Positions 1 to 64,000 of a stretch of DNA of 64,000 bases are shown one piece after another; within the stretch, counting starts at the first letter, position 1; the number at the start of each line of letters is the position of its first letter. Source of the stretch: a virus. Lineage: Duplodnaviria > Caudoviricetes. The translations under genes and the position numbers were made by a program. The stretch is taken from positions 25,164-89,163 of the IMG/VR virus record IMGVR_UViG_3300046528_000065, one strand, 5' to 3'. A model generated the notes under the pieces. That model saw nothing but the letters and a program-made list of their open reading frames with translations. It did not search any database and was not told the DNA's origin.

Positions 1-123
1 CGCTACCCAACAGTTGCTAGAGGAAATCAAGGCACACGCTGAACGAGGTATCAACTGGCCCGGACACAGCACGTTCCACATTGAACGTATCGTACAAATT
101 CTGAAAGATGCAAAGGTGATTGA

Positions 124-1773
124 ATGATTACACGCAAACAAGCTGACAACATCATGTGGCTCGCCTCGCAATGGGCCTCTGCACAGAGCTTAGCTGACGC
201 CTATAAATTCAATTTGGAGGCTCCTCCTGGCGAATATGTCATTGCGACGGAAGCTGCTGCGAAGGCGTTTGATATGTTTAGGGATGCGCTAAATAAAGTG
301 ACGGAGGGGTGATATGACATCAGTTGGACACGGTGGCGGTGGAGGGCATTCATCAGCAGGGCACTCATCAGCGCATAGCGCAGCACACGGGAGCGTTTCA
401 ACACACTCAATTCCCTTTTCAGGCGTGCATGGCTCTGTTCCCGCACAACAGGCGAATGTCTCCTCTGAACAGCAGATCGAGCAGCATGTTCATAAATGGC
501 CTAGTTGGGTAGGCGGGACAGTGTTTTGTTTGATGCTGGTGTTGATTCTTGTGCTGCTGTATAACGTGCTGTTTGGGGACTGGGAGAAAGGGAATGACAA
601 TGCCACACATTAAACTCACATGCCGGGGATGGGCTGTCTATCACAGCAAAGATCATTCCTCGTACGGCTTGCCTGTTGTCGTGAGGGAGAATGTTGGGAA
701 TGCTTGGGTTGCGTATGTTAGGTATATGGAGGGGTGATATGAAGCGGACAGAAGCTGAGTCGAAGGACCTGAGCAGGCGGTTTACGGAGAACAATAAACG
801 CCTTGCTGCTATAATCAACCCCCTGAGCACCGCCAAATACGAAGCAGACTTTGATTGGCGAGGAATCACCAGGGCGCTGGACGGATGGGCAAAAGACTAC
901 GGTGGTATGGAACTCAATCCAGACTTTCAACGTGGGCACGTCTGGACAGCCGAGCAGCAGCAACACTACATTGAGAATGTCTTACGTGGTGTTGTCAGCA
1001 GCAGCGGCTTTGTCTTGCAATTCAATTGCCCAAATTGGGACAGCGACAAGGTTGTGGCCGATTTGCCAAAAGGGTTCCAGTGTATCGACGGCCTACAGCG
1101 TCTTACGGCTGTGCAGGAATTCTTGGAAGGAAATGTAAAACCTTTCGGGCTGTCTCCGAGTGATTTGGATATTAGCTCGTTTTCTATGCGAGGGTCTACC
1201 TTTCGATTCAGGGTTGCAGTGCACACGTTCAGCCGCAGAGAAGACTTGTTGAGCCACTATCTTGCACTGAACACTGGTGGCACTCCTCACAGCAAAGAGG
1301 AAATTGAACGTGTTAAGGCGCTGTTGAACAGTGTGAAGGAGGGGTGATATGAAACTGAATTGGAAATCTGCTGAGACAAGGGCACGCTTTAAGGAAGCCA
1401 TCTGGGTAATTGCTGGCAGAATGCCTTCCGCCATCTTGGTAGATGCCTATCTCGATTCGGACAGTGTTAGTCTACAGGAATTCTGTATCGAGTACATGCC
1501 CGCAACTTGGATGACAGGTATTGGAATAATCGACGCTGCTTACTTGCTGGTGGATGAGGCGTTTGCCAATGCTAACATTGACGAGGAAGGGAATATTCGG
1601 TGATGAATTTAGACTACGAACCGATAACGGAATACCTAATGTTTCCTGGTGATTTTGGGAGGGATGAATTAGAACAAACTGTCTTGCTACTAGCGGAGCG
1701 TATGAAAGTTTCGATTGTGCGAACAAACAATAACAAGCATCAGCGAATGCAGGTTGAACTAGTGGAGGACTAG
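124..1773 (+). CDS. Cluster of small early genes: 124-312, 314-613 (His/Gly-rich N-terminus plus one TM helix), 594-737, 1349-1603, 1603-1773; DUF262 gene listed separately
   Basis: Abutting ORFs with SD sequences (GGAGGGG) and TGATATG or TGATG junctions. Confidence 0.7.
739..1347 (+). CDS. Stand-alone DUF262 (ParB/Srx-like, GmrS-type) domain protein
   Basis: Motifs NPDFQRGHVW and IDGLQRLT; ATG at 739 follows SD GGAGGGG. Confidence 0.8.
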   Translation: MKRTEAESKDLSRRFTENNKRLAAIINPLSTAKYEADFDWRGITRALDGWAKDYGGMELNPDFQRGHVWTAEQQQHYIENVLRGVVSSSGFVLQFNCPNWDSDKVVADLPKGFQCIDGLQRLTAVQEFLEGNVKPFGLSPSDLDISSFSMRGSTFRFRVAVHTFSRREDLLSHYLALNTGGTPHSKEEIERVKALLNSVKEG

Positions 1774-1774
1774 A

Positions 1775-1806
1775 GGGAGGGCCTGAGAGGGTTCCTCCCT
1801 CTTTTT
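1775..1806 (+). terminator. Probable intrinsic terminator
   Basis: GC-rich ggaggg...ccctc stem followed by a T-run after the ORF ending at 1773. Confidence 0.55.
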
Positions 1807-2376
1807 GCATTCTGAAGCGAGAAGTTGTGCAAACTTACACCGAATACAGCGCAATGCTGTTAAGGGGCGGGCACGAGTTGAATTTGGAAATGGCCGATAA
1901 TTTCTAGGATTTATTTCGTTGGTGAGCGGCTGCTATAGAGCCTGTGGCATCAACGAGGGGGTGGTCGCTGCGCTGCCCTACAATTCTACTGCGAGAATTT
2001 CTCCAACTCGCTCGCAATCCTGGCGACCCTCTACTAATGGCACGGGCGCGTTTTCTCCCAGAAATAGGCAGGCGTGATGGGGAGTTGGCCGGTTATCAGG
2101 GAAGCACATAGCTGCTATCGCTTGGGCGTACATCGCCTGCCTTGGTGCCTTTCGGCCCTGGTAGCTCACCCTGGAGGGCATGCCGTGCTCTATATAAGAA
2201 TGTCTAGCGTTCTTGTCTCCCTTGTGTATGTCCCACTGTAGCGACGCACCGAACAGGAAGCGAGCGCACATCTGTAAAGTTTGCGAAAGTGCTTGATAAT
2301 CCTTTTGAGTGCTGGCACAATGCTTCTCATGGACGGAGCACGTAGCGCCGTTAAGACACCTCACCAGGAGCTAGAC

Positions 2377-2622
2377 ATGCCAGAAATCATCCGAGGTTAT
2401 AAAATCAGCAACAACAACGCTTCCCGCTTGCAGAAAGCCAGCGTAACAGTTCGCACCCCTTCCGGCCTCATCTGCGCTAGGGTTCATAGTGATCACGGAA
2501 AATTGCTCCAACGTATTCGCAACAGCTTACTAGAGCCAGCACGTGCTGAACTCATCGCGCAGATGTCACAGGCAGGGTGCCCACCTGAAGACATTTTCGC
2601 TATTGTCGCAAAGCAAGACTAA
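2377..2622 (+). CDS. Hypothetical protein
   Basis: SD AGGAG then ctagacATG at 2377, downstream of a promoter. Confidence 0.65.
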   Translation: MPEIIRGYKISNNNASRLQKASVTVRTPSGLICARVHSDHGKLLQRIRNSLLEPARAELIAQMSQAGCPPEDIFAIVAKQD

Positions 2623-2758
2623 AATAGATTGAACTTGGTGCTTAAAAGTGCTTGCAAGATGTCCAGATACATGAGATGATTCTTACATGGACGAAGCAAA
2701 CAGAAAGCAGCTTTGCCAAACGCTTGACAGCCCCTAAATAATTTTCCTGGAGAATAAA

Positions 2759-3274
2759 ATGACCTACGCAACCGCAAACGCTGAAATCCTCGCCCTGTTC
2801 ACTGCCACGGGTAAAGAAATCCCGCAGGAGGATAGTGACATTGGCCGTGCTGTGCAGATTCTGCAAACCATTTGCGATAGTCAGAATCACACTATCCCGG
2901 AGTTTGAAAATGCCGACGTGCCGGACTACGCTGAGAATGTGGAAGTCGATTCGGCATACATTTTCGAAGCCTTGGAATATATCGAACAACACATTGGCGG
3001 CGATGATTTTTCGCTTGACTTTGACGGCAACGAATACCGGCTGATTAAAGAGTCGGCAATCTGGGGTATCTACGTTGAAGAAATCAAGAACACGGTGGAT
3101 GATTGCTATTCCGATGTAATCAATCTCGACAAAATCCCTTCGTTTATCGCCGTGTCGATTGACTGGGAGCAAACTGCAAAGAATGCATATGCAGATGGCT
3201 ACGGGCACCAGTTCAGCGGCTACGACGGCAGCGAAGAGGAAGCGGCAGGCTTCTACATCTTCCGCACCAACTGA
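2759..3274 (+). CDS. ArdA-like acidic antirestriction (DNA mimic) protein
   Basis: Very Asp/Glu-rich; C-terminus IDWEQTAKN...DGYG..F..YDG.E....YIFRTN resembles the ArdA C-terminal region. Confidence 0.55.
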   Translation: MTYATANAEILALFTATGKEIPQEDSDIGRAVQILQTICDSQNHTIPEFENADVPDYAENVEVDSAYIFEALEYIEQHIGGDDFSLDFDGNEYRLIKESAIWGIYVEEIKNTVDDCYSDVINLDKIPSFIAVSIDWEQTAKNAYADGYGHQFSGYDGSEEEAAGFYIFRTN

Positions 3275-3406
3275 GAGTAGCCAGAAACACCCTTTCACGC
3301 TGGCTAAAACATAGCGCTATCCATCAAACGCACAAGGCCCTGTAGGGTGGTAGCCTGAAACACGTTCGACGCCTTGCAAGCCCTTAAACACGAGAGGAGA
3401 ATAATC

Positions 3407-5327
3407 ATGGACCTTTGGACACATAACGACTTATTCTGGATCATTGCACGTAGTTATTACGGCAACTTTCAAGGGTGGACTTTCCATGCCGCCCTGGATG
3501 ATGAGTTTGCAGACGGTCCACTAGACGCACCTGTAAGATAAGAAAGCGTAAGAATATTGCTTGACTCCCCTTGCCTCGTGCGATATTGTAGAGGACATGG
3601 CAGGGGTTGCCCGGTGGGCAAACAACGAATAATCAAACACTGGAGGATTTATGGAAGTCAAATATGTTGTCGCACAAGATGTCCGGGAACTGAAGAAAGC
3701 ACTTCAGAAAGTTCCTGCCGGTGGCTCATGGTTTGTTGAACGTGGGGACTATGGGCACTGCTCTGTCATCTGCTACGATGAGTTTGGAGAGCAGCACACA
3801 ATCATTAAGAACAAAGAGTGAGCCACCATGCAAAAACAACTCAGCCGCACATGCGTGAGCAAAACACGAGCCCTCCTCATGGCAACAGCATGTGTTGGCA
3901 GGCCTACAGGAAGGGAAACTAGGTGGCGCTTCATCGCTCCTCACAGTGTACGTAATTTGGCAGGCCCAACACAGGAGTACACGGCAACGTGCCATTCAGA
4001 CATTCAACGCATGCGCACATTGCTTGTTGTTGAAATTGCTCTCGTGCTAATGGGCCATGATGGGCAGCTTGTGCCGGATGGGTTGGAGGGGAGCGCGGGA
4101 AAGATGCTGGAGAGTGTGTTAGCCAATCCGAACAATTATTTGCGTAAGGACTAATCATGAAAACTTACTTTAAATGGACTTGCCCTGATTGTGGACATTT
4201 GCACGAATCGGAAACGGTAGACGCCGAGCTTGGCCCATTCATGGCGCTAGTCTGCGACGATTGCGGAAGCATTTCCGATGAAAACAATTTGCAAAAAGCT
4301 GATGTAGAGGCGTGGTCTGTAGCGGTCAACAGGGTGTGTTAGCGGAGCCTGGACGGTGGTTGGTTAGGGACTGATATTGTTACAAATTCGCTGTTGCTTA
4401 AAATTGTTATGTGCGTTAAGATGGGGTCATTGGATGCGCAAACACACAAAGGAGCTAGACATGAGCAAGCTTGAGACCCTGAAACAAAAAGCAACGCAGG
4501 CAGAACAGAAGTTTGATGCTGCTATAGATGCTGGCAAAGACCGTGCAACGATTATTCGTCTTGGTAAAGTGATGGATAAATGGCAAAATGCCTACCATGC
4601 AGAACTTCGTGCTAACGGCATCGCTCCACACAAGGTAGGAAACTAACACCATGCCAAAACACACAGACAAACTCTCAGCCCTCCGCACAATGCTCTCTCT
4701 GTGTGGCTTTAAGGAAGATGCACACGGACATTTTCAGAAAGACACATTCGGGCTAACGCTTAGCAAGGAACGTGTTCCGGCGAAGATGAGGATAAAGATA
4801 CAGGACATCTCTGTACGTGTGGAATTGAAGCGTGACGCGCCAGGGAGCGAATGGAACAAGATTGATGGGGCGTATTTGAAGGATGTGATTGTGGGGCCGG
4901 AGGGTGTGAGGATAGGGAGGAAAACATTTAATGTGGAGGAACTATGAAAATCAATGCAGATTTATCGATCAACCGGACCAGCCGAGACGAAGTGACAATT
5001 AGTGTCACGGATGACAAGAGCCACACAGAATTTGTGAAGCTTTCCCTGACACTGGAACAGTTTGCCTTTGCCATTACGGGAATGCACGTGTCAGATGTTG
5101 AGGGGATTGTACGAGGCCTGGACGTAGTAGGAAAGACCAAGATAACGAAACGTGTGTCTGTCGAGTGTCCGCTCGATACGTACGACAAGAAAGCACTTGA
5201 GGAATGGCTCAAGGAGCACGGCAAAGAGGATGGATGGGATGTTAGCTCCTATCTAGGCTCACAGAGTAGTGTTGTCAGGCACGAGGGCAAAACTGTGCTG
5301 AACTATACGTTGTTTCGGTACGAGTGA
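3407..5327 (+). CDS. Cluster of small hypothetical early genes: 3407-3541, 3651-3821, 3828-4154, 4157-4342 (CPDC..CDDC zinc ribbon), 4461-4646, 4651-4947, 4944-5327
   Basis: Closely packed ORFs with SD sequences and ATGA-type overlaps. Confidence 0.65.
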
Positions 5328-5379
5328 TGTTCTAACCCATGCGTGCTACAATGCACAGAATTTACAATAGGGGTTACAG

Positions 5380-5616
5380 ATGGGACGACCGGCAATCAAT
5401 GAGGAAGGGAATCGCTACGGGCGTCTCGTAGTTGTCAAACGTGATGACACTACACCAATTGGACGCCCTAGGTGGGTTTGCCAGTGCGATTGTGGGAAAA
5501 CCGTAATTGTTCGCGCTTGGGATTTGCGCAGTGGCGATACAACATCTTGCGGATGCCTGCGTGCCGAGAATATGGCGAAGACAGCAGCGGCATATCGTGA
5601 GGCACTAAAGGGCTAA
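5380..5616 (+). CDS. Stand-alone N-terminal Cys-rich module of the HNH/AP2 homing endonuclease type, with no nuclease domain
   Basis: GNRYGRLVV...WVCQCDCG...LRSG.T.SCGC; same module as the N-terminus of 55404-56135. Confidence 0.7.
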   Translation: MGRPAINEEGNRYGRLVVVKRDDTTPIGRPRWVCQCDCGKTVIVRAWDLRSGDTTSCGCLRAENMAKTAAAYREALKG

Positions 5617-5909
5617 TTCAATTGGCAAAACAAGCTAGAATCAATTTGTAAGGCCCGGACATATGCGGACAAGGGATGTGCGTTTGGAGGGCTGGAGAGG
5701 CTTAAAACACAGGAGGAAGGTATGAGCAGGAATAAGCGTGAAGGGCCTTATAGAGGCGTTTCGGCTTGGTGGAAGAGTGGATTTAAGTCAAAACACGTCA
5801 GGAGCCATCGCTGGCATAGTGGGGACAAGCCAACAACATTTAGTGCGTTCTGCGTGCTAAAGACAAGGGCAGACCAATTTGCATTAAACCAATATAGGAG
5901 CAACACAAA

Positions 5910-6368
5910 ATGAAGAACATCATTCTTGCAGGCTGGGTTTCCGGGCTACTTGTAGCATGCGGAGGTGGTTCTGGCGAACCCGGCCCTACAGCCAATTACA
6001 GCGCACCAGTAGGGCAGGCGCTAGGGAACATTGTGCAAACGCTGCCTGACGCTGCTAAGGCTTTCACAGGGGCTTTTGCAAGCGTTAATGGGCAAGCCGT
6101 TGGTTACGTCTCAGGCATCAGTGAGAGCGATGTCGCGCTGAAGTTGGCGCAAGGTATTGCTAATGCTCCCACGAGTAACGCTGACGCGTATAAGGCTCTG
6201 CTGAGTGATGCAGGGTTGTCTATTGTGATAGTGGGAGCGGATACGGGGCAGAAGTCGAGCATTACCGGGCTTCCGTTGAAATATCCTGATAGCGTGTTTG
6301 TGGGGAAGCTGGGGAGGGAGAGCACCGCTGGCGGTGCGGGTGGGGTTGTTACAATCAAGAAGGTTTAG
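5910..6368 (+). CDS. Predicted lipoprotein
   Basis: Signal peptide MKNIILAGWVSGLLVA-C followed by a GGGSG linker (lipobox LVAC). Confidence 0.75.
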   Translation: MKNIILAGWVSGLLVACGGGSGEPGPTANYSAPVGQALGNIVQTLPDAAKAFTGAFASVNGQAVGYVSGISESDVALKLAQGIANAPTSNADAYKALLSDAGLSIVIVGADTGQKSSITGLPLKYPDSVFVGKLGRESTAGGAGGVVTIKKV

Positions 6369-6374
6369 TTACCG

Positions 6375-7052
6375 TCAGGCCACTTCCTCTAGCTCTTTTG
6401 CCATTATGTGTAATACTGCTAATGGCTCAATCGAGAACTTAGACTTGTGGCCTGATTTACCTTGCACATTCCATTTCGGTTGACGCTCAAGAATCATTTG
6501 TGTCTCGTAGAATAGGACATCTGGCGATGACTCGAAAGTGTGCAGCTCTACCCTTGCAACTTGCGCAATATCTTTAGTCTTAACGTGGTCGCTCCACCTA
6601 GTAAAGAAATTGTTAGTTTTTCCAACATACAACAATTCATCTTCCGCACCGTAGAAGAAATAACAAACATAGAGTGAGTCTCGCAAAGCAAGCGACACAC
6701 TAGCAGGTGTATCAAGGTGCTTTAGAGGTATCGTCCTTTGTACGTCTCGCTTGCTCTTAGACTTTGCAATAAGCCTGTGATACTCACGCTCTGCTACAAC
6801 TAACTTAGCTTCCGCTTTCTTCCTCTCATACTCCGTCATGCTGTCAACAGTGTCCGCGCCTAGTTGACTGTCTAGGGTGAGTGTGTCTTCGTAGCTCTTA
6901 AAATCCTCATACTCAATCCACCGATCTTCCCAAGCTGGTTCACGATGGTATGCCGCATACCCTGCTATTATTCTTTCATCTGGTAGTGTCCACGCTTGAT
7001 CGTCATACAGGATTCTAGACAAGAATTCTCTTTTCTGCTGCATCGTGCTCAT
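6375..7052 (-). CDS. GIY-YIG nuclease domain protein (domain is C-terminal)
   Basis: VCYFFYGAEDELLYVGKTNNFFTRWSDH...E..MI....PKWN, a UvrC-N-like GIY-YIG signature. Confidence 0.75.
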   Translation of the reverse strand: MSTMQQKREFLSRILYDDQAWTLPDERIIAGYAAYHREPAWEDRWIEYEDFKSYEDTLTLDSQLGADTVDSMTEYERKKAEAKLVVAEREYHRLIAKSKSKRDVQRTIPLKHLDTPASVSLALRDSLYVCYFFYGAEDELLYVGKTNNFFTRWSDHVKTKDIAQVARVELHTFESSPDVLFYETQMILERQPKWNVQGKSGHKSKFSIEPLAVLHIMAKELEEVA

Positions 7053-8039
7053 TTTCCAACGTGCCTTATCTTGTGTAGCCTGTTAAACTCTTTGATTAAC
7101 TCTTTATCTGTGTGCCTATCGAACCATTCTTGCGTATAGACGAGCAGCATGTATTCCAGTACATCATTAATTTCTTCGTCAGTCATCCTCAATCCTTTCC
7201 TCTTCCAATGTTGTAATAATCTCTTGATCGCTTTGTTCGATCAACTCTTGATTGTACATCTCACGTTTCACCACTTCCCTACGTACCAACAATTGCACTA
7301 GTCCACACGCTTGCATGTACTTCCTCGACTGTCTATCACTCAGCCCTAGTGCGTCCGCTATAATGTCTGTGGACAGGCGCTCCAGCTTCGACAGCAAGCG
7401 ATAGACGACCATCATAGACAAGGGCCTAGTGTTGCCGTGCATGTCGAGCCTAACAACACCATAGAAGATGTCTTCAAAGCTGGTAGGCAGCGTACAGTCT
7501 CGCATGCTGAAAATAACACCGTCGAAGAGTTGCACCAAGTCGGCATTGTCCAGCACCACAGGCTTCCGACCCTTGGCAGGTTCAGGCACTGGCCCCACTA
7601 CATACGACCATTCGGCGTCAGGCTTCCACCTGGGGATACGTCGCTTAAGCTTTGCCAGGAGTTCAGGCGTCAACTCAGCGCAGCGGATAGGCTTACGCTT
7701 CCTCTTGTCGTATCCGAGAGGTTTGGACGCTTCCCACGCCGAAACACCGTACACCCTCATTTCGGCCCCCTATTAAGTAACCTAATACAAACTCTTGCAC
7801 AAAAATACACACATGCCATATACGGCCCCCTATTAGATAACGAATTACTTCTGAGACAACTTAGCAACCAGCACATCAATCTTGTACTGTCGATAAGCTT
7901 CCTCGATCTTCTTGGACATCTCAACATCATCCTTCCATGCTTGCCTTACAGCATAGATAGCTTGCGCTGTCGATTGCTTAAAATGTGCGATGATGTCTGC
8001 AATGTCAGATGACTGGTAGTTAAAGTTCTTACGGCTCAC
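7049..8039 (-). CDS. Inverted cassette genes: 7845-8039 (64 aa, GTG start), 7757-7819 (20 aa), 7179-7760 (193 aa, HTH-like C-terminus), 7049-7186 (45 aa)
   Basis: Overlapping start/stop junctions; duplicated SD context TAATAGGGGGCCG; leftward promoter TTGACT-16-TATACT near 8072-8099. Confidence 0.6.
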
Positions 8040-8392
8040 GAAAGCTCCTATGTTGTTGAATACTAGATCAGTATATAGTATGATTGCCACAAGTCAACTA
8101 AGTTTAGCACAATAAAGAGAACAAGAATTTAGTTATAGTGGAAGAATGAAGAAAGAAGACACTAGAAGAAAGACCAACTAAGGAAGGATAGACTGAAGAT
8201 AACTGAAAGAAAGAACAGACTAACTTAATTGATGCAAAGAAAGGAGGCATTGCCATGTGTGCCTGACGGCCCACGCTAGCGCTGGCAACACACAAACAAT
8301 AAAATTCTTATGAATTCTCCCTTGACATGCAAATCAGTGCCCTCTACAATGTCTCTATTCGCAGCACAAACGAACATAGCCAGGGGCAGAAC

Positions 8393-10402
8393 ATGAGCAC
8401 TTACAAAGACTTCACCGACGACGTAAACGGAACTATCATTGGGGGCGATTACGGTATGTGCTGGGTTACTTACCAAGACAGGAAGCAGGGTAAGACTAAC
8501 TATCCCGCTAACAAGGTGGAAGCAGAGCAAATGTGCTCGTGTGTTGTCGAGGAAATCAAGAAAGACTGCGGAGAAGCTTTCAACATGATTTATCCTGACA
8601 AGGATGCATGGAAGTTTCATTTCGACGGTATTTGAACGTATAACAAACACAAGGAGAAATCATGGCAAAATTAACAGGCGACATCATCAAAGCTGGCTTG
8701 CACGTATGGGCCTTGGGGTATAACAGGAACACTCGTAAAGATGTTCCTGTAGAGTTGATTGTCATTTCAGGCGATGCGGGATCAATGGGGAGGCTGTATG
8801 TCATGCCAGCTAATGCTGAGAGTGATGACAAGTGGCTCACCAAAGACCCTAACACCCACCAACCAGTGATTTACCTTGGTGACAGTGGCGTGCGTCCTTA
8901 CAACTACGACGACAGGGCAACACAAGTGTTTACTACCAGGGAAGAAATGGAAGAAGCTATTGCATTGTGGGGAGGGAAAAATCCTAACTTTGTTACTGAG
9001 GATGGAATGGAATGGACATTGAGCGGAAGCCTGTAGACTATAAATAACAATCTTGTGTGCAGAAAATGCTTGCGTGCTTAGATGTGCTTTGGTATTATCA
9101 CTACATCGGTTGAACGCAAGTGAAACCAAATCGACAACGCACTAACACAAGGAGCCTAAAATGACCGTCGAAATCTTCCTCCCAATCTTCTTCGCAGTAG
9201 TTATGTCCGGCTTTGCTGCCACTATCATCGTCAGCATGTTCAACGATAGCAAGGAAGACAAGGCCCGTGCAGAGTATCGTGCAATGCTGGCTAAATGGGA
9301 CGAGCAGAAGCGCCAGGAAAGGGAAGCTTTCGACAAGGCAGCGTGGGAAGCTAGGAAGGCACGTAGGGCAGCGATGTATAATTGATCGGGAGGAATAAAA
9401 TGTACGCTATTCAATGGAAAGACACCAGGGCAGGCACTTGGCTACTATGCAGCACTAAGGGACAAGCTGAAGTGTATGATTCTATGCTTCGTGCGGCAGC
9501 GGCGGTAGAGAAATGGAAAGAGTCAGGTTATGAAGCGGACGAGTACAGGATTGTTGAGGCAGAGATTGTGTTCAAGGAAGACTAGCCATGACCAACACAT
9601 CATTCCTCGTTATCACTGTACTAGTCATCCTGTTGGCTGCCCTCTCAGGGCTGGCCCTGCATGCTGGGCTCACGCTGTGGCAAGAGGGACGTAAGAGGGA
9701 GCCTTACAAGCCAGGGAGCAAGGAAGCCGAGAGGGAGGGAACGTTGGAGGTGTGGAGGAAGGGCGGTGTTTAAGGAGTTTATAAGAATTCGTAAGAAAGA
9801 GCTTGCGTGTCGGTTTGTGCTGGGGTATTATTAGTCATCGGCTCTACAAACCCTCTAGGAGAAACAACATGAAAAAGTTTATCGTCCGCGTGAACAACGG
9901 TTTTAACTTTGAGTACCATTCAATGGTAGAGGCTGAAACTGTCTTTAAAGCAAGGAAAGAGTTCTTGACGAAACACAAGGGTGACTGGTTTGATACGCCA
10001 GGAGGGGTTAAACTTTCTGAAGTGAAAGAGGACAACAATGTACGACACGATAGCGTATGAGGAAGGCAGAAGGGCATATGAGAACACTACTCCGTGCCCT
10101 TATATAGAAGACTCGCCTTCCTACTATGATTGGTGGGAAGGCTTCAGAGATGCAGAGCAGGACGCCGAGGAAGATGCTGAATGAAGACAATCATCCATGT
10201 AAATCAACATGTTATAAAAGCTAACAGGAAGAATGACGAGAACAACCCCGTATTGACAGTGAAGACATACAAGAGCAATACATACGCTCACGCTGTAGAG
10301 ATTGAAGGGCCCAGCAGGATTGTATATAGCCCTAACAAGCCTCTCTCATGTGGCGCTCATGTGTGGATTGAGACGGAAGGGAATGTCACTGTTGTGGTGT
10401 AA
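8393..10402 (+). CDS. Cluster of small hypothetical early genes: 8393-8635, 8662-9036, 9161-9385 (TM), 9400-9585, 9588-9773 (TM), about 9869-10060, 10181-10402
   Basis: ORFs with AGGAG/GGAG SD sequences downstream of sigma70-like promoters. Confidence 0.65.
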
Positions 10403-10431
10403 TGATTGTATGCAGAATCAACACCAAAGAG

Positions 10432-10653
10432 GCCACCTAAACGGTGGCTTTCTCTATTGTGCAAAGCCTTATTCAGCGTGATTTAAAGGGCCTAGAAGGC
10501 GTCTGTTATGTGTGTTGGTAGGGACGTAGCCAGGAGGCTGTACAAGGGCAGAGAATAAGGAAGCCCCGTTCATCCGTATTGACTACAGGGGCAAAGTGTT
10601 TTTGTGATGATGTGCAAAGCAGCATACAAGAGGCCCGCTAACGCGGGCTTTCT
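10432..10653 (+). terminator. Two tandem intrinsic terminators closing the + strand early block (10432-10453, 10633-10653)
   Basis: GCCACC/GGTGGC and GCCCGC/GCGGGC hairpins, each followed by TTTCT. Confidence 0.7.
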
Positions 10654-11221
10654 GCTCTCTATTCCCTATTGAATAACCCACTTCTGAGCCTGTTCTAAGG
10701 CTCTACAGCATGCCTACACATGCATTGTGCTATGGCCCTACATGGCATGGCTTCAACAGGCTAGAGAGGCGCTATATAGGCCACATACGGCAGGCTATCA
10801 ATTAGGCTCAAAGCTAGACTACATGCGGCATACAAGCATTCTGTACAGAGTGCTATCTAATGGACTGTCCATCATAGTGGACAAGCTTTCCAGTATAGTG
10901 GATTGTCTGTATTGCATGCTTTGGCGTTAGACCACAATTCGTCCCTTCTTCGTTTCTTCGCCACCCTTGGCACCAACGAGGCACATTTAATAGGGACAGA
11001 GTGGTGCTATCGAGTGCCTATCAAATGAACATATGAACACCTATTCACATGTTGAAATGTGGCGAAGGGACGATCTACAGCAGCAGGACAGCGCCTGGAG
11101 GGGAGCTAGGGAGGCGAGAGGGGGAGGCTATGCAGGACGCAGGCAGAGGGATGGCAAGAGCAGCGATCCGGTAGGATCAATGCCAGGGAGGGCGCTATAG
11201 CTGGCTAGGAGGGACCTAGGC

Positions 11222-11256
11222 GGGGCAAGGAAGGGGCACAGAGGGGGAATGGGGGG
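11222..11256 (+). other. Canonical G-quadruplex motif within a G/A-skewed non-coding tract
   Basis: GGGG-N7-GGGG-N6-GGGGG-N3-GGGGGG. Confidence 0.7.
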
Positions 11257-11557
11257 CAAGCTGGCAGGGAGGGACGCTGGAGGGATGGCTAGAGTGCGAC
11301 GAGGAATGGGCGCTAGGAGTAGGCTATTCGGCTGCTCATGCACAAATCGATACGGGCATTTGAACTTGTTTATGAGTCCGCATGCCATATTTTTTAGGCA
11401 GGGAAGGGGTGGATATTGGGCATCACCGGGCACTGTTAGACCGCACAGGAGCCATTGCCCCGAAACAAGGAAGTAGTCCCCTCGATATATTTACCAGATG
11501 GCCTGGAAGCAACTCCACGAAGAGGGTCACTTCTCAAAAATTTTTATAGCCAAAATG

Positions 11558-11594
11558 CAAAAATGGAGGTTGCCTCAAAAAGAAGCACCTCCAC
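11558..11594 (-). terminator. Intrinsic terminator downstream of the serine recombinase
   Basis: On the minus strand TGGAGGTGC...GCAACCTCCA followed by TTTTTGCATTTT. Confidence 0.6.
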
Positions 11595-11691
11595 CTGGAT
11601 ATTTTCATGCTGCTATTTAGAAATATGTCTTTCTAATCAGCACACTACAAAGATTTTCTAAAGTTGTTTCTAGGACTCACCTCCACCTGGA
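11586..11691. repeat. 14-bp direct repeat CACCTCCACCTGGA (11586-11599, 11678-11691) containing the dyad TCCA-CC-TGGA
   Basis: Exact match; the second copy overlaps the last codons of the recombinase. Confidence 0.8.
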
Positions 11692-12339
11692 AATCACGCG
11701 GCAAACGCTAGTTGCGCTCCATTCCCCACCGCGAGCTGTCGGGGTGCATTGCTCATTCAGTTCCTGAGCGATTTCCGCATACGTCATCCCGCACGTAACC
11801 ATGCGCTCAATAGGTGGCCTCACTTTGGCAGCGAACCTATCAGCCTTCTCTTTGAGCACCGAGACAGCCTTCTGGCGTGCTTCATCCAGATTGGTACGGT
11901 TGCCCAGGATGACACCACGCGCTTTAGCTGCTGCCAACCCTGCCTTGGTCCTCACCCCAATCATCTCACGTTCTTTGGAAGCCAAGCCGCTGAAAATGAT
12001 TTCCACAAATGGGTCGGCATCCTCACCCTGCTCGATTGCCACCACCTTCTTTGACTTCATCAGCGAGCGGGAGATATCGAAGTCACGACTGGCCCTGTCG
12101 CTCTTGGTGACAACCACTTGGGCCTTCATCTTCTTTGCCATCGCCAGGGCAGTGGACATGACAGGACGATCCTTTAACGGAGTTGCACCAGAAATCACCT
12201 CGTCCATGATAGTGATTAAGTTATACCCATGATGCTTTGCCCAGCGCTCGATTTCTGCACGCTGACTATCGAGGCCATTTTTGGACAGGCCCTGCTCACG
12301 GGTGCTGACGCGACAAACTCCGATGAAAGATTTGGTCAT
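11677..12339 (-). CDS. Serine recombinase (resolvase catalytic domain plus short C-terminal recombinase/HTH DNA-binding domain)
   Basis: VCRVSTREQ (catalytic Ser), VVTKSDRASR, E-helix EREMIGVRTKAGL..AKARG, C-terminal IAQELN...TARGGEWSATSV. Confidence 0.92.
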   Translation of the reverse strand: MTKSFIGVCRVSTREQGLSKNGLDSQRAEIERWAKHHGYNLITIMDEVISGATPLKDRPVMSTALAMAKKMKAQVVVTKSDRASRDFDISRSLMKSKKVVAIEQGEDADPFVEIIFSGLASKEREMIGVRTKAGLAAAKARGVILGNRTNLDEARQKAVSVLKEKADRFAAKVRPPIERMVTCGMTYAEIAQELNEQCTPTARGGEWSATSVCRVISRWR

Positions 12340-12391
12340 GGTGTGGCTCCTAGATACGTTTAGATATGTGTATGGTACACAAATGAAAACG

Positions 12392-12859
12392 CTATGTCAA
12401 CAGCGATTCACCATGAGTCTTCAACAAACCTTCGGCCCTTGCCCACACGTTCTGCACGGACGACGTGTACCACTTGGCGTCTCGGTAAGTCTTTACGTCA
12501 TTGTTGTTAAGATGTTCCGCCAACTGGTAGAGCGTCATACCTTGATCCCTGAGTGGCTTAATAATCTTGTAAATCTTCAAGGCAAATTCATTTGCAGCCT
12601 TAACCATAGATTCCCCACCCTTCTTTGCGGCTTCAGCGAGGTTAGTCTGGTTCCCGAGTACAACTCCCCTTTCCTTGGCCCTGCGAAGACCTTCTTTGGT
12701 AAGCTCGGCATGATTGTCTCTACGCTTCCAGCCACCTTCGTGAACACGGTCGTGGCAGCAGCCACACAGAGGGACTGTTTGTGTGCCACCTAAACTTTGA
12801 GGAATTACGTGGTGATCTTCTGTTGCAGGCTTACCGCATTCAAAACATTTCTTATCCAT
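12392..12859 (-). CDS. HNH endonuclease domain fused to a serine-recombinase C-terminal arm and DNA-binding domain
   Basis: CFECG...DHHVIPQSLGG...VPLCGCCHDRVH, then TKEGL..AKERGVVLGNQTNL...GMTL..LA..LN; start at 12859 with SD AGAAAGG. Confidence 0.85.
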   Translation of the reverse strand: MDKKCFECGKPATEDHHVIPQSLGGTQTVPLCGCCHDRVHEGGWKRRDNHAELTKEGLRRAKERGVVLGNQTNLAEAAKKGGESMVKAANEFALKIYKIIKPLRDQGMTLYQLAEHLNNNDVKTYRDAKWYTSSVQNVWARAEGLLKTHGESLLT

Positions 12860-13034
12860 GATAGCCTTTCTTATATTATACAAGCCAAACAATACGTTTA
12901 GCCTTCTTAATACAACAATGTTATCACGGAAAGTTTTGTTGTCAAATAACAAGCCCTGTCAACTAACAGCACAAACAAAAAGGCCCGCCAACAGAGAACA
13001 TTCCCGTTCCCCGCCAACAGGCCCTTCTCACCAG

Positions 13035-14878
13035 TCACTTGCTCGCAACACCGTCACCGAAGCCTTCATCATACCCGTCGCTCCAGCTTGTATCGACATC
13101 CCTGTAGTATGCCACCTCCTCACGAAGCTCTTGCAGCAAATCCTCAGCATCCTCCCAGCGCACGTAGCGCCCATAAGAAACAGGAAGCTCTCCAGCATCA
13201 TTGATTTCGTATCGTTGAATGTCAGTCATCGCATCACCAATCAATTAGCCGAATCGAGCGCAGCATCCCAACGCTCGTCAAACTCCAACTTAGAAACAAT
13301 CCCTGGATTCTCAAGCTCCGCAATCCTAGCCTTCAGTTCCCTCACCTCCTCCAAATAATCTCCATGAGCCACATACTGCCCATTCTTGGCTTCCTCCAGT
13401 CCGAGGTAACCGACCTTGTATCGTTTAATCTCAGTCATGTTTACTCCCATTAGCATAACCTTCTTCCCAACCCTTATCGTAAGCATCTTCCCTGGCAATC
13501 GCAATGTCATCCTTCAGCTTCAAGATTTCCACTTTCATGTCTTGGACAACTTTCAAGTGGTCGTCATACAGCACATAGTCGCCCCACTCGCTCTCTTCTA
13601 TGCCATAGTCTCTGTCATCTTCGTAACGCTGAATTGTTTGCTCGCAAACGCTCTCACTCATAAGCCCTCCTTCTTCCGAAAAGAAAACGTAGTCTCCCAG
13701 TGCTTGTAGTCACAGGTCTCCACAAGCTCGTAGTCGGAAATATTCTTATCTTGATTCTGTAAAATCCACTGTGCAGCGAAGCATTCTTTGTTCTGTGCCA
13801 GTGTACGTTGTGCTAGTAGGACGATTTCTGTAATGCTAGTCATCACAGCCTCCACGAATAATTAGAGTCCCTGCCATCGCTATATCCGCTACTACGTGCA
13901 TTCTGCAACTCTTGTGCATGCAGCCTCTTGATGCGCTCAATCATGCCGATATAATCCGAGAACGCCACCCACTCCACACCATCACGCATATATCGCTGAA
14001 TCTGATATGGGTCATTAGCCTTCTTGTCAGCCTCGCGCTGTTCAGCCTGCTTCTTGAACCTTGCCATCAGTTCTTCAAATTCTTTAGTCCCCTCTTTATA
14101 CATCAAATCACCTCCCTAAGTTTCTCCACCAATGACAGGCGTGCAACGCCTTGCATAACTTGCCCCCTAATCTCATCCTCCGTGTGCTCCCTATCTACCT
14201 TATCTTCAAACCGCTGCTTAAATCCCTTCGGCAGAAGAAGCTCGACATCCACGCCTAGCGTGACACCTGCCACAGCACCTGCAATGTCCACACCTGTCTG
14301 CCCTCCTGAACGAATTTGCTTCAGCGGGTAATACTCTCCCACTTGTGCGAGGATTTTGTAGACATACAAATTGGCTTCCTCTTGTGACATCTTCTTGTGC
14401 AGCGTGTAAATACCATTACCTGCCACGTTGATTGTTGCAGGGGCTTTACTCCCGTTCCTAGCGAGACGCTTAAATAGCAGCCGCGCATTCTCAATCCAAG
14501 GAAGCACAGGATCAAGCTTCAAATACTTCTCCCCAGCCGCCTTACGCGTCAGCTTCTCTCCGGCTGTACTATAATCGACAGCAATGGCAATTGTCACGTC
14601 GCCCTTTGCAGCATTGACGTATGTGCGAGGGGCGTAGCTGCTGCTTGTGTGTTCAAGGATGGTTAGTGTCATTAGTCGTCCTCTGCACTGTACGGACTGC
14701 GATCTTCGTCACCAAGATCGATTGAGAAAATAGACGAGTCATCAAGCCGCTCTTTTAACTCTTCAATTTCAGATTGAAGTTTCTTGACCTCTTGAACGTA
14801 GTCGCCATGCTGGACGAACCTCCCTCTTTTGGACTCCTCCAAACCGAGGTATCCCACATTGTAGCGTTTAATGTCCAT
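13035..14878 (-). CDS. Five paralogous small proteins (13035-13229, 13241-13438, 13431-13661, 13843-14106, 14672-14878), interspersed with 13658-13855 and the SLOG gene
   Basis: Shared I(K/Q)RY...G.(Y/F/W)V...D motif and coiled coil; several end in aromatic-D/E-G repeats. Confidence 0.7.
14103..14672 (-). CDS. SLOG-superfamily (putative molybdenum carrier-like) protein, apparently circularly permuted
   Basis: IRSGGQTGVDIAG motif lies C-terminal to Y..RT..N and INVAGN motifs. Confidence 0.65.
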   Translation of the reverse strand: MTLTILEHTSSSYAPRTYVNAAKGDVTIAIAVDYSTAGEKLTRKAAGEKYLKLDPVLPWIENARLLFKRLARNGSKAPATINVAGNGIYTLHKKMSQEEANLYVYKILAQVGEYYPLKQIRSGGQTGVDIAGAVAGVTLGVDVELLLPKGFKQRFEDKVDREHTEDEIRGQVMQGVARLSLVEKLREVI

Positions 14879-15610
14879 AGCATCCCTCCTTCAATTCAAG
14901 AATTAACCCCGTCACCGCAGCCATCGTCCACTTAGCGTTATTCTCAAGAAAATAATCAATCCCCGTATAATGGGCCTTGAACGTCTCATTATCAATGCAG
15001 CATTTCTTCATTGCTTTCCTAATACCCTTTGCAGAGGCTGGTTCGTTGTATGTGGGCATTCTCACTTTATACTTGGACGCAAGTTCACTCCAATGAGGCA
15101 TATCGAGATAATCAAGTTTGTAGAGGTGCTCGTTTTCCTTGTTAAAGGCCGCTGTATCAGCCCGTTTCTTGTGTGCCGCTGCCAGATATTCTGCACGCTG
15201 CTCTGCTGGCATGTCATAGAACGCCATAAGCCCCTTTCATAGTAGTGTTTTGAAGGCTAAAATCAATTTGTTGTCCCTAGGACGTAGGTTGAGACAGCCT
15301 CGTGTGTTTAAAGCGTTTTGTGCGTTATTTATCAATAGAGAAGCGATTCCTTAATCTTATACTTGTAGAACTCGTCGCCCTTGCTAAGCTCTCCGTTCGG
15401 CCCCAGCCAATCCAGAACAACTCGTGCCACTTCTGTGTGGAAGAAGTAGTCTGCGCTGCCTCTAACACTTTTTGTGGGTAGAGAATGGTCAAGGTAGTGC
15501 CTGATAGGAGGCTCGCAAATTGTTGTAGTGCCAACTGACAAGCTAGACTGGTTTGGATACTCTGCGATGAATTTGAAGAATTCCCCCTTGCTTACTGTTT
15601 TGAACATCAT
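14868..15610 (-). CDS. Hypothetical proteins 14868-15227 and 15332-15610
   Basis: ORFs with SD sequences in the operon orientation. Confidence 0.65.
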
Positions 15611-16161
15611 TTCCTCCCTTTCGTCAATTCATCGAAACGTCTCATAAAGTAAATATAACTCATATGACTATCCCAAGCAATAATACTATTCGGGTAAGCC
15701 TCATAGCCAACATAACATTCTTCCTTCACACATGGCTGCATATCGCGCCTCTCCGCTAGGAAAACTTTGATGTCGGCATCCTTCACACATGCATGTAGAG
15801 GAAACTTGACACCAAATCGCTTGCACAAGTCTGCCTCAGCACGCTTCTCAAGCTCGATGTAGCCAGGAAGAAGCCGCTTCAGAGGGCTGGGGACATCTGC
15901 CATGAACGCTTCTACACTGTCGTGAAGGAGGCCCGCCAGGGCGTGTTCCTCTGGCACCACTTTGCTGACGATGACGCTATGCTGTGCGACGCTGTAGGCT
16001 CTAGCAGTTTGTCCGCTGAAGCGCGCCGTGTGGGACAGGCCCCTTGCGATATCCGTAATGTCATAGCGGCTTCGCTCAGGGCATTCGTAGTCGAAGTGGC
16101 CTCCGTTGAGAAGGCTGATGGACGTGGAGTTCACTCTTCTTCCTCGTCTTTTCGCTTGCAC
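15607..16161 (-). CDS. HD-domain phosphohydrolase (YfbR/YfdR-like 5'-deoxynucleotidase)
   Basis: DIARGLS..ARFSG, YSVAQHS, LLHDSVEAFMADVPSPLK, DADIKVFLAERRD. Confidence 0.85.
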   Translation of the reverse strand: MQAKRRGRRVNSTSISLLNGGHFDYECPERSRYDITDIARGLSHTARFSGQTARAYSVAQHSVIVSKVVPEEHALAGLLHDSVEAFMADVPSPLKRLLPGYIELEKRAEADLCKRFGVKFPLHACVKDADIKVFLAERRDMQPCVKEECYVGYEAYPNSIIAWDSHMSYIYFMRRFDELTKGRK

Positions 16162-16367
16162 TCTATGCCGAATTCTAGCAAACCGACTTCAATCTCATCT
16201 GTCGTCAAGTTTTCTATGATATCTAAGGCAAACTGGTAAAATCCCTCGTTCATATTCCCTCCTAAATTTGTACTGTACAGCCACTGTATCCCAAAATTCT
16301 TGTGCGTGCAAGCAATTTGTAAGACTTCCTGTCCCACAAATAGAAAAGCCGCCCGAAGGCGGCCCTG

Positions 16368-17015
16368 TTATGCTTCTTGTGGCTGTTCTGCTTCGACAGA
16401 TTTCTTACGAGTGGCGCGAGGTTTCTTTGCAGGAGCGTTCATCTTCTTTACGGCTGCTGCAATGATTTCGTCACGCCTCTGAAAGCGTTCCATTGCCTCC
16501 TCTGCCGTCAGGTAGAACTCCTTGCCATCCAGCACGCGCGCAATCTCGCTAGGCGTGAGGAATCCCGCGTAAATCTCGTTCACCAGCCGTTCGATAGATT
16601 TAGTGCTGTGCACAACATTTGCGTCCATGTTACCACTATGCCCATAGAAACCATAGCTTGCCGTATGAATCATGATCGTGGTGTAGGGATTGATATACAC
16701 CTCGTGAGCAAGCATCATAAGAATCGTGCCCGCTGATGCAGTGTCAGACTCTACGTGCATGGCAATGTGCGCTTCAGTAGTACGCATTGCTTCGATGAGA
16801 GGGATGATTGCGTGCAAGGCCCCACCATCAGTAGAGAGCCGGATGTGGGCAATGTCACCTTCCTGGGCGTTGTTCAGGTAGTCCACCAGTGTAGCAAACT
16901 GACGCACGTCTGTAAATCCATCGTCAATCGTGCATTGGTAGCATTGATTCAGCGGGATTGCTTTCACCTCGAAAGGCTCAACTTCTCGCTTAAGAAGTTT
17001 AAAAAGATCGGTCAT
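16368..17015 (-). CDS. clpP: ClpP-like protease subunit
   Basis: LSTDGG, TASAGTILM (catalytic Ser), IMIHTAS, EFYLTAEEA. Confidence 0.85.
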   Translation of the reverse strand: MTDLFKLLKREVEPFEVKAIPLNQCYQCTIDDGFTDVRQFATLVDYLNNAQEGDIAHIRLSTDGGALHAIIPLIEAMRTTEAHIAMHVESDTASAGTILMMLAHEVYINPYTTIMIHTASYGFYGHSGNMDANVVHSTKSIERLVNEIYAGFLTPSEIARVLDGKEFYLTAEEAMERFQRRDEIIAAAVKKMNAPAKKPRATRKKSVEAEQPQEA

Positions 17016-17024
17016 GGTTCCTCC

Positions 17025-17309
17025 TTAATTAGTTCGCTTGGCCCACTCGACGGCTTTAACAATGATGTCGCCGTGGCAGGGTTTGGGTTTGCAGAAGCAG
17101 CCGAGAGTTTTGCCATCCAGTTCTCGCAGTTGCTCAAGAGTCACTTCGCCGTTCTTGACGAGGTTAAAGAGATGTGCGCGGTACTTCTCAATCACAACGT
17201 CTCTCGTGTCGCCAGCAGCATCGTTGATTGCAAAAGGGTTGCCCCAAACACTCCCTCTGCCAATGTAGACATCGTAAGGTTCTCTGTATTTATTAACAAC
17301 CTTGCACAA
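17025..17309 (-). CDS. DUF4326 domain protein
   Basis: YDVYIGRGSVWGNPF...LDGKTLGCFCKPKPCHGDII. Confidence 0.85.
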   Translation of the reverse strand: MCKVVNKYREPYDVYIGRGSVWGNPFAINDAAGDTRDVVIEKYRAHLFNLVKNGEVTLEQLRELDGKTLGCFCKPKPCHGDIIVKAVEWAKRTN

Positions 17310-17319
17310 AGGAGCCTCC

Positions 17320-18099
17320 TTAATTGTTGTAGTACATCTTCACGAAAGCTTTGCAAAGCCCTGACCTGACAACATCAGCAGGCGTGAACGTCACAATACC
17401 GATGTTATCGTCCAAACACTGAACATCACTATCGTCAAGATATTCCGGTTGGCTGTCCAGCATGCGGGCGATGAGGTCGATTGTGCTAATCAACCCACTT
17501 GCACCCTTCAGGTCATTCTGCTTCTGATCGCCCGTGAATACAAACTGGGAAGCATCTCCAATACGAGAAAGAATCATTTCCAGTTCGTCAGAGGTGAGGT
17601 TTTGGCTTTCCTCTACAATCACCATCGCACGCTCTACACTCATACCACGCATATGTTCGATGCTCAGCATCTCTACAACATTCTTTTCAGTGCAGTAGGT
17701 GAGGAAACTTTGTCCCATGAATGTTGCAAGGTGAGAGAGCGTCTGCTTGAAGAAAGGCAGCAATTTCTCCTCCAAGGTGCCCGGTAGCATACCCAACGAC
17801 TTGCCCGTAGAAACATTGGCACGCACGAGATAAATCTTATCAATCTTCTTCAGGCGAAGCTGCTCAGCAGCGTAGTAGGCAGCAATGAAACTCTTGCCCG
17901 TACCTGCTGAGCCTTGTGCAAACACCACCTGACGGCCTTCCCGTAAGAATGCTAACAATTGCTTCTGCCGAGGGTTGGCAGGTTCCAGTTTTGTGGCATG
18001 TTGCTGCCGAGGGACAACCACTTCTCCGTGTACAACGGGAAGAACTTCTCCCACTTTTTCGCGCCTAGACATGCGCTCCTGCCGTTTGTTTCGAGACAT
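17320..18099 (-). CDS. phoH: PhoH-like ATPase
   Basis: Walker A GSAGTGKS, LGMLPGTLEEK, HMRGMS, EESQN, GDQKQNDL. Confidence 0.92.
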   Translation of the reverse strand: MSRNKRQERMSRREKVGEVLPVVHGEVVVPRQQHATKLEPANPRQKQLLAFLREGRQVVFAQGSAGTGKSFIAAYYAAEQLRLKKIDKIYLVRANVSTGKSLGMLPGTLEEKLLPFFKQTLSHLATFMGQSFLTYCTEKNVVEMLSIEHMRGMSVERAMVIVEESQNLTSDELEMILSRIGDASQFVFTGDQKQNDLKGASGLISTIDLIARMLDSQPEYLDDSDVQCLDDNIGIVTFTPADVVRSGLCKAFVKMYYNN

Positions 18100-18185
18100 T
18101 GATAACCCTCGTGTTAGTGTTGAAAGACATCCCTGGCGGGACGAAAGAGATGCGCTTAGATTATCATACGACTCCTAAATGTCAA

Positions 18186-18970
18186 TTAGTGAGGCTCCAA
18201 CCATTCTACGCGGTCTGAGTAATTTATTCCCTCCAGCCCGCAGTTTTCCATGTACAGCCTGACGAGGTAATACCCATCAATAAGGTCTACGGCCCCGATG
18301 TCTGTAATGTAGGTAAAACTGTAGTCATACCTCACCAGAGTGCCTCTGCGGAGCTTCCAAATCTCAACTTCCGCGTTAGCAAACTTAACCAGCATCGCCA
18401 TCCTCCTTCTTCCAACGCTTAGTACGATTGGCCGCCAAGTTCTCCTGCATAACTTGCTTAGTGCGATCTTGCTTCCCAGCTTCAGCCTTGTTGACACGCT
18501 GCTGCATCAGTGCAATCGATTCTTCATCCCGATACATTTCCACTTCGTAGTAGGTGAAGGCCGCGTTAGGGCACACTTCCTGGCTGACAGTCCAGCCGTA
18601 TGTCATCAGTTCTGCCATCTCGTACAGGATGACGGGAAAGGATGGGTTGACGAGCAATTTTGTTTCTTTCATTTTGTGTTCTCCTTATCGTGCAAGTAAA
18701 TTTCCCCGAAGCGGCTGTCTTCCAGGGCGTTTAGGTTGTCTTCGGACCTCTCATAGGCTTCTACGAGCAAATCGAGATAGGTGGGCGTGTCGTCTTCAAA
18801 CATTAGCGGTCCACTACAGCCATGACGCGGCGATACACATTTTCACTGGCATCGCCCTGCACAAGCAGGCTCCTTACCTCTTCGATAGCGATGCTGTGCG
18901 TGTCCACGTAACTAACGTTCACTTGGTGCAGACCCTCTTCATCGCGGTAGAACACTCTTACATTGTTCAT
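18186..18970 (-). CDS. Small hypothetical proteins (about 18186-18398, 18385-18672, 18669-18803, 18803-18970)
   Basis: Overlapping start/stop junctions downstream of a leftward promoter. Confidence 0.6.
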
Positions 18971-19001
18971 TCTTTCTCCTTAAAATTGTTGAGACAGACG
19001 A

Positions 19002-19078
19002 ACTTTAGAGGAAAGATTGCCTACTGTCAAGGGCGAAAATGCTTGCTTGTTTGACTTTTGTGTTTCTTAGGCTACAAT
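19002..19078. promoter_or_regulatory. Divergent promoter pair: leftward TTGACA-17-TAAAGT (19030-19002) and rightward TTGACT-16-TACAAT (19051-19078)
   Basis: Hexamers at the strand switch between the - strand block and the packaging block. Confidence 0.7.
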
Positions 19079-19108
19079 TCAACTGTTAAGAATTTTAAGG
19101 AGCAACCT

Positions 19109-19492
19109 GTGGGTAAGCTTGTAACAACAAAAGAAAAGCCATTGTTCCGGCAGACTCACGAGCTTGCCAAGGCTGTGAGGAGCCTCAAGAGGCTGTCTAC
19201 CAAGGCGATTGAGGTGCTTGAGAAGGCCCTAACTAGTAACGATGAGAAGACTAGGATGCTGGCAGCCGACAAGATTCTTAGCTACTATGAAAAGATGGCT
19301 AAGGAAACAAACCAAGACCAACTCAACAGGCTCATCCTGGAAATTAAGAGCTCGGGGATGATTGGACAAGGCTCTACAGCGGACGATGATGACACCCCTG
19401 TGCTCAACTTTGACGAGATTCACCCTTCGTTCAGGGATGTATCGGATGCTGAGAATGTTGTAGATTTGAGCGATGTGAACAAGATTGGTTAA
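19109..19492 (+). CDS. Putative terminase small subunit
   Basis: Helical 127-aa protein (GTG start, SD AAGGAG) heading the late block upstream of terL; assignment is positional. Confidence 0.5.
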   Translation: MGKLVTTKEKPLFRQTHELAKAVRSLKRLSTKAIEVLEKALTSNDEKTRMLAADKILSYYEKMAKETNQDQLNRLILEIKSSGMIGQGSTADDDDTPVLNFDEIHPSFRDVSDAENVVDLSDVNKIG

Positions 19493-19499
19493 GAATTGT

Positions 19500-19528
19500 T
19501 TGACAAGAATCTTATAAGGGTGTACAAT
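19500..19528 (+). promoter_or_regulatory. sigma70 promoter for the RNA island
   Basis: TTGACA-17-TACAAT; predicted +1 near 19535. Confidence 0.75.
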
Positions 19529-19534
19529 TCTGTT

Positions 19535-19656
19535 TGTTGGGAATGCGTAGGCTGATACGCAAGTAAGCAACCGATGGTGACGTAGTGTATAAGCCGGTCG
19601 CTGCAAGGCTTGAACTGTTAATCGCACCATGCCGGAAATCAGCACCGGCCCCAACA
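19535..19656 (+). ncRNA. Structured ncRNA candidate with a kissing-loop pseudoknot
   Basis: Closing stem TGTTGGG/CCCAACA; hairpin loops GGCTGA and AAATCAGCA are complementary; central ATGGTG/CACCAT arm. Confidence 0.7.
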
Positions 19657-19837
19657 GCCATCCCCTAGAAGACGAGAGAGCATTTGCGGGCTTCTAGATA
19701 TGTTTGGCTATAGAGTATGCCCTCGACTCTTCCAGAACGGGCACGGCTTCTTACGAGGCCGCTTACGAAGACGCTCTCTGGCAGCTAAGTTGCCCTCCTC
19801 AACAAGGTTGTTTGGATCGAGCGTCTCCTTAAGCAAA

Positions 19838-19911
19838 GGCGGTCAGATGTTATGGTGGCATGCTAGTTTTGTAGTCTAGTCGTTAGAGTTCGATTCTCTA
19901 GATCGCCTCCA
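19838..19911 (+). tRNA. tRNA-Thr(UGU), atypical
   Basis: Acceptor GGCGGTC/GATCGCC, D stem ATGT/GCAT, anticodon loop TTTGTAG, T arm TAGAG-TTCGATT-CTCTA, encoded CCA; A8 and a U31-U39 mismatch are non-canonical. Confidence 0.7.
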
Positions 19912-20227
19912 CCAAATGCAAAAGCCGTCTTTCGACGGCCCTCACATAAAGCTGTTCCTCATAAGGCAGAGGTGGCTCAAAAGAAATCCTCCCAGCGCAC
20001 AATCGCTTTCCTTTCGTTGATTGTAGAGTGGTTTTCCAAGACGGGGCCAATTACGTCTCAGCAGCTTCATGTGCAGAATGCGCCTGCTGACGCAGGCTGT
20101 CAAGAAGAATGTTGTAAGTGAAGGCTCTACTACCTTAGAGATTGTTAGCGTTGCTGCTGACGAGGCTTCTGCGAGAGGCTAACGAGTTGGGCGGAATTCC
20201 CAGCCAATTAGATTACAAGGAGGAAAC

Positions 20228-20425
20228 ATGACATTTCACCATGACTGTGGTAAAGGTTCAAGGCCACGAGAGTACAGTGTGACGCAGGAAGAGTTTGGTA
20301 AGAAGTTTGATGCGATTGATTGGAGTAAGAAGGCTGAGGCTTTCATCATTGGCGAAGACGTACCACCGATGACCCAGGAGAAGATTGACGAGCTTAATGC
20401 TGTGCTGGATGAATACGAAGAGTAG
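20228..20425 (+). CDS. Small conserved-type phage protein (GKGSRPR motif)
   Basis: SD AGGAGG; CGKGSRPR...FDAIDW. Confidence 0.7.
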   Translation: MTFHHDCGKGSRPREYSVTQEEFGKKFDAIDWSKKAEAFIIGEDVPPMTQEKIDELNAVLDEYEE

Positions 20426-20438
20426 TCATAAGAATACT

Positions 20439-20614
20439 GGTTGTAGCAGCATCGTCGGAAGTCACTAAGGCCGCCGTGGGCTGACGCTAATACACGTAAC
20501 AGATTTGCCCGAGGGACAAGCTCCAATGGGCGAGCGCTGCTTCGGCAGCAATGAGGAGAGGGTGCCTGGATGGGCACTGAAGGGGTCGGGAAGGAAGGTG
20601 CTGCGACTCCACCA
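20439..20614 (+). ncRNA. Multibranched ncRNA candidate ending in ACCA
   Basis: Terminal stem GTTGTAGCA/TGCTGCGAC, internal hairpins GCTGC-TTCG-GCAGC and GTGCC/GGCAC, followed by a terminator. Confidence 0.55.
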
Positions 20615-20622
20615 ATTTTATG

Positions 20623-20656
20623 AGGCTGCACGGCAGGGATGCTGTGTGGCTTTTTG
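20623..20656 (+). terminator. Intrinsic terminator of the RNA island
   Basis: GCTGCACGGCA/TGCTGTGTGGC stem plus TTTTT. Confidence 0.7.
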
Positions 20657-20746
20657 TTGTTTTCGTGGCGAACGGACTGATCCTCCTTCTAGGGCTGTAC
20701 TCCCTGGATAGCCACACTATTTTAACTCAGTACAGGAGTAAACACA

Positions 20747-21868
20747 ATGGCTGTCATTGAAGTTGGTAAGAAATTTGGGAAGCTCGAGGTTGTAGAGAAG
20801 GACGGTTTTTGCAAAGCAGTCTGTTCGTGCGAGTGCGGCACTACGAAGGATTACACATATCACTCTCTGGTCTACGGCGGCAACACATGCTGTGGGTGTA
20901 CTCATACAGGCAGAGCTGGCGTCAAGAAGAGTAATAGCCAAGCTATTAGGCTCTCGAAAGAGCTGCATGGCGAAGGCACTTATGGTTACAGCCGGTTCGT
21001 CTACACGCACGGTAAGGCCAAGGTTGAACTATTCTGTAATAAACACCAAGAGTACTTTTCAATCTCTGCAACACAACATCTAAGTCGAACGAGGAAGGGC
21101 GGCTGTCAGAAGTGTGCTGTTGGGCGCAGGGCAGACTTTCATCGGAGTAGTTTAGAAGACTTCGTTACAAAGTCCAAGACTGCACAAGAGTCTCTTGGAA
21201 GGTCTTTCGACTACTCCCGTGTCAAGTACGAGACAGCAAGAATTAAGGTAGAGATTGGGTGTAATGCCTGTGGTACATGGTTCTGGCAGACACCTCACAG
21301 CCACTCCATCGGCAAGGGCTGCACCAACTGCAAGAATATAAAGCTTGCCAGCGACCGTAAACACACGAAAGAACAGTTTGTAGATGAGGCCAGAAAAGTT
21401 GTTGGTGATAGGTATTGCTTCGACCTTGTGGAATATAAAAACGCGAGGACTTACGTGAATGTTATCTGCAATGACTGTGGAGAAACTTTCAAAAAGAAGC
21501 CGATGGAAATTCTAAACGGGCACGGTTGCAGGTGCCACGCTGTACCGTGTGGGTACAAGAGCGCTGAACCTGGAAATCTGTACGTGCTAACTTGTGAAGG
21601 TATGACCAAAGTGGGCATTACTAATCTTAACCCACACGACCGTGCAAAAACCGTCAGCAAATCATTTGGTAAAGACTTTGTAGTGCTCACGTATTTCACA
21701 ATGGATGGGCAGGAGTGCACGGACCTCGAAACAACGCTATTACAGGAGCTCAGGAATGAATATGAGAGTCCTAGTGAGAAGTTCGACGGATACACTGAAA
21801 CATTTTATTTCGTAGATAGACCCAAGTTGATCTGTCGAATTAAGGAGATACTGAATGACTCAAAATAA
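20747..21868 (+). CDS. Putative homing endonuclease: Cys/His zinc-ribbon repeats plus C-terminal GIY-YIG (T5orf172-like) domain
   Basis: Repeated (F/Y)DYS.V.Y....KV.I.C..C/H...F...P..H..G.GC..C; NLYVLTCEGMTKVGIT...FDGYTETF. Confidence 0.75.
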   Translation: MAVIEVGKKFGKLEVVEKDGFCKAVCSCECGTTKDYTYHSLVYGGNTCCGCTHTGRAGVKKSNSQAIRLSKELHGEGTYGYSRFVYTHGKAKVELFCNKHQEYFSISATQHLSRTRKGGCQKCAVGRRADFHRSSLEDFVTKSKTAQESLGRSFDYSRVKYETARIKVEIGCNACGTWFWQTPHSHSIGKGCTNCKNIKLASDRKHTKEQFVDEARKVVGDRYCFDLVEYKNARTYVNVICNDCGETFKKKPMEILNGHGCRCHAVPCGYKSAEPGNLYVLTCEGMTKVGITNLNPHDRAKTVSKSFGKDFVVLTYFTMDGQECTDLETTLLQELRNEYESPSEKFDGYTETFYFVDRPKLICRIKEILNDSK

Positions 21869-23315
21869 AAAAGAAAAAAAGGTCATTGGACCCAAGAGCG
21901 AAAAGCAACGAATGATCCTTCAGGATAATAGCACGGATGTGCTATTATGTGGCGGGGGTGCCGGGGGCTCGAAAAGTTATACTTGCCTTTTGAAGGCACT
22001 CAAGTATGTCCAAGACCCTGCCGCACGCGTTTTGATCGTGAGGGAATCTTATCCCGTTTTAAAATTACCGGGCGGCCTCGTGGACGAATCCCAACGGATA
22101 TACAGGGAGTTCGGTGCGGAATTTAAGATTCAGGCTTTAACCTGGGTTTTTAAAAACGGGGCTGAAATCAAGTTTTCCGCGATTCCACAGAACATTGAAG
22201 AGTGGCAGGGATTACAGGCTAGTCACATTTTAGTTGACGAAGCGGCAAGTCAGACAGAGCACGTTATCCTCTTCTTGCTGAGCCGCCTCCGCAGCGGATC
22301 GTATAAAGGTCATATGAATTTGACCATGACATGCAACCCGGATAGGAATAGTTTTCTGTATAACTGGCTTTGTGATTACTGCTTGGACCCAGAGACAGGT
22401 ATTCCCGTGGAGGGGACTGAAGATATTGTCAGGTACTTCGTCAGTATTGATGGCGTTCTTAAGTGGGGAAACTCTAAGCAAGAATTGTACGATAAATACG
22501 GACAAGGGACGACTCTCGGAAAAGATTTTTTGCCAAAATCGTTTAAATTTATTCCCCTCACCGTTTATGATAATCCGACGCTCCTAAAGAACAATCCAGA
22601 TTATCTGGCGAACCTAATGGCACAGCCGCGAGTCAACCAACAAAGATACCTCCACGGTAGTTGGACTGCTCGCCCTAGTACAAGCTCTTATTTTTCTAGA
22701 AGCTGGGTTGAATTCATCGATGCAGCACCTACAGAAGATATTGTGGGGAGAGTGCGAAGCTACGATATCGCGGCAACAGAAAAATCTGAGCAAAATAAAG
22801 ACCCCGACTACACAGCAGGCGTGAAAGTCTCGCGGGATAAGCAGGGTGTGTACTATATTGAACACGCTAGGCGTTACCGTAAGAAGCCAGATGGTGTTTT
22901 GAAGGAGATTATCGCTACTGCAAAAGAAGATGGCCTAGACGTACCTGTAACGATCCCTCGTGATCCTGGGGCGGGCGGGGTTATCGCAAATCGATTCTTC
23001 GTATCGACCCTTACAGAGGCTGGTGTCACAGTCAAGTCCATCCAAACTTCGGGACACACCAGTAAGGTGAATGGATTCTTGCCATTCAGTGCATTGGCTG
23101 AGGCCGGTATGGTGAAGGTAGTGCGGGACACACCGAATGACAGGTATTTGGATGACATGTTGATGGAGATGGAGTACTTCACCGGAGGCCGGAACGAGCA
23201 CAATGACTTTTGTGACGCAATTTCAGCGGCGTTCTCTACGTTGATGAAACAGAACACAATCCCAACCTTCTCCATCCCAACCTTCACAACATCATCACCA
23301 ATCCCCTCCCTATAA
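21855..23315 (+). CDS. terL: Terminase large subunit
   Basis: Walker A GGGAGGSKS, Walker B ILVDEAA, TCNPD, nuclease acidic residues YDIAAT...DPDYTA...HNDFCDA. Confidence 0.95.
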   Translation: MTQNKKEKKVIGPKSEKQRMILQDNSTDVLLCGGGAGGSKSYTCLLKALKYVQDPAARVLIVRESYPVLKLPGGLVDESQRIYREFGAEFKIQALTWVFKNGAEIKFSAIPQNIEEWQGLQASHILVDEAASQTEHVILFLLSRLRSGSYKGHMNLTMTCNPDRNSFLYNWLCDYCLDPETGIPVEGTEDIVRYFVSIDGVLKWGNSKQELYDKYGQGTTLGKDFLPKSFKFIPLTVYDNPTLLKNNPDYLANLMAQPRVNQQRYLHGSWTARPSTSSYFSRSWVEFIDAAPTEDIVGRVRSYDIAATEKSEQNKDPDYTAGVKVSRDKQGVYYIEHARRYRKKPDGVLKEIIATAKEDGLDVPVTIPRDPGAGGVIANRFFVSTLTEAGVTVKSIQTSGHTSKVNGFLPFSALAEAGMVKVVRDTPNDRYLDDMLMEMEYFTGGRNEHNDFCDAISAAFSTLMKQNTIPTFSIPTFTTSSPIPSL

Positions 23316-23346
23316 TAACACCCTTACGCTGTCTTGTGTCACTAAT

Positions 23347-23374
23347 TTGACATAGAACATTCTTATGATACAAT
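23347..23374 (+). promoter_or_regulatory. Late-type promoter upstream of portal
   Basis: TTGACA-N7-TTCTTA-TGA-TACAAT (16-bp spacer). Confidence 0.65.
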
Positions 23375-23401
23375 TCAGCCTAACGAACAAAAGGAGCACT
23401 A

Positions 23402-24883
23402 ATGGCAGCTAAAAAGAAGCCTAAAGATTCCACGGCGGCTTTGGCTGCTGACGAAGGTGCTGTAATCCCTCGCCTAGCATTAGGCGAAATGGGCTTCCCC
23501 GGCCTTAAAAATTACAACGGGCGCATTGCAGAAGAGGTTAATGCAGCCTTCCAGTTCCCCCGCTTCTTCTGCACGATTGAAGAGATGCGCCGTACAGCGA
23601 TTATTGCATCTGCACTCGGCGCATACAAGTTCCTCATCTCCAGCGTGCAATGGCCTGTGGTGCCGCCTGTGGGCGCGACTGACGAGCAGATTGCTCGTGC
23701 AAAATACGTAGAGTCCCTCAAAGACGATATGGAAATTAGCTGGGACGACTTCATTGCTGATACGTTTGAGTATATCCCATACGGTCACAGTGTACAAGAA
23801 AAAGTTTGGCGTCGTAGACTGCTTAAGAACGGTTCACGCTTCAATGACGGCAAGGTGGGCCTACGAAAGCTATCTCCACGTGCGCAAGAGACACTCACCA
23901 AGTGGGAATTCTCAGAAGACGGGCGTGACCTCCTGGCAGTGTATCAGTCGCTGTCTCGTATGCAGAACGGCCACCTGTACACCAACAATGCAATCGACGG
24001 AATGATCCGTATCCCCCGTGAGAAGTTCCTGCTCTTTACAGCAGACTCCACCCGTGGAAACCCTCTCGGTAACTCTATCCTCAAAGGCGTTTATCTGGCT
24101 TACAAGCAGATGTCGATGCTAAAGGATACCGAAATTCTTGGCATTGCAAAGGAGGCGGCAGGACTCCCACTTATCCGCATCCCTGCAAAGTACATGGCGG
24201 CTGATGCCAGCGACGAGGACAAGCAAGTTTATGAAGCTTGCAAACTAATCCTCAAGAACCTGTCGAACGGAACGAGTGAGGGTATCGTATTCCCTACCGC
24301 GATTGACCAGGACTCTAAGAAAGATATGTTTGACATCTCCCTCCTCGAAAAGAAGGGTGTGAATGGTGCAAACATCGATGTGGTCATACGCCGCTACCAA
24401 GACGAAATTTTATCTGCACTGTCTGTAGACATTCTCAAAGCTGGTAGCAACATTGGCAGCTTCTCTTTCGCAGACGGAGACACTAACGTTCTAGCACTGG
24501 CTATTCGACACAGACTGAATGAAATCGCCAACGTTTTGAATAATGATCTTATCCCTTCGATCTTTAAAATGAATGGTTGGACTGACGAGATTCTTCCTCG
24601 CTTCGTCCCATCAGACATCTCTAAGCAGAGCCTCGATGAACTCGGAAAGTTTATTCAGCGCACGGCAAGTGTTGGCCTCGTGGAAGTTAGCCGAAACGTT
24701 CTTAACAAAGTTAATGACGCTCTTGGTGTTCCTCTTGAACCTTCTGATAAGCCTGTTGATAAAGAGAACCTCTCTATGGCTACCTCGAACGGTGGCGAAG
24801 GTATGAAAACTGCCGGGGAAGGGACTGCCAAGAAACCGGGTGCGAAAGACTCCAGCACGCAAAATTCAGAAAATGCTTCGTAA
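23402..24883 (+). CDS. Portal protein
   Basis: Follows terL, 493 aa, YGHSVQEKVW and GNPLGNSILKGVY motifs. Confidence 0.9.
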   Translation: MAAKKKPKDSTAALAADEGAVIPRLALGEMGFPGLKNYNGRIAEEVNAAFQFPRFFCTIEEMRRTAIIASALGAYKFLISSVQWPVVPPVGATDEQIARAKYVESLKDDMEISWDDFIADTFEYIPYGHSVQEKVWRRRLLKNGSRFNDGKVGLRKLSPRAQETLTKWEFSEDGRDLLAVYQSLSRMQNGHLYTNNAIDGMIRIPREKFLLFTADSTRGNPLGNSILKGVYLAYKQMSMLKDTEILGIAKEAAGLPLIRIPAKYMAADASDEDKQVYEACKLILKNLSNGTSEGIVFPTAIDQDSKKDMFDISLLEKKGVNGANIDVVIRRYQDEILSALSVDILKAGSNIGSFSFADGDTNVLALAIRHRLNEIANVLNNDLIPSIFKMNGWTDEILPRFVPSDISKQSLDELGKFIQRTASVGLVEVSRNVLNKVNDALGVPLEPSDKPVDKENLSMATSNGGEGMKTAGEGTAKKPGAKDSSTQNSENAS

Positions 24884-24891
24884 GGAACAGA

Positions 24892-25740
24892 ATGATCTTC
24901 CAGAATAAAATTCTACGTTTGACAGAAGACATTCTGTCCCGCCCTCAACTAATCACACCTGAAGCCTATTCGGTTATTACAGACTACCTGTACAGCCGTA
25001 ACGATGGGCTTCTAATCAAACCTGAGCTTAGCACTGATGGCAACGGTAGGCAAGCGAATTATGACGTTAAAGCGGGCGTAGGTGTTATCGACATCGCTGG
25101 CTCGCTGTCTGCTAAGCCTGTACAGACACTCTGCGGCGAAGTAGGTACGTCCTACCAAGCCGTCTTGGATCAAACCGAAGAGATGCTTGCTGCCGGAATC
25201 AAGACGATTGTTATGAACGTCAGTTCTGGGGGCGGCGAAGCCTACAACTGTTTTTATTCCGTGCAAGCCTTCCGCAACATGGTGGATGAAGCTGGAGCAA
25301 CAGTGTATGGCTTTGCTGACGGTATTGCTGCCAGTGCTGCGTATGCATGGTTCTGCGCTTGCGATGAAGCCTACGCCCACCCTGACGCTGAGACTGGCTC
25401 GATTGGTGTTGTGTGCGCGATTATGGATAACAGCAAGCAATTGGAACAGAACGGCCTGAAACGTATCTACGTGCACGCTGGTGAATCCAAAGTACCTTAT
25501 GCAGCCGATGGCAGTATTCGCCCTGAGTTCATCGCTGACCTCCAATACAAGATTGACTCGCTCTACGAAAACTTTGTGGCTCACGTTGAAACCTACACAG
25601 GTTTATCCGCTGATGCAATCAAAGCTACTGAGGCTAAAACATTCCTGTCCAAAGACGCCGTTAAGCTTGGTCTTATCGATGGCATCTTCACTGAACAAGA
25701 ATTCCAAGACTACGTGTCCACGAAACTAAAAGGAGCTTAA
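24892..25740 (+). CDS. Prohead maturation protease (S49/SppA family)
   Basis: VSSGGGEA, AASAAY, TGSIGVV, KVPY. Confidence 0.9.
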   Translation: MIFQNKILRLTEDILSRPQLITPEAYSVITDYLYSRNDGLLIKPELSTDGNGRQANYDVKAGVGVIDIAGSLSAKPVQTLCGEVGTSYQAVLDQTEEMLAAGIKTIVMNVSSGGGEAYNCFYSVQAFRNMVDEAGATVYGFADGIAASAAYAWFCACDEAYAHPDAETGSIGVVCAIMDNSKQLEQNGLKRIYVHAGESKVPYAADGSIRPEFIADLQYKIDSLYENFVAHVETYTGLSADAIKATEAKTFLSKDAVKLGLIDGIFTEQEFQDYVSTKLKGA

Positions 25741-26250
25741 ATGCTTAATGGATTGAAAAAGAAGTTGGGCATTGTGTCCGACAACAACCAAGAGGAGAAA
25801 GTCGAAATGACTGAAACCAATCAGGCAGAAATGTCTGTCATCACAGCAGAACTGACTGAACTGAAAGCAACCTTTGCTCAGGTTTCGGCAACTCTGGCTG
25901 ACACTCAAGCGCAATTGGAAGCTGCTACTACTGCACTCGCTTCTGTTGCTGCGGAAAAGGAAGCTGTTGAGGCGGCTGCGAAGCAAGCCAAGATGGATGC
26001 TCGTATGACCAAGCTGGTCAGTGCTGTTGGCGATGAACGCGCTGTTGCACTGATGGCTGCAACTGAACAACTGGACGATGCTGCTTTTGATGCTGTTGCC
26101 ACTGCTGTGACGGTGAATATGGATAAAGAAGCTGAGTCGGAGATGTTTTCGGAGGCAGGAGTTGACGCTCAAGCTGCGCCGGTTGTTGAAAAAGATGCTG
26201 TATCCCGACTGGCAGAAAACATTGCTGCCCAATTCAATCTTAAGAAATAA
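25741..26250 (+). CDS. Capsid scaffolding protein
   Basis: Ala/Glu-rich coiled coil between protease and decoration genes. Confidence 0.7.
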   Translation: MLNGLKKKLGIVSDNNQEEKVEMTETNQAEMSVITAELTELKATFAQVSATLADTQAQLEAATTALASVAAEKEAVEAAAKQAKMDARMTKLVSAVGDERAVALMAATEQLDDAAFDAVATAVTVNMDKEAESEMFSEAGVDAQAAPVVEKDAVSRLAENIAAQFNLKK

Positions 26251-26261
26251 AGGAAATACAA

Positions 26262-26678
26262 ATGGCTGTGATTATGAATGACACCCAACGCTACTCGAAT
26301 GTTGTGAAACGTGAGCAGGGTGCAGAGTATGGCTACTGCAAGCAAGTTGTCACCCTGAATGGCCCTGCCGCTACCCTGCCTATCGGCACCGTGCTGGGCA
26401 AGGTTACTGCAACCGGCAAGTATAAAGTTGTTGAGGCTTCGGCAAACGATGGTTCGCAAGTGGCTGTTGCTGTTCTGGTCGGTGATTCGATGGGCCATCC
26501 CCTGTCGGTCGCACTGCCTGCAACCACCGATACTAAGGTTCTGGTTATCTACCGTGGCCCAGTCGCTGTCGCTGATGCAGCACTGACCTTCGGTGCGAGT
26601 GTCACTCCTGGTGCACTGACTCAAGCAGCTTACGCTCAACTGGCTGCTGTCGGTATCGACGTGCTGACCCAAATCTAA
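26262..26678 (+). CDS. Head decoration protein
   Basis: IGTVLGKVTATGKYK...DGSQVAVAVL; immediately upstream of MCP. Confidence 0.85.
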   Translation: MAVIMNDTQRYSNVVKREQGAEYGYCKQVVTLNGPAATLPIGTVLGKVTATGKYKVVEASANDGSQVAVAVLVGDSMGHPLSVALPATTDTKVLVIYRGPVAVADAALTFGASVTPGALTQAAYAQLAAVGIDVLTQI

Positions 26679-26702
26679 TTAACAAGTTTAAAGGAAATAA
26701 CA

Positions 26703-27737
26703 ATGCTGGTTCGTAGCCCACTTAATAATTACGATGTTGTAGACCTCACCGCAGCAGTTCGTAACATCCCCATCCAGTATGGTACTTTCAACCAGATGGG
26801 TATTTTCACGGAAGAAGGCGTCGCTGCTGACACCGTGATGTTTGAAGAAACCACTCAAGACGGTGCACTGGTTGTTGACCGTGTTCGTGGTGAGAAAAAC
26901 AGCGTCAGCAAAGACGGCAAGCGCAAGGCACACACCTTTGCTATTCCGCACTTCCCGCTGGATGACCATATCTCGCCTAAAGACCTGCAATCTAAATCGG
27001 CTTATGACAACTTCAACGAAGTTGAGCAACTGGATGCAGTGCGTCAGCGTAAGCTGGTTCGTATGCGCCAGAACCACGATTGGACCCTGAACAAAGCACG
27101 TGCACAGGCACTGTTCCAAGGCACCGCCTATGCGCCGAACGGTACGATTTTCCAAGACTGGAACACAGAGTTCAACGTCACACGCACCGAAGTTGACTTC
27201 GCTCTGGGCACCGCTGGCACCGAAGTGCTGGCTAAGATTGAACTGGTCATCCAGGCTGTGCATGACGGTATGGGCGGTAATGGTGTGTTCTCGGGCATCA
27301 TCGTCCCTTGCGACACCGGCTTCTTCAACAAGCTGATTACCCACGCTTCGGTGAAAGCTGCCTGGACCTACGCTCAAGCTAACTCGGCAGGCAACGACCC
27401 TATCCGTGGCCGTCTGGCTGCTAATGGTTCGCCTATGCCTAACGGTCGGGAGTTCTTCTTCGGCGGCGTCCTGTTCCGTGAAGTGCGTGACTCGTACAAC
27501 GGCACCAAGATTGTTACCACCAACGAAGGCGTCGCTGTCCCACAAGGCTCGGACATGTTCCGTACCTACTTTGCCCCTGCTGAGCGTTTTGGTCTGGTGA
27601 ACACTCAAGGTGAGAAGATGTACGCTTTTGAACAAGCTGCACCTAACGGCACCAAGATTGAAATCGAAACAGAGTCGAACTTCATCAACGCTGTGCTGCG
27701 CCCTCAGTCGGTCATCCGTACCTTCTCGTCTAACTAA
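26703..27737 (+). CDS. Major capsid protein (lambda gpE-like family)
   Basis: 344 aa; IPHFPLDDHI and IETESNFINAVLRP motifs; followed by a terminator. Confidence 0.92.
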   Translation: MLVRSPLNNYDVVDLTAAVRNIPIQYGTFNQMGIFTEEGVAADTVMFEETTQDGALVVDRVRGEKNSVSKDGKRKAHTFAIPHFPLDDHISPKDLQSKSAYDNFNEVEQLDAVRQRKLVRMRQNHDWTLNKARAQALFQGTAYAPNGTIFQDWNTEFNVTRTEVDFALGTAGTEVLAKIELVIQAVHDGMGGNGVFSGIIVPCDTGFFNKLITHASVKAAWTYAQANSAGNDPIRGRLAANGSPMPNGREFFFGGVLFREVRDSYNGTKIVTTNEGVAVPQGSDMFRTYFAPAERFGLVNTQGEKMYAFEQAAPNGTKIEIETESNFINAVLRPQSVIRTFSSN

Positions 27738-27754
27738 TCTAAGTTAGTCACTGA

Positions 27755-27780
27755 AACGCCTTCTTTGAGGGCGTTTTGTT
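27755..27780 (+). terminator. Terminator after MCP
   Basis: aaacgcc/ggcgttt hairpin plus T-run. Confidence 0.65.
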
Positions 27781-27800
27781 GATTCTACTTAGGAGAACTT

Positions 27801-28805
27801 ATGGCTATGCTCAACCTTGACGACCCGGTTTGCCTATTACGCTTACGCACGGGCGACACACGGGACTTGCCAATTTTACCAGATGCTGTGTACCAGAACG
27901 CTCTTACCGAGAAAAAGGGCAACATGAAAGCCGCAGCAATCTTGTGCGGGCAGTACATCCTTGCCACTCTAGCGTTCGATGGGCAACAACAACTCGGAAT
28001 TATTACTATCTACGGACAACATGTCTTTGCCCAGTACCAGTCTTACCTGATGATGTTGGTCAAAGACCCTGACTTCAACCAAGTCAGCCCAATCCCTTAC
28101 GCGGGCGAGAACGGCACAAACTCAATCCTTGAATTCAAGCAGTGTTGGGATAAGCATCAAAAGTGCTGCTACAACCCAACCTACGACGGATGGGAATTCG
28201 TATGAACGCCTTTGATCGTGTAGTGGCATCCATGATGCGCCAACACGGCACCCTAGCATTCATCTCCGTAGCCCTAGGCGAATCCTACGACACGAATACA
28301 TCAGAGAACACTGTACGCTACCAAGACTACCCTGTCAACGCAATGTTCTTCGATTACATTCGTAAGAATGAAGGCCTGACTAGCGAGAACAACACGCTTA
28401 TCCAATCTGGCGACAAGCAAGTGTACGTACAGCCTCCGCAGAAGAATGCCAGTGACCCTTACAGCCTGCCACACATTCTGCCCAATAAAGACTTCCTGAA
28501 GCTGAATGGACGCCTCTACAAAATCGTAGCACTGAAGCAGCTTAACCCTTCTATGTCTAACGAAGGCTGTGTGCTCTACGAACTTTACATTCGAGAGTGA
28601 CATGGACGAGCCAATTAGCAAGAAGTTAAAAGATTGGCTAGATGGTGTAAGAATCAACGCAAAGCCACCGAATGAAATTGTTGTGATTAGTGGTGCTGGC
28701 AACATTGTGTTGTGGGCAGATGAAATTGTAGGTAAATCGGATGAAGAACTCTACGAGTTTATCCAGAGCCGATTGCAACAAAATTTAAACGACAAAACAA
28801 ACTAA
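27801..28805 (+). CDS. Head completion genes: 27801-28205 (adaptor-like), 28202-28600 (closure-like), 28602-28805 (hypothetical)
   Basis: Position after MCP; LRLRTGD and IQSGDKQVYV motifs. Confidence 0.65.
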
Positions 28806-28814
28806 AGGAATAAT

Positions 28815-29258
28815 ATGGGTAAGAGCGACGCGTGGGAAACAAATCTTCTGAAACTGGTGTTCAACAATGTTGCAGCCGCTGGTATCGGTGATACGAACGG
28901 TGTGCTGCCAAGCGCAGCAGCAGGTAATCTCTACCTGTCCCTGCATACCGGCGATCCTGGTGATACCGGTAATCAATCGTCCAGCGAAACTACTTACACT
29001 GGCTACGCTCGTGTAGCTGTGGCCCGTAGCTCGGCAGGCTTCAATGTCACTGGTAATAGCGTGAACCTCGTCACCAATGCCGACTTCGGCACTTGCACGG
29101 CTAATCCTGGTGCAGCTCTCACCTACTTCGCAGTGGGCACACTGGCTTCCGGCGCTGGACAAATCCTGTACAGCGGCCCTCTGAGTTCTTCGATCCCTAT
29201 TGCTGCCAACATTGCTCCGCGCATCACCACCGCAGCTAACATGATTACTGAGGACTGA
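28815..29258 (+). CDS. Virion structural protein
   Basis: LYLSLHTGDPG..G....E..Y.GYARVAV motif common in phage virion proteins. Confidence 0.7.
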   Translation: MGKSDAWETNLLKLVFNNVAAAGIGDTNGVLPSAAAGNLYLSLHTGDPGDTGNQSSSETTYTGYARVAVARSSAGFNVTGNSVNLVTNADFGTCTANPGAALTYFAVGTLASGAGQILYSGPLSSSIPIAANIAPRITTAANMITED

Positions 29259-29262
29259 TTAT

Positions 29263-30774
29263 ATGGCTATCGAACGCAAAGACCTAGTACAGGACACCGC
29301 TAGTTCCACAGGGACCGGGGCGTTCGTAATGGCTGGCACTCCTCCAACGGGCTTCCGCCCGTTCAGTGTGCATACCGTTGGTGCTACGTTTGACTATAAA
29401 GCTTCCGCTGGAGCGGATTGGGAAGTTGGCGTAGGCACGTGGAATGGCTCGAATATCGCGCGTAGCCCGACTGCCAGTTCTAATGCAAACGGTCTCGTCA
29501 ATTTCACGGTAGCGCCTACTGTTATGGAAGTTGTGAGTGCTGCGAGTGTTGCCTCATTTCTGAGGGCTGCTGATGGTGTGGACGTTTCGACGCTGACTAA
29601 TGTTACCTCGCTCAATACAGGCGATTCTGTGCTGCTTCTGCGCAGTGGGACTTTGTACACGGCATTGGCATCGTTGTTCGGATCGACTGGCACCGGCGGC
29701 ACTGCGGCGGCTACCGCTGTTACTCTCACGGTAAGCGCAGCTTCAACGGCAGTTGGTTCTCCTGTAACTGTCACCGTCAGCACCAATAGCCCTCTGACTG
29801 GAACGCAGAGTGAAAGCATTACCTTGACAGCGCCTGTTGCTGGTACATGGAGTACCAACCCTGTGACGCTGAACGCAACGACTGGCACTGTGACGCCGAC
29901 GTTCACGCCATCTGCGGCTGGCTCGGGTAATATCACAGCGAGTGCAACAGGTACACCAACCTTGACTGGGGCCACAGTAGCCTACACCTCGACTGCCGCT
30001 GTCACGCCTACACTTACCGTTGCTACCCCAGCATCGCCACAAACTGTGGGCACATCATTCCCTGTCACTGGTACATGGACAGGTACTCAGCCAACCTCTC
30101 TCGACTTCCTGCTCACGGATAGCGGTGTTGCCGGTACATGGACTCAGGTTGCCGCAGGGCAGAATCTGGTTATCAACGCAAACGGCACATGGACGTTCAA
30201 CCAGAACCCAGCGAGTACTGCCACTAGCCGCACGATTACTGTACGAGATCATAATGCAACAACGGTTGTCAGTAATCAGTCTGGTGCATATGTGGTTAAT
30301 GCAGCAGCGGCATCTACTAGCTATGTCACGACCCTAGTATCGGGCGCTAACCCTGGCTTCCCGACTGCCACGTCGATGGGCTACACCAGTGGTGATGCCG
30401 CCGTTGATACGAAGATTATTGTAGTTTCCATCAAGGCAGCCGATAACAGTGTGCCGGATACGTCTACTATGAAGTGGGTGACTGGCAAATCTGCAACCGT
30501 CGCGCCGATGTCGTACACCGATAGCTCGCCCGCAATTGGCACCAACGGCAACACTGCGGTGCACGGTAATTCCGTTGCGGGAACGGGTGCACTTGCAAAG
30601 ACGAGCGCTTGGGTCAATGTTGGTGATTCTGGGTATGGGCAGTTCAAAAACGCTTCTAGCTTCTACGCATGGGGTACGCCGGGAACATGGTACGTCTGGG
30701 TGCTGTGTGCCAACGGCTTTAAGGATGTGGTTCGTGATGCTCAAGGCAATCCGGTTCAGTGGGTGCTGTCGTAA
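29263..30774 (+). CDS. Thr/Ala-rich virion protein with Ig-like beta domains
   Basis: N-terminal DLVQDTASSTGTG motif; repeated beta-strand Thr-rich segments. Confidence 0.6.
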   Translation: MAIERKDLVQDTASSTGTGAFVMAGTPPTGFRPFSVHTVGATFDYKASAGADWEVGVGTWNGSNIARSPTASSNANGLVNFTVAPTVMEVVSAASVASFLRAADGVDVSTLTNVTSLNTGDSVLLLRSGTLYTALASLFGSTGTGGTAAATAVTLTVSAASTAVGSPVTVTVSTNSPLTGTQSESITLTAPVAGTWSTNPVTLNATTGTVTPTFTPSAAGSGNITASATGTPTLTGATVAYTSTAAVTPTLTVATPASPQTVGTSFPVTGTWTGTQPTSLDFLLTDSGVAGTWTQVAAGQNLVINANGTWTFNQNPASTATSRTITVRDHNATTVVSNQSGAYVVNAAAASTSYVTTLVSGANPGFPTATSMGYTSGDAAVDTKIIVVSIKAADNSVPDTSTMKWVTGKSATVAPMSYTDSSPAIGTNGNTAVHGNSVAGTGALAKTSAWVNVGDSGYGQFKNASSFYAWGTPGTWYVWVLCANGFKDVVRDAQGNPVQWVLS

Positions 30775-32465
30775 TGGCTCAATTCCTCCTCGGGCCGGGC
30801 GGGCGGCTGCTTCTGCTGGGCGGCAAGCCCCTCGCGATCACTCTTGGGCAGGCCCCTACAACGGCTATCAGGCTCACCGACTGGTATTTGTCCACTTCGT
30901 ACGGGTACACAACACGTTTCAATATTCAGACGACAGCGGCCAGCAATGACACGACAGCCGATGTACCTGTCGTCTTCACATACACAGGCGGCACCCCGTC
31001 TTCCGTGCAAGCTCGTGTCATTGACGGCAGCGGCGTGGCGGTTCCAGGTTTCGACTGGACTGACATTACCACCACCGTGACCACCAGCGGGACCACGGGC
31101 CTCGGCTACTTGCAGGGCGTCCCCGATGGTATCAACTACCGGCGTGAGGTACGTGTCGGCGCTAGTACCACTGTCAAAGACACTGACAGGGCTTACTTTA
31201 ATATTGGTATCAATGTGCTGCCTTGGGGCCAGTCGAACATGCGCGGCACGCTCGATAGCCACACGCCCGATGGCAGCGGCATTACGCGCGACTCGGTAGT
31301 GCCCGGCACGGCTTCGACAACCGAGTGGGCCTACTACAACAACAATGGAACGGGGGCGTATTTCGGCCCTGGCGGATTTGACGCTGGCGGAAACAACAAC
31401 GCAAGCATCGGTAGCTATACGCTGGAGAAGGCGGGCGGCTTATCAATGCTGCGCCTCCTTGGGACGACACTACAAAACAAGCGCAGCAAGAAAGTAGGCA
31501 TTGCGCTTAACCCGTGGGCCAATAATGGGCAAGCGATGTCGTTCTTTATGAACGCGTCCGGCGTTATTGGTATGCTGTCTAATGTTGGCACAGTGAGTCC
31601 GAACATTGGTTTTTCGTCACCCGCGCAGTACATCACCGGGGATTACCGGATCGTTGCATGGCATCAGGGGGAGTCGGATTCTACAACCATCACACGTACA
31701 CAGCGCCGTGATGATTTGATTAAGTTCTGTCAAGCCCATATTGCTCAAGTGTTGAAGTTCAATCGACCATCCTCTAAACTTACGTTCCTCTTTGCATTCA
31801 TGGGTGTTGGTAGCCCTCCGCAAATGGAAGTGTTGCGCGGTGCTGTGTTGGACCTGATTGCCTACGTTAAGCAAAACAATCTTGATTGGGACGTACGTAT
31901 TGGTTGGAATTGTATCGACTTCGATCCTGCCTTCGCTACTCCACCGGACACGCTGCACTTTGGTGGCTGGGACCAACTCAAATCGTGCCGTCGCATGACG
32001 CAAGCAGCAATGCATGTTCTTGACCCTGTAGCCGTGAAGTACGGTGCTATTGGTCCGCAACTGACGGGCGCTGTTTCTCGTACTGGCGATGACGTAACGT
32101 TGACAGTGCTGCACGAAGGTTTGAAAGATGATGGACAGCCACGTAGTTTAGTAGCCAAAACTCCAGGCTCCCCAATCACAGGTTGGTATGCCAACACTGC
32201 TGCGGATTTTAGTGGCACTGATATCGCATTGACAAACGTGACCATCGTTGATAGCACCCATATCCGTGTGACTGCAACTGGTGCACCAGCAACGTTCTAC
32301 ATCAAGCATTGTGGCGGTAAGTACTACACACCGCAGAGTTACACTCCGAACGTGTCGAATCTCATATACGATAACTTCGCATATCCGACTGGTGCAAATG
32401 CAGGCGATCAGTTCGTAGGATTGCCGCTGCTTCCAACTCCTGACGCTATAAAGGTGGGGCCATAA
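30774..32465 (+). CDS. Virion-associated SGNH/sialate O-acetylesterase-like (SASA/CE6) protein
   Basis: WGQSNM (catalytic Ser), WHQGESD, DTLHF. Confidence 0.8.
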   Translation: MAQFLLGPGGRLLLLGGKPLAITLGQAPTTAIRLTDWYLSTSYGYTTRFNIQTTAASNDTTADVPVVFTYTGGTPSSVQARVIDGSGVAVPGFDWTDITTTVTTSGTTGLGYLQGVPDGINYRREVRVGASTTVKDTDRAYFNIGINVLPWGQSNMRGTLDSHTPDGSGITRDSVVPGTASTTEWAYYNNNGTGAYFGPGGFDAGGNNNASIGSYTLEKAGGLSMLRLLGTTLQNKRSKKVGIALNPWANNGQAMSFFMNASGVIGMLSNVGTVSPNIGFSSPAQYITGDYRIVAWHQGESDSTTITRTQRRDDLIKFCQAHIAQVLKFNRPSSKLTFLFAFMGVGSPPQMEVLRGAVLDLIAYVKQNNLDWDVRIGWNCIDFDPAFATPPDTLHFGGWDQLKSCRRMTQAAMHVLDPVAVKYGAIGPQLTGAVSRTGDDVTLTVLHEGLKDDGQPRSLVAKTPGSPITGWYANTAADFSGTDIALTNVTIVDSTHIRVTATGAPATFYIKHCGGKYYTPQSYTPNVSNLIYDNFAYPTGANAGDQFVGLPLLPTPDAIKVGP

Positions 32466-32466
32466 A

Positions 32467-33257
32467 ATGCTTTCACATTATACAATTTCAGGCGCACCTA
32501 TCGCCGCGTCATACGCAACAGCCACTCCTTCAGCGACATACTACCCCGTCTCGGCAACATCCGTAGGCCAAGCAACACTGACAGCAATCTCTAAAGCATT
32601 CTACAACACAGCAGCAAATGTTGTAGCTTCCGCTAGTGTTGCTGTCGCGGCCTACGGGCTGTGCTCTGTCAGAGGGACATCCAATGGTGTCGCAACAGTA
32701 AGCTTCTCTAGCCCAACAGTGATTGGCGTCTCTGGTAACATTGCTGCGACATCTGCTGCGAATGCTCAATGGCGTGCTATTGCGAGTGTCTCCGGTAGTT
32801 CTCACGGGACAAGCTCAATCCTCGCTGTCTACAACAATAGTAGTGCACACTTTACGAATCTTGGCGACAAGTTCCGTATTCAGATGCTGCCAGCGTTCTA
32901 TAAAATCGTTCTTCAATAAGGGTTGTCATGGAAATTAAACGCACACGAGGCGACTCTTATCCAGATCGCTTCTTGATTACAAACTTGAGCACGAACGAGC
33001 CAGCAAATCTTACGGGCTGTGTTATCAAAATGACTGTCAGTAAGGACAAGGCCCCTATCGATAATGCCAATCAAGTGTACCAGCTTGTTGGACAGGTGAG
33101 TGATCCTACGAGTGGGATTGTCTTGTTTGCACCTACAGAACAGCAGGCTGATTTGTCGGGGATTTATTACTTCGACCTGGAACTCACGGACTCCTACGGA
33201 CTCAAGTACACGCTCGTTAAAGATGCTATCTCTTTTGAGCAGGACATCACTAAGTAG
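32467..33257 (+). CDS. Virion proteins 32467-32919 and 32928-33257 (BppU N-terminal-like)
   Basis: RGDS...NLTGCVIKMTV...G.YYFDLEL pattern; structural context. Confidence 0.6.
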
Positions 33258-33274
33258 CCAGTGTGGTCGGTTAG

Positions 33275-33302
33275 TTGACGCGCGGCATTCTTATGCTATA
33301 AT
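33275..33302 (+). promoter_or_regulatory. Late-type promoter upstream of neck/tail genes
   Basis: TTGACG-N7-TTCTTA-TGC-TATAAT (16-bp spacer). Confidence 0.65.
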
Positions 33303-33321
33303 CTAGAACTAAAGGAATGCC

Positions 33322-33771
33322 GTGGGAATCTTCTCCGATCATTTAAGAAGCAACATTGACCGTGTGTTAGTAGAGGTAAACTATAAGATAACATATGTAG
33401 CTTACGTACTGTTTACCAAGATTGTTAATAACTCACCTCACGTAGGCGACGGCCCGTACGTCGCCGGTCATTTTGTCGCTAACTGGTGGCCGTCTGTAGG
33501 CGCATACGACAATTCCATCACAGGAGCTGTAAGCAACGGTAGTGATAGTCTAGCCCGTATTGAAACTCTAATTAAACCGTCCAAGGCATTCTACCAAAAA
33601 GACGGTTTCTTATCTCTGTCTAACAATCTAAACTACGCCTTCCGCGTGGAATACAAAGAGTTCGGGTGGCCCGCTGGCAAAGACCCATTAACAGGCTGGA
33701 CGTGGACAGGCTTACGCCGCGCCTACAGCCCCGTGCAAAACTCATTTACTGCCATGAAGGGCATACTATAA
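33322..33771 (+). CDS. HK97 gp10-like neck/tail completion protein
   Basis: SPHVGDG...G.FVANW...LSNNLNYAFRVEY. Confidence 0.75.
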   Translation: MGIFSDHLRSNIDRVLVEVNYKITYVAYVLFTKIVNNSPHVGDGPYVAGHFVANWWPSVGAYDNSITGAVSNGSDSLARIETLIKPSKAFYQKDGFLSLSNNLNYAFRVEYKEFGWPAGKDPLTGWTWTGLRRAYSPVQNSFTAMKGIL

Positions 33772-33776
33772 CATTC

Positions 33777-34709
33777 TTGGAGGAAGTCATAGATAAAACA
33801 CAGAAATTTGTAGATAGGGCCAATAAACTTCACAATGGCCGATATGACTACTCCAAGGCAGTGTATGTAAAGGCTAGTGTTGATGTGGAGATTGTCTGCC
33901 ACCTACATGGTTCATTTATGCAAACCCCTAACAAACATCTTAGCGGCAGGGGTTGCCGCACTTGCTCAAGTATTAGCAGATCAAAGTCGCAGACGCTTAC
34001 CACACCTGAGTTTGTTGCGAAGGGTAACGCAAAACACAATCACAAGTACGACTATTCCTGTACGGACTATGTGAGTGCCAAAACTAAAGTGGAGATAATC
34101 TGCCCCATTCACGGCAGTTTCTTCCAAACACCCGATGTACATCTCCGGAGCGGCTGTAATGCTTGTGGTAATGTCTTGATCGGCAAAGCTTTGGTGGACA
34201 CGGCAACCGATTTTATTCGCAAGGCAAACATCACGCACGAACACAAGTACACCTACGAGCGAGTGGAATACAAGAACTCTCTCTCTAAAGTCGAAGTGAC
34301 TTGCCCTGAACACGGACCTTTTACTACAGCTCCCAACAACCATATCGCGGGACGGGGTTGCCCGAGTTGCGCGAAGACCGGATACAACAAGGGTAAAAGT
34401 GGGTCAATCTACATCATGCAATGCGATAACATTGTTAAGGTGGGCATCACTAACAGGTCTGTGAGTATACGCCTGCGGGAACTTAGAAAATCATCCGGCA
34501 AAGATTTTTCACTCGTGTACACGCAACTTTTTGAGTCAGGCGTTGTGCCTAGGGATATAGAGACGATTTTACTAGCTAATCTTAGAAGCGAATGCAGGAA
34601 CATAGAGGATAAATTCTCAGGCTCAACAGAGTGCTTCTACCATTCAGACATCCCCTCGTTCATGGAACTCGTTAATAAAACTGTTGTCGAGGCAGTGTAT
34701 GAACATTAG
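33777..34709 (+). CDS. Putative homing endonuclease, paralog of 20747-21868 (start uncertain)
   Basis: Three YDYS..Y....KVEI.C..HG.F...P..H..G.GC..C repeats plus IYIMQCDNIVKVGIT...FSGSTECF. Confidence 0.75.
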   Translation: MEEVIDKTQKFVDRANKLHNGRYDYSKAVYVKASVDVEIVCHLHGSFMQTPNKHLSGRGCRTCSSISRSKSQTLTTPEFVAKGNAKHNHKYDYSCTDYVSAKTKVEIICPIHGSFFQTPDVHLRSGCNACGNVLIGKALVDTATDFIRKANITHEHKYTYERVEYKNSLSKVEVTCPEHGPFTTAPNNHIAGRGCPSCAKTGYNKGKSGSIYIMQCDNIVKVGITNRSVSIRLRELRKSSGKDFSLVYTQLFESGVVPRDIETILLANLRSECRNIEDKFSGSTECFYHSDIPSFMELVNKTVVEAVYEH

Positions 34710-35097
34710 ACAAGAAGTGGAGTCCGCAATAGCAACCTTCGCCAGCTTACAAACGCCTAAGATTGTTGTCGCATACGAAGGTGTGCCATTTTCTAAGCCG
34801 AACAATTCTAGTTGGCTTGAGGTTGTATTCCTAGACGCAGCAGTTACGAACCCGACTGTAGACGGTCTGGGGATAAGAAAGCAAGGTGTTTTCCAGATCA
34901 ACTGTAATGTCATTGACGGCAAGGGTATGAAGTCCTTGGACGAGCTTACCGAAAGCATTGTAAGCCTCTTTCCCTTCCATGACAAGGCACGCTACACAAC
35001 TTTCTCTGTAGAGCAAACACCTCACGTTAGTCCCCCTATGCTTGACGGGGTATTTCGCTGGGCCGCTGTGCGGGTTAAGTATCGTCAGGAATTCTGA
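34699..35097 (+). CDS. Tail terminator protein
   Basis: AYEGVPF.KP...WLEV...GVFQIN; lies before the major tail protein. Confidence 0.75.
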   Translation: MNIRQEVESAIATFASLQTPKIVVAYEGVPFSKPNNSSWLEVVFLDAAVTNPTVDGLGIRKQGVFQINCNVIDGKGMKSLDELTESIVSLFPFHDKARYTTFSVEQTPHVSPPMLDGVFRWAAVRVKYRQEF

Positions 35098-35139
35098 CAT
35101 TCGATAAGAGTTTTAAATCTTTAATTAAAGGAAATACAA

Positions 35140-35604
35140 ATGAGCATTACTGCTTCTAAAGCAATTACTTCGGCAACCACCAAGCTCTACGCATCGGCTG
35201 CACTGCCAACCACTTACGACAAGGCAGGCTATGAAATCCTGACTTGGACTGCCATCTCCGACGTGAATAATATTGGTAGTATCGGAGGCACCGTGAGTAT
35301 GCAGAAACATATGCCCATCGACAGCGGCACCGTAGTTAAGATTCCTGGTAGCCGTGATGAAGGCAGTGCCGAGATTACGATGGCTAAACATCAATCGAGC
35401 GACACGCAACTGCTGCAAACGGCTTTTGACAGCCGCTCCCCTGTTGCCCTGAAGATCGTGTACCCAACCGCACTTGGCGTCACTGCCTACACCACTGGCT
35501 ACGTCTCGACAGCAGTGACGACAATCGGCACCAGCGACACCATCCTGGAATACAAAACCACCGTCGATCTGGCCACACCAGTTATCGAAGTGGCTAACTC
35601 GTAA
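35140..35604 (+). CDS. Major tail (tube) protein
   Basis: YEILTWTAISDV.NIGSIGG...KIPGSRDEG; followed by a terminator at about 35608-35628. Confidence 0.8.
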   Translation: MSITASKAITSATTKLYASAALPTTYDKAGYEILTWTAISDVNNIGSIGGTVSMQKHMPIDSGTVVKIPGSRDEGSAEITMAKHQSSDTQLLQTAFDSRSPVALKIVYPTALGVTAYTTGYVSTAVTTIGTSDTILEYKTTVDLATPVIEVANS

Positions 35605-35729
35605 TACGTGAGGGCTTCGGCCCTCTTTCCTCTAAGAGCTTTCTACGAGAGTCTTTAGAAGAAATCAAAGAGCACTATAGCTCTCCCGCTTCACAAGAAG
35701 CATAACATAACTACGAAGGAAACTCTACC

Positions 35730-36146
35730 ATGTCTTTTGAACTCAATTCTTTGGCCCTCTCCGACGAGGCTACCGTTCACCTGCACCACCCTGTCACCGA
35801 AGTCCCACTGTATGCTCCTGTGAAGAAAGGTGAAGACCCTGAGTCGAAGCCAGTACAGGTAACAGTGAAGGGCAGTGCATCTCAGGCGTACAGGCGCGCT
35901 GTCGATACTATGATGAAGAAAGCTGCCAAGCGCGGTAAGCGTGAAGCAACCCCTGAAGAGATGCGGGAACAGAGCATCGAATTTCTCGTCGCTCTGTCGG
36001 TAAAAATTGACAACTTGGTTCTTGACGGCGAGGAAGTGGCAAGTGCAGATGCATTCCGCAAACTGTATAGCGATCCCCGATACGACTGGATCAAAGAACA
36101 AATTAATGCAGCAGTCGGAGATACCGCAAGTTTTTTGAAAGTTTAA
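35730..36146 (+). CDS. Tail assembly chaperone (G-like)
   Basis: LHHPVT..PLY...VTVKGSAS..Y; lies before the tape measure gene. Confidence 0.8.
   Translation: MSFELNSLALSDEATVHLHHPVTEVPLYAPVKKGEDPESKPVQVTVKGSASQAYRRAVDTMMKKAAKRGKREATPEEMREQSIEFLVALSVKIDNLVLDGEEVASADAFRKLYSDPRYDWIKEQINAAVGDTASFLKV
36131..36137 (+). other. Programmed -1 frameshift site T TTT TTG giving a fused chaperone with 36161-36619
   Basis: Slippery heptamer three codons before the stop; the -1 frame is open into the downstream ORF, which lacks an ATG. Confidence 0.7.
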
Positions 36147-36160
36147 GCAATCTCCTGATA

Positions 36161-36619
36161 TTGTATTGTCGCCAATTGGCATGGCTCGGATGCACTCCAG
36201 ACAAATCGAGGCACTCCAGACTTGAGCAAATTCGCGGCAATGCAGTAAGAGAACGTGGTGAAGATGGCTCTGCCATTGTCGGGTCAGCAGAGGTTCATTT
36301 GCCAGAAATTCCAATGGCATTTGAAAATCTGCTGACTTTTTTCATTTCTTCCGGCCAAGCTACACAGACAGGTATGGGGCTTACATCACTTTCCTGGGCC
36401 GAAATCAAAGCTTGGCGCGAGGAGAATGAATTGGATGTCACGTTGTTCGAAAGGGATTTGCTTAAAAAGATGTCGGAAGCATACTGTGCAGAGTACGTGA
36501 AGGCGTCGGACCCGAAACGCCCAGCACCATATACACCAGAAATTAAGGAAGATGAGATTGACCATGTTGGCAAGGCTATGCAGATGTTAGAGCAGATGCG
36601 ATTGTTACGCAAAACATAA
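36161..36619 (+). CDS. Tail assembly chaperone C-terminal (T-like) frame
   Basis: LSWAEIKAW...LLKKMSEAY motif; -1 frame relative to 35730. Confidence 0.75.
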   Translation: MYCRQLAWLGCTPDKSRHSRLEQIRGNAVRERGEDGSAIVGSAEVHLPEIPMAFENLLTFFISSGQATQTGMGLTSLSWAEIKAWREENELDVTLFERDLLKKMSEAYCAEYVKASDPKRPAPYTPEIKEDEIDHVGKAMQMLEQMRLLRKT

Positions 36620-36631
36620 AGAGAGAATTAT

Positions 36632-39600
36632 ATGAGTCTTGAAGCCAGTTCTTTAACAATCAACGTAGTCAGCCAGGGAATATCTGACGCAACCAAAGCC
36701 CTCGAAGCCCTCGCCAAAGCTGGCGACGCCGCTGAAAAGGGCACCTCAAACATCGGCAAAGGCGCAGCCGCTGCCTCCAAAGCCGCTCAAGATTCCGCCA
36801 AAGCTGGCGTAGACGCCGCCCAACAAGCTGCCTCGCAATACAACGCCATCATCGACATGATGACGGAGAAATCTAAGACGTATTACGCGGACAAAGCTGC
36901 AAAAGCTGCCATTGCTGCCCAGCAAGAACTCTTCGACGGAATGTCCGTGGTGGATAAGTTGTGGGCGCACCGTGATGAAACGATGCAGAAGGAAGCAGCA
37001 GCTCGTGCAAAGGAATCCGCAGACATTCGTGCTCAGCAGCAGTCTATCATGGACGCAGCAATAGCGCGGTATGCAGCGGAGCAGGAACTCGCTAATAAAA
37101 TGAATGCGTCTTATGACAAGCGTGTATCTACAAGCGTTGAAGACGCCCACGCTGCTGCCATCATTGAAGATAAGAAGCGAGCATGGCAAGCATTAGGCCA
37201 AGTACAATCTGAAGCTATCAGGATCAACAAGGAACTGGACGCAGCGCAGAAGCGCGTTGAGGATGACCACGGCAGGGCTATTCTTGAAGATAAACGTCGC
37301 GCATGGAAAGCTCTCGGTCAAGCGCAGAGTGAAGCGCAGTCTATCAATGCAAAGCTCGACCGCGATTCGCAGCAGGCTAAGGCTGACGGGGATGCATTCG
37401 TAGCAATGCTTAAAAAGCAAGCTGAAACTGTTGGGTTGACGACGAAGGAACTCCGTGAGTATAACGCTGAGCAGCTTCGCACAAAAGCAGCTCAATTGGG
37501 CGTCTCACAACAAGTCGAGCAGCACATTCAGACACTCCAGAAAGCTAAAGGCCCTCACGAGTCCTTCAACCTCCTGACAGCAGGCTCTGCCCGCGAATTG
37601 ATGGTGTTGGGGCACGAACTTAGCCAGGGCAGCTTCCAGCGTTTTGGCGGCTCGCTGATTGTTCTTGGTGAACGTATTAACTTCCTCCCGAGTCTGTTAG
37701 AAAAGGCTGGAGCCGCCGCTGCCTTCTTGGGTGTTGGTCTTGGGGTGTTAATCGCTGCAATTGCGGCTGTTGTAGCCCTAGTAGCCACCTCAGTGATCGC
37801 GTACAACAAAAGCTCCACCGCGATGAAAGAGATGCGCAACGAAGTGATTTTGACAGGTGGCTCTATCGGAGCAACTGGCGATCAATTGTACGCGATGTCT
37901 AACCGCATTGGGGAAGCCACAGGTAACTTCGGCAAGGCACGTGAAGCCGTGCTTGGGTTGGCAGCTACAGGACGATTCACTGCCGAACAAATCAATATGA
38001 TTGCGGAAGCGGCAGTTGGTATGGAGAAGTATGGCGGTGTGGCTATCGAAAACACCATCAAGCAGTTTGAGCGCCTTGCCGCCGAACCGCTCAAAGCAGC
38101 CGATAAGGCATTCAAGGGTGTCTCTGACGCAGCAATGCAGCTCGACCAACAACTCCACTTCCTTGAACCGACAGTGCTTGCAGAGATTATGCACCTGGAG
38201 CGCATTGGTGATGTGTCTGGTGCATCAAAGGTGGCAATCTCTGCTCTGGCAGAAGAAGAGAAATCGCGTATTGCGGAACTTAAGTCACAATTAACTCCGC
38301 TCGGTGCAGTGCTCGACACCATTGGTGAAAAGGCATCGAAGATGTGGCACAACCTGTTCCATAAAGAGTCGATGCAGGACCAGTTGCAGCAAGTATCGGA
38401 TCAAATCACCGAGACCTTAAGCCACCTTGCGACTTCCGGCGACAAGGGATGGCAGATGAAACACCTTGGGGAGTTGATGAAACTGTCTAACGACATCCAA
38501 GGGAAGATGGCAGCAGGCGAGCGAGCCGCTGCGGATAAAGCTGCCAAGGTGAGGGAAGACAACGAGACGAAACTCGGGGCCATCCAACTGCGCAACCTGT
38601 TTGAACGCTCGAAGAGTGAGGAGTCGTTTGAACAACGTAAGATGAAGTTTGAAGAGAACCTCGCAAAGCAACGGGCAAAAGCAGCCGCCGATCCTGCATA
38701 TGCTAAAGCTATGGAAGACTTGATTTCCCCATCGGCTGAGAAGTCTATGCTGGAGAAGATCAAGAAAGACAGTATGCAGGCTGAAAAGAAGCCTAGAGGC
38801 GAAGGGCTTTCTGGCATTGATGAACAAATCGCAGCAATTGCTAGCCAGTATGATGTCCAGAAGCGTATTGCTGACAACGAAATCAAACTTATCGACGCAA
38901 AGAACAAAGCAGGCTTACTGTCTGACTCTGCTGCTGAGCGTGCTAAATCCGACCTGTTGGACCAAGAGGCGACTGAAAACGTAGCCCGCCTTGACAAAGA
39001 ACTGGCCGTCATCGATGCGTTCCACACCAAAGACGTTCGCCTTGCAAATGAGGCTGCTAAGAAACGTGCAGATATTGAGAAGCAGCTTACAATCGCCAAA
39101 GAGAACATCCAACTCAAGAAAGACTTGAACGGAATCCTCCCTGACGCTCGTGCTGAGAAAGAGCAGCAAGATGCAGACGCAGCTTCGCAGAAAGTTATCG
39201 AGCAAACTGCAAAGCAAACGATGGCGATTCAAAACAAGATTGACGCCTACAATCGTCTCCCTGAATCCGTTCGTGCAGCAGGCATCACTGAAAAGCAGAT
39301 GCAAGATGAAATCACTCAATCTGAAATTGATTGGTATGACCAGAAGATTGCATCAATCGCATTGCTTGGCCCAGCATCTGACGAAGAGATTAAACGACTC
39401 ACTGCTGAGAAGAACGCACTGAAACAGAAAACTGCTGCGCAAAAGGAATGGGAAACAATCCAGGCCAAGAACAACGCAGCACTCAATCAACCAGCAGCAC
39501 TGAACAAAGTCGCCACAGAGCAAATCAAGATGTGGAAGGATGCCGGTAACGAGATTGAGAAATCCCTTACTCGCGCATTCGGCAATGCTGGTAAAGCTGC

Positions 39601-42154
39601 TGGACAAATGTTCAAGGCATTTGCTGAAGGTCAAGCCTCTCAAATTGACATGGCTAACCAGATTGGTCGTATCAAAGCTGACAAGTCTCTGGACGAAGCT
39701 ACGAAAGCAAAGCAGATTAATGATTTGCAGTTGCAAGGTGCTCAACAGCAGCTCGGCTCCTACGGCAACATGGCAGATGCCGCAAAAGGATTCTTTGACG
39801 AAAACTCCAAAGGCTACGAAGCAATGACCAAGGCTGCGATGATCTTGCATACAGCAGAAGTTGCCCTCAGCCTTATCAAAGGCGTCAACGCCATCCTGAC
39901 CCAAGGTGAAGGCGACCCCTATTCAGCGTTTGCTCGTATGGCTGCAATGACAGCGATGGTAGCTGCTCTTGGTGTTGCTGTAACTGGTGGAGGCAGCGGG
40001 GGTATGTCTTCCGCAGACCAACAGAGTGTGCAAGGCACTGGCAGTGTTCTCGGCTCCCCTACAAAGGTTACTGGCAACAAAGTTGAATTGGTGGGGCAGA
40101 AGAGTGAGTCTATTGCCAAGTCTCTATCCATCCTGGAAAAGAACTCTGGTCTTGGATTGGTTGTGCAGAACGACATGCTCGATGCAATGCGTAAGCTGAA
40201 TGATAACATCTCGGCATTTGCAGTGCAACTCGTAAGGTCAACGAATGTCAGCAATCCAGACGTTCACCTGAACACCAATAATGGCCTCGGCAAGACGGTC
40301 ACTTCGTTCCTGCTAGGCGGTCCGATTGGCCTCCTTGTGTCGAAGATTCCTGTAATTGGTAACATCCTGGGGAAGATCGGAACATCAATCTTTGGTGGCA
40401 AACAGACGCTGGATGACTCCGGCTTCACTTTGGGTAAAACGTCGCTAGGTAATGTTGCTGCTAATGGTGTCAATGCACAGTCGTACGCAAAGATCACGAC
40501 ATCTGGTGGGTGGTTCCACGGCGATAGCCACGACACTAAACTGTCCTCCCTCGGTGCTGACGCGAATAACCAGTTCACTCAGGTTATTCTGAGCATGTCT
40601 GACACACTCAAGACAGCGGCAACAGCCTTGGGAATGGATGGGGATGAGTTCAATAGAAAGCTCCAAAGCTTCGTAATTGATATCGGGAATGTCAGCTTCA
40701 AAGGTATGACTGGCGACCAGATTCAGACAACCTTGCAGAACATCTTCTCGAAGCTCAGCGATCAGATGGCGACGTTTGCTTTCTCTGATTTGCAGAAATA
40801 TCAGAAGATTGGCGAAGGGTTGATGGAAACTGTCACTCGTGTTGCCAACGATCTGATGCAAGTGAAAGACGTGTTTGATGTGCTCAGTAAAACCATCCCT
40901 AAAGGAATGGCGGCTATCGCAGCATCTGAGCAACTAATCACTCAGTTTGGTAGTGTGGATAATCTCACTAAAGGTGTCAAAGCCTACATGAGTGCAATCT
41001 ACTCCGACCAGCAAAAGCTTGACCCTGTTATCAAGTCTGTCAATACAGCGATGGCTAGTCTTGGACTCTCTAGTGTTAAGACCAAGCAGGCGTTCAAGGA
41101 TGTTGTGGATGGAGCTGACATCACGACAGAGGCAGGCGCAAAGCTGTTCGCCACGCTGATGAATATCGCCCCTGCATTTGGGCAGATTATTGACGAAGCG
41201 GATAAGGTTAAGGAGTCGGCAGTTTCTGATGCTCGCAGTGCGCTCACAGATGCGTACAACCGCGAAGCTGAAGCAATCCAGAATGCGCAGAGCAACATGG
41301 AGGGCTTCGTCAAGACGCTGAAGAATCTGCAAAAGAGCACCCTCCTTGGCGATTTGTCTCCTCTCACGGCTCAACAAAAATACCTTGAGGCTAAGTCGCA
41401 ATTCGATCAGATTGCAAAGGCTGCACAAGGTGGTGATGTGGATGCACAAGGCAAGTTTGAAGGTGCTTACACATCGTTCCTGGAAGCTTCTAAGCTCGTC
41501 AATGCAAGCGGTGAGCAGTATCAGCAAGACTTCCTGTATGCGCAGAAAGTCACGCAGGAAGCTACGTCTTGGGCAGAGAAACAAGTTGATGCTGCAAAGG
41601 CTGCTCTCGACGCACTGAACAAACAAGTTGAGGGAATGCTCACTTTGAATAACAGTATTCTCACTGTTACCGAAGCGATCAATAAACTCATCGAAGCTCA
41701 GGGCACTGGCGCAACTGATTCGGCATCTAATCGTGCACAGAAGTCGATTGAGTCGCTATACGGCGCAATCCTGCAAAGGCACTCCGATACGGAGGGTATG
41801 CAGTTCTGGAGCAACGCCCTGATGAATGGTGTTTCACTTTCGCACATCGCAAGTGAAATGGCGAGTAGCCCTGAAGCACGTGGGCTTGTAGCTGCGCCTA
41901 CAACTGCAATCACTCCTGTCACAGCACTTCAAAGCAGCTCAAATAGTTCGTCTAGCGCGGATATCGCTGTCGCCCTTTCGGACATGAAGGTTGCCTTGGA
42001 TGAAGTGAAGGCCACGATTGCAGAAGGTAATCAGAGCACTGTTGGTGCGATTTACGACTCACAAGACAAAGCAGCAGATAAAACTGTTGACGGTTTTGAG
42101 GGCGTATTTAACGCCGACAGCAAGACGCGCATGTATAAAGTCGAAGCACGGTGA
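36632..42154 (+). CDS. Tape measure protein
   Basis: 1840 aa, Ala/Gln/Lys-rich helical; lambda-type TMP segment RELMVLGHELSQG.F..FGGSL. Confidence 0.92.
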   Translation: MSLEASSLTINVVSQGISDATKALEALAKAGDAAEKGTSNIGKGAAAASKAAQDSAKAGVDAAQQAASQYNAIIDMMTEKSKTYYADKAAKAAIAAQQELFDGMSVVDKLWAHRDETMQKEAAARAKESADIRAQQQSIMDAAIARYAAEQELANKMNASYDKRVSTSVEDAHAAAIIEDKKRAWQALGQVQSEAIRINKELDAAQKRVEDDHGRAILEDKRRAWKALGQAQSEAQSINAKLDRDSQQAKADGDAFVAMLKKQAETVGLTTKELREYNAEQLRTKAAQLGVSQQVEQHIQTLQKAKGPHESFNLLTAGSARELMVLGHELSQGSFQRFGGSLIVLGERINFLPSLLEKAGAAAAFLGVGLGVLIAAIAAVVALVATSVIAYNKSSTAMKEMRNEVILTGGSIGATGDQLYAMSNRIGEATGNFGKAREAVLGLAATGRFTAEQINMIAEAAVGMEKYGGVAIENTIKQFERLAAEPLKAADKAFKGVSDAAMQLDQQLHFLEPTVLAEIMHLERIGDVSGASKVAISALAEEEKSRIAELKSQLTPLGAVLDTIGEKASKMWHNLFHKESMQDQLQQVSDQITETLSHLATSGDKGWQMKHLGELMKLSNDIQGKMAAGERAAADKAAKVREDNETKLGAIQLRNLFERSKSEESFEQRKMKFEENLAKQRAKAAADPAYAKAMEDLISPSAEKSMLEKIKKDSMQAEKKPRGEGLSGIDEQIAAIASQYDVQKRIADNEIKLIDAKNKAGLLSDSAAERAKSDLLDQEATENVARLDKELAVIDAFHTKDVRLANEAAKKRADIEKQLTIAKENIQLKKDLNGILPDARAEKEQQDADAASQKVIEQTAKQTMAIQNKIDAYNRLPESVRAAGITEKQMQDEITQSEIDWYDQKIASIALLGPASDEEIKRLTAEKNALKQKTAAQKEWETIQAKNNAALNQPAALNKVATEQIKMWKDAGNEIEKSLTRAFGNAGKAAGQMFKAFAEGQASQIDMANQIGRIKADKSLDEATKAKQINDLQLQGAQQQLGSYGNMADAAKGFFDENSKGYEAMTKAAMILHTAEVALSLIKGVNAILTQGEGDPYSAFARMAAMTAMVAALGVAVTGGGSGGMSSADQQSVQGTGSVLGSPTKVTGNKVELVGQKSESIAKSLSILEKNSGLGLVVQNDMLDAMRKLNDNISAFAVQLVRSTNVSNPDVHLNTNNGLGKTVTSFLLGGPIGLLVSKIPVIGNILGKIGTSIFGGKQTLDDSGFTLGKTSLGNVAANGVNAQSYAKITTSGGWFHGDSHDTKLSSLGADANNQFTQVILSMSDTLKTAATALGMDGDEFNRKLQSFVIDIGNVSFKGMTGDQIQTTLQNIFSKLSDQMATFAFSDLQKYQKIGEGLMETVTRVANDLMQVKDVFDVLSKTIPKGMAAIAASEQLITQFGSVDNLTKGVKAYMSAIYSDQQKLDPVIKSVNTAMASLGLSSVKTKQAFKDVVDGADITTEAGAKLFATLMNIAPAFGQIIDEADKVKESAVSDARSALTDAYNREAEAIQNAQSNMEGFVKTLKNLQKSTLLGDLSPLTAQQKYLEAKSQFDQIAKAAQGGDVDAQGKFEGAYTSFLEASKLVNASGEQYQQDFLYAQKVTQEATSWAEKQVDAAKAALDALNKQVEGMLTLNNSILTVTEAINKLIEAQGTGATDSASNRAQKSIESLYGAILQRHSDTEGMQFWSNALMNGVSLSHIASEMASSPEARGLVAAPTTAITPVTALQSSSNSSSSADIAVALSDMKVALDEVKATIAEGNQSTVGAIYDSQDKAADKTVDGFEGVFNADSKTRMYKVEAR

Positions 42155-42207
42155 TGCGGGAGGCCCCTTGCGGGGCTTCTCCATTCCCTCTTTAGAAAGG
42201 ATTAATA

Positions 42208-43698
42208 ATGGTTGATTTTACGGCTTGGCTCTCTGACCCTGCTGTTCCTCGCATAGTGTTGTTGGAAGTGAAGGTAAAGAGCAATGGGCAGGAAATTACT
42301 CGATACCTTTCTACAGGGGCTTTTATCTCATCTTCCACCGACTCTCCACCAGACCAGTATTATGAGCCTATCCTCGTAGGCGGCCTCCAGTTCACTGAGA
42401 AGCTTGATATTGATGGTAATGGTGGGCTGTCTGGTGGAGATATCGACGTTGCCAATTATGGCGGTGAGCGAGATGTCTGGTTAGATGACATTTGGGATAA
42501 TCGTGATATAATTGCTTGGATTGGTGATCCAAGGTGGAACAAGTCTGATTTTCAGATGATTTTTAACGGTGTGGTTGCTACGATTGATAGCAAGTCCAAA
42601 GACACCCTTACGCTGCAATTGCGGGATAAGTTGCAACGGCTTAATAGCCCTGTCACTGATAAAAAGGTTGGTGGTACAGGCACGAATAAAGATGAAGTGG
42701 TAAGCCTCACATTTGGTGAAGCACATAACGTCACACCAACTTCTGTCACGGATACAAATGCGGGAACAACAGGCCAATACCTGACATACAAGATTCATGA
42801 TGGTCCTGTCGAGGACATCATAGAAGTAAGGGACAACGGCATTCCTGTCAGCTTTACGAAGAACGTTAGCAACGGTACGTTCGTACTGAGTAACGCATCT
42901 TTCGGCACTGTCACAGCATCCGTGCAAGGCGACAAGAATCCGACATATGTCACGACCATTGCAGGCATTGTAAAGCGCCTAGCGACTGGCTACGGCACAG
43001 CAACCACACGATATGCAACGTCTGACATTGATGCTTCAAGCTTCGCCTCTTTCGACATAGACCATCCTCAGCAAGTCGGTGTGTTTGTCTCCGGTGGCGA
43101 TAACCTCCTAACCACTTGCCAAGATATTGCTCACAGCGTCGATGCAAGGCTTGTCACGTCTCGACTTGGTTTGCTAAAGCTGCTGCAAGTGAGGATTCCT
43201 TCTGTCAATGAGGTGGCGTATGCAATTACTCAAGACGTGATGACCAAGAATTCTTTGAAGATTTCGTCCAGGCCACTCGTTAAAGCATCTGTCACACTTG
43301 GATTTAATAAGAATTGGACAGTGCAGGAAAACTTGGCAACTAACATCCCTGACGAACATAAGAAGATGTATGGGGAAGAATGGCTCAGTGTGACATCTAC
43401 CAATGACGCGGCTAAAGCAGATTACAAGCTGAATGACGCTCCACCGCAAACTGACACGATGTTGCTCACCCGTGTTACAGCGCAGGCTGAGGCGGATAGG
43501 CGCAGGGACATGTGGAGCGTTCCTCGTACAGTGTTGCAGTTTGAAGGCACAGCAGAACTTATCGGGGCATTGTCCCTTGGTATGCCTGTCTCCATCACAC
43601 ATCCTCGCTTTGGCCTTGCAAATGGCAAAAACGGAATCGTCACAACACTGTCCCCTAATTGGTTTACAGGAAGAATAACAGTAGAAGTTTTAGTGTAA
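42208..43698 (+). CDS. Tail tip/hub protein
   Basis: Follows TMP; TFGEAHNVTP...HDGPVEDIIEVRDNG. Confidence 0.7.
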   Translation: MVDFTAWLSDPAVPRIVLLEVKVKSNGQEITRYLSTGAFISSSTDSPPDQYYEPILVGGLQFTEKLDIDGNGGLSGGDIDVANYGGERDVWLDDIWDNRDIIAWIGDPRWNKSDFQMIFNGVVATIDSKSKDTLTLQLRDKLQRLNSPVTDKKVGGTGTNKDEVVSLTFGEAHNVTPTSVTDTNAGTTGQYLTYKIHDGPVEDIIEVRDNGIPVSFTKNVSNGTFVLSNASFGTVTASVQGDKNPTYVTTIAGIVKRLATGYGTATTRYATSDIDASSFASFDIDHPQQVGVFVSGGDNLLTTCQDIAHSVDARLVTSRLGLLKLLQVRIPSVNEVAYAITQDVMTKNSLKISSRPLVKASVTLGFNKNWTVQENLATNIPDEHKKMYGEEWLSVTSTNDAAKADYKLNDAPPQTDTMLLTRVTAQAEADRRRDMWSVPRTVLQFEGTAELIGALSLGMPVSITHPRFGLANGKNGIVTTLSPNWFTGRITVEVLV

Positions 43699-43707
43699 AG
43701 GAAAATA

Positions 43708-46700
43708 ATGGCAGCGATTGTTAATGACCGTGATGTACTCCTAGAATCCGGCCCGCGTAAAGTGCTCACAGCATCCAGCGACTTGCTCGTGATTCCAGGC
43801 ACGTCCACGTTTCATGTGAGTGTAGACGGTGTTCATAGCCCCGATGTAATCACGATTAAACTCACTCCTGTTGGAGTGGATGGCCCGTTCACGTTTGCAC
43901 CGCAGGGCTGCACGCTGACGAACATCACTGCCACTACTGCCGATGTTACCTACTCTAGCATGACTGGGCCAACTGCCATCATCTCTGCGACGGCTGCAAA
44001 CGGTGGAGCACCTGTTACGCGGTCGTGCATTCTTGGCGTGATTAAGGATGGTGCTGTCGGCACTGTGTCATATACTTGGGTGAAGTATGCTGACTCTGCG
44101 GTTGGTGCAGGGCTATCTGACGATCCCGCTGGTAAGAGTTATATCGGTCTTGCGTACAACAAGCCTACTGCCACGGAGTCTACAACTCCTGCCGATTACG
44201 CTTGGTCCCTTATCAAGGGTACTGACGGCGTACCCGGTGCAAAAGGTGCAGATGGCGTACAGCTCTACACATGGATTAAGTACGCAGACTATGTAACAGG
44301 CGAGGGTATGTATGACACACCGAATAATAACACTCTTTACATTGGCCTTGCAACGAATAAGTTTACCAGCACTGAATCTAACACTCCTGCTGATTATACA
44401 TGGTCACGATTCAAGGGCGAGCAAGGCGTCCCCGGCCCAGCTCTCTACACATGGATTAAATACGCTGATGACGCTGTAGGAACGAATCTTACCGACGATC
44501 CAACCGGCAAGTCATACATTGGTTTCGCCTACAACAAACCTACCGCTGTTGAGAGTACAACTCCGACAGACTATACGTGGTCACTTAATCAGGGTGGTCA
44601 GGGCGTTCCAGGACCGAAGGGTACGGATGGACAAACTCTTTACACGTGGATTAAGTACGCAGATGTGTCGGATGGCACAGGCTTGTATGACGTTCCTAGT
44701 GCATCGACACAATACATTGGTATTGGCGTAAATAAAACCTCAGCTACTGAATCGACACTGAAAACAGACTACGTATGGTCGAAATTTAAAGGCGATCAGG
44801 GCGTTCCTGGACCTGCATTATATACATGGATTAAGTATGCGGATTCGGCAAATGGTGCGGGACTTACCGACGATCCGACAGGGAAAGCGTATATTGGTTT
44901 TGCTTACAATAAGCTGACAGCAACAGAGGGCACTGACCCTACCGAATACACGTGGTCCCTTAATCAAGGAGGCCAAGGTGTGCCGGGACAGCCCGGTAAG
45001 GATGGCACGACGTTCTACACATGGATTAAATACTCTGATAGCGCAGATGGCACAGGTTTATATGATGTTCCAAATGCATCTACTGTGTATATCGGCATTG
45101 CTGTCAACAAACCATCCGCAACAGAGTCTAATACCCCTTCTGATTATACATGGTCGAGGTTTAGGGGCGCAGATGGCGTAAGTGTTAAAGGTGACCCTGG
45201 CACGCGCGGCGCAGGCCAGTATTACGCCACTGGTAACGGTTGGACAGATTCAGCAGCGGAATCGGCTACGCCTGGAGCGAGTGTTGCAGGGGACGTTGTT
45301 ACCATTTCCAATGGCTCCACATTCGCGCTAACAAAGAAGTATGACGGCAGCGTGTGGCAGCCAATGGGTGCAATTTATGATGGTAGCCTTTTCGTCACAG
45401 GTTCGATTAACGGCGCAGCACTGAAGGCAGGTACTGTCGAGATTCGTGACTCGCAAGGTAGGCTGCTGCTTGGTGTCGGAGACTTTGACGCAACTAGCGG
45501 GGGAGTTGCTGGTGCGGTGGATCGTGCGTCTACCACCTCTACATGGAACGGAGTAACTGGGGCTGGCAAACCTTCAGACAACGCAAGTTCGGACGTAGTG
45601 TTAGTTGGTAGGAATGTGACTGTTGCAGGCAACACCCTCACCAAGACGGGTGGCACTTTTGGTTCATGGGATGCTGACGCATACTCCGTAGACAGTTTCA
45701 CCGGAGGTGCGTATGCTGCTGCGCTGGTCGTGGACACGTCTCATTCGATCATGTTTGGATTGAACAGCGATCCACTGACGGACAGTAACTTTGCCAGCAT
45801 AGATTATGCCATTTATCTGGATGCTGGTTCCAATCCGCCTGCTATACGCATTTACGAAAACGGTTCGGTGCCAAGTGGAAATACCGGCACAACCACTTAT
45901 GGTACACCTGCGACAGGCGATATCTTTGCTGTTGCGTATGATGGGTCGTCTGTAAAGTATTTGCAAAACGGCGCTGTGTTTTATACGTCAGTGCTCCCAA
46001 CATCAAAAGCACCTAACCAGAAGTTATTTTTCGATAGCTCTATTGCGCACACAGGCGGAACTCTAAAGAACGTACGCTTTGGGCCGCTCTCATCGAACAA
46101 CTGGAACAGCATCGGTGGTACGGGTAAACCTTCTGACTTCGCCACTGCCGGTGCTGCTGACGCTGCTACGTCGTTCGGTTTCAATCCGCAGTTCTCTAAT
46201 TGGGATAACACTGCGTATCCGGCTGGTTGGGCTGCATGGAGTGGGCCACAACCAGCCAAGGAAACGTCTAATGTACGTACATCGCCATACGCTGTCCGTT
46301 GGACCGTGAGCGGGAATACAGGAATGGTCACGAGCACTTTCACGTTCCCCACACCACTCCCGGCTGGAACCTTTGTAGAAGGTGCGTACGACATTAACAT
46401 CCTCGGCAATGCTGGCGGAGGTAGTCCAGGCTACTTAATTAGGCTATTCACGAACTCGGCGTTGAACGATTTTGATGACACCTATGTTCCAGTGTTGGAC
46501 AAGACAGTGACAGGTTGGCAGCGTGTCCCATTCAGTGCGAGGACAACATCCGGTACCCGCCGCATTTATGCCATTCAGGTGTATCAGATGGCGTCCTACA
46601 ATAACATGCCGGGTGGGTCCTGGGCAAACGGCTCTATCTGCATTTTCGACAACCTGACGTTCGATATCAGTGCAGCGTCTAGCGATCCTCAAGGGCTTGT

Positions 46701-47688
46701 GCCGAGTATCACGGATGCATCTAAGACGGCGCTCTGGACCAACATTGTGGGCCAGACAAACGCGCCCGCCAATAACGCCACTGTAGGCGCTCCATCCGGC
46801 ACCCTCGTGGGCAACACGCTGGCACAAACAGTGGAGTCGAATGCAGCAGCAGGCGCCGCAGCAAGCACCGCGCTGTCGAACAAGCTGAACAAATCCGCAG
46901 CAGACATCCTAAGCGGACAGATCACAGTTTCTACAGGTGGTGCTGTGCAGGTCGGTACTGCTGCATGGACAGGCACATCTGCAACCGGCACTGGCATTGT
47001 AATCTCTCCGAAAGGTATCGCGGGCGTAAATGCCGGTAAGGTTGGGTTCAGCATCACCAGTTCGGGGGATGCTGCATTTGGCGGGCAACTTACAGCAGCA
47101 TCCGGCACGTTTAGTACGTTGAATGTTAATGCTGGTGGATACATATCGACGCCAAACTACACGAGCTACAACTGGCCGACCGACGGTTCCACCGGCTTCT
47201 GGCTGGGGCCGGAAGGTCTGCTGCTCGGCAACGGGCGCGGTCAGCAGTGGTTCCTCGTGAACGCGAAGGGCGAAATTGACGCACCGGGTTTCAGTCTCAA
47301 ACTCGGCCAACTCACCCTGACCAACCCGATCATCGTCACTCCGAATATCAGCGGGGGTTCTGTCTCTGGAACCACGACGCTGCCGAAGCCCACTACGACG
47401 GGCACATCTCCAATCAACTCCAGCGGTGCAAATGGCAGTCGGTCGTGGAGTATTTCCGTAACACCAAGCGGCGGATCGGGGGCCTACACCTATTCATGGA
47501 GTCTCGGTGGTGCGACGGACCCCGGGTATAAGCTCACTGGATCAACTACGTCTCAATCCGTGAACGTCAGTGCCGGTGGGTCGAACACGCAGATAATCGC
47601 GCAGCCGCAATGCGTAGTGACAGATAGCAACGGTTTATCAACGCTGTTCACTACATCCATATCCGCCACTTTCGGGACACCAGCATGA
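43708..47688 (+). CDS. Tail fibre/host-specificity protein with six YTWIKYAD repeats separated by collagen-like triplets
   Basis: Repeats at about 44071-45200; carbohydrate-binding-like beta domains downstream. Confidence 0.8.
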   Translation: MAAIVNDRDVLLESGPRKVLTASSDLLVIPGTSTFHVSVDGVHSPDVITIKLTPVGVDGPFTFAPQGCTLTNITATTADVTYSSMTGPTAIISATAANGGAPVTRSCILGVIKDGAVGTVSYTWVKYADSAVGAGLSDDPAGKSYIGLAYNKPTATESTTPADYAWSLIKGTDGVPGAKGADGVQLYTWIKYADYVTGEGMYDTPNNNTLYIGLATNKFTSTESNTPADYTWSRFKGEQGVPGPALYTWIKYADDAVGTNLTDDPTGKSYIGFAYNKPTAVESTTPTDYTWSLNQGGQGVPGPKGTDGQTLYTWIKYADVSDGTGLYDVPSASTQYIGIGVNKTSATESTLKTDYVWSKFKGDQGVPGPALYTWIKYADSANGAGLTDDPTGKAYIGFAYNKLTATEGTDPTEYTWSLNQGGQGVPGQPGKDGTTFYTWIKYSDSADGTGLYDVPNASTVYIGIAVNKPSATESNTPSDYTWSRFRGADGVSVKGDPGTRGAGQYYATGNGWTDSAAESATPGASVAGDVVTISNGSTFALTKKYDGSVWQPMGAIYDGSLFVTGSINGAALKAGTVEIRDSQGRLLLGVGDFDATSGGVAGAVDRASTTSTWNGVTGAGKPSDNASSDVVLVGRNVTVAGNTLTKTGGTFGSWDADAYSVDSFTGGAYAAALVVDTSHSIMFGLNSDPLTDSNFASIDYAIYLDAGSNPPAIRIYENGSVPSGNTGTTTYGTPATGDIFAVAYDGSSVKYLQNGAVFYTSVLPTSKAPNQKLFFDSSIAHTGGTLKNVRFGPLSSNNWNSIGGTGKPSDFATAGAADAATSFGFNPQFSNWDNTAYPAGWAAWSGPQPAKETSNVRTSPYAVRWTVSGNTGMVTSTFTFPTPLPAGTFVEGAYDINILGNAGGGSPGYLIRLFTNSALNDFDDTYVPVLDKTVTGWQRVPFSARTTSGTRRIYAIQVYQMASYNNMPGGSWANGSICIFDNLTFDISAASSDPQGLVPSITDASKTALWTNIVGQTNAPANNATVGAPSGTLVGNTLAQTVESNAAAGAAASTALSNKLNKSAADILSGQITVSTGGAVQVGTAAWTGTSATGTGIVISPKGIAGVNAGKVGFSITSSGDAAFGGQLTAASGTFSTLNVNAGGYISTPNYTSYNWPTDGSTGFWLGPEGLLLGNGRGQQWFLVNAKGEIDAPGFSLKLGQLTLTNPIIVTPNISGGSVSGTTTLPKPTTTGTSPINSSGANGSRSWSISVTPSGGSGAYTYSWSLGGATDPGYKLTGSTTSQSVNVSAGGSNTQIIAQPQCVVTDSNGLSTLFTTSISATFGTPA

Positions 47689-48239
47689 TATACGCAGAAA
47701 TCGACGCAAACAAAAATCTGATCCAAGTGATTACCACGGACGACACACCTGTTCGTGATGACTACACTTACAGGGAGATTAACCAGGAGCAGATGCCAAG
47801 CTGGGCACACCCTACTCCCACGTCAGTTTTACGGTGGGAGGATGCCTGGGATGTACCTGCATGGGTTGAAACAGCATCTCTGGCGGAACTCAAGCTAAGT
47901 AAGCGCGCTGAAATTACAGCAGCAAGACTTGCTGCAGATAGCGACCATTTCACATATCAAGGTAAAGAAATTAAGACGGCAGATAAGGACATGTTTGATC
48001 TGCTTGTTGCTGATGCGAGAATTAGCAAGTGCGCTGACGGGGAGATGCCGCCAAATTGGCCCGGTGGTTGGAAAGCAATCGATAATACATACTTGCCAAT
48101 CACCTCCAAAGAGGCGTGGAATGCATTCTTCATTGCAGCGTACGATAAAGGGGTGATTAATTTTTTGCACTCACAGCAGCTAAAGAGGCAATTGGATGAT
48201 GTCACCACTCCCGAAGAAATGGCTGCAATCACTTGGTAG
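47685..48239 (+). CDS. DUF4376-like tail fibre assembly protein
   Basis: LAELK..KRAEI.AAR...WKAIDN...AAITW. Confidence 0.75.
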   Translation: MIYAEIDANKNLIQVITTDDTPVRDDYTYREINQEQMPSWAHPTPTSVLRWEDAWDVPAWVETASLAELKLSKRAEITAARLAADSDHFTYQGKEIKTADKDMFDLLVADARISKCADGEMPPNWPGGWKAIDNTYLPITSKEAWNAFFIAAYDKGVINFLHSQQLKRQLDDVTTPEEMAAITW

Positions 48240-48278
48240 CACTGGCGTGCGCCCCTCCTCACAATATAAAGGGCCAAC

Positions 48279-49082
48279 ATGGCAAACATGAGAATCATCT
48301 ACGACAATGCGGCTGACAGGGCGACATTGCAATCTACAACGCAACTTGTCCCAACCACTCCACTCACCTTTCTGCAAAACGATGTTAAGTCGAAGGTTTG
48401 CCGTACAACCTTTCTTGCCAGCGGGATGCTTAACATTACAGCCACATGGGCAACACCTGAAGCAATTGATGCTGTAGTGTTGGCGTTCACCAACGCTGAT
48501 GCGACATCCACACTTCGAGTTGTGGCCTATGCCACCGCCGCTGATACAGTTCCAATTTACGATAAAACTGTCAGTGCTGTGAAGGCCTCCTTCAGCGGGC
48601 ATGCTGGCATTCCTGCCCCCGTATATGCAAGCCACTGGTTCGACAGTACTGTCAGCGTAGGTAAGCTGCAAATCACGCTTGCAAGTGTCGCGGGTACGCA
48701 AGTGCAGGCAGGGCGTCTTATCGTTGGCAAGCGATGGACGCCTGTATTCGGTGCAGATCAGCAAGGCACAACAATGTCTATCGTTGATATGAGTGAGCAG
48801 TTCCGCACAGACTCTGGCGATATGTACGTGAATGTTAAGCCGCAATATCGGAAGCAAACTTTGGCGATGCCTTCTCTCGATAAGATTGATAGGGCGAAGA
48901 TGTGGCAAGTGTTGTATAGGAACGGCTTGGCGAAGCCCCTGTACATTAGTTTGTACCCTGAGAATGCTGATGGTGAACTGGAGCAGATGCATCAGATTTA
49001 TGGCAGGCTCGTTACGACACCTGTGATGTCAACGCCGTATTTTCAACATATGGCAGCAACAATAGAAATTGAGGAAGTATGA
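48279..49082 (+). CDS. Minor tail protein (distal-tail-like)
   Basis: MRIIYDN..DRATL...GRLIVG..W.P...RT.SG; structural context. Confidence 0.6.
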   Translation: MANMRIIYDNAADRATLQSTTQLVPTTPLTFLQNDVKSKVCRTTFLASGMLNITATWATPEAIDAVVLAFTNADATSTLRVVAYATAADTVPIYDKTVSAVKASFSGHAGIPAPVYASHWFDSTVSVGKLQITLASVAGTQVQAGRLIVGKRWTPVFGADQQGTTMSIVDMSEQFRTDSGDMYVNVKPQYRKQTLAMPSLDKIDRAKMWQVLYRNGLAKPLYISLYPENADGELEQMHQIYGRLVTTPVMSTPYFQHMAATIEIEEV

Positions 49083-49591
49083 CTAAGTATTCTGAAATCC
49101 GAAACACTCTACAGTCGGGTGACATAATCGCATTGAGCCACCGACAGTGGGACTCCATTGCTGACATTGAATCGCAGATTGTCAAGTGTGCGACTCAAAG
49201 CGAGTACTCCCACGTTGCTATCGTGCTTGTTATGGAAGGCGTCCCCTTCCTCGTTGAGAGTGTCGTTCCTTTTGTTCGCATCATGCCACTGGATAACTTG
49301 GAAGAAGATTTCTATTTGGTGAGGACAGGTATGTCAGTGTCACAGCAAGAACGTGAGTTCATGTTCTCCCAAGTGGCTGTAGGTGCATACAGCAAGCTCC
49401 AAGCTATCGAGGCCCAGCTAGAAATGCTTAAGATTGGCAGTGATAACGTCTGGTCGTGCGCGGAATTTCTCATTTGCGCTCGTAAGTTTTCTGGCATGTC
49501 TATCAATACAAAAGCTACACCCGCAGCCGTTATTAAATTCCTTCTAGACGAGAAGGGCCTTACCCTAAACTATATATCGAAGGAAACATGA
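49079..49591 (+). CDS. Permuted papain-like NlpC/P60 (YiiX/YebB-type) enzyme
   Basis: LQSGDII...SEYSHVAI...VESV...WSCAEF (His precedes Cys). Confidence 0.8.
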   Translation: MTKYSEIRNTLQSGDIIALSHRQWDSIADIESQIVKCATQSEYSHVAIVLVMEGVPFLVESVVPFVRIMPLDNLEEDFYLVRTGMSVSQQEREFMFSQVAVGAYSKLQAIEAQLEMLKIGSDNVWSCAEFLICARKFSGMSINTKATPAAVIKFLLDEKGLTLNYISKET

Positions 49592-49872
49592 TGGACACAG
49601 CAAACGTACTACTAATGGCGCTACAAGGAATCACAGGGGCATTCTGCTGCGTGATCTGGAGCATGCTTACAGACATCAAGAAGAAGGCAGACAAGAACGC
49701 TGACGAGCTTGCTGTGTATAAGATTCTTGTGGCTGAACGTCACATCACCAAGACGGAGCTTAAAGATTCGGTGGACTCCATTAATCAAGCGTTCGAACGT
49801 CATGCTTCGAGGATTGACGTGCGACTGGATCGACTCGAACAGCGAATCTTAGAGATGAAGGATCACCAATGA
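49588..49872 (+). CDS. Holin-like or lysis-associated membrane protein
   Basis: N-terminal TM helix plus coiled coil, upstream of endolysin. Confidence 0.55.
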   Translation: MMDTANVLLMALQGITGAFCCVIWSMLTDIKKKADKNADELAVYKILVAERHITKTELKDSVDSINQAFERHASRIDVRLDRLEQRILEMKDHQ

Positions 49873-50279
49873 TTAATTCCCGTAACGTAAATGACCTCAC
49901 CCCCGCGATGAGGGACAAGTGCTTGCTGTTCATTCAGAAGTGCAAGGAAGCAGGCGTGGATGTAATTATCACGTCCACCTACCGTGACTTCGAGAGCCAG
50001 GATGCGTTGTTCGCGCAGGGCCGTACAGTTCATGGCCCTGTCGTCACGAATGCAAAAGGTGGGCAGTCTTATCACAACTACCGCATCGCTTTCGACTTCT
50101 GCCCGATTGTAGGCGGTAAGGCGATGTGGAACGACATCAAGACGTTTATCAAATGTGGTGAGATTGGTAAGAGTATCGGCCTAGAGTATGCAGGCGATTG
50201 GAAGACGTTCAAAGAGTACGCCCACCTACAAGAGGCTGGGCACACATTGGAAGAGTTGAGGAAAAATCATGCTAGATAA
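49869..50279 (+). CDS. Endolysin, M15 family L-Ala-D-Glu peptidase
   Basis: ITSTYRDFESQDALFAQGRT...TNAKGGQSYHNY..AFD...GDWKTFKEYAHLQ. Confidence 0.9.
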   Translation: MINSRNVNDLTPAMRDKCLLFIQKCKEAGVDVIITSTYRDFESQDALFAQGRTVHGPVVTNAKGGQSYHNYRIAFDFCPIVGGKAMWNDIKTFIKCGEIGKSIGLEYAGDWKTFKEYAHLQEAGHTLEELRKNHAR

Positions 50280-50718
50280 ACTGAAGGCTCTGATGAGCCT
50301 GTTCAAACAGGGCGCTGCTGTGGCGGACCCTGCAAAGTGGAAGAACCGGCAGATTTCTGTGACGATGCTCGCCGGATTGATTATCGCAATTGTTCAGTTG
50401 GCAAAGGCATTCGGGCATGAAATTCCTGTCGATTCTGAAACAGCTATGGCGTTGGCAGGCGGTGTCATTGCTGCTGTCAATACTATTTTCACCATCACTA
50501 CGAGCAAAGCCGTTGGTTTGCCAACAGGGACAGTGGCAACAGCCGAACAAACTGTGCCAAGCGTACAACAAGCAACTCCTGAAGCAGCACAAGCAGAAAA
50601 CGTGCCGTCTGAGCCTGTCCCCGACGTGGGACATAGAGGGATTGACGAAACAACTAGAGAGCGTGCTAAACAATGGGCCAAGCAGCAAACCAGTAACGGT
50701 TTGGCAAATGATGCCTGA
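50269..50718 (+). CDS. Holin-like membrane protein
   Basis: Two hydrophobic helices, directly downstream of endolysin. Confidence 0.6.
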   Translation: MLDKLKALMSLFKQGAAVADPAKWKNRQISVTMLAGLIIAIVQLAKAFGHEIPVDSETAMALAGGVIAAVNTIFTITTSKAVGLPTGTVATAEQTVPSVQQATPEAAQAENVPSEPVPDVGHRGIDETTRERAKQWAKQQTSNGLANDA

Positions 50719-50840
50719 ACGTGTTGCATTGAATGTGAAATGCAGTTTATAATTCACCCATCTTGAAATGCAAAAGGGACGAAGCTCTGCGAAAGCCCGT
50801 CCCTCATCAACAATTTAAGTTTTCACTCTGTGGTAGAGTC

Positions 50841-50876
50841 TGCCCGTTAGCCTATTTTGGTTAGCGGGCTTTTTTA
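50841..50876 (+). terminator. Terminator at the late/replication convergence
   Basis: gcccgttagc/gttagcgggc stem plus TTTTTT. Confidence 0.7.
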
Positions 50877-51167
50877 CGCGTGTGCTACTTGCGGAGCTTT
50901 GCTGAATGCCGCGATGGCGTTGTAGAAATTGACAGAGGCAGCAATGACCTGCGTGACGATGTTCAGGATGTGATCGAACGGGACAGGGCCACTTGCTGCT
51001 TCGTAGATGGCCTTGATTGCAGCCAGTGCCACTTGCAGCTTCTGTGCACCGTTACCAGTGCCGAAGGTGGCTTCAACCTGCTTGATCTGGTCAGTGATGA
51101 CAGGGTAGAGAGCAGCGGTGACTTTGTTCAGGTATTCCAGGTCAGCGATGATGGCGGCGATGTTCAT
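50874..51167 (-). CDS. Hypothetical protein
   Basis: SD AAAGGA; own promoter TTGACT-17-TACACT at 51269-51241. Confidence 0.7.
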   Translation of the reverse strand: MNIAAIIADLEYLNKVTAALYPVITDQIKQVEATFGTGNGAQKLQVALAAIKAIYEAASGPVPFDHILNIVTQVIAASVNFYNAIAAFSKAPQVAHA

Positions 51168-51368
51168 TGTGTTTCCTTTATGTTAGGCAGGTGGTTGAGT
51201 GTTGCTTGATTCGCGTCACAGGAGTTGCTGACAGGAATCAAGTGTATGTGTGGTATCTAACCGAGTCAACAATTATTTTGAACTTAGTTCGTAATCTTGT
51301 CGCTATTCACCAACAAGGCGCTTATTAATTGAACAGCACTGTATTGATGAATAACTCTTGTGTGTTGA

Positions 51369-51632
51369 TTAGTTGTCCACTGCATTGCTCAGAGCTTCAA
51401 GGGTCGCCGCCTCGTCCACGATATCCTTCGTGTTGGCCTTGAAGCGAGTCTTGATGAATTTGCCAACAATCTTCTTGTCTAAGCTAGTTGCATCAACAGC
51501 TTCCTGGACAATCTCTTTGAAGTCTTTCTTCAGTTCTTCAATCTGGTCCAGCACGTTGAGGCCGCGTTGAAGGAAGCCCGTGAGTTTGGTGACATCTACG
51601 TTTGCCGAGTCGATACTGATAAATTTATTCAT
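51369..51632 (-). CDS. T4 DsbA/GapR-like dsDNA-binding protein
   Basis: Helical QIEELKKDFKEIVQEA....LDKKIVGKFIKTRF pattern. Confidence 0.6.
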   Translation of the reverse strand: MNKFISIDSANVDVTKLTGFLQRGLNVLDQIEELKKDFKEIVQEAVDATSLDKKIVGKFIKTRFKANTKDIVDEAATLEALSNAVDN

Positions 51633-51643
51633 TGCTAGGTTCC

Positions 51644-52636
51644 TTATTGGTTGTTAGCGCGGTTTGCTGCGATGATGCCTTGGTAATATTGCACCAATGA
51701 GGCTGCCGACTCTTCTACGTTGGCAAGGGCTTCCTCAGCAGTGGTGAAGTCGTCAGGGTTGTCCTTCATTGCTTGGTAGGACACTCGGATGGCTTCGTAC
51801 AGCTCGTCAGGGGTGATGTTATTCATTTCTATTCTCCTTAAGATTATTGTGGATTCTTACGCTGGGCTTTACGTGCCGCACGAGCAGCCTTTGCAGCTTG
51901 CTTCTCTTTGTTGACATACGTCCCCGCATATCCAGCATCCCACACGAGCACACCCTTCTTAAGTGCCTTGACAGCCTTGTTTGCAAGTGTTCTCCGGGCC
52001 TTATAATCAACGAACGATTCGTCAGGATGCCGTACCAGGGACGTGTATTGCGGCAGGTTTTGAGCGGTTTGTACCAATTGAATTCTCCTTATTTCATCTG
52101 TTTAAAAATACTTGCAGCCTTCTTCGCACAGGCTTTGCAGAGGTAAGCCGTGCAAGACTCGTAATCAGGCTCATGGCCCACTCGAACAACTTCCTCTGCG
52201 TCTTTACGACATTCACTGCACGCCAAGTATGTCCAAGAGGTGTTGCCAATGATACGGTCAACCTCATTCGGATCGACAGGTTTTGGCAAGGCGTTTAGAA
52301 GCTCCCTAATCTCCACCTTGTCTTGACCCCACCTACCACAGCCGTATTGTTCCTTCCAGCGTCTTGGTGCATCATCTGCTTGTTCCTGTCGGGTGAGAAT
52401 AATCATGCGATGCTCCTCTTAGCTTCCCTTCCTGCCTTACGGGCTTCCTTCATCTTCTCCTGCTGACGCTTGTTGCGCATGTCCTTGTCAGCTTGTGCCC
52501 AAGACATTTTGTGCGGCTTGGATTTCTTATGAGGCGTTGCTGCGAAGTCTTCCAGGTATTGCATGTTGCCCTCGTTATGTTTGTTGTCAGAAGCGACAAG
52601 AAGAATCTTACGTGGGTTGATTCCCCTTGTCAACAT
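51644..52636 (-). CDS. Small hypothetical proteins (51644-51826, about 51844-52077, 52089-52406 with CxxC pairs, about 52403-52564)
   Basis: Abutting ORFs in operon orientation. Confidence 0.55.
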
Positions 52637-52646
52637 CTTTGTTGAT

Positions 52647-52898
52647 TTATTTCAAGAGACGGTAAAGCTCCTGCGCTTCAAGTTTCTCCAGCCAACTAAG
52701 ACCTCCTGGTGCGAACAACTTTCCCTCTACATAGAACTGTGGCACACTGCGATGCTGCTCTGCCAGTAAGAATGACTTGGCAGCTTGATCTTCATCAATC
52801 TTCACAACCTCGTACTGAATCCCGTAAGAATCTAGCAGTGCGGTAGCCTTGACGCAGGCAGGGCAGTTGTTTTTGGAGTACATTGTTATAGTCTTCAT
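52647..52898 (-). CDS. Glutaredoxin
   Basis: YSKNNCPAC...RSVPQFYV; SD AAAGG before ATG 52898. Confidence 0.9.
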   Translation of the reverse strand: MKTITMYSKNNCPACVKATALLDSYGIQYEVVKIDEDQAAKSFLLAEQHRSVPQFYVEGKLFAPGGLSWLEKLEAQELYRLLK

Positions 52899-52965
52899 TT
52901 CGCCTTTACGTGGGTAGTTATAGAGGTTAATCGGAGGCATCCAGTCGTTCCATGCCTCCATGTCA

Positions 52966-54846
52966 TCACACGATTTCGCAAGCACCACCAGCACACGCAC
53001 TCTCCGCAGCAAGGTCTACAGCGTCACCATTTTCCTCGAACACATGCCCGATGTTGATACTGGCAAGCATAGGAAGCATCTCTTCGTACCGTTCTTTCGT
53101 GATGTCCTCGAAAGGCAACTGTGGGTAAGCTTCCGCACCGGAGAACGGCAGCACCGAGATACCATTGTAGTGAGACTTGTTATCCCACATCCACTTCGTC
53201 AGCTCGGCCCACTCATTGTCTTTGACAGAGATAGTGCAGCTAACATTGTGTTGATTAACACCGTTACGATGGCCTGCTGCCACCCAATTCTGCGAAACAT
53301 TCTTAACTCGCTCCAGCAGGGAATTCATCGTCTCAGTCCTCACTGTTGCCCCGTCTGGGGCCTTCTGAGGGAAGCTCAATACAACTTGGTGCGGAACATA
53401 CACATCTTGCTCCACAAGCGACGGGGCAACCTTCATCATATATTGAGCGAGAGCTTCATCCTTACCAGCACGCATCCGGCGAATGTAGTACTGTGCATGC
53501 CATGCATGAATGCCACTGGACGTACCCAACACAAGCGATGTAGTACCTGCCGGTTTTACGCAAGTTACCCGTGCAGCCTTCTTAATGCCAAGTTGCTTAG
53601 CCACAGCAGCATTGGTGTCAAGAGCGTGCTTGGCGGCTTCTTCCATATCCAATGGCTCTACAGTGCCAGATGCAATACCCGTCATAGACACGCCAAGCAG
53701 AGCATCCTTCTCACAAGCGATCTTCCACTTAGGATTCAAGTAATGGAAGTCCGTATAACCGGCTTGCAGAGTACCTATGAATGCTGCTGCCGAAGAAGCC
53801 TCATTGAAGTTGTGCTGGTCCGTGATGGCACTCGCATTGATTTCAGTAAGATTGCACATTTGATAAGGGCGCAGTGCAATTTCACAGCAAGGATTTGTTC
53901 CCCAATCTTTGTTATTGGTCCAGTACACTCCAGGCTCACCACAACCACTATCTTCGACACGCTTCATCAGCGCAGCGAACTCTTCCTCGGATACTTCTCC
54001 GCGTGGCAGAACAGCCGAGTTGTTTGCACGAGCACGGTAGGGGTGGGTGATGTACCACTCACCAGATTTGGCAGCAAGCATCTCTTCGTCATCACGGTCA
54101 AACAGGCTAATCATGGCCGCACGGCGGATACCACCAGCAAGCACGGCGTCTGCCACGATACACGCCATGTCATGCACTTCGATTGGCTTCAGCTTACGGC
54201 CAACAGCAGTACGCAGAAGGGCTGTCAGTTGATCTACACATGCCTTCAGTGGTGCAGGACCTGGAGCTTGTCCCCCAGTTGTCACGAGTTCGCTGCCCTT
54301 CTCGCGGATATCGCGGTAGTCGAATACAGGGAGCGTACCAGCATTGAAGAACGCTTTCGCAACAACCTTAATTGCATCACTCCAACCAATGATCGAGTCC
54401 TGCACCTGGAACTTGTATTCGCCATCCGATTCAGGCAGCTTCACCTTTGGTAGTTTGCTTACGTGACGCTTCTGCACAGAGTAGCCCATGCCCGTGCCGC
54501 CCAGCAGCAGAAACATCAGTTCGCTGAAGAAGTGCGGTGACTCTGCTGGAGCATACGCACAATTGAAGATACGGGCCTCGTTCAACAGGATTGGGCGGCC
54601 ACCAAACTGCAAAGAACGCATGGATGGCAGCACTCGCTTGGTATCCACAAAGTTAGCATATACGTCACGAATTTGGTCAGCCATTGTAGGGTACTTCTCG
54701 ATATGCATTGCCTGATTGCGGGTGCTAATCTCTGCGAAGTTTTCCCGACGATTCAAAGCTGGGACGAATTTTGCGTACTTGTTAAAAACAGTAATGTCAG
54801 ACAGTGCTTTTTTATCCATGTGCTTAATTTCCTTTTGATTAGTCAT
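52966..54846 (-). CDS. nrdJ: Class II (adenosylcobalamin-dependent) ribonucleotide reductase; alternative start 54819
   Basis: LPSMRSLQFGG, GTNPCCEIAL, TCVKPAGTTSLV, C-terminal ACAGGACEIV. Confidence 0.92.
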   Translation of the reverse strand: MTNQKEIKHMDKKALSDITVFNKYAKFVPALNRRENFAEISTRNQAMHIEKYPTMADQIRDVYANFVDTKRVLPSMRSLQFGGRPILLNEARIFNCAYAPAESPHFFSELMFLLLGGTGMGYSVQKRHVSKLPKVKLPESDGEYKFQVQDSIIGWSDAIKVVAKAFFNAGTLPVFDYRDIREKGSELVTTGGQAPGPAPLKACVDQLTALLRTAVGRKLKPIEVHDMACIVADAVLAGGIRRAAMISLFDRDDEEMLAAKSGEWYITHPYRARANNSAVLPRGEVSEEEFAALMKRVEDSGCGEPGVYWTNNKDWGTNPCCEIALRPYQMCNLTEINASAITDQHNFNEASSAAAFIGTLQAGYTDFHYLNPKWKIACEKDALLGVSMTGIASGTVEPLDMEEAAKHALDTNAAVAKQLGIKKAARVTCVKPAGTTSLVLGTSSGIHAWHAQYYIRRMRAGKDEALAQYMMKVAPSLVEQDVYVPHQVVLSFPQKAPDGATVRTETMNSLLERVKNVSQNWVAAGHRNGVNQHNVSCTISVKDNEWAELTKWMWDNKSHYNGISVLPFSGAEAYPQLPFEDITKERYEEMLPMLASINIGHVFEENGDAVDLAAESACAGGACEIV

Positions 54847-55348
54847 TTACAACTTTCTTAACTGATTTCTTCCTGAGCCTCTTGACTTCAGGCTCTTGCT
54901 CTTTCTTGTAGTCGCTAGGCAGCTTAATACTTCCGTCTGCGAGTCGCTGATTGCCCCTAATATGAAACAGCAAGTCCTCTAGTAGAGCAATTTCTTCTGC
55001 AACCTTAACATCCTCAGCGGAAACATCATTTTCCCTTAAAGAAACGTTCCTGTCAATGGTAGAAGCTCCATAATCGTTGCAGCAGTGGCCCATTTCGTAG
55101 AGGGCCTCGAAAAGAGACTTATCGTAATGCTGACTGGCAATTAGTCGGTCCTCGTAGGTGCTGAACGGCGAGGTAAGACTCTTACGGTCCAGCAACATTT
55201 CCCCCGAAATGAGGAAGTTCACGACAATGTCGCCCTGGAGGTTGCGGTGCTGATATGCCCTGTACTCAACTGCTTTGTTAATATCGAATCCCAGCATATG
55301 AAGATAACCATGAACTAGGTCGTCGTTGTCAGGATGGACCATTTCCAT
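54839..55348 (-). CDS. Hypothetical protein
   Basis: 169-aa ORF translationally coupled to nrdJ. Confidence 0.7.
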   Translation of the reverse strand: MEMVHPDNDDLVHGYLHMLGFDINKAVEYRAYQHRNLQGDIVVNFLISGEMLLDRKSLTSPFSTYEDRLIASQHYDKSLFEALYEMGHCCNDYGASTIDRNVSLRENDVSAEDVKVAEEIALLEDLLFHIRGNQRLADGSIKLPSDYKKEQEPEVKRLRKKSVKKVVND

Positions 55349-55403
55349 GTAATTGAGGTGTGCGAGGCCGTCAATGAGTTTAAGGTCTGTGACCGATACG
55401 GTT

Positions 55404-56135
55404 TTAATAAGATTCTCCTTCAGTATTTAAATCGGGACGAACCTCGTACTCTGTGGGGCGAACTCGTCCGTGGTACAACAACTCCATTTCCTCTCGTTTT
55501 GCAACGGCTTCTTCAAATGTTGAGAAGGTGCCCCCATATATTGTCTCGTAGTTCAAGTTGAGCATAACCTTGTATTTACCTTCTTTCTCGTTGTAATAAA
55601 CACCAGTCCTGCCTGACGTATTGTCTTTCCTCTTTCTTACATTCAAAGATTGTTCGTGGTCGGTTGACCACTTACAGTTTTCTTTACAGTAGTTTTTATT
55701 AGTGTCGATCCTATCCAGTGATTGCCAATCTTCAGGTTCACCCATGTCAGCGATGAAGTTGTCAAGGTCGTGCCACTCACTCTCTACAGAGATGCCCCTA
55801 CCGCCATAATTTTCGTTGCTTTTGTCATTGCACCTTCTATGCATATGGTTCCAAATATTGTAGACACGAGTCTTCGATTGTCCATGCACCTTGTTGGACT
55901 TTCCGACTTCTGTCCTAACCTCAATTGCGAGGCAGCCGCAGGACCTCGATAAATTACGCAGCAAACTGGATGTACGTGGCGTGCCGAATTGACCGCAATC
56001 ACATACGCACAAGTAGGTCGGGTATATCCTGCTTGCGTTGTTCTGTTGCGAGTAGTCTGGACCTCGCGTCAATACTGTCCACCTACCAAATCTACTCCCA
56101 GGCTGTAATGGATTTCTTTCTACAACGGGGCTCAT
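55404..56135 (-). CDS. HNH-AP2 homing endonuclease
   Basis: RFGRWTV..CVCDCG..SCGC; YGGRGISV...SLDRIDTNKNY..NCKWST..Q..N; AP2 NTSGRTGVY...GTF.T.EEA. Confidence 0.85.
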   Translation of the reverse strand: MSPVVERNPLQPGSRFGRWTVLTRGPDYSQQNNASRIYPTYLCVCDCGQFGTPRTSSLLRNLSRSCGCLAIEVRTEVGKSNKVHGQSKTRVYNIWNHMHRRCNDKSNENYGGRGISVESEWHDLDNFIADMGEPEDWQSLDRIDTNKNYCKENCKWSTDHEQSLNVRKRKDNTSGRTGVYYNEKEGKYKVMLNLNYETIYGGTFSTFEEAVAKREEMELLYHGRVRPTEYEVRPDLNTEGESY

Positions 56136-56148
56136 AAGATATCTCGAT

Positions 56149-56583
56149 TCATACACCCGTGCTCCCAAAAGCACCTTCACCACGTTCTGTACTAGAAAGA
56201 TCATCAGCCAGAACAAACTGCACCTGCTCGTACGGGATCACCATGCCTTGCGCGATGCGGTCGCCATGCAGAGCGACGAAACCTCCACTGCCATCATTGG
56301 CAAGTTTAACTTTCAGCTCTCCCCTGTAGTCGCTATCAATCACTCCTACGCAGTTGCTAAGACGAACTCCATTCTTAAATCCGTGCCCACTTCGTGAAAA
56401 CACGAGCATGACATGATTCTCTGGAATCTCGAATTGCAGACCCGTTCCGTAAGCTTCAGAGGCGTCAGGACCTACCGAAATACTCCTAGGCTTGTACGCA
56501 GCAATATCGAAACACGCGCTACCTGGAGTAGCATACCTAGGCAGGACAACATCTTCATACATCTTCTTAACTTTTACTTGCAT
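56149..56583 (-). CDS. dut: dUTPase (trimeric)
   Basis: SACFDI, FSRSGHG, GVIDSDYRGE, RIAQG, RGEGAFGSTG. Confidence 0.95.
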   Translation of the reverse strand: MQVKVKKMYEDVVLPRYATPGSACFDIAAYKPRSISVGPDASEAYGTGLQFEIPENHVMLVFSRSGHGFKNGVRLSNCVGVIDSDYRGELKVKLANDGSGGFVALHGDRIAQGMVIPYEQVQFVLADDLSSTERGEGAFGSTGV

Positions 56584-56592
56584 AATTTCTCC

Positions 56593-56989
56593 TTAAAATT
56601 TCTCTAGAATCTGCCACTCGCCCTGCTGCACTTTGCTGAAAGCTTCGTCCAGCGAGAACTCGATAGTGCAATCTAGCGCGTTTCGCTCTACGGACACATG
56701 GTAAGCACCGTCGATTAAATGCGCCCAATACAGCGTGTCGTCATTCTCGTATGTGGTGCGGAAGCTGAAGTGGTGGTTACTCGCCATCGGCCCACCAAAT
56801 TTCTAAAGCTTTTTGCAGAGCCTTGATGAGGTGCCCTACGTCACGCTTGTCTACAAGCACGTATTCGTCAGCGTTGTCCTTGAAAAGGATATACGAACCT
56901 TGCTTTACGATCTGCTCTAAGTCCCCACGATCTGCGAAGCGAATCGTGTCAATAACTTGGCTTTCTTCACGGATATCAATTGTTGCCAT
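56593..56989 (-). CDS. Two small hypothetical proteins (56593-56787, 56777-56989)
   Basis: Overlapping ORFs. Confidence 0.6.
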
Positions 56990-58028
56990 TGTTGTTCTCC
57001 GAATATTCTTTCCTCAGCCACTCAAGACTCACGAACAGGGGGTCGTAACTACCATTCTTCACGTTATGCTTCAGCACGCAGCCCCTCCAATGATGATTAC
57101 CCTGGACTCCCTTGTAGCCCTCCTGATGATCATAGTACGCACCACTTACGAGGCCCCACTGTTGCGATCCATCTGCTTGAGTGAATCGAGTAGACACGTC
57201 CAACACTTGACGATGGCCCATCGAAAAGCTCTTGCCGATTGTCTTCAGCATATTCGCAGCAGTTCCGCTCAGCGGCTTACCCGACATCACGTTAGGGAAG
57301 TAGTGGCAGTAGTAAATTCCACCGACTTCAATCGGAGTAAGAAACGGGACCACTTCCCATCCGAAGTCTTCATAGCGCAGATCATCAACGCTCAGGAAGC
57401 CAAACAACTCTGGGTTGCTCTCTACATGACGGTTGATACGATCTTCATGATTGCCTAGAGTAAGAACCAAACGGGGCTTGTACTCAATTTTTCCCGTTTC
57501 TTTCAGTTGGTATTGCTGCATGTCGTACAGCGGCTGAAGCAGAACTCGCATACCTTCGATTGACGCATCAATGTCGTCCTGCACTCGCTTGCCCTCTGCT
57601 GCTTTCTTGCCTTTGTCGTAGCTGCTCAAGCTGAACATGTCTGCATGGTCGCCCACATGAATGATAACGTCAGGTTGCTTCCGTACAATGTATTGTCCAA
57701 GCCAGTCAAGATATTCAAGATTTACACCAGGCTTAACCTGAGTATCGCTGATGAACAGGTGAGTGCCTTCAGACTTGGTAGGGTCGGTAACAATGTTGAA
57801 TACGTCTTTGCCAGAAATCTTACTCGGCTTATTCGCAGGTTCATAATACATCTCGCCAACCCTGTCCTCACCATCCCGTGATTCCGCCAACGCGCTAGAA
57901 TACGCACGAAGGAAATCCAGACAAGTGGACCGCTTCACACCCAGCGTCCTCGCAATATCCCTTCGACTCATCACTCCAGCATTCTCAAGTGCAATTGCAT
58001 TCTTATGCCAGTCAAGTTGCTTCGTCAT
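56976..58028 (-). CDS. Calcineurin-like metallophosphoesterase with N-terminal HTH
   Basis: ISDTQV, HVGDHAD, LGNHE, YCHY, MGHRQ. Confidence 0.85.
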   Translation of the reverse strand: MTKQLDWHKNAIALENAGVMSRRDIARTLGVKRSTCLDFLRAYSSALAESRDGEDRVGEMYYEPANKPSKISGKDVFNIVTDPTKSEGTHLFISDTQVKPGVNLEYLDWLGQYIVRKQPDVIIHVGDHADMFSLSSYDKGKKAAEGKRVQDDIDASIEGMRVLLQPLYDMQQYQLKETGKIEYKPRLVLTLGNHEDRINRHVESNPELFGFLSVDDLRYEDFGWEVVPFLTPIEVGGIYYCHYFPNVMSGKPLSGTAANMLKTIGKSFSMGHRQVLDVSTRFTQADGSQQWGLVSGAYYDHQEGYKGVQGNHHWRGCVLKHNVKNGSYDPLFVSLEWLRKEYSENNNGNN

Positions 58029-59197
58029 TTACTCTCCTTAGTTGGTACACCGTAGCTATACTCCACATTACCAAACAGCGTGTTAATCTTATATGTCTCG
58101 CACTCGGAGGCCAGCACAACATTGCTGGTAGATTCCTCCAGCGAATTGGCAATCCTCGTAGCTGTGCAATTCAGCCTCTCTAGATACTGAAACAAGCGTG
58201 CTACGTCACGATCATTCATCACGCTTCCTCCACAAGCTTACTCTTAAGCGCATCAATCCGCTCGTTATAGTTTGCCTGCAAGCGACGCTGATGCTCGACA
58301 TTCTGCTCAGAGATACGCACACTGGACTGAAGTGCAGCAATTTGTTCGTTCAGCTCTTTGTTAAGGCGTTGCTGCTCGGCTGTGATGGGTGTCTTTTCAA
58401 CAACCGTCCAACCGCCCTCGGAAACGATATTCTGCACCATCTTGACCGAGTAGTTAGTCTGACCTTTCCTGCCGTAATCCTCTGTCCAAGACACTACATA
58501 CTTGTCATCACCTTTCGTGGCCTTAAACACTGTAGTGTCGTTGCTGCCAGTCATTACGAAATGAAACACGTCCGGCAGAGATTCCTTCACAGGAGCCTTA
58601 GCAGCTTCCTTCTCAGCTTTCTGTTCGTCTACAATGTTCCAAGCGAGGTCTTGCAAGCGTTCTTCCACAGCCTGCTGATCCCAAGTGACGCGAGGCTTTC
58701 CGTGGATTACGTTGTGGTAGCCCCTCGCCCAGTTCACTTCGTAGTCGCCCCACGCATTGCGCTTCACAGTGTGCGTGAAGCCAGGGTGAGTGTTGGTTCG
58801 CATCTGAAATTTGTCTGGCAGGCTCATCAGTTGTTCTCCTCGTTGTGTGCAAGTTGGATGTTACCTTTTGCAATCATTTGCTGCATCTCGCCAGCTTCAA
58901 AGAATGTTACGTACGAGTCGCCTGCGTAGATGCTGATAGTTTGCTCTGTGGGCCGCGCAGAATACTTGGTGCGGAAGCCTGCATAGTAGAAATCGAAAGG
59001 GCCATTCATTGCTTGTTCTCCTTAATGTATTCGTTCGCCAGCATAATGTTCGCAAGGAGCTTCGGGATGTCATGGCAGTAGATTTGCGTCTTGTTGCCGA
59101 CGGCGTTCTCAATCTCAATGAAAGGGTATTCGTGCTCTGTGCCCAGGTCTGCCCTAACGTGTTCCTTGCCGAATTGTGTGCCGTAGCTAAACTTCAT
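58025..59197 (-). CDS. Hypothetical proteins 58025-58222, 58219-58827, 58827-59009, 59006-59197
   Basis: ATGA-coupled ORFs. Confidence 0.65.
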
Positions 59198-59745
59198 GGT
59201 TTCTCCTTAAGAATCTTGGTAAGAGCCTTCCGACGTTTCTCATCGTTAGTGCAGTCATTGTACCCATGCTGTTGAAGTAAGGCAAGCATTTCTTTTCGAT
59301 TTTCTTTCTTGAGCAAATCGATAACTTTCTTATCCAGCTTCGCATCTTCAAACGACAACCCTGTGTTTTGAGCGTGGCTCACTACGGAGTGACAGCTCGT
59401 GCACAGTGGCCTAATCGAATCGTAATCAATGAGGAACAAGTGAGTCATATACGCCTCAGCATCAGAAAACTTAGTAAAAGTGCCACTGTCTCCTCGGTGA
59501 TCGATTTGGATGTCAGCCTGGACGGTATCTACCCTACAGATGTCGCACGTCATACCCCAACACTCTGGAAAACGCTTAGCACTCTTCTCGTTAGGATTCT
59601 TAATCCGCTTACGATACTTGTTGATGAACTCGATCTTGATAGGATGGACTTTCCAACCTTTGCGCAAGACTCCTCGCACCCAGTTCATGAATGCGCCCTC
59701 AGTCTTCCAGGGAGAGCCTTCGCAGAGCCACGGCTTACGGTTCAT
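59194..59745 (-). CDS. HNH endonuclease (conserved replication-module type)
   Basis: WVRGVLRKGW..HP.K...CDIC...IQIDH...LCTSCH. Confidence 0.8.
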   Translation of the reverse strand: MNRKPWLCEGSPWKTEGAFMNWVRGVLRKGWKVHPIKIEFINKYRKRIKNPNEKSAKRFPECWGMTCDICRVDTVQADIQIDHRGDSGTFTKFSDAEAYMTHLFLIDYDSIRPLCTSCHSVVSHAQNTGLSFEDAKLDKKVIDLLKKENRKEMLALLQQHGYNDCTNDEKRRKALTKILKEKP

Positions 59746-60080
59746 ACACGTAGCCTTCGGACTCGTTCAAAAACTTCGTCAGCCTGTACGCCACTTCCTC
59801 GGTGTAGGCTGTGCAGACGACGTTTCCCCGGCCTCCAAAAGATGTGTCGATGATGTCATAAGAGTCATCGATAGGGCAGCGGATTGGTGCGTATTTTACA
59901 GGGTATGTCATATCAAGTTCCTTTCACAAGCGTCAGAGCCTGCCCAGCAGTAAAGCCTTCCTTCACGTAAGCGTCATAGGCGGCTTTCTTCACTTTGGCA
60001 TTCAGTACAGCATATTCGCAATGGGCGAGCAGGTTGTCTCGCATCTGCTTAACGAGCTGCGGGAAGGTGGTGTCGGTCAT
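59735..60080 (-). CDS. Two small hypothetical proteins (59735-59911, 59913-60080)
   Basis: Hand-translated coupled ORFs filling the gap. Confidence 0.6.
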
Positions 60081-61081
60081 AGTTTCACTCCGTATTTGTC
60101 AAGTTCTTCATCAAGGATAAATTTGTAGTCGTCACTGGTCATCATCCTGGACATGACGCAGTTCTCGTTCAGCACGTATCGTGCATCGACTTCAATTTCA
60201 TCACCACGCCAGCCTGTAATGACGCGAGGTTCAGGGTAGAGTTTGTTGTAGATAGCAATCGTCGCTTCCCATGCTTCCTTCTCGTTCTTGCAGTCCTTCA
60301 GTGCCTTGTACGCGCTCTTGTCGCCCCACTTCTTTTCAGGACACGCAGAGTTGGCCCAGTACTCGTCAGAATCATCTCCACTGCAAACCTGAAAGAGCCA
60401 CCACAAATACCCGTGCCCTTTTACATCACCTTTGTCATTGAGATGCAGGGCACCAAATCCCTCAATTTGGAACGGCTGCTCCATACTGTTGTGGATATAA
60501 AATTTAAGATTGTTACCAAAATAATCCTTGTCCACTCCGGCGAGAATCAAGTCAGGGTTCTCGGTACAGTCAATCACACATTGATCGTCCGCCTCTTTAC
60601 CTCGCACTACTTTGGCGTGATGCTCCTTGATTAAGTACTTCTCAATATCGTCGAGGTAGATTGGCTTCATGAGTGCAGCCCTGCTCCCCTTGTACTTAAC
60701 AATTGTGGATGCCTCTACTCGCCAACTGTCCCCTTTACCGATGTAGCCGTAGTAGTCATCTGCACAAAGCTGCGACTGGATTCCTATGATATGGTTCTTA
60801 ACAGTCTTGAGTGCGAACGCCAGCGGTTCTTTTGCCTCTTGCCTGTCGGTGAACTCGAAGTCCTCCACTTTGAACAGCGGCAAACCTCTCTCTGCGCGGT
60901 GAGCATTAAGCTCAGCAAGATATCCGCCTGCCTTCTTCTTATGATGCCCGTAAAATTCGGTACGGTTGGCATAATTCTTAACCTTGCCAGATTCTTTATG
61001 CAGAACATCAACGGTACGCTTCTCACACACCCCGGCAATTTGGTACTTGATATAGTCCATATCAAATAGTGCTGTTGTCAT
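60077..61081 (-). CDS. 5'-3' exonuclease (FEN/RNase H-like)
   Basis: LFDMD, YKGSR, EADD, VDKD, GDDSD...GDKSA. Confidence 0.85.
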   Translation of the reverse strand: MTTALFDMDYIKYQIAGVCEKRTVDVLHKESGKVKNYANRTEFYGHHKKKAGGYLAELNAHRAERGLPLFKVEDFEFTDRQEAKEPLAFALKTVKNHIIGIQSQLCADDYYGYIGKGDSWRVEASTIVKYKGSRAALMKPIYLDDIEKYLIKEHHAKVVRGKEADDQCVIDCTENPDLILAGVDKDYFGNNLKFYIHNSMEQPFQIEGFGALHLNDKGDVKGHGYLWWLFQVCSGDDSDEYWANSACPEKKWGDKSAYKALKDCKNEKEAWEATIAIYNKLYPEPRVITGWRGDEIEVDARYVLNENCVMSRMMTSDDYKFILDEELDKYGVKL

Positions 61082-61854
61082 TACATCTCCCAGTAGCTTT
61101 TTGGGCCAAGTGGTTTTGTCTCGTTTGCAAACTCTTCTGCTTCGATACCAATCTTTTGGAGGCATTCGTAAGCATTGCTTGGCATAGCAACAGGTTGTTC
61201 TGTGGTCGTGATTTCAATGTCTGAGAACATCTCTAATGCTGCGTCAATCGAGAATTCCTTGTCCGTCTCAATTTTAGCCTTCTCACCGTACTGCCCACCA
61301 ATGGCTGCTGCCAACTCGTCCCACGATGTCAGTTCAACACGCTGGCAAGCAAGGCCAATACGCAACAGGTCACTCTTACCAATCTTGTATCCACGATCCT
61401 GGTATTTGAGCACGCGCATCAGCGAGCCGTACGGATACCGAGTTCCGCTGTGAAAGCGGAGGAATCGTTGCGAGGCGTGCTTCAGGAAGTCCTCACTGAA
61501 CACAAACTCTTTCTTGTCGAGGTCATATGCTGCCATACACACGGTGAAATCAAAGGCGTCAAACACTTCTTCAGTGGTAGGGAAGAAGTCAAAATGCATT
61601 AGCTGGATAACATTATCATGATTCACAAAAGTGACAGCACGGTCAGTAGCAGCAACACACCACATACTATCTTCATATGCCTGTGCCACGGCATTGATGA
61701 AGTCTTCTTTTGATTTGAAATAAAAATCGACATCGTTAATTGGCATACCTGTGAATGCGGAAGTGAGAGCGCCGCCTGCGATGAATGCCCCCTGTGGCTG
61801 GAAGCGAGATGCTGCGTTAAGAATGTTGTCTAACTCTTTCTTGTGTTGGTTCAT
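61081..61854 (-). CDS. Pol-beta superfamily nucleotidyltransferase (CCA/poly(A) polymerase head-like)
   Basis: IAGGALTS....NDVDFYF, FDFTVCMAA, RVLKYQDRGY. Confidence 0.7.
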   Translation of the reverse strand: MNQHKKELDNILNAASRFQPQGAFIAGGALTSAFTGMPINDVDFYFKSKEDFINAVAQAYEDSMWCVAATDRAVTFVNHDNVIQLMHFDFFPTTEEVFDAFDFTVCMAAYDLDKKEFVFSEDFLKHASQRFLRFHSGTRYPYGSLMRVLKYQDRGYKIGKSDLLRIGLACQRVELTSWDELAAAIGGQYGEKAKIETDKEFSIDAALEMFSDIEITTTEQPVAMPSNAYECLQKIGIEAEEFANETKPLGPKSYWEM

Positions 61855-61934
61855 TTTTTCCTCCTTTGGATAAAACAAAAGCCCCACCCCTCTCGGAGCA
61901 GGGCTAAGATCAACTTAGAATGTTGTCAAAAAGA

Positions 61935-62990
61935 TCAGAAAGGCACGTCATCGTCCATGTCGGAGAAGTTAGCAGCAGGCTTCTTAGGGGCGACAGCTTT
62001 CGGGGCCATAGATTCTTGGACAACAGAACCCTCAACTCCAGGTTGACCATTGGGATACTTGGTACGAATCTCCAGCAGGTCACGATCACTGTCCTGAATC
62101 TTTGCAGAGATTTCACGGGCCTTCTCGATCAGCTCTTTTTCGCCATCCTTGCCATTTCGCTCAACAACAGCCTCTTGCATTTTTGAACCTTCGTACTCTT
62201 CTGCGAGGACGATTTTACGCAGGTCCGCCAGTCGGATAAGATCGAATTTCGACACACCACCAAACTCTTCCTTTTCGCCCAGCAAATCTGCATCGTCAAA
62301 ACCAACCGACACAGCGGGCATGAGGGCAGCATCCGGCTTCATTCCCTTAGCCAGCGGCACAGGCGACTTCAGCTTAGTATTCACATACTTCTTATCGTCC
62401 TTCTCCTGCACCTTGACTTCCAGATTAAACATAAAGGGCTTGCCCAGCAGTTCAGAAATGTCATTCAGCTTACCATTCTTGTAGTCAGCCTTGAAGATGG
62501 TGTCAGCCACTTTCGTGCCGTCTTCATACTTAGTGACGCCAGCAATCTTGTAGAAGTTGGACGTACTAGCGAGCACCCAAGGACGACCTTTGATGTACGC
62601 ATTTGTCTTCGGATCACGAGGAGCAACAGTGGTGAAATTCAGGCCATCGGACATGCCGCGATTAACAGGGTGTAGAGGCAGGCGAATATTCTTCACACCA
62701 ATATCACCTTCGTAATCATGGGTTTGGTCGAGCAGATCGATGTAGCAGCCAATCTTCTGTTCGACAGCACCGGCTTTAGGCCACAGGATTTTGTCCTGGC
62801 CCGTGTCATCGTCTTTCTCACGATTGCCAGCGTTGTCCTTGGCAAACTTAGGCAGCTTCTTGTGGCTACCCAGATCAACGAGCAGGCCCACTTGGACGGA
62901 CACAAGGCCCTCTTCAGGGATGATTGGGACGAACGCTTTCTGTTCAGTGTTTTCGTTACGTGCAGGCGCATTAATATTGCGAGGCTTCAT
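61935..62990 (-). CDS. Putative single-stranded DNA-binding protein
   Basis: LVDLG, LLGKPFMF motifs and acidic C-terminus DMDDDVPF. Confidence 0.65.
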   Translation of the reverse strand: MKPRNINAPARNENTEQKAFVPIIPEEGLVSVQVGLLVDLGSHKKLPKFAKDNAGNREKDDDTGQDKILWPKAGAVEQKIGCYIDLLDQTHDYEGDIGVKNIRLPLHPVNRGMSDGLNFTTVAPRDPKTNAYIKGRPWVLASTSNFYKIAGVTKYEDGTKVADTIFKADYKNGKLNDISELLGKPFMFNLEVKVQEKDDKKYVNTKLKSPVPLAKGMKPDAALMPAVSVGFDDADLLGEKEEFGGVSKFDLIRLADLRKIVLAEEYEGSKMQEAVVERNGKDGEKELIEKAREISAKIQDSDRDLLEIRTKYPNGQPGVEGSVVQESMAPKAVAPKKPAANFSDMDDDVPF

Positions 62991-63071
62991 TTAGTTTTCC
63001 TTTAAGTTAGATTATGCACACAAGCCTGTGCAGGCGTTGCACCTAAGAATGTACGTGCGACACTAGAACTC

Positions 63072-64000
63072 TTATACGTAACTACTATGCAGCACGCTGT
63101 CATCAGTACTATCCAGCAGTGTGGCTTGTATAGTTGCATTGACAGGCAAACCACCAGCTTCTAGCAGAATCTCCAAGCGGCTTGCTACAACCTCCATTAC
63201 AGCGTCCTCAAACTCCTCCTGCGTATCGAACGTAACCATCAATCCTCCTTAAAATTATCTACACAAGCTTCCAAAGCTCATCCTCAATATCCTTCAGACT
63301 CTTCTCGCCCATCAACGCGAACACATCAAACTCGTCAATCATCACGCTTTCGATATCAATTTCTCCGTCGAATCCTGGCTCGTCCTGTGTAGCGTCATAA
63401 GGAGGATACCATGTGAAATAGATCGTCATAGGAACGCCCTTTACAGTGATGTCCCTTACTACTGGCTTTGCGTCAGCCATTCATATGCCTCCTTTACGTT
63501 GTCCCAATGGCGTATTGTCTCTTACAAGAACGTTCGCCAGTTTTCCTTCGCGTATCTCCACTCATCCTCAAAGTAGTCTTTCCAGAGCAATACGCGAATT
63601 TTAATGTTTAGCCACAGCATTGGTGGGAGCCACATTACTTCTTGCTCACGTTGTAGTGTGTCAGAAGCACCCTTGCAACATCCATGCAGTAGTCCTCGTG
63701 CAAACTGAACACGTTATCGACTAGGAACACTGCAAGTGCACGTGTATCTTGCTCCTGCTTCTCCCATTCGACAGCTTCAGTCTCTGTGTCAAACACTGTG
63801 CCATCTTCAGCTTGGTAGACAATTTTCATTCGGCCTCCAGGGTGTTCATTTTGTCGAGCGTATTTTCCAGGTTGCGAAGCTGCTCCTCGTAATCCTCAAT
63901 TTCACCTTTGTGAAACTCAATATCTGCTAGAAGATCATTCTTACGATTGATGATCTGCCTCTTCGTCATCACACGAATTTCGTTCATTGTTTGATTCCTC
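63072..64000 (-). CDS. Small hypothetical proteins (63072-63239, 63259-63480, 63635-63829, partial ORF from 63826 to the window edge)
   Basis: ORFs with SD sequences; last one truncated by the window. Confidence 0.55.

Follow-up and report, generated by a model that had tools for sequence, protein, structure and literature searches.

A phage HNH protein on a serine-recombinase DNA-binding tail: a probable homing-type endonuclease beside a resident recombinase gene

Free-standing HNH homing endonucleases are known to carry NUMOD-type binding modules, and in T4-type phages the classic neighborhoods for homing endonuclease genes are those of RNR, DNA polymerase, gp32, and methylase-type genes. 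The GIY-YIG homing endonuclease I-TevI is composed of a nuclease head, a long linker, a minor-groove segment, and a C-terminal HTH, and it represses its own promoter, in which an operator is bound by the same DNA-binding domain. In gamma-delta resolvase-DNA structures, the C-terminal part of helix E runs with the arm along the minor groove in the middle of the site, and the HTH that follows occupies the major groove about one turn further on. Helix E is also the junction used in engineered chimeras such as zinc-finger nucleases and zinc-finger recombinases, where the catalytic head is exchanged on a DNA-binding body.

The DNA analyzed here (the window) is a stretch of 64,000 nucleotides from a viral record of 89,163 bp that is called complete and linear. 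It holds a gene for a small serine recombinase, Rec (P0001), next to a gene for a 155-residue protein (P0002) in which an HNH head is fused to a recombinase tail. We consider it somewhat better than an even bet that P0002 is an optional HNH endonuclease of the homing type, free-standing and site-specific, whose DNA-binding tail derives from a recombinase. The direct basis for this reading is homology, conserved nuclease residues, family size, and presence/absence polymorphism, and it further includes separate promoters, homing-gene neighborhoods, and head/tail mosaicism. From these sequence data we infer cleavage at a target and homing, as well as any overlap with Rec in the sites bound.

Layout of the locus and its two proteins

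The features of the locus, and two others in the window that bear on its interpretation, are as follows.

10403..11676, strand not assigned: conserved non-coding element of 1.27 kb that flanks Rec
11677..12339, minus strand: Rec (P0001), small serine recombinase gene, 220 aa, with catalytic domain, helix E, arm, and HTH / partial 'Recombinase' domain
12354..12363, minus strand: CTAAACGTAT copy 1, in the Rec leader, a candidate shared operator or leader motif
12372..12400, minus strand: Rec promoter, sigma-70-type, TTGACA-17-TACCAT, whose -35 hexamer overlaps the final codons of the HNH gene and its stop
12392..12859, minus strand: P0002, HNH-recombinase-tail fusion gene, 155 aa
about 12395-12715, minus strand: P0002 tail, residues 49-155, with the end of helix E, linker, and HTH domain
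about 12716-12859, minus strand: P0002 head, residues 1-48
12892..12901, minus strand: CTAAACGTAT copy 2, in the leader of the HNH gene
12918..12945, minus strand: promoter of the HNH gene, TTGACA-16-TAACAT with extended TG
12980..13025, minus strand: strong intrinsic terminator serving the upstream gene; the HNH insert has its left edge here
20747-21865: a second, different HNH-type endonuclease gene, directly upstream of terL
21855-23312, plus strand: large terminase gene (terL), about 9 kb from the fusion

Rec proves to be an intact 220-residue recombinase, as an earlier note on this DNA had claimed. It scores 75.8 bits against Pfam Resolvase (PF00239; cut-off 23.3) and has a partial Recombinase domain, and residues R10, S12, D81, R82, R85, E123, R124, and R130, which cover the RVST serine and the helix-E arginines, are invariant in 12 orthologs. 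It also matches phrog_125 DNA invertase (1.4e-26), and a small-terminase PHROG matches its tail faintly. Every solved recombinase structure is distant, with the nearest, Gin invertase, reaching an E-value of only 1e-4. Among bacterial genomes of 185,579 species, the best relatives of Rec are only 26-36% identical, and neither a prophage copy nor an att site was found. Thus, with no close bacterial relative, a role for Rec as the integrase of a known prophage is unsupported. In a phage collection, protein searches with the locus gave tail-level matches only, to 'resolvase/invertase' genes of Phapecoctavirus-type phages, and a DNA search with 10400-13100 gave no match.

P0002 has no PF00239 match, and its homology to Rec starts only at Rec residue 122. 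Lacking the serine catalytic domain, it therefore cannot recombine. Its head instead carries the motifs C5-x2-C8, H16-H17, C32-x2-C35-H36, and H40. In an alignment of 60 diverse family members, C5, C8, H16, C32, and C35 are invariant, which preserves the two CxxC motifs of a structural zinc site (C5/C8 and C32/C35), and H17, H36, and H40 are at least 90% conserved. Because the four cysteines and H16 never vary and the other three histidines nearly never do, the nuclease of this family appears to be under selection. When P0002 was searched as a single sequence, its Pfam HNH and Recombinase matches were all under the gathering thresholds. The family profile matched the solved structures of the IscB HNH domain (4.8e-10) and McrA (3.3e-6), and it gave weak matches to the recombinase domain (RD) of SPbeta integrase and to the helix-E end of Gin. 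The Asn that canonically forms the middle of the H-N-H motif is absent, and the loop that holds it in McrA is deleted here. This residue is also missing in some other HNH variants.

The relationship of the two tails is far beyond chance. BLASTP aligns P0001 122-218 with P0002 45-141 without gaps at 38 identities in 97 positions (E 1e-17), slightly better than the approximately 35 of 89 counted earlier by hand. The junction falls inside helix E, where RTKAGL of Rec pairs with LTKEGL of the fusion, which retains the final third of that helix and, after it, the arm and the HTH domain. The original description of a Zn-HNH head joined at helix E to a recombinase C-terminal arm and DNA-binding domain is therefore borne out. 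An AlphaFold2 model built from the 60-sequence alignment (pLDDT 91) consists of a small strand-strand-helix head (strands 14-17 and 28-31, helix 33-39; pLDDT about 90) and a helical tail (helices 50-63, 74-105, 110-119, and 132-153). The profile matches, the conserved histidines, and the modeled strand-strand-helix together make up a predicted HNH / His-Me finger core. Foldseek with the whole model found no significant match. VIA-align with residues 70-155 returned generic HTH matches only (Z 4.5-7), among which small terminase, sigma region 4, SPbeta integrase, and Tn3 resolvase were tied.

This combination of domains is widespread. A search of 1.84 billion representative proteins for the fusion returned 2007 matches at E<=1e-3, of which 546 also passed E<=1e-10; the majority are 140-165 aa long and span both head and tail. 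ESM Atlas clusters join HNH and PF07508 under automatic names, and of the best four clusters, three are 100% viral and the fourth is 54% viral. No Pfam or NCBIfam model covers the fusion, and a literature survey of incomplete coverage turned up no account of a family that combines HNH with a serine-recombinase tail. Together, these fusions make up a large phage family without a name of its own. The earlier suggestion that the architecture had not been described thus needs qualification, since databases already hold it as HNH plus PF07508, although no named family or publication was found.

Distribution and genetic setting of the HNH gene

In each of the six contigs first examined, a gene for a 220-233-aa recombinase adjoins the fusion, with the two arranged in tandem (as in the window), convergently with overlapping 3' ends, or with the recombinase first. 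Rec likewise adjoins the HNH gene in all nine close viral-contig relatives that carry it. The wider check proposed in the earlier note, for HNH plus recombinase-tail fusions and their co-occurrence with recombinases, recovered the family described above and a recombinase adjacent at 14 of 34 informative loci, these being distinct full-length family members with enough flanking DNA. At the other 20, no recombinase lies within 300 bp. When the entire records of 16 more distant members were scanned for Pfam Resolvase, only two proved to have the domain, at roughly 10 kb from the HNH gene. Of the three viral records that are at least 90% complete, two have it at that distance and one, a complete 40.9-kb viral genome bearing the fusion, contains no Resolvase domain.

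Rec also occurs without the fusion. In five relatives that were found via their ClpP gene (L126, L127, and L129-L131), Rec is at the syntenic site and the flanking genes are kept, whereas the HNH gene is absent. It is present at this locus in the window, in L128, and in others. The gene therefore shows the presence and absence at one locus among syntenic genomes that is expected of a homing gene. In L127, the Rec promoter comes directly after the homolog of window 13035-13244 with its terminator. Two other anchors were considered for such searches. The 73-aa protein encoded at 10181-10402 occurs too widely to be useful as an anchor, and its 80 loci contain neither Rec nor the fusion; a search anchored on an 88-aa flanking gene gave no match.

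Because fusions exist with no recombinase nearby and Rec exists with no fusion, the two do not form an obligate two-component system. An accessory factor would be expected to co-occur with Rec obligately, and here either gene occurs alone. Of the two-component proposal made earlier, the adjacency and the tail paralogy hold, and the obligate system does not, given the 20 loci without a recombinase and the five relatives with Rec alone. A homing-type cassette, one of the options originally listed, is the best fit for the HNH gene alone and not for the pair, because this phage group has Rec as a fixed gene, present even where the HNH gene is missing. Free-standing members of the family that were checked adjoin a ribonucleotide reductase large subunit gene, a family-A DNA polymerase fragment, gp32, DNA methylase genes, and a T5orf172-like gene, and the placement of members beside conserved DNA-metabolism genes is another expected property of homing genes.

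The HNH gene has its own predicted promoter just past the terminator, and the promoter of Rec is separate; relatives, among them the HNH-less L127, conserve it ahead of their Rec genes. This is the organization of an autonomous intergenic gene; thus, the HNH gene is a self-contained promoter-plus-ORF unit between the upstream terminator and the Rec promoter. The sequence CTGTT(AG)TTGACA is found at both edges of this unit. When L018, which has the HNH gene, is compared with L127, which lacks it and has a closely related Rec gene, homology resumes at the Rec promoter with no clean insertion scar, and this counts against the homing reading.

The leaders of the two genes have a further sequence in common. 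The 10-mer CTAAACGTAT has exactly two copies in the 64-kb window, one per leader, where rough arithmetic gives a chance expectation of about 0.1 exact copies for a given 10-mer over 64 kb and both strands. Its TAAACG portion is retained in the Rec and HNH leaders of L001, L003, and L011, and in the HNH leaders of L001 and L012 it lies within the palindrome TAAACGACGTTTA. The motif may act as an operator for both genes or may be left over from a promoter-leader duplication, and its occurrence in both leaders hints at common regulation or common binding.

On the other side of Rec, the 10403..11676 element aligns across nine relatives, whichever way Rec points. Neither the locus nor this element has an Rfam match, and RNAalifold on the G-rich strand of the conserved element gave -8.9 kcal/mol over 648 columns with no convincing structure. 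The element could be a place where Rec sites lie or where Rec acts. No tRNA was found near the locus and no long inverted or direct repeats bound the two genes, and nothing here points to an invertible segment or to an IS-like unit. Contigs of the one sequencing run that contains the locus, probably the run of the source sample, showed no alternative joints there, a source that is uninformative on rare inversions or deletions.

Tail evolution and competing readings

The head and tail of the fusion have had different histories. Between the window and L005, the HNH heads are 88% identical as protein and 79% as DNA, whereas the tails retain 33% protein identity and cannot be aligned as DNA; the Rec proteins of the same two genomes are 44% identical. 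L132 is like L005, with an 82% head and a 34% tail. A conserved head with a fast-changing or exchanged tail would look like the pattern expected from retargeting of a homing endonuclease.

A tree of tails alone places the HNH tails of this phage group in one clade and the Rec tails in another, which indicates no recent exchange within the group. In closeness to a given HNH tail, the neighboring Rec tail ranks 3-14 and not first. In a larger tree of 105 tails, the HNH and Rec clades of this group are nevertheless mutually nearest (support 84). In three other lineages (L008, L021, and L023), each HNH tail pairs as sister with that of the recombinase encoded beside it, with up to 61% identity, lineage-specific insertions in common, and support of 97-100 in the careful tree and 93-95 in a larger quick tree. 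The careful tail tree requires at least four label changes and a single origin appears in no bootstrap tree, L143 being an exception. On the grounds of these sister pairs and label changes, tails have passed, in one direction or the other, between HNH and recombinase genes several times, as judged from short alignments. Kinship of HNH and Rec tails appears nearest in the three other lineages and less firm in this phage group.

In the mechanism that we favor, the DNA-binding module of P0002 would be built from the closing third of helix E, the arm that enters the minor groove, and the HTH/'Recombinase' subdomain, and it would bind a specific half-site in the manner of a recombinase tail. The helix-E remnant and linker would point to the center of the site and thereby place the Zn-stabilized HNH head where the catalytic domain of a recombinase attacks, and the head would nick or cut DNA at that position. 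A monomer on a half-site might produce a nick, and two monomers on a palindrome might produce a double-strand break. The HNH gene probably spreads to related phages, or is maintained among them, through cuts made near the locus in genomes that lack it and the recombinational repair that follows. P0002 would act independently of Rec, and Rec independently of P0002.

Recombinase adjacency at 14 of 34 loci is commoner than a purely selfish gene predicts, and adjacency, tail kinship, and the leader 10-mer would fit a functional link to Rec as well. One reading that draws on these observations is that the HNH gene repeatedly takes or exchanges the tail of an adjacent serine recombinase at the helix-E motif, homes by cutting the site of that recombinase in phage genomes that lack the HNH gene, and engages in cross-regulation with Rec. 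With a tail taken from the adjacent recombinase, the nuclease would recognize the operator or recombination site of that enzyme, here the CTAAACG-type motif that both leaders contain. We advance this reading tentatively, as well short of an even chance. If true, the family would consist of homing endonucleases that parasitize the site specificity of a recombinase.

Alternatively, the fusion might be a functional partner of Rec whose paralogous tail recognizes sites identical to those of Rec or overlapping them. It could serve as a regulator or competitor at Rec operators, as a directionality or topology factor, or as a processing nuclease for the recombination site, which may lie in the 1.27-kb element. 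Several results are in keeping with a partnership, including the adjacency in all nine close relatives with the HNH gene, the sister tails of L008, L021, and L023 together with the mutually nearest clades of this phage group, and the confinement of CTAAACGTAT in the window to the two leaders, in which TAAACG is conserved among relatives. The 'related site specificity' that was proposed earlier is indirectly indicated by the tail phylogeny and the leader 10-mer. However, Rec is present at the same locus without the fusion, fusions are present without any recombinase, the closest Rec tail in this phage group is not that of the neighbor, and the order and orientation of the pair vary. Furthermore, judging from gamma-delta resolvase structures, the fusion would lack not only the catalytic domain but also the part of helix E that forms the dimer interface. 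Heterodimerization with Rec through helix E is unlikely, because only the last third of that helix is kept and this would not include the interface. Overall, we regard a partnership with Rec as rather unlikely.

Another view is that P0002 is a competition or exclusion nuclease, directed against co-infecting related phages or other mobile DNA, that does not truly home. The evidence for a site-specific nuclease serves this explanation equally, and a fast-changing tail on a conserved head would be expected under a changing set of targets. There is also precedent for phage nucleases at the boundaries of genetic exchange (PMC10448857). Nonetheless, the presence/absence polymorphism at a fixed locus is simpler to explain by homing or loss, and we judge exclusion improbable.

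The head might also be a zinc module only, which would make P0002 a nuclease-dead DNA-binding protein that represses the HNH and Rec promoters. The leader motif common to both genes and the missing middle Asn of the HNH motif could be taken in this way. However, conservation of H16/H17, H36, and H40 across a very diverse family is hard to explain by structural zinc alone, and such a repressor is very improbable. Finally, a terminase-associated HNH protein that aids genome-end cutting during packaging in the manner of HK97 gp74, a role of many phage HNH proteins (compare PMC3592412), can be dismissed almost entirely: it is suggested by the faint small-terminase PHROG match of the Rec tail and the superposition of the fusion tail on a small-terminase HTH at Z 5.7, but terL is not adjacent, lying about 9 kb off on the other strand with another HNH-type gene (20747-21865) directly upstream of it, and the fusion is missing from close relatives.

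Significance and comparison with known systems

For phage annotation, the best reading, which we hold to be probable, is that the pair consists of a resident recombinase and an optional selfish nuclease and is not a new two-protein recombination machine. If cutting is confirmed, the family would be a large natural one of site-specific nucleases on a serine-recombinase DNA-binding body, comprising hundreds of sequence clusters. Its mosaicism and the repeated kinship with the tails of neighboring recombinases would then offer a traceable example of how homing endonucleases gain targets. The join between head and body lies at the point that engineers use for domain exchange, and the family could thus become a source of enzymes that nick or cut at sites recognized in the manner of a recombinase.

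Among known systems, P0002 resembles the free-standing phage HNH homing endonucleases (I-HmuI type, T4 Mob) in combining a small HNH head with a separable DNA-binding module. Its gene is similarly optional and intergenic with its own promoter, and members of the family lie beside genes for RNR, DNA polymerase, and gp32. Unlike those enzymes, its binding module is the helix E-arm-HTH of a serine recombinase and its HNH head is closest to the IscB/McrA type. The head-linker-HTH plan and the motif common to the HNH and Rec leaders also recall I-TevI, in the sense of working alike only: the nuclease fold differs, there is no sequence relationship, and autoregulation here would be a guess. The tail is homologous to that of Rec and in this way aligns P0002 with small serine recombinases (gamma-delta/Tn3 resolvase, Gin/Hin) and with the alphaE-linker-RD portion of large serine integrases, from all of which it differs in having no serine catalytic domain.

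The earlier comparison with IS607, which pairs a serine transposase with TnpB, is apt insofar as a serine recombinase gene adjoins a nuclease gene, but it is loose. The IS607 transposase model NF033518 scores 32.6 bits, with a cut-off of 110, which does not identify an IS607-type serine transposase. Also, the nuclease here is a 155-aa HNH protein and not TnpB, no long inverted repeats surround the pair, and Rec keeps its fixed syntenic place when the nuclease gene is absent. Zinc-finger nucleases and zinc-finger recombinases provide the remaining parallel, since in these, too, the catalytic head is swapped on a DNA-binding body at the helix-E junction. In contrast to such engineered chimeras, the P0002 family is natural and presents the reverse exchange, in which a nuclease head is placed on the body of a recombinase.

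The conserved non-coding element beside the recombinase

Beside Rec, the 220-aa serine recombinase, lies a stretch of non-coding DNA with the following features and immediate neighbor.

10181-10402, plus strand: gene for a 73-aa protein
10403-11676: conserved non-coding element of ~1.27 kb, flanked by convergent transcription units
10416-10453 and 10617-10653: a pair of hairpin modules resembling terminators, where the plus-strand gene block ends
~10926-10933 and ~11436-11443: direct repeat of GTTAGACC, near each end of the conserved core

The element is kept in nine related phages irrespective of the orientation of Rec, and it carries many short invariant blocks and is G-rich on one strand. 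No match to the element was found in Rfam, and a search of the G-rich strand revealed no consensus RNA fold. Our guesses regarding its role are an origin or a locus for recombination or packaging. The two hairpin modules constitute a diverged direct repeat with a spacing of 200-201 bp.

The copies of GTTAGACC occur in the sequence contexts GTTAGACCACAA and GTTAGACCGCACA. In four related loci (L001, L005, L126, and L129), the copy distal to Rec is present as the reverse complement, GTCTAAC, such that the two copies form inverted repeats, yet the intervening DNA is collinear. The motif is short, and this pattern could have arisen by chance.

For the neighboring 73-aa protein, viral contigs encode more than 570 relatives, and the 80 best of these share 72-85% identity with it. 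Neither Rec nor the HNH-recombinase-tail fusion (P0002) is present on the contigs of these 80 relatives. It is a small phage protein that is unusually conserved.

Rearrangements around the recombinase

Rec is inverted relative to the window in L005 (5482-6159), L006 (5518-6219), and L007 (5548-6225), and likewise in L015-L017 and L019. In all these loci the inverted gene is convergent with the HNH gene, and the 3' ends of the two overlap by ~70-90 nt in L005, L007, L015, L017, and L019. A terminator immediately precedes the start of the HNH gene in L005-L007, where no promoter of its own is visible. Separately, in the HNH-less loci L126 (13265-14488) and L129 (12769-13908), an additional ORF of 379-407 aa separates Rec from the conserved non-coding element.

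Other HNH genes and family members

The window also contains a second HNH-type gene, beside the large terminase gene.

20747-21865, plus strand: gene for an HNH-type endonuclease of 373 aa (phrog_681 and phrog_559)
21855-23312: large terminase gene
23402-24880: portal gene

Unrelated to the fusion, this second HNH-type gene lies directly 5' of the gene for the large terminase. It is either a further homing gene or one of the terminase-associated HNH type.

Free-standing P0002-family members are found in other settings. In L172 (681-2323), a member adjoins an ORF of 395 aa with only a partial match to family-A DNA polymerase, and therefore the polymerase gene may be split there. In L033 (1584-4441), another member and a gene for the ribonucleotide reductase large subunit overlap at the end of the latter. 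Finally, four long proteins, P0050 (902 aa), P0063 (554 aa), P0067 (537 aa), and P0183 (683 aa), each carry 3-5 separate matches to the HNH head or recombinase-derived tail of P0002, and these may represent multi-module architectures or fused gene calls.
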